Shown: positions 1-32,765, numbered from the stretch's first letter. The stretch is DNA of 32,765 bases from Cyanobacteria bacterium P01_D01_bin.156 (GCA_039024555.1 JBCCQQ010000066.1:1-32765); one strand, 5' to 3'. Numbers and translations: made by a program. The notes: generated by a model not told the origin, from the letters alone.

Positions 1-284
1 CCGGGCTGAAGGCCACACTCAAGACTTCCCCGTTATGGCCGTTGAGGGTGGCGAGTTCGGTGCCATTTCGATCCCAGAGTTTGACGCTGTTGTCGAAACT
101 GCCGGAGGCAATGGTGTTTCCGTCCGGGCTGAAGGCCACACTCAAGACTTCCCCGTTATGGCCGTTGAGGGTGGCGAGTTCGGTGCCATTTCGATCCCAG
201 AGTTTGACGCTGTTGTCGCTACTGCCGGAGGCAATGGTGTTTCCGTCCGGGCTGAAGGCCACACTATAGACTGACCCGTTATGG
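1..284. repeat. 123-bp near-identical tandem repeats encoding 41-aa WD40 units
   Basis: 1-123 vs 124-246 differ at only 2 nt; 247-284 is a further partial copy with 4 differences. Confidence 0.97.
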
Positions 285-2185
285 GACTTAAAGCGGTTTT
301 GTTCCCTAAAAGAAGTCGATGATTGTAACGTAAAATCCTTATCTGAATAAGCAACCTGCTGGAGTGCTGCTAATGCTGCCGGTTTTGTACCAGTATTGTT
401 GCTTACCTCAACGGACGTTGCTGCTTTTAATGCTGTGATCATGGACTCCATTGGTTTCTCGGCCAACAGCAAAGCCTTGGACTGTGCCCATAACGCTTGC
501 ACCGTTGCGATTTCAGTTTGTTTTTCGGCCCGTGCTCGCTGATTATTCGCCTCGGCTTCCCTGGTCTTTGCAAGTTGTGCGGCGGTGGCCTCCGCTAACT
601 GCGCTGCTTCTGCGGCCTTTCTCTGCTGCGCTTCTGCGGTTCTCGCTACTTCCGCCAGGGCAGTTTGTTCCCGTGCTGCTGCTTCATTTTGCAAGGCAAT
701 GGCTTCTTGCTTTTTTGCCTCTTCAGCGTTGGTCAGAGCCTTTTCTGCTTCTGCTTGAGCCCTTCTTTCCTGTCTCAATGCTTCTTGTGCGCTAGTCCTC
801 GCGTCCTGTGCATTTTGGTCAGCTTCCTTAGCCTTGGCTTCAGCTAATAGTTCTTGCTCTTTGGCTTGTTCTGCATTTTGCGTAGCTACAAACGTCTGAT
901 ACTCAGCTTCCCGTGACTGCGCCAATGCATAGATACTCAACGGTACCGCCACCAGCGTCGCCGCTGCTAAAGCACCAATCAGTACGCGCTGCCTTTGCAA
1001 TCGCTTGACCCAATTCACCGGCAGGTGTTCCTTCACCCACCCCTCATCAAACACCTGTCGATAAATCCCATTACTCACATGCAGCGACCCTTTACCCTCA
1101 TTCCGCCGCACTATCCCCGCCAGCTTCAAATGAGACTTTATCAGCGACTGTTCCTCATCTAGCACCAGCTCCCGCTCTCGCCAAATCTCTCCATACGTCG
1201 TCAACACCTCATACACCGTCTTATTCTCATCCGGTGTCCGCTTGACCAACATATCTCGCACAAACAACAAGTTGTTATCATTACGCACACCTGCCCGCAA
1301 AAACAAATCCTCCACCAGCCGCTCCACCGCCGCAGCACTCCACTCTGTACGGCTACTCTCCACCACCCCCTGACACAACCGCTGCGTCAAATACGGGTGC
1401 CCCCCAGTCCACTGCATCACCCAATACAAAATCTCCTGAGCCTTCCCCCTTTCCCCTTTCCCAAGCCGTGAGGCACCTTCTTCTTCCCCCGCCGCAGGCG
1501 CTTCCCCTGCCGCAGGCACTTCCCCTTTCCCCTCTAATCCCGCCGCAAACCCCTGCGCCTCTTCCCAACTAAAATCCGTTAAATCTACCCGACGCCCCAC
1601 ATTAAACGGTGTCCGCTGCGGATCTCGAATTAAGTCCCCCGGCGACGCCACCCCAATCAACACCACCGACAGCCTGCCCAGCTGTTCCTTCTGCGCCCGC
1701 GCCGTATAAAAATACCGAATCGCAATAAAAAAGTCGTCTGTAAACTCTAAACTCAGCGTTGTATCAATCTCATCTACAAACAACACAATCCGCCCATCGA
1801 CTTCGCTCAGCAAAATCTCCTCAAAAAAGCGCGTCAGCCGCTGAGTTACCCCCAGATGATTATGCTCCTCCCACCAGTCAAAAATATCCGTATCGAGCAT
1901 CAAGCTCTCATCAATCTCGGTAAGCAATCCCAGGTACCACTGCTCCGGTGTCACCGTTGTTCCAATCTTCGTAAGGTCAATAATCACCGAGGTAATATCT
2001 TCCTCTTCCAAACGTTGTGCCGTTTGTACCATCAGGCTAGACTTACCCATCTGCCGAGAAGTCAACACATAGGCAAACTGACCGTCACGACAAAGCTGCA
2101 AGAGTTCATCGTCAGCCTTACGAGAGAGGTATATGCCTCCACCTGCCTGTACAGTTCCGCCAGTGGTATAGATCGAACCTGCCAT
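1..2185 (-). CDS. AAA_35 (STAND-like) NTPase - TM helix - coiled coil - WD40 repeat protein, 3' part beyond window
   Basis: Manual translation from ATG 2185 (GAGG upstream): MAGSIYTTGGTVQAGGGIYLSRKADDEL..., Walker A TSRQMGKS, Walker B VLFVDEID, TPFNVG, WTGGHPYLTQ; hydrophobic VLIGALAAATLVAVPLSIYALA (~919-985); Ala/Glu/Gln/Lys-rich helical stalk; WD40 units HNGxVxSVAFSPDGNTIASGSxDNSVKLWD. The frame stays open to the window edge, which is presumably why the ORF track omits it. Confidence 0.92.
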   Translation of the reverse strand, partial: MAGSIYTTGGTVQAGGGIYLSRKADDELLQLCRDGQFAYVLTSRQMGKSSLMVQTAQRLEEEDITSVIIDLTKIGTTVTPEQWYLGLLTEIDESLMLDTDIFDWWEEHNHLGVTQRLTRFFEEILLSEVDGRIVLFVDEIDTTLSLEFTDDFFIAIRYFYTARAQKEQLGRLSVVLIGVASPGDLIRDPQRTPFNVGRRVDLTDFSWEEAQGFAAGLEGKGEVPAAGEAPAAGEEEGASRLGKGERGKAQEILYWVMQWTGGHPYLTQRLCQGVVESSRTEWSAAAVERLVEDLFLRAGVRNDNNLLFVRDMLVKRTPDENKTVYEVLTTYGEIWRERELVLDEEQSLIKSHLKLAGIVRRNEGKGSLHVSNGIYRQVFDEGWVKEHLPVNWVKRLQRQRVLIGALAAATLVAVPLSIYALAQSREAEYQTFVATQNAEQAKEQELLAEAKAKEADQNAQDARTSAQEALRQERRAQAEAEKALTNAEEAKKQEAIALQNEAAAREQTALAEVARTAEAQQRKAAEAAQLAEATAAQLAKTREAEANNQRARAEKQTEIATVQALWAQSKALLLAEKPMESMITALKAATSVEVSNNTGTKPAALAALQQVAYSDKDFTLQSSTSFREQNRFKSHNGSVYSVAFSPDGNTIASGSSDNSVKLWDRNGTELATLNGHNGEVLSVAFSPDGNTIASGSFDNSVKLWDRNGTELATLNGHNGEVLSVAFSP

Positions 2186-2250
2186 GGTCAAAACACCTCA
2201 CACACCTGGTTATTGCCTAGAACTACAATCCTTATCTGCCACAAAGAGAT

Positions 2251-2446
2251 ACCCTCATCCCGTCCTGGGAGGGGCCACGGGGTGGGTTCCCACGCAATTG
2301 TCCCCATGCAAAATTCTTAGCGTGAAAGTATGTCCCACAAAGTCCTCCCCTTAATAAGGGGAGGTGCCGTAGGCGGAGGGGTCTTCGAGCACTAGCGCAA
2401 GTTTTCCAGACCCCTCCCTGACGGTTCCCCTTCGTAAGGGGAACCA
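2251..2446. repeat. GC-rich hairpin short dispersed repeats between the two STAND genes
   Basis: ctccccttaataaggggag...ggaggggtc (~2345-2383) and its inverted relative gacccctcc...ttccccttcgtaaggggaacc (~2409-2445); a related GC-rich element at ~2251-2290. Confidence 0.7.
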
Positions 2447-2497
2447 GATATTGCCAAGCCTCAAAAAAACATCGAATGCTCTGCCACAGGTCTCGCA

Positions 2498-4681
2498 TCA
2501 GCTCAAATGCTCCTCAAAATAATCTGCATATAGCTGACACCTGGGGAAAACACTCTGCCCATCCCGCAAAACTAGCCCTGCTCCATGCAACCGAAAATAT
2601 ATAACCTCGTCATCGCAAGCCTGGTCCTTTAGAATCCGTAAAAATGCTTTCACCAGTTCCTTGTTGCCATACATGCGAAACAGGTGATACTTCAAATGAT
2701 CGCCAAAGGGGCCACTCTCTTCCTGAGCTTCTGAAAATAATTGCTTTGCCGTCATGCGATCGCTAGCCACCAAATACAGCGCCTTGCGCACTAAATAGGG
2801 ATGCCCATTCACCAGTTGCATCAGTCGCTGTTCTTCTACTGCACTCAGGGGCGAACCATGACATTCATTGAGCTGATGCACCTGCTGCGCATCAAAGTCC
2901 TGCAGCCGTAAATTCTCTCCGACATTAAACGGTGACTGATTTAGATCCGCGATTAGCTGATACGGTTCTGTTGATGTGACAAATGTGAGGTCCAGCCGCT
3001 TCCAAATCTTTTTGGTGGCCCGCTGATTGTGCCAACTGCGCAACATACTAAAAAAGTCATTGCGAAAGGGGGTGTCAAAAATACGTTCCACCTCATCCAT
3101 TGCCAACACCAGCGGCTGCTCCAGATTTTTAAGGATGTGTCTGCCCACATAGCGAGTACATCGCTGTGGATTGCCCAGGTTCTTTTTCCAGTAGGCTTCC
3201 ACTTCATCATCCATATCCAGCTCATCCGTTAGCCAAAAGCAAAACTGCTGGTAGAACTCATCGGCATCTTGTAATGCGGCCCGGTCAAATAGTTGAAAAT
3301 CCAGAAAGGCAACCTGCTTACCCGCTGCGACGGCGGCTTCCATAATCCGATTGAGTAATGAGCTTTTGCCCATTTGCCGGGGACCTTTGATGGTCATGGT
3401 CACCCCCTGCTGCTGAATCACATTCAGCGCAATCTGGTCACAGTGTCGCTCGATGTAAAAGTCGGAGGCCGTGTCCATGGTGCCTTCGGGCAGCTCTAGC
3501 TTGGCAGGAGCTTTGTTTATCGGTTGGGCCACCGGTAACGGTTGCGGAATTTTTGGTTGAGGCGGTGTTTGAACGATCTCTGCTTTCCGTCGCCCATCGA
3601 TGGAGAGCACTCCCCCGGCAATGGCCTGCTCCAGCTCTGCAATCAAACCGGGGGTATCGGCCTCGCTATCCCACAGCGCCCAGTTAATCGGGTTTAAATA
3701 AACGCTCAACGGATGCTGAAAGGGTTCTCGATAAGCTAGTCGCACTGGCAAAATCCGAGGCTTGCCACCGTTATCCTCAGCAATTTTATGGGCCAGCTCA
3801 ATTTCTTGTAGCACCATTTCGCTATGGACCGACTGGGCCGACAGCAGAACGATTAGCGCATCTGCCTGGCGAATTTCGTTTTCAATGCGTTCTACCCAAT
3901 GGGTCCCCACCAGCATCTGCTGATCGATAAACACTGAATTATTTTGTCCAAGGTCTGCATGCAGCTGTAATGCCACGGTCTCATCGGTGGCCATATTGCG
4001 CTTGTAGCTGATAAAGACCCGCTGTTGCCCCAGGTCAGTGGCCCCTTCCCGCCCCCTAAATCCCCCACCAGTGGGGGACTTTGCATCCCTAACCCTGTAG
4101 CTTTTATTTTCTTCTTCCCTTTGTCCCTTTACCCTTAAAACCGGAATATCTTCTTCCGAAATACCCTCTGCCCCAATCCCCACCAAACCAAATTCAAAAG
4201 CATCGGCATAGCTACGGCCATACCCCAGCCCGTCGTAAAAACCTTCTGCAAACTTAATCGATGCTTGATCGCCAATGGCATCGGTCATGCCAATCACATG
4301 ATCCACATGTTCTAAAATGGCATCGGCCTGAGCCCCAGAATGGCAAGCATTTAGAAGCACGCATTCCACACCGCCACACAGCCGAAATATACGGGTGAGG
4401 GTAGCGGTACTAATCAACTTAGCCACACCGTTTTTATCCTCAAAGGCCAGACCCCGATTCCCCATGCCATGGCCTGAAAAATGAACAATTTGAGGCTTAT
4501 GGTGCAGCAGATGCCGGTGCAGCTCATTCGTGCGGATAGCTTGCTCATCCACGATTTCAAACCGTGCCCGTTCATCGGATAGTTTTAGGGCTTCTTTAAT
4601 CTGACGAATTTCTTCATCCAGACGCAGCTTGGTGGTGTCCTTTGGATTAACTGCCAAGATCAAAATTTTTCGGGAATCCAT
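2498..4681 (-). CDS. CHAT (caspase-HetF) protease - TIR - AAA_35 NTPase fusion
   Basis: CHAT motifs IVHFSGHG and VLLNACHS (His/Cys dyad intact); TIR motifs RVFISYKR, VFID, ADALIVLLS..SVHSEMVLQEIELA; AAA_35 motifs FYIERH, GPRQMGKS, LVLAMDE, SPFNVG, GHPYLVR. Confidence 0.9.
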   Translation of the reverse strand: MDSRKILILAVNPKDTTKLRLDEEIRQIKEALKLSDERARFEIVDEQAIRTNELHRHLLHHKPQIVHFSGHGMGNRGLAFEDKNGVAKLISTATLTRIFRLCGGVECVLLNACHSGAQADAILEHVDHVIGMTDAIGDQASIKFAEGFYDGLGYGRSYADAFEFGLVGIGAEGISEEDIPVLRVKGQREEENKSYRVRDAKSPTGGGFRGREGATDLGQQRVFISYKRNMATDETVALQLHADLGQNNSVFIDQQMLVGTHWVERIENEIRQADALIVLLSAQSVHSEMVLQEIELAHKIAEDNGGKPRILPVRLAYREPFQHPLSVYLNPINWALWDSEADTPGLIAELEQAIAGGVLSIDGRRKAEIVQTPPQPKIPQPLPVAQPINKAPAKLELPEGTMDTASDFYIERHCDQIALNVIQQQGVTMTIKGPRQMGKSSLLNRIMEAAVAAGKQVAFLDFQLFDRAALQDADEFYQQFCFWLTDELDMDDEVEAYWKKNLGNPQRCTRYVGRHILKNLEQPLVLAMDEVERIFDTPFRNDFFSMLRSWHNQRATKKIWKRLDLTFVTSTEPYQLIADLNQSPFNVGENLRLQDFDAQQVHQLNECHGSPLSAVEEQRLMQLVNGHPYLVRKALYLVASDRMTAKQLFSEAQEESGPFGDHLKYHLFRMYGNKELVKAFLRILKDQACDDEVIYFRLHGAGLVLRDGQSVFPRCQLYADYFEEHLS

Positions 4682-4883
4682 GGGTGAGCGGCAATCACGT
4701 ATGGATATACTACGCAGTCAATTCAATCAATATCGATTTACCTCAGCAAATCCTTATTTTTTCTACACCCACTATCGATGAATCCTGCATGGATTGGGAG
4801 GAAATCTAAATTATTCAGGAGTCGCATCTACATCGGTTGTAGCTTTGATATATGACCCTTACCAGGGCAAATGGGTATAGACA

Positions 4884-6014
4884 ATGGATAACCAAACGCT
4901 GCTAAAAGATGCGCTCACCGATGAGCTCGGTTCGGTCTATAAAAACGTTACCCAGCTAACCTACCTAAAATCTTTGCCAGATAACGACCTCCAACTGTTG
5001 CGTGGCTTGGTCTCAGTACTACAGTTTGCCGCCCAGCAAATGAGCCAGGAGCAAGCTTCTGGAGGAAAGCTAACTGCCGATGTGATGGCTCTGCAGGAAC
5101 AAGTCAGCCAGCTGCAGCAAGAGAATAAGGCCTATCATCACCAACTGCAGTGGGTACGGGATCAAATAGCGCTATCCCGTACCGCTGCTGGCAAAACACG
5201 CATCAAAGCCAGCCTCAAACAAACCTTAGATACAGCGGTCAAGATTACCCAGGCGGGTAGTGGCAGCTTGTTTTTACTAGACCCGGCCAACGTAGTCACC
5301 GAATGCATTTTGACCCGTGGCGGGACTACGGAACGGGAACGCCACACCTTAGTCGGCAAAGTTCTGGAACAAGGTTTGGCTGGCTGGGTCCTGGAGCATC
5401 ACAAAATAGAAACCATTTCAGACACTGCGTTAGATAAGCGCTGGATTAGTTTGCCGAACCAACCCTACAAGGTGCGCTCAGCCCTCTGTGCTCCGCTTAT
5501 CAGTAGCGATCGCATCTTAGGCTTAATCACCCTTACCCACCCAGAACCCAAGCATTTTCAGCCACCCATGCCAGACCTGATCGAAGTGATGGCAGAGCAA
5601 ATGGCCCTCGTGCTGGAAAACATTAAGTTCCAAACCACTAATCAGAATTTAGACCAGCGGCTGCAGGGACACCAAACCTTTTGCCATCAGCTGTTGGCCA
5701 CCGATGTTGTGGGCGCTGTGATGATACAGGGTAATAAGTTTATCGAGGTGAACGATCATGCCGCTCGGATCTTTGGTGAGGAACCCAACACATTATTGAA
5801 GTGGCCATCGATTCGAGGTGCGATCGCATACGAAGATCTCAATCGCGTCCGTACCTATTTAGAGCAATGCACGTCTCAACCAGGGCAAGCAACCACCATC
5901 GAATTTGGCATTAACCACAAAAGCGGTCAGGTAAAAACAGTTACTGCCCAAGGCATCAATCCAATTTTTCAAGGTAAAAACGCCGTTTTACTAGTACTCA
6001 ACCTTAAAAGCTGA
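4884..6014 (+). CDS. Coiled coil - GAF - PAS domain protein with no output domain
   Basis: GAF motifs GSLFLLD, GLAGWV, DKRW..RSALCAPL...ILGLITL; C-terminal PAS-like (FIEVNDHAARIFG...IAYEDLNRV). Confidence 0.8.
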   Translation: MDNQTLLKDALTDELGSVYKNVTQLTYLKSLPDNDLQLLRGLVSVLQFAAQQMSQEQASGGKLTADVMALQEQVSQLQQENKAYHHQLQWVRDQIALSRTAAGKTRIKASLKQTLDTAVKITQAGSGSLFLLDPANVVTECILTRGGTTERERHTLVGKVLEQGLAGWVLEHHKIETISDTALDKRWISLPNQPYKVRSALCAPLISSDRILGLITLTHPEPKHFQPPMPDLIEVMAEQMALVLENIKFQTTNQNLDQRLQGHQTFCHQLLATDVVGAVMIQGNKFIEVNDHAARIFGEEPNTLLKWPSIRGAIAYEDLNRVRTYLEQCTSQPGQATTIEFGINHKSGQVKTVTAQGINPIFQGKNAVLLVLNLKS

Positions 6015-6079
6015 ATGATCGTAAAAGTAACAACTACAAGTAATTCTCGTTAGTATACATGCACTGAATGGCTCTGTAT

Positions 6080-6121
6080 TCTAGGAAAAATGCCAACATT
6101 GGTTTAAGCCTTTTTCCTAGA
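6080..6121. terminator. Inverted repeat / possible terminator
   Basis: tctaggaaaaa ... tttttcctaga 11-bp stem, downstream of the GAF-PAS gene. Confidence 0.4.
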
Positions 6122-6145
6122 GTGCATCTTGATTAAGAAAAGTCC

Positions 6146-7354
6146 TTGATTCTCTTAAACGCTGTCTTTGGCAAGCTAATGATTTCGCATCTAGCTGTTT
6201 CCAACATTCGCAATAAAGTATCAAAAAGTTATTCTATACTTTTAGGCTACTTCACCAAAGCGCTACCTAAGCAGCGGTTTCAACCAATCAATCGCAGAGC
6301 AGATGTCCATTTAAAGATTCAAAGCAACGCCTTGCTGCATGACAGAGGACGTTATTTTTATATTCTGATTAAAACTCTATCCTTACACTTTTCCCAAGTT
6401 AGTCTTGTTCATCGATTTAACTTACTTGATTATTATAAAATTGGCTTCTATGGGAGAGCTATCTACAAAATCAAAAATCTCCAATTCGATAGAAAATCAT
6501 CCCATGATAGACACAATAAAATACTAATTTATGATCAGCCCTTATCTCAAAAGCAACTGAGCGGATGGAAAAAATGTATCCGAATTGAATCGGATATCTC
6601 ATTATCTAAACCTAACAACGACCAGTGGGCTCTCATACCATATTCCATGAACCCGAGAATATATGATGTGACAGATAAGGCAGAGTTGAATTCATTGCGC
6701 CACAGCAAACGAAAAATCCGTCTCTTTTTCACAGGCAATATCAATCCCAACATTTACTCTGGGAGAGGATTCTGGGAAAAATCAGGATTCGATCTCATGC
6801 CCAGGCGCCAAGTTATATCCGCCATCAAAAAGACTTTTCCCGAGAGAATCTCTTGGATAGAAAATTTAGATGACTGGACATCAACTATCACCACAGATCT
6901 TAAAAACAAAATAGTTCTAGGTAATAGAAAAAGGTTTTCAATCCCTCCAGAAATGTGGCTATCCTCCTTAGCATCCTGTGACTTTTTCATTTGTGCTCCA
7001 GGCATTGATATGCCCTTATGTCACAATGCTGTTGAAGCTATGGCTGTAGGAACAATTCCCTTAATTAACTACTCTAACTGGTTCTGTCCAAACCTTAGAG
7101 ATTTGCATAACTGTGTTGCATTTGAAAATGAAGAGGATTTACATGAGAAGGTCAATCTCATTCTTTCGATGCCAGAGGAACAGATCATGGAAATGAGGAA
7201 GAATGTTATTGACTACTATGAGCGGCACTTAAATTTAGATGCGTTTTATCAACAGCTGATAGATTCTCAGCACCAGGCAATGACGCTATTTATGAATACA
7301 GGGAATCGAAACATTTTGCAGAAAATCACCTCTCAATCAGTAATCTGGGGATAG
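6146..7354 (+). CDS. AT-rich hypothetical protein, glycosyltransferase-like (exostosin/GT-B-like C-terminus)
   Basis: 402-aa ORF (alternative ATG 6179); LFFTGN, LASCDFFICAPG and EAMAVGTIP resemble GT47/GT-B sugar-nucleotide binding motifs. Confidence 0.55.
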   Translation: MILLNAVFGKLMISHLAVSNIRNKVSKSYSILLGYFTKALPKQRFQPINRRADVHLKIQSNALLHDRGRYFYILIKTLSLHFSQVSLVHRFNLLDYYKIGFYGRAIYKIKNLQFDRKSSHDRHNKILIYDQPLSQKQLSGWKKCIRIESDISLSKPNNDQWALIPYSMNPRIYDVTDKAELNSLRHSKRKIRLFFTGNINPNIYSGRGFWEKSGFDLMPRRQVISAIKKTFPERISWIENLDDWTSTITTDLKNKIVLGNRKRFSIPPEMWLSSLASCDFFICAPGIDMPLCHNAVEAMAVGTIPLINYSNWFCPNLRDLHNCVAFENEEDLHEKVNLILSMPEEQIMEMRKNVIDYYERHLNLDAFYQQLIDSQHQAMTLFMNTGNRNILQKITSQSVIWG

Positions 7355-7469
7355 TGGTGCTTGCATAACGGAAGTCGATACATAAACTACCTACCGCTTA
7401 AATTCCTGTACTGAGCACTTTTCTGACAATTCACTTTAAAATTAAGAGGTTATTTTCCTATCGAGATTT

Positions 7470-8075
7470 GTGGTTGCCATAACACCTCGCCCTAAATCTA
7501 TTAAGTTTCTCAAAACCCCTACATCCCAGGCGTGGATCGATCAGGCCCTAGCCAACTTAGATGAGGTAATGTTAGACCACTCCCACTGCGAACGCAAAGC
7601 AGCGGGCATCGCCATTAAACTCATGTTTTTATACCCCGGCGACACCGCTCTAGTGGCAGCACTCACAGAGATTGCCCAAGAAGAACTCAGCCACTTTAAG
7701 CAAGTAAATCAATGGCTCGCAAAAAGAGGGGTGGTCCTGCGCTCTTTAGCGGCGGGTCCCTATGGGTCAAAGCTCCGCAAACATGTACGGGCCAATGACC
7801 CAGACCGTAAATTAGATTTACTCTTGGTTTCAGCGCTGATTGAGGCTCGCAGCCATGAGCGCCTGGGTCTATTGGGAGAGCATTGCCCAGACCCAGAGTT
7901 AGCCAAGTTTTATCGTAGTTTAATGGCTTCAGAAGCTCGCCACTATGGGGCCTATTGGGTACTGGCCACCAACGAATTTGGCACCGAGGTGGTCACTCCT
8001 CGCCTAGAGGCGTTAGCCACAGCAGAAAGTGATATTTTAGCCACCCTGCACCCCGCACCGAGAGTTCACAGTTAA
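7470..8075 (+). CDS. miaE: tRNA-(ms2io6A) hydroxylase
   Basis: LDHSHCERKAA, EELSHF, LIEARSHER and SEARHY di-iron ferritin-like motifs. Confidence 0.92.
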   Translation: MVAITPRPKSIKFLKTPTSQAWIDQALANLDEVMLDHSHCERKAAGIAIKLMFLYPGDTALVAALTEIAQEELSHFKQVNQWLAKRGVVLRSLAAGPYGSKLRKHVRANDPDRKLDLLLVSALIEARSHERLGLLGEHCPDPELAKFYRSLMASEARHYGAYWVLATNEFGTEVVTPRLEALATAESDILATLHPAPRVHS

Positions 8076-8088
8076 ACCGGATCTCCTT

Positions 8089-8568
8089 ATGCACATTCCC
8101 TTCAAATCTTTTCTAATTCGCAGCTGGCAACCGGCAGATCGAGAGGCTGCCGCCGCACTCATCGGTCAAACCTTGAATGAGTATGGCTTAGGCTGGGAAC
8201 CAGAAGGTGCAGATAGTGATGTCGTGCAGGTAGAAACTCACTATCAACAGGGTGAGTTTTGGGTAGTAGAAAAAGATAGCAAAGTCGTTGGAACAGCGGC
8301 CTATCATCCCATTGAGCGGGGCGAGCAAGCCGTGGAAATTCGCAAGATGTATTTACTGCCAGAAGCCCGAGGCCAGGGGCTGGGTCGGTTTTTACTGGGA
8401 CAATTGGAAGAAGCGATCGCAGCCCGCGGCTTTAAAGAAATCTGGCTAGAAACAGCAACCGTGCTAAAAGCAGCCGTACGTATGTACGAAAGTTCAGGCT
8501 ATGCGCCAGAAACCGGTGTCGAGACCAGCCGCTGCGACAAAGTCTACAAAAAGCGTATTGCTCCATAG
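8089..8568 (+). CDS. GNAT family N-acetyltransferase
   Basis: EIRKMYLLPEARGQGLG acetyl-CoA motif; LET...AVRMYESSGY. Confidence 0.9.
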   Translation: MHIPFKSFLIRSWQPADREAAAALIGQTLNEYGLGWEPEGADSDVVQVETHYQQGEFWVVEKDSKVVGTAAYHPIERGEQAVEIRKMYLLPEARGQGLGRFLLGQLEEAIAARGFKEIWLETATVLKAAVRMYESSGYAPETGVETSRCDKVYKKRIAP

Positions 8569-8614
8569 ACAAATAAAAAGGTATTCATGTCAGTCGGAAA
8601 TGTCGGCTAGGGCT

Positions 8615-8725
8615 GAGTTTTGAAATCGGAAGTCAGAGCTCGGAAATCATAAAGAGAAAGCATTCTGTGGAGTTGTGATCTTCTTGCACAGTACTCTGAA
8701 CTCCGCACTCAAAATTCCGAACTCT
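8615..8725. repeat. Inverted arrays of degenerate heptamer repeats
   Basis: Left arm gagtttt gaaatcg gaagtca gagctcg gaaatca; right arm reads gagttcg gaatttt gagtgcg gagttca on the minus strand. Confidence 0.7.
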
Positions 8726-8882
8726 AACGTCTTGGAGACATCTGCTCACTTTGGGTTGGTGCACCTTTCCCCCTCTCTCCAATTCGCATTAGGGGTCTCA
8801 GCTTTCACACCAAACATTCGCTCACTCGCTATAATCAGTCCGGCAAAATCCCCATTGTCCACCCCTCGTATTCATCAACCCC

Positions 8883-9368
8883 GTGATTGCCATTTACCCC
8901 GGTAGCTTTGATCCAGTTACTTTGGGCCATCTCGATATTATTTCCCGCAGTAGTAGCCTGTATGACCGCGTTATTGTCGTTGTTTCACGTAACCCAACCA
9001 AAAATCCTATGTTTTCGGTGGATGAGCGGCTGGCCCAAATTCGCAAAGCAACCGCCCACTTGACCAATGTAGAAATTGATAGTTTTGATGGGTTGACCGT
9101 GAATTACGCCCATCAGCACCACGCAAAAGTTTTAATTCGTGGTTTACGTGTACTATCAGACTTTGAGAAAGAGCTCCAGATGGCCCATACTAATAAGACC
9201 CTTGCGAGCGATTTAGAAACTGTGTTTCTAGCGACGTCTACTGAATACGGCTTTTTAAGCAGTAGTTTAGTAAAGGAGATTGCAAGGTTTGGCGGCGCTA
9301 TCGGTCATCTTGTTCCTGAGCATGTTGCCCACGATATTCAGAAATGGTACGGCAAGAACCTCCCATAA
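8883..9368 (+). CDS. coaD: Pantetheine-phosphate adenylyltransferase
   Basis: [35 protein letters not shown]. Confidence 0.97.
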
Positions 9369-10228
9369 ACGACCCTCGATTAAACGGCCAAACAGCTGAT
9401 GTGAGTCAGCAACCTGGTCCGACGGCACCTGCCCCAGCTGCCGTCAATGGGTTTGATATTCAAGATGCCCTCAATCAAATCGAGGAGTCGGTACTGGATA
9501 GCCCGCGGCTGCCCGTCATGGGTCGTACCATGATCAATGAGGATGACCTCCTCGATCAGCTCGATGCGGTTCGCTTAAATCTACCGAGTGCATTTCAGGA
9601 AGCTCAGCAGCTACTCGAACAGCGCAATGAAATTTTGAGCGAAGCCGAGCGCTACGCCCAGGAAATTGTCACCACCGCTGAAAAACAAGCCGCTGCCATT
9701 CTGAACGAAACGGTTATTCTGCGTCAGGCAGAGCAGCAGGCTCAGCAGCTGCGGCTCCAAGTAGAGCAGGAATGTGCGGCGTTGCGATCGCAAACCATGA
9801 TGGAAATTGAGCAGCTACACACTCAAACCAATCAAGAATGCGATGAGATGCGCACAGGTGCGATCGCTGAGTGCCATGCCATTCAAACCGATGCAGACAC
9901 CTACGCTGACCAAGTACTGCAACGTATGGAAACTCAGTTTAGCGAGATGCTAGGCGTGATCAGCAACGGACGGCAGCAGCTGTATGAACGGCAACAACGA
10001 GCTCGCCAGACAGCTCCTCCTACAGGTATGAGCGATAGCCTATCACAGCCTTCTCAACAACCTCCCACCACGTCACCTATCAGTCGTCGCCCCCCTTCCC
10101 AGCGACCGCCTTCTCAACGTCCCCCTTCCCAACGTATTCCTAGCCAACAGTCTTACATTCAGCCTCAATCACCTTCCCAGTCAGCGCCGCCGCAACGGCC
10201 TACACAGCAGCCACCCCATAAGTTTTAA
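9344..10228 (+). CDS. cdv3: DivIVA-like cyanobacterial cell-division protein with Pro/Gln/Ser-rich tail
   Basis: Overlaps coaD as in other cyanobacteria; [22 protein letters not shown] motif, long coiled coil, ADTYADQVL. Confidence 0.75.
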
Positions 10229-10231
10229 TCA

Positions 10232-10858
10232 ATGATTGGCTATCTTAAAGGGACCTTAGCCGATCTGCAGCGGCTAACCAATGGGCGTGTCATTATTACC
10301 GTCGACGTGCAAGGCGTAGGGTACGAATTACAAGTCACGGGTCGCATGATGGGGCATCTTCCCCCCGTTGGAGATACGGTGCAGATCTTTGCGCATTTAC
10401 AAAACCGCGATGATCAACCCGTACTATTCGGGTTTAGTTCTCGGGCTGAACGCGACGTTTTTCGATTAGCCATTAGCGTTAGTGGCATTGGCCCCCAAAT
10501 GGGAATGGCCCTATTAGATACCTTAAGTTTGAACGACCTTGTACAAGCCGTTGTCTCCGGTAACGCCCGTATTTTGTCCCAAACCCCTGGTGTAGGCAAA
10601 AAAACCGCCGAACGCATTATCCTGGAGCTAAAAACCAAGCTAGCAGAATGGCGACAGCAGGCTGGCCTGATCACCGCCCCTGCCGCTGGCCCCGTTTCCG
10701 TAGTACAAGAAGACGTCGAAATGACCCTGCTCGCCCTTGGCTACTCTAATAGTGAAATCACCAAAGCACTGCAGACCGTAGGGCAGAGCAAAGCCCTTAG
10801 CAAAACTGCCGACACCGAAGTCTGGATCCGCGAAGCCATCGCTTGGTTAAGTCAGTAG
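10232..10858 (+). CDS. ruvA: Holliday junction branch migration protein RuvA
   Basis: MIGYLKG, VQGVGYE, HhH motifs VSGIGP and TPGVGKKTAERIILELK, LLALGY. Confidence 0.97.
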   Translation: MIGYLKGTLADLQRLTNGRVIITVDVQGVGYELQVTGRMMGHLPPVGDTVQIFAHLQNRDDQPVLFGFSSRAERDVFRLAISVSGIGPQMGMALLDTLSLNDLVQAVVSGNARILSQTPGVGKKTAERIILELKTKLAEWRQQAGLITAPAAGPVSVVQEDVEMTLLALGYSNSEITKALQTVGQSKALSKTADTEVWIREAIAWLSQ

Positions 10859-10948
10859 ATTTCAGACCAAGCGCCATCGCTTGGTTAAGTCAGTAGATTT
10901 CAGACCAAGCGCCATCGCTTGGTTAAGTCAGTAGGTTTCAGACCAAGC
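10835..10948. repeat. 38-bp tandem triplication spanning the ruvA stop codon
   Basis: gccatcgcttggttaagtcagtagatttcagaccaagc at 10835, 10873 and 10911; one mismatch in copy 3. Confidence 0.97.
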
Positions 10949-11203
10949 AAGGGGTACCCGCTCAGGCCAGGAAATCTGACTATGACCAAATTCGGAATTC
11001 TAGATTCCTGAACAAGCCGTCCTGCTTTAATTTGATACTCACAGCCCATGTCAAACGTTATTACGAAAACATAAGACCTGCAGAAATCCCTGATAGGTTG
11101 AGTTAGCAAACTTTCGTATCAAATTACACTGTTCTAACAGTCGCTTTGCAGGGCACCCTGCAACTACAGCATTAAGCATATCGTTACTAAGGTTATCTTC
11201 TAG

Positions 11204-11620
<417 letters not shown>

Positions 11621-11626
11621 GAAAAG

Positions 11627-11835
11627 CTGAATTCGGAAGTCAGAATTTGGAAGTCGAAAGGTGAAGTTATTACCGGTGCTGATTTATGGGATGGACCGAT
11701 CTGACGATGCTTAACTGTGCCAGACTCCTTCAGGAAAAATCATCCCAAGGATCAGCAACGCCAAGTTATTTACTAGAACTATGCTTTTCTAGCAGATTAC
11801 TCCAAGTTCTGACTTCCGAACTCCGAATTTCAAAC
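11627..11835. repeat. Inverted heptamer arrays between convergent P-II gene and rnc
   Basis: gaattcg gaagtca gaatttg gaagtcg (11629-11656) vs ttctgacttccgaactccgaatttc (~11807-11831). Confidence 0.7.
11672..11762. mobile_element. 91-bp MITE with 8-bp target-site duplication
   Basis: Ends accggtgctgatttatgggatg / catcccaaggatcagcaacgcc are imperfect inverted repeats; flanked by direct repeat AAGTTATT (11664-11671, 11763-11770). Confidence 0.75.
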
Positions 11836-11918
11836 ACTCAACACACTGGGAAACGCTCCCGCTTTGCGTCAAGTGCTCATACAAGAGAGACACTTTCATC
11901 TCTCAGGCTCAATCCCAC

Positions 11919-12584
11919 TTACGCCATCCCTATCTTTTTTAACGCGGCCTTCGCTGCTTGTTTTTCGGCATCCTGTTTGCGACGGCCCTTACCACGACCG
12001 TAGAGAAGCCCTTTTACTCGAACTTCTGCTGTGAACTGCTTAGCATGGTCAGGGCCTGTCGCTGCAATAATCTCATAGGTAGGCACCTCACCTAGCTGAT
12101 CCAAAGACCAGATTTGAAACCGGCTTTTGTAGTTAACTTGGATTGCAGTCTCGCTGACGGTCTCCGCCACGCTGTCAAACATGGGAGTCACATAATCTCG
12201 CACAGCATTGATATCTTGGCCACTGTCGAGAAAGTAGGCACCAAGCAATGCTTCAAAAGTACTACACAACACTCGCTTACTGTTACGACTGTCGCTATTT
12301 TCTGCTCCACGACTGAGTCGCAAATGTTCTTGTAGGTTTAATTCGCTCGCAAAATGGCTGAGCTGGTTTTCATCTACTAGAGAAGCCCGCAGCGGCGTGA
12401 GCTCACCCTCTGGACGATCAGGATAGCGATTATAAAGATACTCGCCACTTAAGAACGTGAGGATAGCATCGCCTAGAAATTCTAACCGCTCATTATCTTC
12501 ACAGTCATGCTCCTTGGCATAGGACTTATGAGTAGTCGCCAGTTGCCACAGATTAGGATTCTGAAAAGTAGGTAAGTGAAACAT
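11919..12584 (-). CDS. rnc: Ribonuclease III
   Basis: NERLEFLGDAIL signature, FEALLGA, dsRBD GPDHAKQF...KQDAEKQAA. Confidence 0.95.
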   Translation of the reverse strand: MFHLPTFQNPNLWQLATTHKSYAKEHDCEDNERLEFLGDAILTFLSGEYLYNRYPDRPEGELTPLRASLVDENQLSHFASELNLQEHLRLSRGAENSDSRNSKRVLCSTFEALLGAYFLDSGQDINAVRDYVTPMFDSVAETVSETAIQVNYKSRFQIWSLDQLGEVPTYEIIAATGPDHAKQFTAEVRVKGLLYGRGKGRRKQDAEKQAAKAALKKIGMA

Positions 12585-12605
12585 TCGTTTGATTCTCTCT
12601 TGTAT

Positions 12606-13238
12606 CTAATTCAAAAGAGAATCAACAGTTAGCCTTAGCTTAGGCAAAAGCTTAGACTTAATCGGCTCTTGACCGTAAAACCGTTGAGGGAGTTCAAATT
12701 CTGCTTGTTCATTATTCATGCTGTAAACAGACAAGGTAGGTTGTTTTGGACAACCGATATAGCGCATTCCACCTAGCGCCGCGTAGTCTACAATCCAATA
12801 TTCCTGAACTTTAATAGACTCATACTCCGCTAACTTGGTCAGATAGTCGTCTCGCCAATTTATTGAGACAACCTCAATCACCATAGGCGGTGGAAGATAG
12901 GCCATCGCCGAGCTGGATAATCCTTTCATCCGTTCCCACTCGGGTTTTGCAAAAACAACAATATCTCCGCGTCGTGCCGTTTCGCGCCCATTGCGAGAGC
13001 CAATCGAAATTAGCTTGGACCGTTTTGGCACAAAGGGTAGACTTTGATCTAAACAATGCAGTCTGAGTCGATCACATAAATTATCCGCCACATCCTCATG
13101 ATTAGCGGTCGGATCGCTAATCGGCATGGGTTCACCCTCAATCAATTCATACAGACGATCATCGCCACTATCCCAGGCAATAAATTCCTGCAAAGACATC
13201 GGTGATGGAAAGGATACTAAACCCGTAGCTTGGCTCAT
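12606..13238 (-). CDS. Uma2 family (PD-(D/E)xK) endonuclease-like protein
   Basis: YELIEGE, PPMVIEVVS, DYLTKLAEYE..VQEYWIVD; start uncertain (13253/13238/13199). Confidence 0.88.
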   Translation of the reverse strand: MSQATGLVSFPSPMSLQEFIAWDSGDDRLYELIEGEPMPISDPTANHEDVADNLCDRLRLHCLDQSLPFVPKRSKLISIGSRNGRETARRGDIVVFAKPEWERMKGLSSSAMAYLPPPMVIEVVSINWRDDYLTKLAEYESIKVQEYWIVDYAALGGMRYIGCPKQPTLSVYSMNNEQAEFELPQRFYGQEPIKSKLLPKLRLTVDSLLN

Positions 13239-13291
13239 AATGCACAGGACCAATCACAATTCAAACCGTTGTAATATAGAGGATAAGGCAA

Positions 13292-15043
13292 TCAGCGACT
13301 GGTGACCCACTCTGCTACACCATCTGCCACAGCCTTAGCCAATTCTTGCTGAGCTACAGGATCTACAATCCACTCAAACTCATAGGGGTTGATCATAAAT
13401 CCTAGCTCCATCAAAACACTAGGGGTCACACTGGGTCTTGTGAGCGCCAGATTATTCCAATACACACCGTAGGCAGGACGGTCCAAAGTCTCCACTAAAT
13501 AATTGTGCAAAAACAAGGCTAAATCATGGGCTTGGGGATGATACCAAAAGGCTCCAATCCCTGCGGTATTTAGAGCATCACCATTATCTGGTAATGCGTT
13601 GTAGTGAAGGCTAAGGGCCAATGTAGGTTCTGTTTCATTAATGATAGCAACGCGATCTCTCGGAAAGAGATCATCATCTCCTTCCCGGGCCATCACTACA
13701 TCAGCACCTAAAGCTTGTAGTTCATCTTTGACCAGCTTCGAAACTAATAAAACAACGTCTTTTTCAGGATAACCATTGGGACCACGAGCCCCCAAATCTT
13801 CGCTGCTACCATGGCCTGGATCAATCAAAATCGTCGTCCCAGCCAAAGGAGCACTGGCCTCTAAAGCAGGAGGATGTTTGAGGGACAAAATCAGATTTGT
13901 TCCTTCATAGCGCAGTTTATAGCCCCACTGCTGATCCGCCTTAAAGTGGAAAGTATAGGAGGCTTTATCGGGCAGAATGGGTTGCCAGTCCATCCGCTTT
14001 ACCACCGGATCATCTGAAAAATAAATGGTGTCGGTCTGGGGGACCGTATTGTGCAACGTCAGCGTCAGGCTTGTGGTGTCTTGCTCCACACTCATGGGAA
14101 CTGGCACCTGCAGTGGAAAAATAACTTCAGTCCACTCGGGTACCTGACGAGAAACCACTCCACGAATGGTTGTCGTCGGGGGAACTGAACTGGTTGCAAC
14201 AGAAACCTCTTCAGCTTTAATCCAAGCACCGTAGTCTAGCCGGACCCACTCTCCTTCTCGCCCCGTAACTGCAGCACGAGTCCCCTTAGGCAGAGGGGTA
14301 AGACGAGAATAGTTGGTACTGGGGCCTGTGCGGGCAATACCTGATTCCACCGTCACTTCAGCAACTTGAAACGTGGTAGGCGACAGAATTTCTACAGGGC
14401 CACCCCCAGCCTGGGTAATGGTTTGTCCATTGAGGGTGAGCTCAAATTCGGGCACACCAAAATTACCCGGCTGGTTAAAGGTGGCACAGCCTCCATAGTT
14501 TGCAGCATTAAGGCTATAGGGCTCGGTCTGTTCAGTCAGGACAGCATAGTTTGGGGGCAGCTCAACGTTGCTGGACTGGGGAAGGAGGGGAATGGTTTGC
14601 CCTGCTAAGGTAACGGCAACCTGGGCCTGGGGTGAAGCCACTGCACCAAAGCAAATCAGCTCTCCAGGCTGACGGGCAAGGCTACGGCTGGGTTCTAAGG
14701 TACCTTCGGCAAAACCAATACCACTCACCTGGGGAGGCTCTAGGGAATTGCGGGTGACGTTGAGGGTAATGCTGTCGCTGCCTTGGGTTAGGGTAAAGCG
14801 ATTCTGACCAATGGTGAGCGGTAGAGTGGGAGCAAAATGTCCAGCGGGGCTGCGATCGCGAATGGGCACACCGTTAATCAGGACATCAGTATCAGGATCG
14901 CCTGTTCCGATAAAAAAGATTTTGTCAGAAACCGTCGTATGGTTGGCTGGAGGATAAGCAATAAAGAGCTCTGCCATGGCCGGGGAAGCAAATGTAACGA
15001 CAGGTGCCATTACACCCAAAAACAGGCTCCACTGCTTTGCCAT
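13292..15043 (-). CDS. N-acetylmuramoyl-L-alanine amidase (Amidase_3) with signal peptide and SH3b-like region
   Basis: ILIDPGHG, EKD, LSLHYNA, VLMELGFM; ARTGPSTNYSR SH3-like segment. Confidence 0.92.
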   Translation of the reverse strand: MAKQWSLFLGVMAPVVTFASPAMAELFIAYPPANHTTVSDKIFFIGTGDPDTDVLINGVPIRDRSPAGHFAPTLPLTIGQNRFTLTQGSDSITLNVTRNSLEPPQVSGIGFAEGTLEPSRSLARQPGELICFGAVASPQAQVAVTLAGQTIPLLPQSSNVELPPNYAVLTEQTEPYSLNAANYGGCATFNQPGNFGVPEFELTLNGQTITQAGGGPVEILSPTTFQVAEVTVESGIARTGPSTNYSRLTPLPKGTRAAVTGREGEWVRLDYGAWIKAEEVSVATSSVPPTTTIRGVVSRQVPEWTEVIFPLQVPVPMSVEQDTTSLTLTLHNTVPQTDTIYFSDDPVVKRMDWQPILPDKASYTFHFKADQQWGYKLRYEGTNLILSLKHPPALEASAPLAGTTILIDPGHGSSEDLGARGPNGYPEKDVVLLVSKLVKDELQALGADVVMAREGDDDLFPRDRVAIINETEPTLALSLHYNALPDNGDALNTAGIGAFWYHPQAHDLALFLHNYLVETLDRPAYGVYWNNLALTRPSVTPSVLMELGFMINPYEFEWIVDPVAQQELAKAVADGVAEWVTSR

Positions 15044-15249
15044 AGATAGAGTCTCTCAACGCAACGTCTGGGCGAAATTATAACGGGCGTTGCTGGTTTA
15101 GCCTAAAGATTTCCCACAATAGTTCAGAGTAGGCGCGTATGGCATGCTCTGAATCAGTTGCGAGTATCGTTTGTCAGTGGGTGTTAACTTACGCATTTTT
15201 CTTCTCTCAAAAGAGAATAATTTACTTTTCTGACCTGTGGCACAATTGA

Positions 15250-16962
<1,713 letters not shown>

Positions 16963-16967
16963 AGATG

Positions 16968-16999
16968 GAAAAGGCAATAGGAGCCCTTATTGCCTTTTC
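16968..16999 (+). terminator. Rho-independent terminator after pyrG
   Basis: gaaaaggcaatagg / cttattgccttttc stem. Confidence 0.75.
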
Positions 17000-17219
17000 A
17001 AAAATGAAGATTCAAAATTCGTCGTTGCTTATTGAGGAGATAAAATCGTCTATCAGATCTCTCAAAGTGCAAGAGTTGACAACTAAAGTTCTCTGGAAAG
17101 TCAGCGATATACAAAGTTATTGATCAGACATTCTAAAAGTCTCCCAGAAGCAATAGGGTTTTGTTGCTCTAAGCGACTTAAAATTTTCACATCATTTAAG
17201 GCTCTTTCGAAGAATGAAT

Positions 17220-17549
17220 TTATTTAAATTCTGTCTCTCCAATGGGTTTATAGATACGTTCTTCATAGTAACGACAATCCTCACAGGGGCCTGTAGGATT
17301 CACCGCACAGCGAATATGAGGAGAGCGAGCGTTCAGTTGGCAGGTAATATCACCAATGACTAAACCAACTCCATCGATATAACGTTCATCGGGATCTCTT
17401 GGTCGCCAAGGAATCATCGTGGTATGGGGTCCCGTATCCATAACTAAATCAAAACGCTCAACGATGCGTTGTTGGGCACGACGACTAACCCATAGCGACA
17501 CTAATGGTGGCACCAGCCCTACCAAAAGCAAAAATACCACTACGACCAT
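17220..17549 (-). CDS. Small cyanobacterial membrane-anchored protein (DUF6464-like)
   Basis: N-terminal TM; IGDITCQLNARSPHIRCAVNPTGPCEDCRYY motif. Confidence 0.75.
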   Translation of the reverse strand: MVVVVFLLLVGLVPPLVSLWVSRRAQQRIVERFDLVMDTGPHTTMIPWRPRDPDERYIDGVGLVIGDITCQLNARSPHIRCAVNPTGPCEDCRYYEERIYKPIGETEFK

Positions 17550-17632
17550 AAACAGCGATTATTGGTGATTATTACGCTGATCGTAGCGCAGGTTTTTGGA
17601 GTGGCAACTTCAGTTTTAGTAAGTCTTGACTG

Positions 17633-17676
17633 AAAAAATAGGTAGCCAGGATGAGCATGAGCTTATCCTGGCTACC
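17633..17676 (-). terminator. Rho-independent terminator after aspS
   Basis: ggtagccaggatgagc / gcttatcctggctacc stem with T-tract on the minus strand. Confidence 0.8.
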
Positions 17677-17707
17677 CAAGAAACCTGTCAATAAACTGCC
17701 CCTTTTT

Positions 17708-19510
17708 CTACTTGTCTTCTTCCTTCACTTTGGGCTTGTAAGTGGATTTTACCTGTAGCTCTTTCAGCTGACGGTCATCCACACTGGAAGGAGCCTGGGT
17801 GAGTAGGCACCGAGCCTGCTGAGTTTTAGGAAATGCGATCGCATCGCGAATTGAACTTTCCTCGGCCATCAGCATAACTAGCCGATCTAAACCATAGGCA
17901 ATCCCACCGTGGGGCGGAGCACCGAAGTCAAACGCATCCATAAAGAAGCCAAACTTCTCACGAGCTTCTTCATCGCTAAGACCAATGGTTTGAAATACCT
18001 TCGCTTGAACATCCGGCTGGTAAATGCGCAAGCTGCCGCCGCCAATCTCGTAACCGTTGAGGACAATGTCGTAAGCCACCGCTCGCGCTGTAGTCAAATC
18101 ATCAATATCCGCAGGATTGGGAGCCGTAAACGGATGGTGTAACGCTTCATAGCGATTCTCATCAGCATTCCACTCAAACATGGGGAAATCTGTCACCCAC
18201 AGAAAGTTGAGCTTGTCTTCATCGATCAGATTCATTTCCGCCGCAACGGCCTGCCGCACTTTGTCTAAGGCAGCATTAACCGTGGCGGTAGGACCAGCCC
18301 CAAATAACAGCAAATGGCCCGCCTCAGCACCCGTGCGCTCTAATAGGGTCTGCTTTTGTTCAGCGTTGAGGTTGTCTTTGATGGCACCAATCGTATCAAT
18401 TTCACCATCTTCACGGACACGAATATAGGCTAGCCCCTTAGCTCCGGCATCTGTCGCCACCTTAAACACATCTCCACCGGGCTTAATGCGCACATTAGAA
18501 ATGGCATTGTTGCCACCCGGTATGGGCAGTACCTTGACTTGACCACCGGACTTTACAGCACCCGAAAACACCTTAAATCCAGAATCCTTGACAATGTCAG
18601 AGACATTGACTAGCTCTAAGCCGTAGCGAGTATCGGGTTTATCGGAACCATAACGGTCCATAGCCTCGGCATAGGTCATGCGAGGTAAGGGTAACGGCAC
18701 CTCAATACCCTTTACAGTTTTGAAAATATGGGCCACCAGCTTCTCATTTATGGCCAGAATCTCTTCTTGATCCATAAAACTCATTTCCATGTCCAGCTGA
18801 GTGAATTCAGGCTGGCGGTCGGCTCGTAGGTCCTCGTCACGAAAACAGCGAGCAATCTGATAGTAGCGGTCCACACCAGCCACCATCAGCAACTGTTTAA
18901 ACAGCTGGGGGGACTGGGGCAAGGCGTACCATTCACTGGGGTTCACCCGCGAAGGCAGCACATAGTCCCGCGCTCCTTCTGGTGTTGACCGAGTGAGGAT
19001 CGGGGTTTCCACCTCAAGAAAGCCTTCTTGATCTTCTAGGAAACGACGGATGGCTTTCATCACCTCATGGCGCATGCGAATATTGCGGCCCATGCGCTCC
19101 CGTCGCAGATCAAGGTAACGGTACTTCAGGCGCAGCTCCTCGCGCACATTTTCTTCTTCAGCTGTGGAAATTTGAAAAGGTAGCTGGGTGCGGACAGAAC
19201 TCAGCAGCTCAATGTTATCGGCATAAATTTCTACTTCCCCAGTTGGCAGGTTAGGATTGAGCGCCTCGGGCAAACGCTGATGCACACGCCCCTCGATTTT
19301 GACCACATACTCATTGCGTACCTGGTCCGCCACAGGATACGACTCTGGTGTACGTTCAGGATCGCTAACGATCTGCACAACACCTTCGCGATCGCGAAGA
19401 TCCAAAAAAATCACACCACCATGATCGCGACGCCGATCGACCCAGCCGTATAAAGTAACGGTTTTATCAATATGCTCGGCCCGGAGTTGGCCGCAATAAA
19501 GAGTACGCAT
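17708..19510 (-). CDS. aspS: Aspartate--tRNA ligase
   Basis: [52 protein letters not shown]. Confidence 0.98.
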
Positions 19511-19603
19511 AGGTCTAGGGAAGATGTGATTTTCTTAAAGTCCAACAAAGCCTACCCATTATCTAAGATCGTCAGGTAGTTTTGAATTCCGAATTTTGAG
19601 TTT

Positions 19604-19692
19604 TGCATTCTGACAGAAAGGATGACCCAGCCTAACAACGATGTATACATCAAAATTATTCAGATGAAATCATCCCAAATATCAGCAATGCC
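19604..19692. mobile_element. Degenerate copy of the ~90-bp MITE
   Basis: Right end aaatcatcccaaatatcagcaatgcc matches the 11737-11762 end; interior aligns with the 11672 copy. Confidence 0.65.
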
Positions 19693-19740
19693 TAAAACTT
19701 CACGCCTCCCTGCCAGTAGCAAACTCTATCGAGCGACTTT

Positions 19741-20754
19741 CTAGCGACTCAACATATCGGATAGCAATGACGCTGGCTGGAGTTTGTGGGGCCAAGCAAA
19801 CGCATGGCGAAACGCAGCTTCTTGACAGGCACGCAACCCATCAAACCCAATGACATCCTGAGTCAAGAGATTTTCATACTCAAACGGTAGACGCACGTTG
19901 TGCAACCCGGCGTTATCAGTACAGATGGCAATGTCCACACCAGCATCAAAACAGCGGCTAAATACCTCCTTGAGCTGACCAATATTAGCTAAAGTGCCTG
20001 TTTGTAAATACGTAGTCGGGCAAACCTCCAAACATTGCCCCCGGGCAGCGACTTCTTTCAGCAGCTCGGGATAATGCAATGGAATCTGGATACCGTGACC
20101 AATACGCATCAAATAGGGCAGGAGTTCGGGATAGCAACCATTGGAAGTTTCATACAAATGACCTGTGGTTTTGATCCCTAGAGATTGGGCATAGCGATAC
20201 AGCTGTACGATTTCATCCAGCTTTTCTGCGTAGGCTGCATCTCCTCCGGCAATATCTACAGCACAGACATAGTTAGGATATTGAGCTGCTAAATCCACCG
20301 TTGCACGGTTGATTTCGTAAGGTAGCCGAGAATGCATACAGAGAATTTGCCGAGTTACCACCGGGTATTCTGTTTGCTCACTGGCTCGTCCTACAATCTC
20401 GACAATCTCCGCCATCATATCGATGCGATCGCGCTCACTTAAACTATGGGGCGTTCGATAAAACGGCGTATAGCGGAGTTCCAAATAAGCTAAATTCTCA
20501 AAAATATAAGCCCCTCGGATCAGTCGATAGATGAAGTAGGGCAGTGCCTCACGAGTTTGCACACTTTCTACAAGGGTATGCAGTTCTAGATATTCATCTA
20601 GAGAATCCTTGGGTTGACTATAAAACTGCTCAAACGCCCCATAGTCAGCAAAACGCTCAGCTAAATCAGGACGGTTGCGCTGGAAATATCGCCACAAAAT
20701 TCTGGGTACAACGGAGCCCCCCAGATGGCGATGGAGTTCTGCATAAAGACTCAT
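19741..20754 (-). CDS. Adenosine/adenine deaminase family protein
   Basis: AELHRHLGGS, YLELR, GHLYE, RIGHG, LEVCPT, CTDN. Confidence 0.88.
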   Translation of the reverse strand: MSLYAELHRHLGGSVVPRILWRYFQRNRPDLAERFADYGAFEQFYSQPKDSLDEYLELHTLVESVQTREALPYFIYRLIRGAYIFENLAYLELRYTPFYRTPHSLSERDRIDMMAEIVEIVGRASEQTEYPVVTRQILCMHSRLPYEINRATVDLAAQYPNYVCAVDIAGGDAAYAEKLDEIVQLYRYAQSLGIKTTGHLYETSNGCYPELLPYLMRIGHGIQIPLHYPELLKEVAARGQCLEVCPTTYLQTGTLANIGQLKEVFSRCFDAGVDIAICTDNAGLHNVRLPFEYENLLTQDVIGFDGLRACQEAAFRHAFAWPHKLQPASLLSDMLSR

Positions 20755-21072
20755 GATGCCTCTAGGTAGTGGTGGATTAACGAAAAGTTGACACTTATTA
20801 GGCCGGTTTAGTTAATGCTTAGTAATATCCGGCAGCTATTCGGGGGCGATCAAACTACCGAACAATCCTGAATAGATTAGACCGCCGACACAAAAATTAA
20901 AAAACTGTAAAACACTTATTAGATTAAGTTTTAGCGCAGGATGGATTTTTTGCCCAGCAATGTCAGCAAAACCTTGAAGAGCTTAACGTTTACTTAACCG
21001 AGCTTTACCCCTAACCGTCATCGAACCGCCAATAATAAAATTGGGTTTATAAATCAAGCGCTACCGGATTGA

Positions 21073-21102
21073 TTGACACTAGGCCCCTCAACTGACCATA
21101 AT
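21073..21102 (+). promoter_or_regulatory. Sigma70-type promoter for purA
   Basis: TTGACA-N18-CATAAT, 35 nt upstream of the TTG start. Confidence 0.55.
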
Positions 21103-21137
21103 TGTCATTTGTTTGAACTCTAACGCGCAAAAATCCC

Positions 21138-22475
21138 TTGGCAAACGTTATCGTAATTGGTGCCCAGTGGGGCGATGAAGGTAAAGGAAAAATCACCGAT
21201 CTGCTAAGTAAATCAGCGGATGTGGTTGTCCGTTACCAAGGTGGTGTAAATGCGGGTCACACAGTTGTTGTGAAGGATCAGACTTTTAAGTTGCATCTGA
21301 TCCCATCAGGCATTTTGTATCGTGACACCGAATGTTTAATTGGCAGTGGAACTGTTATCGACCCCAAAGAGCTAATAGCTGAACTTGACAAGCTAGATAG
21401 CCTGGGAGTTTCTAGCAAAAATCTCTTCATCTCAGAAACTGCCCATGTAACGATGCCCTACCATCGCTTGATTGATCAGGCATCGGAAGAGCGCCGAGGC
21501 AACAACAAAATTGGAACAACGAAGCGTGGCATTGGACCAACCTATGCTGACAAGTCAGAGCGTACCGGTATCCGCATCTGTGACTTGATGGATTTATCCG
21601 CCTTCCGGGAACAACTGGAGTGGACAATCAATTACAAAAATATTGTTCTAGAGAAACTTTATAACCTTCCTCCTCTCGACCCAGAAGAGGTTTATCAAGA
21701 GTATGAGGTCTATGCCGAGCGTCTGCGCTCCCACGTTGTAGATAGTTCCTTACATATTTACAACGCCTTACAAAAGCGTAAAAATGTTTTGTTCGAAGGT
21801 GCCCAAGGAACACTCTTAGATCTCGACCACGGCACCTATCCCTATGTGACCTCATCTAACCCGGTAGCAGGAGGCGCTTGTATTGGGTCTGGTATTGGCC
21901 CCACCGCTGTAGACCGAGTCATTGGCGTTGCCAAAGCTTACACAACTCGTGTTGGGGAAGGTCCTTTTCCGACTGAACTATTTGACGAGATGGGTAATGC
22001 CCTTTGCATGCGAGGTGCCGAATTTGGTACAACCACAGGGCGTCAGCGACGTTGTGGCTGGTTTGATGCTGTTATTGGACGCTACGCTGTTCGCATCAAT
22101 GGCCTCGATTGTTTAGCGGTTACCAAGCTTGATGTCTTGGATGAAATGGATGAGATCAAAGTCTGTGTTGCGTATGAATTAGACGGAGAGGAATGTCACG
22201 ACCTTCCTGGCAGTGCTAGCAAGTTTGCTCGCTGTAAACCAGTGTATGAAATCATGCCTGGTTGGAAGCAGTCTACGGCCAACTGTCGTCGTTTGGAAGA
22301 TTTACCCAAGCAGGCTCTAGATTATTTGGAGTTTTTAGCCAAACTGATGGAAGTCCCCATCGCGATTGTGTCCCTTGGAGCCAGCCGCGACCAAACCATC
22401 ATTGTTGAAGATCCCATCCATGGCCCCAAGAGAGCTTTACTCTATGAAAATGGTGGAGCTTTCAAGGTTGCCTAA
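21138..22475 (+). CDS. purA: Adenylosuccinate synthetase
   Basis: [42 protein letters not shown]. Confidence 0.98.
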
Positions 22476-22678
22476 GTGATCTTCACTGCTACATTCAGGT
22501 CACAGTAGCCTGTAGCAGACGCTGCAGATTAAAAACGCATTCCGAGTCATCAACCCATGGTAATAGTAAATATCTGCATGGGGGTTAAGGCTGAGGCAAA
22601 CTCAAGATACAATAGTCAACCGGCCATCTGATCATATTTTGCGGACCAACCGTTTTTTTTCACTAATCGGACAATACA

Positions 22679-22969
22679 ATGGAACTGACTCTCGACTGTA
22701 GTAAGCGCATTGATACTGATAAGCCTCGGGCATTACGCCGCGAAGGGGTAACACCAGCAGTTCTATACGGCCATGATGGAACTAACTCCATTGCCCTCAA
22801 GGCTAACACTCGAGAAGTTGAGGCATTGTTGCGTCAGGCTAAGGGACAAAAGGTTGAGCTCACCCTAAATGTGGAAGATATGCCGTGGAATGGCAAGGTT
22901 GTTCTACAAGAAGTTCAAAATCATCCCTGGAAAAGCATGATTTATCACATTAGCTTTTTAGCTCAGTAG
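22679..22969 (+). CDS. rplY: 50S ribosomal protein L25 (short form)
   Basis: ALRREGVTPAVLYG, EVQNHPWK..IYHISF. Confidence 0.92.
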   Translation: MELTLDCSKRIDTDKPRALRREGVTPAVLYGHDGTNSIALKANTREVEALLRQAKGQKVELTLNVEDMPWNGKVVLQEVQNHPWKSMIYHISFLAQ

Positions 22970-23009
22970 CGATTGAGAAAAAAGCATTATTCAATCGTAT
23001 TTAGCATTC

Positions 23010-23044
23010 AAAAGCGCTTCAGACTTTTTTTCTGAAGCGCTTTT
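23010..23044 (+). terminator. Terminator after rplY
   Basis: aaaagcgcttcaga / tctgaagcgctttt perfect 14-bp stem. Confidence 0.8.
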
Positions 23045-23069
23045 ACTTGTGTTTGGAAACTTCCACGGC

Positions 23070-23135
23070 CCCATTGCTCTGAGACCCATTGCTCTGAGAC
23101 CCATCGCTCTGAGACCCATCGCTCTGAGACCCATC
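23070..23135. repeat. 15-bp tandem repeat, ~4.4 copies
   Basis: cccattgctctgaga x2, cccatcgctctgaga x2, then cccatc. Confidence 0.95.
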
Positions 23136-23268
23136 TTAAGCACTGACTCTGAAACGCACTTCACGTTAACGTGTATGTTTTTGATTCTTTTAAGTAGAAG
23201 CAGCCACTTGTGGAATGGCCAGGTATAGTATATGCGTTAGGCCCAACAGTAACCTTTTTTTAACAGAC

Positions 23269-23565
23269 ATGGGAGCACCTAAAGGCAAGCCAGTAATCAA
23301 CGATATGACAGATTTGATTGTGCCTTCTGCACTTCGAATTTGGCTGGTCTTTTTATTGGTCTTTATTTTGTTGGGATATCCAGTCACCGTCAGTATTCTA
23401 TTTGGGGCCATTGGAGGGTTTGCAGGAGGGCTAGTCACTGCCTGGTGGAATGCCCTTGGTGGAGAACCTACGCCTAAGGAAACGCAAAGCTCATCTCGCT
23501 TTTTTCGCTTACCAACATTGAGATGGCGCACCGAACGTCGCCATTTGAGACGACGCCAGCGGTAG
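23269..23565 (+). CDS. Small membrane protein (2 TM, basic C-tail)
   Basis: WLVFLLVFILLGY..SILFGAIGGFAGGLV; start uncertain (23215/23269). Confidence 0.65.
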   Translation: MGAPKGKPVINDMTDLIVPSALRIWLVFLLVFILLGYPVTVSILFGAIGGFAGGLVTAWWNALGGEPTPKETQSSSRFFRLPTLRWRTERRHLRRRQR

Positions 23566-23571
23566 CGAACT

Positions 23572-24363
23572 ATGTTTATTGTTCTGTCAAAATTACTGCC
23601 CCTCTTCGTTTATCCTCTGGGGTTAAGCTGTATTTTGCTGGGGTTGGCTTTAATTTGGCTATGGAAATTTCCTCGTCGAGCATTGTTAGCGATCGCAACG
23701 GCGCTACTGATTTTATTTTGCTCCAGCAATCCACTCATTGCTTCTCATTTCGTTAAAACTCTCGAATGGCAATATCTTCCCCCCGATCCAGTTCCTGCGG
23801 CAGAAGCCATCGTAGTCCTAGGAGGAAGTACGTACGCCCAATCACCACCCCGCCCCTGGGTTGAAGTATCCGACGCAGGCGATCGCATATTATACGGCGT
23901 TAAACTCTACCAAGATGGTTTCGCACCACTGATACTTTTTAGTGGTGGGCGCATTCCCTGGAAAGGTGGCGGACCACCAGAAGCAGAGGATATGACTAAA
24001 ATAGCACTGGCCATGGGAGTCCCCGAACGCAATATTGTGCAAGAAAGCGAATCCCTGAATACCTATCAAAATGCCGTTAACACGGCCAAAATACTCCGAC
24101 AACGACAGATCAACACAATCTTACTTGTCACATCTGCTCTACATATGCCAAGAGCCATCGGCATTTTTGAAAAGCAAGGGTTTGATGTCATAGCCGCCCC
24201 CACAGACTATTGGGTATCGCAACAATCCTTGTCAGAAATGCAGGGTATCTCCGTAGGCACTATTTTAAATGTTCTCCCCGACGCTGAAGCTCTAAATTTC
24301 TTTACCAAAGCAATCAAAGAATACATTGGTTCAATGATTTATCGATTACGGGGTTGGTTATAA
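23572..24363 (+). CDS. YdcF/ElyC (DUF218) family protein
   Basis: IVVLGG, DRILYG, FSGG, ESLNTYQNA, LVTSALHMPRA. Confidence 0.92.
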   Translation: MFIVLSKLLPLFVYPLGLSCILLGLALIWLWKFPRRALLAIATALLILFCSSNPLIASHFVKTLEWQYLPPDPVPAAEAIVVLGGSTYAQSPPRPWVEVSDAGDRILYGVKLYQDGFAPLILFSGGRIPWKGGGPPEAEDMTKIALAMGVPERNIVQESESLNTYQNAVNTAKILRQRQINTILLVTSALHMPRAIGIFEKQGFDVIAAPTDYWVSQQSLSEMQGISVGTILNVLPDAEALNFFTKAIKEYIGSMIYRLRGWL

Positions 24364-24398
24364 CCCCCTTACTAGCTCCATACCTTGCAATCAAAAAG

Positions 24399-24617
24399 AT
24401 GCTTCAACGCCAATCGACTTATCTACCCAATGACAGTCACAATCTGCTGGCCCTACATCAAGTCGCCTATGACTTTCGACAAGAAGTAAACTACCGTGAA
24501 GCATTTGAAGAGCATTGTCAGTGGTACTACGCCCAAGCGCAAAAGCATCAGGCCGAATTAGCCTCTATGGAAAAAGATATTTCACTTTTCGCCTGGTTTT
24601 CTCGACCTAGGCAATAG
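24399..24617 (+). CDS. Small hypothetical protein
   Basis: 72-aa helical ORF (DFRQEVNYREAFEEHCQWY) directly after ydcF. Confidence 0.65.
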   Translation: MLQRQSTYLPNDSHNLLALHQVAYDFRQEVNYREAFEEHCQWYYAQAQKHQAELASMEKDISLFAWFSRPRQ

Positions 24618-24924
24618 AGTTGTATAGCCCTGTTTGGAAGATTCTTAGTAAAAGACGAGATTAAGGAGATTCGACTCGCTGCTGAGAGAATGGAGCTCGA
24701 CGTTCTCTTTGAAGATCTTCCCAAGATTATCAGCTCACTGGATAGTGGAACTCAACGTATCTTGGACGGGGAACAGAGTTTAAACTTCATTACCCCTATG
24801 CCAATTGGTGGCATCTTAGAAGATCGGCCTTGTTAAGCTTAAACCCATTAGTCATCAAGATATCTTGAACAGGTGTCTCAACCCATCGTCTTCTCTAATT
24901 AGCAATCACCACTGCAGGCCACTA

Positions 24925-25170
24925 TTAAGACAGCACCTCTAATTCCATATTTGATAGATGAGCTTTAAAGGGACGCTTTGCACCTTCAATACTGAACTCA
25001 ACCACCACAGGAAAGTTAGGGCTAATCGGGCGACCTTGCCAATCATTCAGTACTTGCTTGACAGTTCCTTCCATCCCCTCTGCATCATGAGGTTGATTGC
25101 GATGGTTAGGATGATGGAATAAAACAACCGGAGAAGAAACCCGCACACGATCGCCAGCTTTGATAGACAT
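24925..25170 (-). CDS. ftrV: Ferredoxin-thioredoxin reductase variable chain
   Basis: GDRVRV..V.FHHPNHRNQPHD..GMEG.V..WQGRPISPNFP...FKAHL. Confidence 0.9.
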   Translation of the reverse strand: MSIKAGDRVRVSSPVVLFHHPNHRNQPHDAEGMEGTVKQVLNDWQGRPISPNFPVVVEFSIEGAKRPFKAHLSNMELEVLS

Positions 25171-25257
25171 TAGTAACCTGAACACTATAACAACCTTGTA
25201 CAACTCATAAGCAGTTGCACCTCGATTGCTATTTTCCCACAATATAGCGCCATGCCT

Positions 25258-25291
25258 CAGACTTTAACAATTTTTGTGTTGTTAAAGTCTG
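25258..25291 (-). terminator. Hairpin downstream of the PP2C gene
   Basis: cagactttaacaa / ttgttaaagtctg 13-bp stem. Confidence 0.6.
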
Positions 25292-25309
25292 GCCTGAGAG
25301 TTGTTGATA

Positions 25310-27133
25310 TTATTCAAGGTCGGAGTCAAGGGCTGGTGGCTCTGGTGCAGAAGAATCAGGCTGAAGATTTTGCCATAGAAAGATGCCGGCAACACCAGCA
25401 ATGCTTGCCGCAATTAATACAATGATACTTACGACCAATGCTTGAAGCGAGCGGCGAGTCTGAGGAGCCTCCTCTGATACTGCCTCGGGTGCCTCATCGC
25501 TGTCTCCGCCTTCACCGTATAGTAAGACCTTCGATGCAGCCGTCAGCTCAGTTTCATAGGGGTTCTTCTCAGTTTCTGTGATAGAAGGAATCTCTACGTT
25601 GTCATCAAGCACAACGGTATTTCCTGAAATTTTGCAGCTCATTAAAACAACAGCGATATTGTCATGGCCGTTTTTCTGGTTTGCCAGCTCTACCCAAGAT
25701 TCAACCGCTGTATTCAGAGAAACGATATCTTTCACAATCAGGCCGATGTAATTCGCCCATGAGGTTTCGACTCGTTGGTTATCACTCAGACCATCAGAAC
25801 ACAGCATCAGAACACCGGTTTCATCCAACAAAAACCGTTGAATATGAGGCTTGAGTCGCTCTGCTTCGCGAGTACCTAGGGCCTGAGTCAGGGCGGCGGC
25901 ATCATTACGGGCACGGGCAACATAGGGGTAGCTATGGCCCAAGGTGATTTCTCGAGTAGCGACATCATCATCCACTGTCAGCAGGTGGCAAGCTTCTGGG
26001 GTAATCCAATAGGCACGGCTATCGCCTACGTGGGCAATATAGAGCTCATTCACTTCTACGTTGCCCTGGGGAGTGGGCACCTGTTGGGGAATCATCACAG
26101 CTACAACCAAGGTCGTGCCCATCCGCTGCCGCTCGGTACGCCCCTGGCTATCATTGTGACTGGCCACTAAGTTGTTCGCTACGCGAATAGCAGCTTCGAT
26201 CTGCTCCGTAACAACATGGGGGGGTAAAGGAGCGTCTTGCTGAGCGCATTCGGACAGCAGGCTTCGCAGCTGCAGCTGGAGCGATCGCACCACCGTTTGG
26301 CTAGCGACTTCTCCCCCAGCATGACCGCCGACACCATCACAAACAATAGCAATGCGGGGCAAACTCGGTAAATCCGCCATACTCGACCGGGCTAGTTCCG
26401 CCTGGCTAGGGTAGCAGGCATCCTCATTATGAGGCTGCTGACCACTGCTGGTACTCCCAGCCACTTGGGTCATCAAGGAAACCCCCATGGCCTGGGTGAG
26501 AAGGACTCGATTTAGATGCTCCAGAATGTTCTGAAAATTTGGCTGGGGATGGCCACATTGTTCAATCACCGCCTGTAAACCCGTGGCGACAGCTGCAGAG
26601 GATTTAGGTACGAGTGTGGCCAGCAATGCGCCCAAATCTTTAAGCTGCGGGGTCCCCGACACCAAGTTACTCAACCGAATACACCAGCCATCCACATGAA
26701 TGGCCTCGGGAGCGATGAGGCTGGCCGCCACATCTAACTCACTCAAATGGGGCCACAAACTGAACAACTGCCAGCACCAGTAAACCTGACGAAAGGGAGT
26801 CGCCCCCGACCAGGCTGACCCCAAAGTTGGCAATAAACGACCGTGACGATCTAGAGGCACATTATCCAGCAGTAACACTGAATCACCTTCCAGGGAGCAC
26901 TCACCATATACCGTTGGGACATGCAGCTGATGAGGATAGGCATGCAAATAGGGCAGCGCGGCTGTTGAAACTGTTGCAGAGTTCTCTGGTGGGTCTGGGT
27001 ACTGAGTGTCTTGCCATATTCCCGGCCCTAGTACCCAGTAGCGCTCATTCACACTTTGACCGGGAGGAACATTACGCCCAGGGCCAAAGGCTAAAACATA
27101 CTTTTTAAGAGGGTAAGAATCCACTTGAGTCAT
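25310..27133 (-). CDS. PP2C-family Ser/Thr protein phosphatase with C-terminal TM anchor
   Basis: HNEDA, VCDGVGGH, MGTT, AHVGDSRAY, LCSDGL, GHDNIA; start taken at ATG 27133 (ORF track starts at 27208). Confidence 0.9.
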   Translation of the reverse strand: MTQVDSYPLKKYVLAFGPGRNVPPGQSVNERYWVLGPGIWQDTQYPDPPENSATVSTAALPYLHAYPHQLHVPTVYGECSLEGDSVLLLDNVPLDRHGRLLPTLGSAWSGATPFRQVYWCWQLFSLWPHLSELDVAASLIAPEAIHVDGWCIRLSNLVSGTPQLKDLGALLATLVPKSSAAVATGLQAVIEQCGHPQPNFQNILEHLNRVLLTQAMGVSLMTQVAGSTSSGQQPHNEDACYPSQAELARSSMADLPSLPRIAIVCDGVGGHAGGEVASQTVVRSLQLQLRSLLSECAQQDAPLPPHVVTEQIEAAIRVANNLVASHNDSQGRTERQRMGTTLVVAVMIPQQVPTPQGNVEVNELYIAHVGDSRAYWITPEACHLLTVDDDVATREITLGHSYPYVARARNDAAALTQALGTREAERLKPHIQRFLLDETGVLMLCSDGLSDNQRVETSWANYIGLIVKDIVSLNTAVESWVELANQKNGHDNIAVVLMSCKISGNTVVLDDNVEIPSITETEKNPYETELTAASKVLLYGEGGDSDEAPEAVSEEAPQTRRSLQALVVSIIVLIAASIAGVAGIFLWQNLQPDSSAPEPPALDSDLE

Positions 27134-27392
27134 GGCAGCCAAATGTTTCGCCGGGGATAACTTTATCAGGCTAGGACAAGGAATATGCTTGCTGGCTCTA
27201 ATCACCAACTCCTAACCTGACGGACAACTGACGCATCTGCCAATTGCCATGCCCTTGGGGTCAATCATCCAAGGAGCCAAAAGATTAGATTCAATGGTAG
27301 TCGTAAAGGGCTCAATTGAGGAGTTCCTTAACATCCTCTGCCAATTGGATTGGCCTACATTACCCTTGAGATAACACAAACCTACAAGGCTA

Positions 27393-27821
27393 ATGAATTT
27401 GGCGATTTTTTGGATTCTGATGGGGGTGGGACTCTGTGTGATGGAGTTGATGATTCCGACTGCATTTTTGGAATCAGCACTGGGCGTGAGTGCCGTTGCC
27501 GTAGGGTTATTGGTCCTGACAATCTCCATACCTTTTAACTGGCAGGTAGCGCTATGGATGGTGCTATCCCTACTCATCTTTTGGGGACTGCGACGCTTTG
27601 CACCTCGACGGCAGCCTCCAGCCCTGATGGATTCAACAGAAGCTAAAACAATTACATCGATTCCACCGGGGGAAAGTGGACGGGTAATGTACGAAGGTAT
27701 TTCATGGCCAGCTTGCTGTAGCGATCGCGAAATGGCCATTGGCACTGGCCAAACAGTGATTGTAGTTGGTCGTCAGGGAAACACTTTAATTGTGATGCCC
27801 GAAAGCACTCTACTGAGCTAA
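27393..27821 (+). CDS. NfeD family membrane protein
   Basis: N-terminal TMs, GRVMYEGISWPA OB fold, adjacent to SPFH gene. Confidence 0.9.
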   Translation: MNLAIFWILMGVGLCVMELMIPTAFLESALGVSAVAVGLLVLTISIPFNWQVALWMVLSLLIFWGLRRFAPRRQPPALMDSTEAKTITSIPPGESGRVMYEGISWPACCSDREMAIGTGQTVIVVGRQGNTLIVMPESTLLS

Positions 27822-27896
27822 TCAGGTTTTAGCGCTTACTTTTCATTATTGAAATATCCCTCACTCGAAAGCACACACTATCAGAAAGCACACACT

Positions 27897-28850
27897 ATGA
27901 ACCCACTGGCACTATTGATTATGTTGGCATTTGGCGGTTCTATCGCCGCCGGATCAGTGCGTATCGTCAACCAGGGAGATGAAGCATTAGTCGAAAGCCT
28001 GGGTCGATACACTGGCAAAAAACTACAGCCAGGCTTAAACGTTACCGTCCCTTTTATTGACAAGGTTGTTTACAAACAAACCATTCGCGAAAAGGTCCTG
28101 GATGTACCAGCACAACAGTGCATCACCCGTGACAACGTGTCGATTTCCGTAGACGCTGTGGTTTATTGGCGTATCGTTGATTTGGAAAAAGCCTATTACA
28201 AGGTAGAAAATCTGCAAGCCGCCATGGTAAACCTGGTGCTCACACAGATTCGGGCAGAAATGGGCAAGTTAGAACTAGACGAAACATTCACAGCTCGTTC
28301 AGAAATTAACGAATCTCTACTGCGAGAATTAGACATTTCGACCGATCCTTGGGGTGTAAAAGTTACTCGGGTGGAACTCAGAGACATTGTGCCGTCTAAG
28401 GCCGTTCAAGACTCCATGGAATTACAAATGGCTGCAGAACGCCGTAAGCGAGCAGCAGTTCTCACATCCGAGGGGGAGCGAGAATCGGCGGTCAATGCCG
28501 CCCAGGGCCAGGCAGAGGCAGAAGTCCTGGCGGCTGAAGCGCGGAAAAAAGCAACCATTTTAGAAGCCGAAGCTGAACAGAAAACTATTGTGCTCAAAGC
28601 TCAGGCTGACCGTCAGGAGCAGGTTCTACGGGCTCAAGCCACAGCTGAAGCTATCCAAGTGCTAGCGCAAAAGCTCAAAAGTGACCCCACAGCTCATGAA
28701 GCCTTGCAGTTTTTACTCGCCCAGGAATATTTAGATGTTGGCAGCAAAATCGGCGCTAGCGAAAGCAGTAAGGTGATGTTTATGGACCCTCGAGCCATTC
28801 CTGCAACACTGGAAGGCATGAAGGCTATCGTGGATGATTTAGGGCGGTAA
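27897..28850 (+). CDS. SPFH/band 7 (stomatin-like) protein
   Basis: [39 protein letters not shown]. Confidence 0.93.
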
Positions 28851-28863
28851 ACAGCCTGTGCTT

Positions 28864-28901
28864 GAATTCGGAAGTTTCCCTGCATTCCAACTTCCGAATT
28901 C
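28864..28901. terminator. Heptamer-derived hairpin between convergent SPFH and zur genes
   Basis: gaattcggaagtt / aacttccgaattc perfect 13-bp stem. Confidence 0.6.
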
Positions 28902-28959
28902 TGAACTCCACATGCAAACTCCTAACCATCTCAAGATCTGAACCACCCAAAGCATCCCC

Positions 28960-29349
28960 TTAACTAGAGGCCATCTGACACTCTGCACAGAGGCCAAAAA
29001 ATTCGAGGGTGTGGTAGAAAATGCGGAAATGGTGAGAGGCATTCAGGTGCTGCTCGAGATCATGAACCGGGCATTCTTCAATGGGTAAAGAATCCCCACA
29101 CCGTAGGCAGGTGAGGTGATGTCGATCTTCATGGCTAAGACTGTAAAGAGATTCGCCATTGGACAGGGTACGCACCTGCACAGTGCCATCTAGCTTCAGA
29201 GCTTCTAAGGCGCGATATATCGTTGCTAAACCAATACGACTCCCCTCTTGCCTCATGGCACTGTGCAAATCTTGGGCAGAAATAGCCTGTTTTTGGCTTT
29301 GAAGGGTTTCCAGGATGCGCTCCTGGTTACGCGTGCGGCGGATATCCAT
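28960..29349 (-). CDS. zur: Fur family regulator, Zur/FurB type
   Basis: GLATIYRALEALKLDG, HHLTCLRCG, ECPVHDLE, YHTLEFFGLCAEC as in cyanobacterial Zur. Confidence 0.85.
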   Translation of the reverse strand: MDIRRTRNQERILETLQSQKQAISAQDLHSAMRQEGSRIGLATIYRALEALKLDGTVQVRTLSNGESLYSLSHEDRHHLTCLRCGDSLPIEECPVHDLEQHLNASHHFRIFYHTLEFFGLCAECQMASS

Positions 29350-29629
29350 GGGTTTAACGGGAGATATACGGTTGCTGATCGAGACGAGTCGTAAAGCTAA
29401 CTACGATAAATATATAGATTAAAATTGTCCCATGGGTACTAATGCCAGATATTCCCTATTAGCTTAGTCCGTTCACCCAGAGTTAGGGTAGGCATATCAG
29501 CTAGCCTAGCATCGCCCCACAGTGCTAATGATTGCCAGCTTTTCTAGACATGACCGATATTGTTAATCATGGGTACAAAGCTATAAGATGGCACCACAAA
29601 CCCCACCCTCTTAAATTTGGATTTGCATT

Positions 29630-29896
29630 GTGGCACAGACTTACCAGGCTCAAGTTTATGTAACGCTTCATTCCTCCGTTCTAGACCCAGCTGGGACAGC
29701 AGTGCATTCCGGTCTAGAGCATATGGGATATGAAAATGTGGAAAGTGTGCGCATTGGGAAATATATTGAGGTGTCGCTGACAGCAGATAGTGAAGCAGCC
29801 GCACGGCAGCAGTTGGACCGCATGAGCGATCAGCTCCTGGCAAATCCAGTCATTGAAAATTATCGAATTGAATTGCAAGCGATGGCGACGGTATAG
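29630..29896 (+). CDS. purS: FGAM synthase subunit PurS
   Basis: SVLDPAG, VRIGKYIE, LLANPVIENY. Confidence 0.95.
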   Translation: MAQTYQAQVYVTLHSSVLDPAGTAVHSGLEHMGYENVESVRIGKYIEVSLTADSEAAARQQLDRMSDQLLANPVIENYRIELQAMATV

Positions 29897-29944
29897 CCTG
29901 CCCCTCTGAATGGGAATAAGGTGTTGAATAATGGCGAAGGTTCT

Positions 29945-30643
29945 ATGAAATTTGGTGTTGTTACATTTCCAGGTTCTAACTGCGATCGCGACGTCGTCTA
30001 TGTCACCCGCGACATTCTACAGCGCCCCACCCATCGCATTTGGCATGAAGACAGCGATCTAGGAGATGTGGATGTGGTGGTCATCCCAGGAGGCTTCAGC
30101 TACGGCGACTATCTACGCTGCGGAGCCGTTGCCCAATTTTCTCCGGCTATGAGGTCCGTAATTGACTATGCCAATAAAGGTGGTCTAGTACTTGGCATTT
30201 GCAATGGCTTTCAAATTTTGACCGAGGTGGGACTACTACCCGGTGCGCTGATGCGCAATCGCGATATGCGGTTTATTTGCGATCGCACGCCCCTCGTAGT
30301 CCAACGCAATAACTTGCCTTGGACCCAAGGTTACAGCCAAGACCAAGTCATCACGATTCCCATCGCCCATGGCGAAGGCTGTTATTACGCTGATGGTGAC
30401 ACCCTCAAATCGTTAGAAGACAACCAGCAAGTTGTCTTCCGATATAGCGGTCCGGACGGAACCGTTGATAATAGCCATAACCCCAACGGCTCTCTGAACA
30501 ATATTGCCGGCATCTGCAACCCACAAGGTAATGTCCTTGGTATGATGCCCCACCCTGAGAGAGCAGCGGATCCCAGAGTAGGAGGTACCGATGGTCTACA
30601 CATATTTGAAGCACTGCTAACCACTGCCCTCACCACCGTTTGA
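29945..30643 (+). CDS. purQ: FGAM synthase subunit PurQ
   Basis: FPGSNCD, PGGFSYGDYLR, GICNGFQ, GMMPHPER. Confidence 0.97.
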   Translation: MKFGVVTFPGSNCDRDVVYVTRDILQRPTHRIWHEDSDLGDVDVVVIPGGFSYGDYLRCGAVAQFSPAMRSVIDYANKGGLVLGICNGFQILTEVGLLPGALMRNRDMRFICDRTPLVVQRNNLPWTQGYSQDQVITIPIAHGEGCYYADGDTLKSLEDNQQVVFRYSGPDGTVDNSHNPNGSLNNIAGICNPQGNVLGMMPHPERAADPRVGGTDGLHIFEALLTTALTTV

Positions 30644-30658
30644 CAATGACTACCCGAC

Positions 30659-31966
30659 CTAGGGGTTTAACCATACTTGGTTGGGGTGAGTGATCAGCCG
30701 AGCATTACTGTAAGCCATATCCATAGTTAGCGCTGTCCGAATACGGTAGAGCTTATTAGGCTTGTCCTTATCCGCAACCAGAGCCAAATCTGCTTGCGTA
30801 CGTTTATCTATGTAAACAGGTAACAAAAGCTGCACCTTACTGTGGGCAGGGTACCAACAAGGAACCGCCAACTTATAGTTGCGTATACATCTATCTTTAA
30901 ATGCACGAACTTCATTTTGAATCGCTGACATCGCCAGTTTGGCATTATCCCGAATGGATACCGGTAAACGCTCACGGTTTTTAGGATCGTCAACAATGTG
31001 TCGGATATTAATATCGATATCGTAACTAACATCAAAGAATAGATCGCTGATATCCTCTGCATAGGAAGCGATGGTCGGTAGTGAGGCCCGAAATGCATCA
31101 AGTTTTAGATCATAGCTATCTACCCAACCGTTGAAATACCATTCTTCAGCAGTTTCTTTACGGTTTTTGGAAAACACCGCATAAATATCTTTTTCTTGAG
31201 CTGTCTGCAATCCGGTATTAAAGCAGGCTCTATCGTCAAAAACATGCACTTTGTTCTGCTGCAGTAGACGAATAAAGGTGAAATTTAAATAGTTAATTAG
31301 AATAGGAACATCATTCTCTTTTTTCCGAAATTCTTCCCTTTGAAAGTTCCAACTTTCTGGCTTAGCAATGTTAGCTAGCTGCTGAAAAGGAGCAAGCCAC
31401 GTTTCCCTTTGTTTTCGTCCATAGGGGAAGAAAGCAAAAATCTCTTCACTGGGCTGAGAGGGATAACGCCGAAAAAGGCTTTTATAATATCGAAATGCCT
31501 CAGGATCTGTAGGCTCAACAACTGTTTTAACATCCCTAGGAGAAGGTCTTGGTGAAGCAGGCACAGGGAGCAATGGTGTATCGTGCGCGCGCCTAGGAGC
31601 CAAGCCTGGAGGCACGTCCAGCAATCCTATCTCGCGCACTATCTGCTGTCTAAGTACGGTAATTGTGCCTGCAGCTTGACATTGAGAACAGCGCGCCTGC
31701 AGAGGTCTCCCATAGCCAGCCTTTAAATGGCCAACTTTCTCAAAATGACATTGACTACACTTAAAACGAGCAGCTACCAATGCTGATGATGGCTTTTGGT
31801 GGATAGGCAAACCCTGAGGCTGATCAAGTGTTTTTTTAGAAATACTCTTGAGTCGATTAAAACATCCACACTGAGGACATTTTATTGGTTTATGGAGTTG
31901 TTCTGGTGTAGCTTTAACTGTTTTTTGTAGACCACAGTATAGACATTTAAATAAAGAAACTACCAT
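30659..31966 (-). CDS. Double zinc-ribbon + DUF3825-like protein
   Basis: Four CxxC motifs (CLYC, CPQC, CSQC, CSQC); C-terminal PESW..ILINYL..FNTGL..QLLLP..MAYSNARLI..WL pattern recalled for DUF3825. Confidence 0.7.
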   Translation of the reverse strand: MVVSLFKCLYCGLQKTVKATPEQLHKPIKCPQCGCFNRLKSISKKTLDQPQGLPIHQKPSSALVAARFKCSQCHFEKVGHLKAGYGRPLQARCSQCQAAGTITVLRQQIVREIGLLDVPPGLAPRRAHDTPLLPVPASPRPSPRDVKTVVEPTDPEAFRYYKSLFRRYPSQPSEEIFAFFPYGRKQRETWLAPFQQLANIAKPESWNFQREEFRKKENDVPILINYLNFTFIRLLQQNKVHVFDDRACFNTGLQTAQEKDIYAVFSKNRKETAEEWYFNGWVDSYDLKLDAFRASLPTIASYAEDISDLFFDVSYDIDINIRHIVDDPKNRERLPVSIRDNAKLAMSAIQNEVRAFKDRCIRNYKLAVPCWYPAHSKVQLLLPVYIDKRTQADLALVADKDKPNKLYRIRTALTMDMAYSNARLITHPNQVWLNP

Positions 31967-32094
31967 TATTCTTTCTCTATATCAGCCAGGTCACTGTTTT
32001 CTAGAAATCTTCTAGCGTTAGAAACGTCTGGCGTTAGTGCCTCCCTATCAAGAAATCGCTACAGATCTTCAAAGGTGACAACAATTTTTTCTTT

Positions 32095-32185
32095 ACCGTT
32101 GCTGATTTAGAGGATAAAACAATCCGAACACAATGATGCTTATCAGTGTGCTCAGACTCAATTATTACCAAGGATCAATAACGCT
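32095..32185. mobile_element. Degenerate third copy of the ~90-bp MITE
   Basis: accgttgctgatttagaggata ... ttattaccaaggatcaataacgct; 91 bp like the 11672 copy. Confidence 0.6.
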
Positions 32186-32562
32186 ATTTACTTATAAAAG
32201 TTAGACTTTGAGTTTATGTGTAAGATTCACCCTAGATTGGAACAGACTTATCGGTAGCCCTAATGTATATTGTTTTTTGAACACTCTATCAGTCATCACC
32301 AGGCTAATATCCTGTAAATGAACTTAGGGTATTCCTTAGATTTTCTGTCAGAGTAGTCGGTATAAATGTTATTGACTTAAATTATCTCCTAAGGTTTCCT
32401 TTATGTAATTTTGGAAACCCTCAATAGCTTCAGACTTAGCATTAGCAGGGACCCTGACCTTTATTAGCGCAGATGTTCTCTTTCACTTACAAAATTTGTG
32501 TTTTGATACAGGACAACCCTGGCTTAGCTCATACAAATAACACATGGAAAACCTAATATATG

Positions 32563-32604
32563 AAGCGGGCAGCCTCCACTCTACGAAAAGAAGGCTGCCC
32601 GCTT
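32563..32604. terminator. Strong hairpin next to IS end
   Basis: aagcgggcagcct / aggctgcccgctt 13-bp stem. Confidence 0.6.
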
Positions 32605-32627
32605 TATTAGCAGATGGAAGTCTAGCT

Positions 32628-32765
32628 TAGGAATAGGGATTTAATAACTTCCAGTTTTATATTTGTTGTGGTTGAGCAACATAATTCCATTGAGGTAGAT
32701 AGTCATCGAAGCGAATGGGCATCTGAGCCTTAAACTCATCGGTAGCTTTACGTCCGGTCTCATAG
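32628..32765 (-). mobile_element. 3' end of ISAzo13-like insertion sequence (transposase C-terminus 32657-32765 plus probable terminal repeat)
   Basis: Minus strand reads YETGRKATDEFKAQMPIRFDDYLPQWNYVAQPQQI*, resembling the ISAzo13 transposase C-terminus (YETG.K...WNY); followed by a short end sequence taggaatagggatttaataacttcc on the plus strand. Confidence 0.7.

What the first reader, a model, noticed from the sequence alone, without database searches (positions are those of the whole stretch)
1..4681. Split NLR-like pair: effector-only CHAT-TIR-STAND followed by sensor-only STAND-TM-WD40
Seen: two co-oriented adjacent AAA_35 genes with complementary architectures. The first carries two effector domains (CHAT with intact HG/AC dyad, TIR with the Glu expected for NADase activity) but ends right after the NTPase with no sensor repeats. 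The second starts directly in the NTPase (no effector), has a degenerate Walker A (TSRQMGKS vs GPRQMGKS), one TM helix, a long helical stalk and WD40 repeats. Known: STAND NTPases with TIR or protease effectors act in immunity and programmed death. Inference: a sensor/helper hetero-oligomer, analogous to NAIP/NLRC4 or paired plant NLRs, in which an extracytoplasmic beta-propeller signals across the membrane to trigger proteolysis and NAD+ cleavage (anti-phage, anti-predator or self/non-self recognition). AAA_35 proteins are common in cyanobacteria; I know of no experimental characterisation of such a pair.
Basis: partly seen in the sequence, partly recalled or inferred. Interest (0 to 1): 0.82.

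Follow-up and report, generated by a model that had tools for sequence, protein, structure and literature searches.

The report
Two-subunit membrane STAND signalling module
Two neighbouring genes encode sister immune-type ATPases, one that crosses the membrane and holds a fast-varying sensor outside and one that carries a protease and an NAD-cutting domain inside, a widespread but untested bacterial pairing that probably relays an outside signal to these enzymes.

Summary
Observation confirmed, with one correction. Gene A (2498-4681, minus) is CHAT-TIR-AAA_35 with its catalytic residues. Gene B (2-2185) is AAA_35-TM-stalk-WD40; it is cut by the contig end and its tail lies on contig C1.

The pairing is real. 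81 of 100 A-anchored loci have B directly downstream. In 11 genomes, 41 of 49 A and 45 of 51 B have a partner within 10 kb (about 1 expected). The trees agree, and natural A-B and B-A fusions exist.

B's odd Walker A is a family signature, not decay: GK[ST] and Walker B are invariant in 105 of 105. The outward topology is well supported. Outputs swap (TIR, proteases, kinase, cyclase, HTH), sensors swap (WD40, CHASE2, periplasmic binding domains), and one A can sit beside four B.

Best reading: a two-subunit transmembrane STAND switch. Neighbours give little support for anti-phage defence. Paired STANDs are predicted in print (nSTAND2), and this pair may be the Npun2340/2341 family named in 2004. 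This scan found the same pair before in Acaryochloris.

The parts
2498..4681 (-). Gene A, output subunit: CHAT-TIR-AAA_35 (A type), 727 aa, soluble
   Evidence: no TM (0 of 126 A-type proteins at KD >= 1.9)
4193..4675 (-). Short CHAT (caspase-like) protease domain, His71/Cys113
   Evidence: Pfam CHAT E 5e-10; dyad in 26 of 26 CHAT domains on A-type proteins; nearest solved chain 8tl0_A, E 3.9e-10
3650..4018 (-). TIR_2 domain, Glu293
   Evidence: Pfam E 1.5e-19; Glu in 89 of 105 aligned TIRs
2510..3493 (-). A-type STAND ATPase module (Walker A Lys439, Walker B Asp529-Glu530, invariant Arg548)
   Evidence: AAA_35 E 2.6e-116; model pLDDT 92.7; best folds 2qen Z 20.2 (rmsd 4.0, 301 aligned) and 2fna Z 20.1 (rmsd 3.9, 293 aligned); motif counts
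2335..2465 (.). Genome-wide repeated element in the A-B gap; not part of the system
   Evidence: about 40 blastn matches in the genome; depth spike
2..2185 (-). Gene B, receptor subunit: AAA_35 (B type)-TM-stalk-WD40, cut by the contig end; tail at G000:C1:415729-415978
1022..2173 (-). B-type STAND ATPase module (Walker A Lys48, Walker B Asp138-Glu139, invariant Arg157)
   Evidence: model pLDDT 86.2; Foldseek best 2qen, with 2fna, Orc1/Cdc6 and CED-4; A versus B profiles probability 100, E 2.5e-39, 24% identity
929..985 (-). Single transmembrane helix (residues 401-419), basic residues before it
   Evidence: KD 2.16; family test
302..925 (-). Ala/Glu/Gln-rich helical stalk, 208 aa, fast-evolving
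   Evidence: 37-61% identity to WD40-type orthologues whose B ATPase is 86-91% identical
1..298 (-). Near-identical 123-bp WD40 repeats (collapsed array), variable at three positions per repeat

Best explanation
A and B are two subunits of one transmembrane STAND switch. B is a single-pass receptor: its ATPase is in the cytoplasm, and its stalk and WD40 propeller are outside the membrane (periplasm most likely; thylakoid lumen not excluded). A is a soluble output subunit. Ligand binding or clustering of B outside is inferred to drive an ATP-dependent A/B oligomer. This would bring A's oligomerisation-dependent enzymes, the CHAT protease and the TIR NADase, together and switch them on. Both ATPases are probably active. 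In this copy the output is most likely a conflict response (growth arrest or death of a cell in a filament after sensing a foreign or damaged surface structure), not detection of phage proteins in the cytoplasm. Shown: architecture, residues, fold, pairing, fusions, swaps, repeat variation. Inferred: complex, topology, activation order, ligand, biological role.
For: PAIRING: 81 of 100 A-anchored loci have B within 1.2 kb downstream, 4 elsewhere in the locus, 7 end too soon, 8 have none. Census of 11 genomes: 41 of 49 A and 45 of 51 B have a partner within 10 kb, against 0.9 expected for A; per-genome A/B counts are close (10/10, 7/8, 7/7, 5/7, 6/6, 4/5, 3/3). In 38 of 68 scored pairs B starts within -11 to +15 bases of A's stop. 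COMPLEMENTARITY: 124 of 125 A end within 30 residues of the ATPase; 95 of 99 B begin within 60 residues of it. SHARED HISTORY: A and B are separate clades (support 1.0); Mantel r 0.88 over 98 pairs; 29 supported splits shared, of 50 and 47. FUSIONS: 12 of 22 long A relatives hold both modules (seven trypsin-TIR-A-B, six of them with a TM above threshold); 27 of the top 120 long B relatives hold both, 14 as bare B-A chains of about 710-730 aa. TOPOLOGY: 59 of 72 B have a helix at KD >= 1.6 after the ATPase; more Lys/Arg before than after it in 45, the reverse in 3. B followed by CHASE2, Peripla_BP_6, PASTA, PEGA, GH25, RskA_C or PG_binding has the helix (KD 1.7-2.8); B followed directly by kinase, HisKA, FHA or a T2SSE ATPase lacks it (KD 0.2-1.5). 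SENSOR DIVERSIFICATION: at the orthologous locus B swaps WD40 for CHASE2 in 3 of 16 pairs, one with A 90% identical. Repeats are homogenised within genes (window 0.93 against 0.65-0.78 to orthologues), and three positions per repeat vary most (pN/pS 1.24, 0.88, 1.26, plus a neighbouring one at 0.89; most others at or below 0.4).
Against: No direct evidence of A-B contact. Linked genes share trees without binding, so one search shows long linkage only. 53 of the top 120 long B relatives have tandem full B domains, so B-B contacts are likely too and an alternating ring is not established. 8 of 49 A and 6 of 51 B have no partner within 10 kb. 13 of 72 B lack the TM; one B has GAF domains after a hydrophobic stretch, and two have a CHAT domain after the TM. 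Neighbours are mostly housekeeping: 12 of 123 matched any PADLOC model, mostly generic kinases, ATPases or small proteins, with no control run; no restriction, CRISPR or CBASS family among 124 others. The pN/pS values are uncorrected and come from non-independent pairs. Co-transcription here is not shown.
Confidence: 0.6

Rival explanations
1. Same A/B receptor complex, but a non-lethal signalling route (envelope stress, surface contact, filament development): the TIR makes a messenger or acts as a scaffold, and the CHAT cleaves a regulator.
For: A outputs include HTH_VMAP-M9-like domains (feature score 0.92), S/T kinases and class III cyclases. B sensors include small-molecule binders (CHASE2, Peripla_BP_6). 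One TIR subfamily lacks the Glu (16 of 105). Loci lie among housekeeping genes. 126 of 140 genomes of the order carry AAA_35.
Against: TIR is present in 80 of 100 A-anchored loci (a sample biased to the query), with EAD4, EAD7, bDLD1, caspase and trypsin domains typical of conflict systems. Homogenised, hypervariable WD40 arrays and fast sensor turnover fit an arms race.
Confidence: 0.27
2. Anti-phage defence in the strict Avs sense: B recognises a phage structure (for instance during adsorption or injection) and A aborts the infection.
For: STAND fold shared with Avs and NLRs. TIR similar to defence TIR models (PADLOC E 1.5e-8, Thoeris ThcB4 below cut-off). B relatives on 45 plasmid records.
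Against: No defence-island context. No full match to any PADLOC STAND system. The sensor lies behind a TM. Many B sensors bind small molecules or cell-wall material.
Confidence: 0.2
3. A and B are linked paralogues that act separately (each a homo-oligomer), or B's hydrophobic helix is not transmembrane and the propeller is cytoplasmic.
For: Orphan A and orphan B exist; tandem B-B proteins; 13 of 72 B have no TM.
Against: Fusions in both orders with linkers as short as about 8 residues, balanced copy numbers, and the helix following the location of the downstream domain.
Confidence: 0.13

Closest known systems
MNS-clade STAND NTPases, Npun2340/2341 family (Leipe et al. 2004, not read; seen only as a one-line mention in Kaur et al. 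2021, PMC8195603, passages)
   Same: Nearest folds are the archaeal ATPases PABY2304 (2qen) and SSO1545 (2fna), which I recall as MNS-clade proteins. The consecutive Nostoc locus numbers suggest an adjacent pair.
   Different: I could not confirm that AAA_35 A/B equals Npun2340/2341. In Kaur 2021 supplement file 1 the label MNS-Npun2340 is used for single-gene TPR-GreAB-PIN proteins. No description of the receptor/output split or the topology was found in my searches.
nSTAND2 two-gene system (Kaur, Iyer, Burroughs, Aravind 2021, PMC8195603, passages)
   Same: Operon of two STAND genes predicted to form a toroidal hetero-multimer, with variable effectors on one partner.
   Different: There one STAND has eroded NTP-binding motifs and carries GT4 or HEPN. 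Here both keep GK[ST] and Walker B, effectors are N-terminal TIR, proteases or HTH, and the partner is a membrane receptor.
NAIP/NLRC4 and plant paired or networked NLRs (recalled)
   Same: Sensor and output on separate STAND chains; several sensors beside one output subunit (up to four B by one A).
   Different: A has no repeat domain at all; B crosses a membrane; the family is MNS-like rather than NACHT or NB-ARC. Analogy, not membership.
Avs and bacterial NACHT anti-phage proteins (Lee et al. 2026, PMC13581612: abstract, sections 5 and 15, term searches of text and 7 supplements)
   Same: STAND switch with TIR or protease effectors and repeat sensors.
   Different: Those are single tripartite cytoplasmic chains that sense phage proteins. 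AAA_35, PF14516, Npun and CHASE2 were not found in the supplements. That survey has an MNS clade in its tree, so these proteins may be among its 589 clades unnamed.
nSTAND1-TM-WD40 proteins, alone or with a separate TIR partner
   Same: Cytoplasmic STAND, one TM, outward WD40.
   Different: Different ATPase family (0 of 77 A/B domains matched nSTAND1 at E <= 0.01), and the partner there has no STAND domain.
Fungal HNWD (HET-D/E) receptors and bacterial NLRs with internally conserved repeats (Dyrka et al. 2020, 10.1101/2020.01.06.895854, passages)
   Same: Homogenised WD40 arrays with a few hypervariable positions.
   Different: Those are cytoplasmic NACHT or NB-ARC proteins; their two-gene forms link through amyloid motifs, not through a second STAND.

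Membership tests
Pfam AAA_35 (PF14516) | score above the gathering cut-off | tested here: met
   A 388.5 bits, B 100.3 bits, cut-off 27; 41 of 41 and 36 of 36 alignment members match
STAND NTPases | P-loop domain, helical domain with GxP motif, winged helix | tested here: met
   G-x-P in 131 of 132 A and 105 of 105 B; whole-module match to 2qen, 2fna, plant NLRs and CED-4, Z 15.8-20.2
MNS clade, Npun2340/2341 family | closest relatives are the archaeal MJ/PH/SSO-type ATPases | tested here: inconclusive
   top folds 2qen and 2fna, 9-14% identity; ATPase_2 weakly matched by 9 of 41 and 9 of 36; fold rank is not a phylogeny
MNS clade, Npun2340/2341 family | orthology to the type proteins Npun2340 and Npun2341 | not testable with these tools
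   type sequences and Leipe 2004 were not available; one paper in the library names the family
nSTAND2 two-gene system | two adjacent STAND genes | tested here: met
nSTAND2 two-gene system | one partner with eroded NTP-binding motifs, fused to GT4 or HEPN | tested here: not met
   GK[ST] in 132 of 132 A and 105 of 105 B; Walker B D/E in 130 and 126 of 132 A, 105 of 105 B; no GT4 or HEPN among the segments scanned
nSTAND1 (PF20703) | Pfam match of the ATPase | tested here: not met
   0 of 77 domains at E <= 0.01; the model works on a neighbouring gene in L063
Avs / bNACHT | effector-STAND-sensor in one cytoplasmic chain | tested here: not met
   split over two genes with a TM; rare fused forms hold two ATPases
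Avs / bNACHT | protection against phage | not testable with these tools
   needs plaque assays; genomic context weak
Sensor/helper NLR pairs (works-like claim) | sensor chain without effector, output chain with effector | tested here: met
   95 of 99 B and 124 of 125 A
Sensor/helper NLR pairs (works-like claim) | hetero-oligomer of the two ATPases | not tested
CHAT protease | His-Cys dyad | tested here: met
   His71, Cys113; 26 of 26; activity not tested
Enzymatic TIR | catalytic Glu | tested here: met
   Glu293; 89 of 105; assignment by motif position (recalled); activity not tested

The most novel reading that the evidence does not exclude
AAA_35 A/B pairs are an unrecognised, widespread class of transmembrane signal transduction: a STAND counterpart of two-component systems. 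Outward-facing receptors with diversifying WD40 propellers or other binding domains switch interchangeable cytoplasmic outputs (TIR, caspase-like or trypsin protease, kinase, cyclase, HTH) through a hetero-oligomeric ATPase ring, with several receptors feeding one output. This would amount to surface-receptor innate immunity or self/non-self recognition in filamentous bacteria.
Probability: 0.35. Interest if true: 0.85.

Novelty: new variant of a known kind. Interest (0 to 1): 0.62.

Why it matters
Characterised bacterial STAND immune proteins are single cytoplasmic chains. A split, membrane-spanning form with two ATPases that both look active, several copies per cyanobacterial genome, mix-and-match sensors and outputs, and sensor arrays would be a bacterial parallel to sensor/helper NLR networks that reads the cell surface. 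It would give a testable role to thousands of proteins now labelled only 'AAA-like domain-containing protein'. It would also offer a concrete trigger for the caspase-like proteases and TIR domains long suspected in cyanobacterial cell death. The bare B-A fusions of about 710 aa are ready-made constructs for structure work.

Tried and rejected
Complex prediction of the A and B ATPase domains was not available, so binding is untested; this says nothing for or against it.

Repeat number from sequencing data: one DNA run holds the stretch (no RNA holder listed). Only contigs were laid and depth is summed over organisms, so no copy number follows. One contig runs 1092 letters beyond window position 188 and shows a 3-base insertion there, so the assembled repeats may differ from the real array.

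Promoter and terminator scan: no excess over shuffles. Viral contigs: 1 locus. TIR against solved sequences: nothing better than E 0.014.

Defence-island test: no control was run, so enrichment is neither shown nor excluded; neighbours were picked as longest non-overlapping ORFs and some are spurious.

'B is a pseudo-ATPase' was rejected. An arginine-finger assignment was considered (invariant Arg in both subunits; a second Arg in 78 of 105 B where A has Gln) but cannot be placed without a complex.

Literature searches with no description of this pair: AAA_35+TIR (unrelated hits); Npun2340 gave one paper. Kaur 2020 (PMC7159879): passages and 2 supplements, no Npun or MNS. Dore 2024 (PMC10907252), PMC8283722 and PMC7475262: passages only, nothing on this pair. 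Not seen: Leipe 2004, Kaur 2021 supplement file 13, the bioRxiv supplements of Dyrka 2020, and most subscription journals; any of these may describe the pair.

Full report
WHAT IS THERE. The window is contig C66 of a 6.6-Mb genome whose close relatives are Leptothoe-type cyanobacteria (A 90% identical). Gene A (2498-4681, minus, 727 aa) has CHAT, TIR_2 and AAA_35 domains and stops right after the ATPase. Gene B (2-2185, minus) starts in a second AAA_35-like domain, followed by one hydrophobic helix, a 208-residue stalk and WD40 repeats. B runs off the contig inside a 123-bp repeat array. Its last repeat and C-terminal tail are at the end of contig C1, and gene order in Leptothoe kymatousa supports that join. 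The paralogous pair on C70 breaks the same way, with about a dozen more repeats on C91. Complete WD40-type orthologues carry about 14 repeats (L047); shorter ones may be collapsed assemblies.

TWO SISTER ATPASES. A and B domains are homologous over their whole length (probability 100, 24% identity) but form separate clades. Models of both are confident (pLDDT 92.7 and 86.2). Their nearest folds are the archaeal ATPases PABY2304 and SSO1545, then plant NLRs, CED-4, Orc1/Cdc6 and MalT, so both are STAND modules. A has Ala or Gly there and is slightly less strict at Walker B. Nothing suggests that B is dead. CHAT His71/Cys113 are kept in 26 of 26 and TIR Glu293 in 89 of 105; the exceptions are mostly one subfamily. 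The CHAT's nearest solved chain is 8tl0, which I recall as the filament-activated SAVED-CHAT protease; that fits activation by oligomerisation but is only recalled.

THE PAIR IS CONSERVED. This genome has six A and six B genes, each A beside a B, plus one broken B. Of 100 loci found with A, 81 have B within 1.2 kb downstream, 4 elsewhere in the locus, 7 end too early and 8 have none. In a census of 11 genomes (AAA_35 matches typed by score; 17 weak matches under 65 bits dropped; one split A merged), 41 of 49 A and 45 of 51 B have a partner within 10 kb, against 0.9 expected for A. Trees of 98 pairs agree (r 0.88), which shows long linkage and not binding. Named pairs come from cyanobacteria, Pyrinomonadaceae and Anaerolineae; B relatives lie on 45 plasmid records, where I did not check adjacency. 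B was found in 84 of 251 genomes of the phylum, with none in one family of 107. AAA_35 was found in 126 of 140 genomes of the order and 0 of 14 controls.

FUSIONS. 12 of 22 long A relatives carry both modules, including seven trypsin-TIR-A-B proteins from several sources. Among the top 120 long B relatives, 27 carry both, 14 as bare B-A chains, and 53 carry tandem full B domains. This ranking favours multi-domain hits, so these are not frequencies. Fusions in both orders are the best evidence of physical partnership; B-B tandems warn that stoichiometry need not be 1:1.

MODULARITY. A carries outputs: TIR (80 of 100 loci, query-biased), CHAT, caspase C14, trypsin, kinase, calcineurin-like phosphoesterase, class III cyclase, ParA, EAD4, EAD7, bDLD1 or an HTH_VMAP-M9-like domain. 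B carries inputs: WD40, TPR, HEAT, LRR, NHL, FGE, CHASE2, Peripla_BP_6, PASTA, PEGA, GH25, RskA_C, PG_binding, GAF, and in some a kinase or HisKA. At this very locus, relatives swap B's WD40 for CHASE2, in one case with A 90% identical. Some A genes, mostly HTH-type, sit beside arrays of two to four B genes (L175-L178), and most orphan A are HTH-type or similar.

TOPOLOGY. 59 of 72 B have a hydrophobic helix after the ATPase, with the positive-inside bias in 45 against 3; 0 of 126 A have one. The helix is present before known extracytoplasmic domains and absent before kinase, HisKA, FHA and T2SSE domains, with a few awkward cases (GAF or CHAT after a helix). A two-Cys tail closes 8 of 14 complete WD40-type B and also this one, which fits an oxidising compartment. 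Which membrane is used is unknown.

SENSOR EVOLUTION. The stalk is 37-61% identical where the ATPase is 86-91% identical. Repeats are more alike within a gene than between orthologues, and across seven arrays three positions per repeat vary most. I recall these as the top-face binding positions of WD40 propellers. This resembles fungal HNWD receptors as described in Dyrka 2020, but the statistic is crude.

ROLE. Effector types and sensor turnover favour a conflict function for this copy. Context does not favour classical anti-phage defence: 12 of 123 neighbours matched any PADLOC model, mostly generic ones, and 124 others were mainly housekeeping with some transposases and toxin-antitoxin genes (no control). 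HTH, kinase and cyclase outputs show that the module also serves plain signalling.

PRIOR KNOWLEDGE. Kaur 2021 names an MNS-clade 'Npun2340/2341 family' citing Leipe 2004, and predicts a different two-STAND hetero-multimer, nSTAND2. I could not read Leipe 2004, so the pair may have been noted then. Lee 2026 does not mention AAA_35 in its text or seven supplements. Ten literature searches found no study of this pair; the library lacks most subscription journals.

VERDICT. A real, widespread, untested two-subunit transmembrane STAND module: a new variant of a known kind. Interest 0.62.

Noticed in passing
G000:C1:410288-413691 (just beyond B's C-terminal end); L044:12143-14699: A nicotinate phosphoribosyltransferase gene (Pfam on the L044 orthologue), next to a NadD-like gene in G000 (label recalled), lies about 3 kb downstream of B: NAD salvage genes beside a TIR pair. 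May be chance.
   Followed up: partly
G000:C70:1-4741 and C91:17300-19295: Second CHAT-TIR-A / B-TM-WD40 pair, also broken in a near-identical repeat array; C91 holds about a dozen further repeats that vary at the same positions.
   Followed up: partly
L181:5150-9179, L182:5292-10620: Orphan HTH-type A genes lie next to PatG/PatA-type cyanobactin protease genes, suggesting a transcriptional role.
   Followed up: no
L175, L176, L177, L178: Tandem arrays of two to four B-TM-WD40 genes beside one A gene.
   Followed up: partly
L192:4148-10197: A more divergent pair: trypsin plus ATPase_2-like STAND followed by a B-like STAND fused to NB-ARC.
   Followed up: no
window 2335-2465: Repeated element with about 40 copies in the genome; relatives carry DUF29 or IVP genes in the same gap.
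   Followed up: partly
G000:C56:28971-30140: Stand-alone CHAT-TIR gene similar to A's N-terminal half, next to a vWA-like gene (vWA label recalled).
   Followed up: no
G000:C42:55247-56113: Broken B-type gene lacking its P-loop part.
   Followed up: no
L144:5445-9022: One complete TIR-A / B-TM-TPR pair on a contig of the viral collection.
   Followed up: no
L063:1-4320: A truncated A gene is followed by an nSTAND1-pentapeptide gene instead of B.
   Followed up: no
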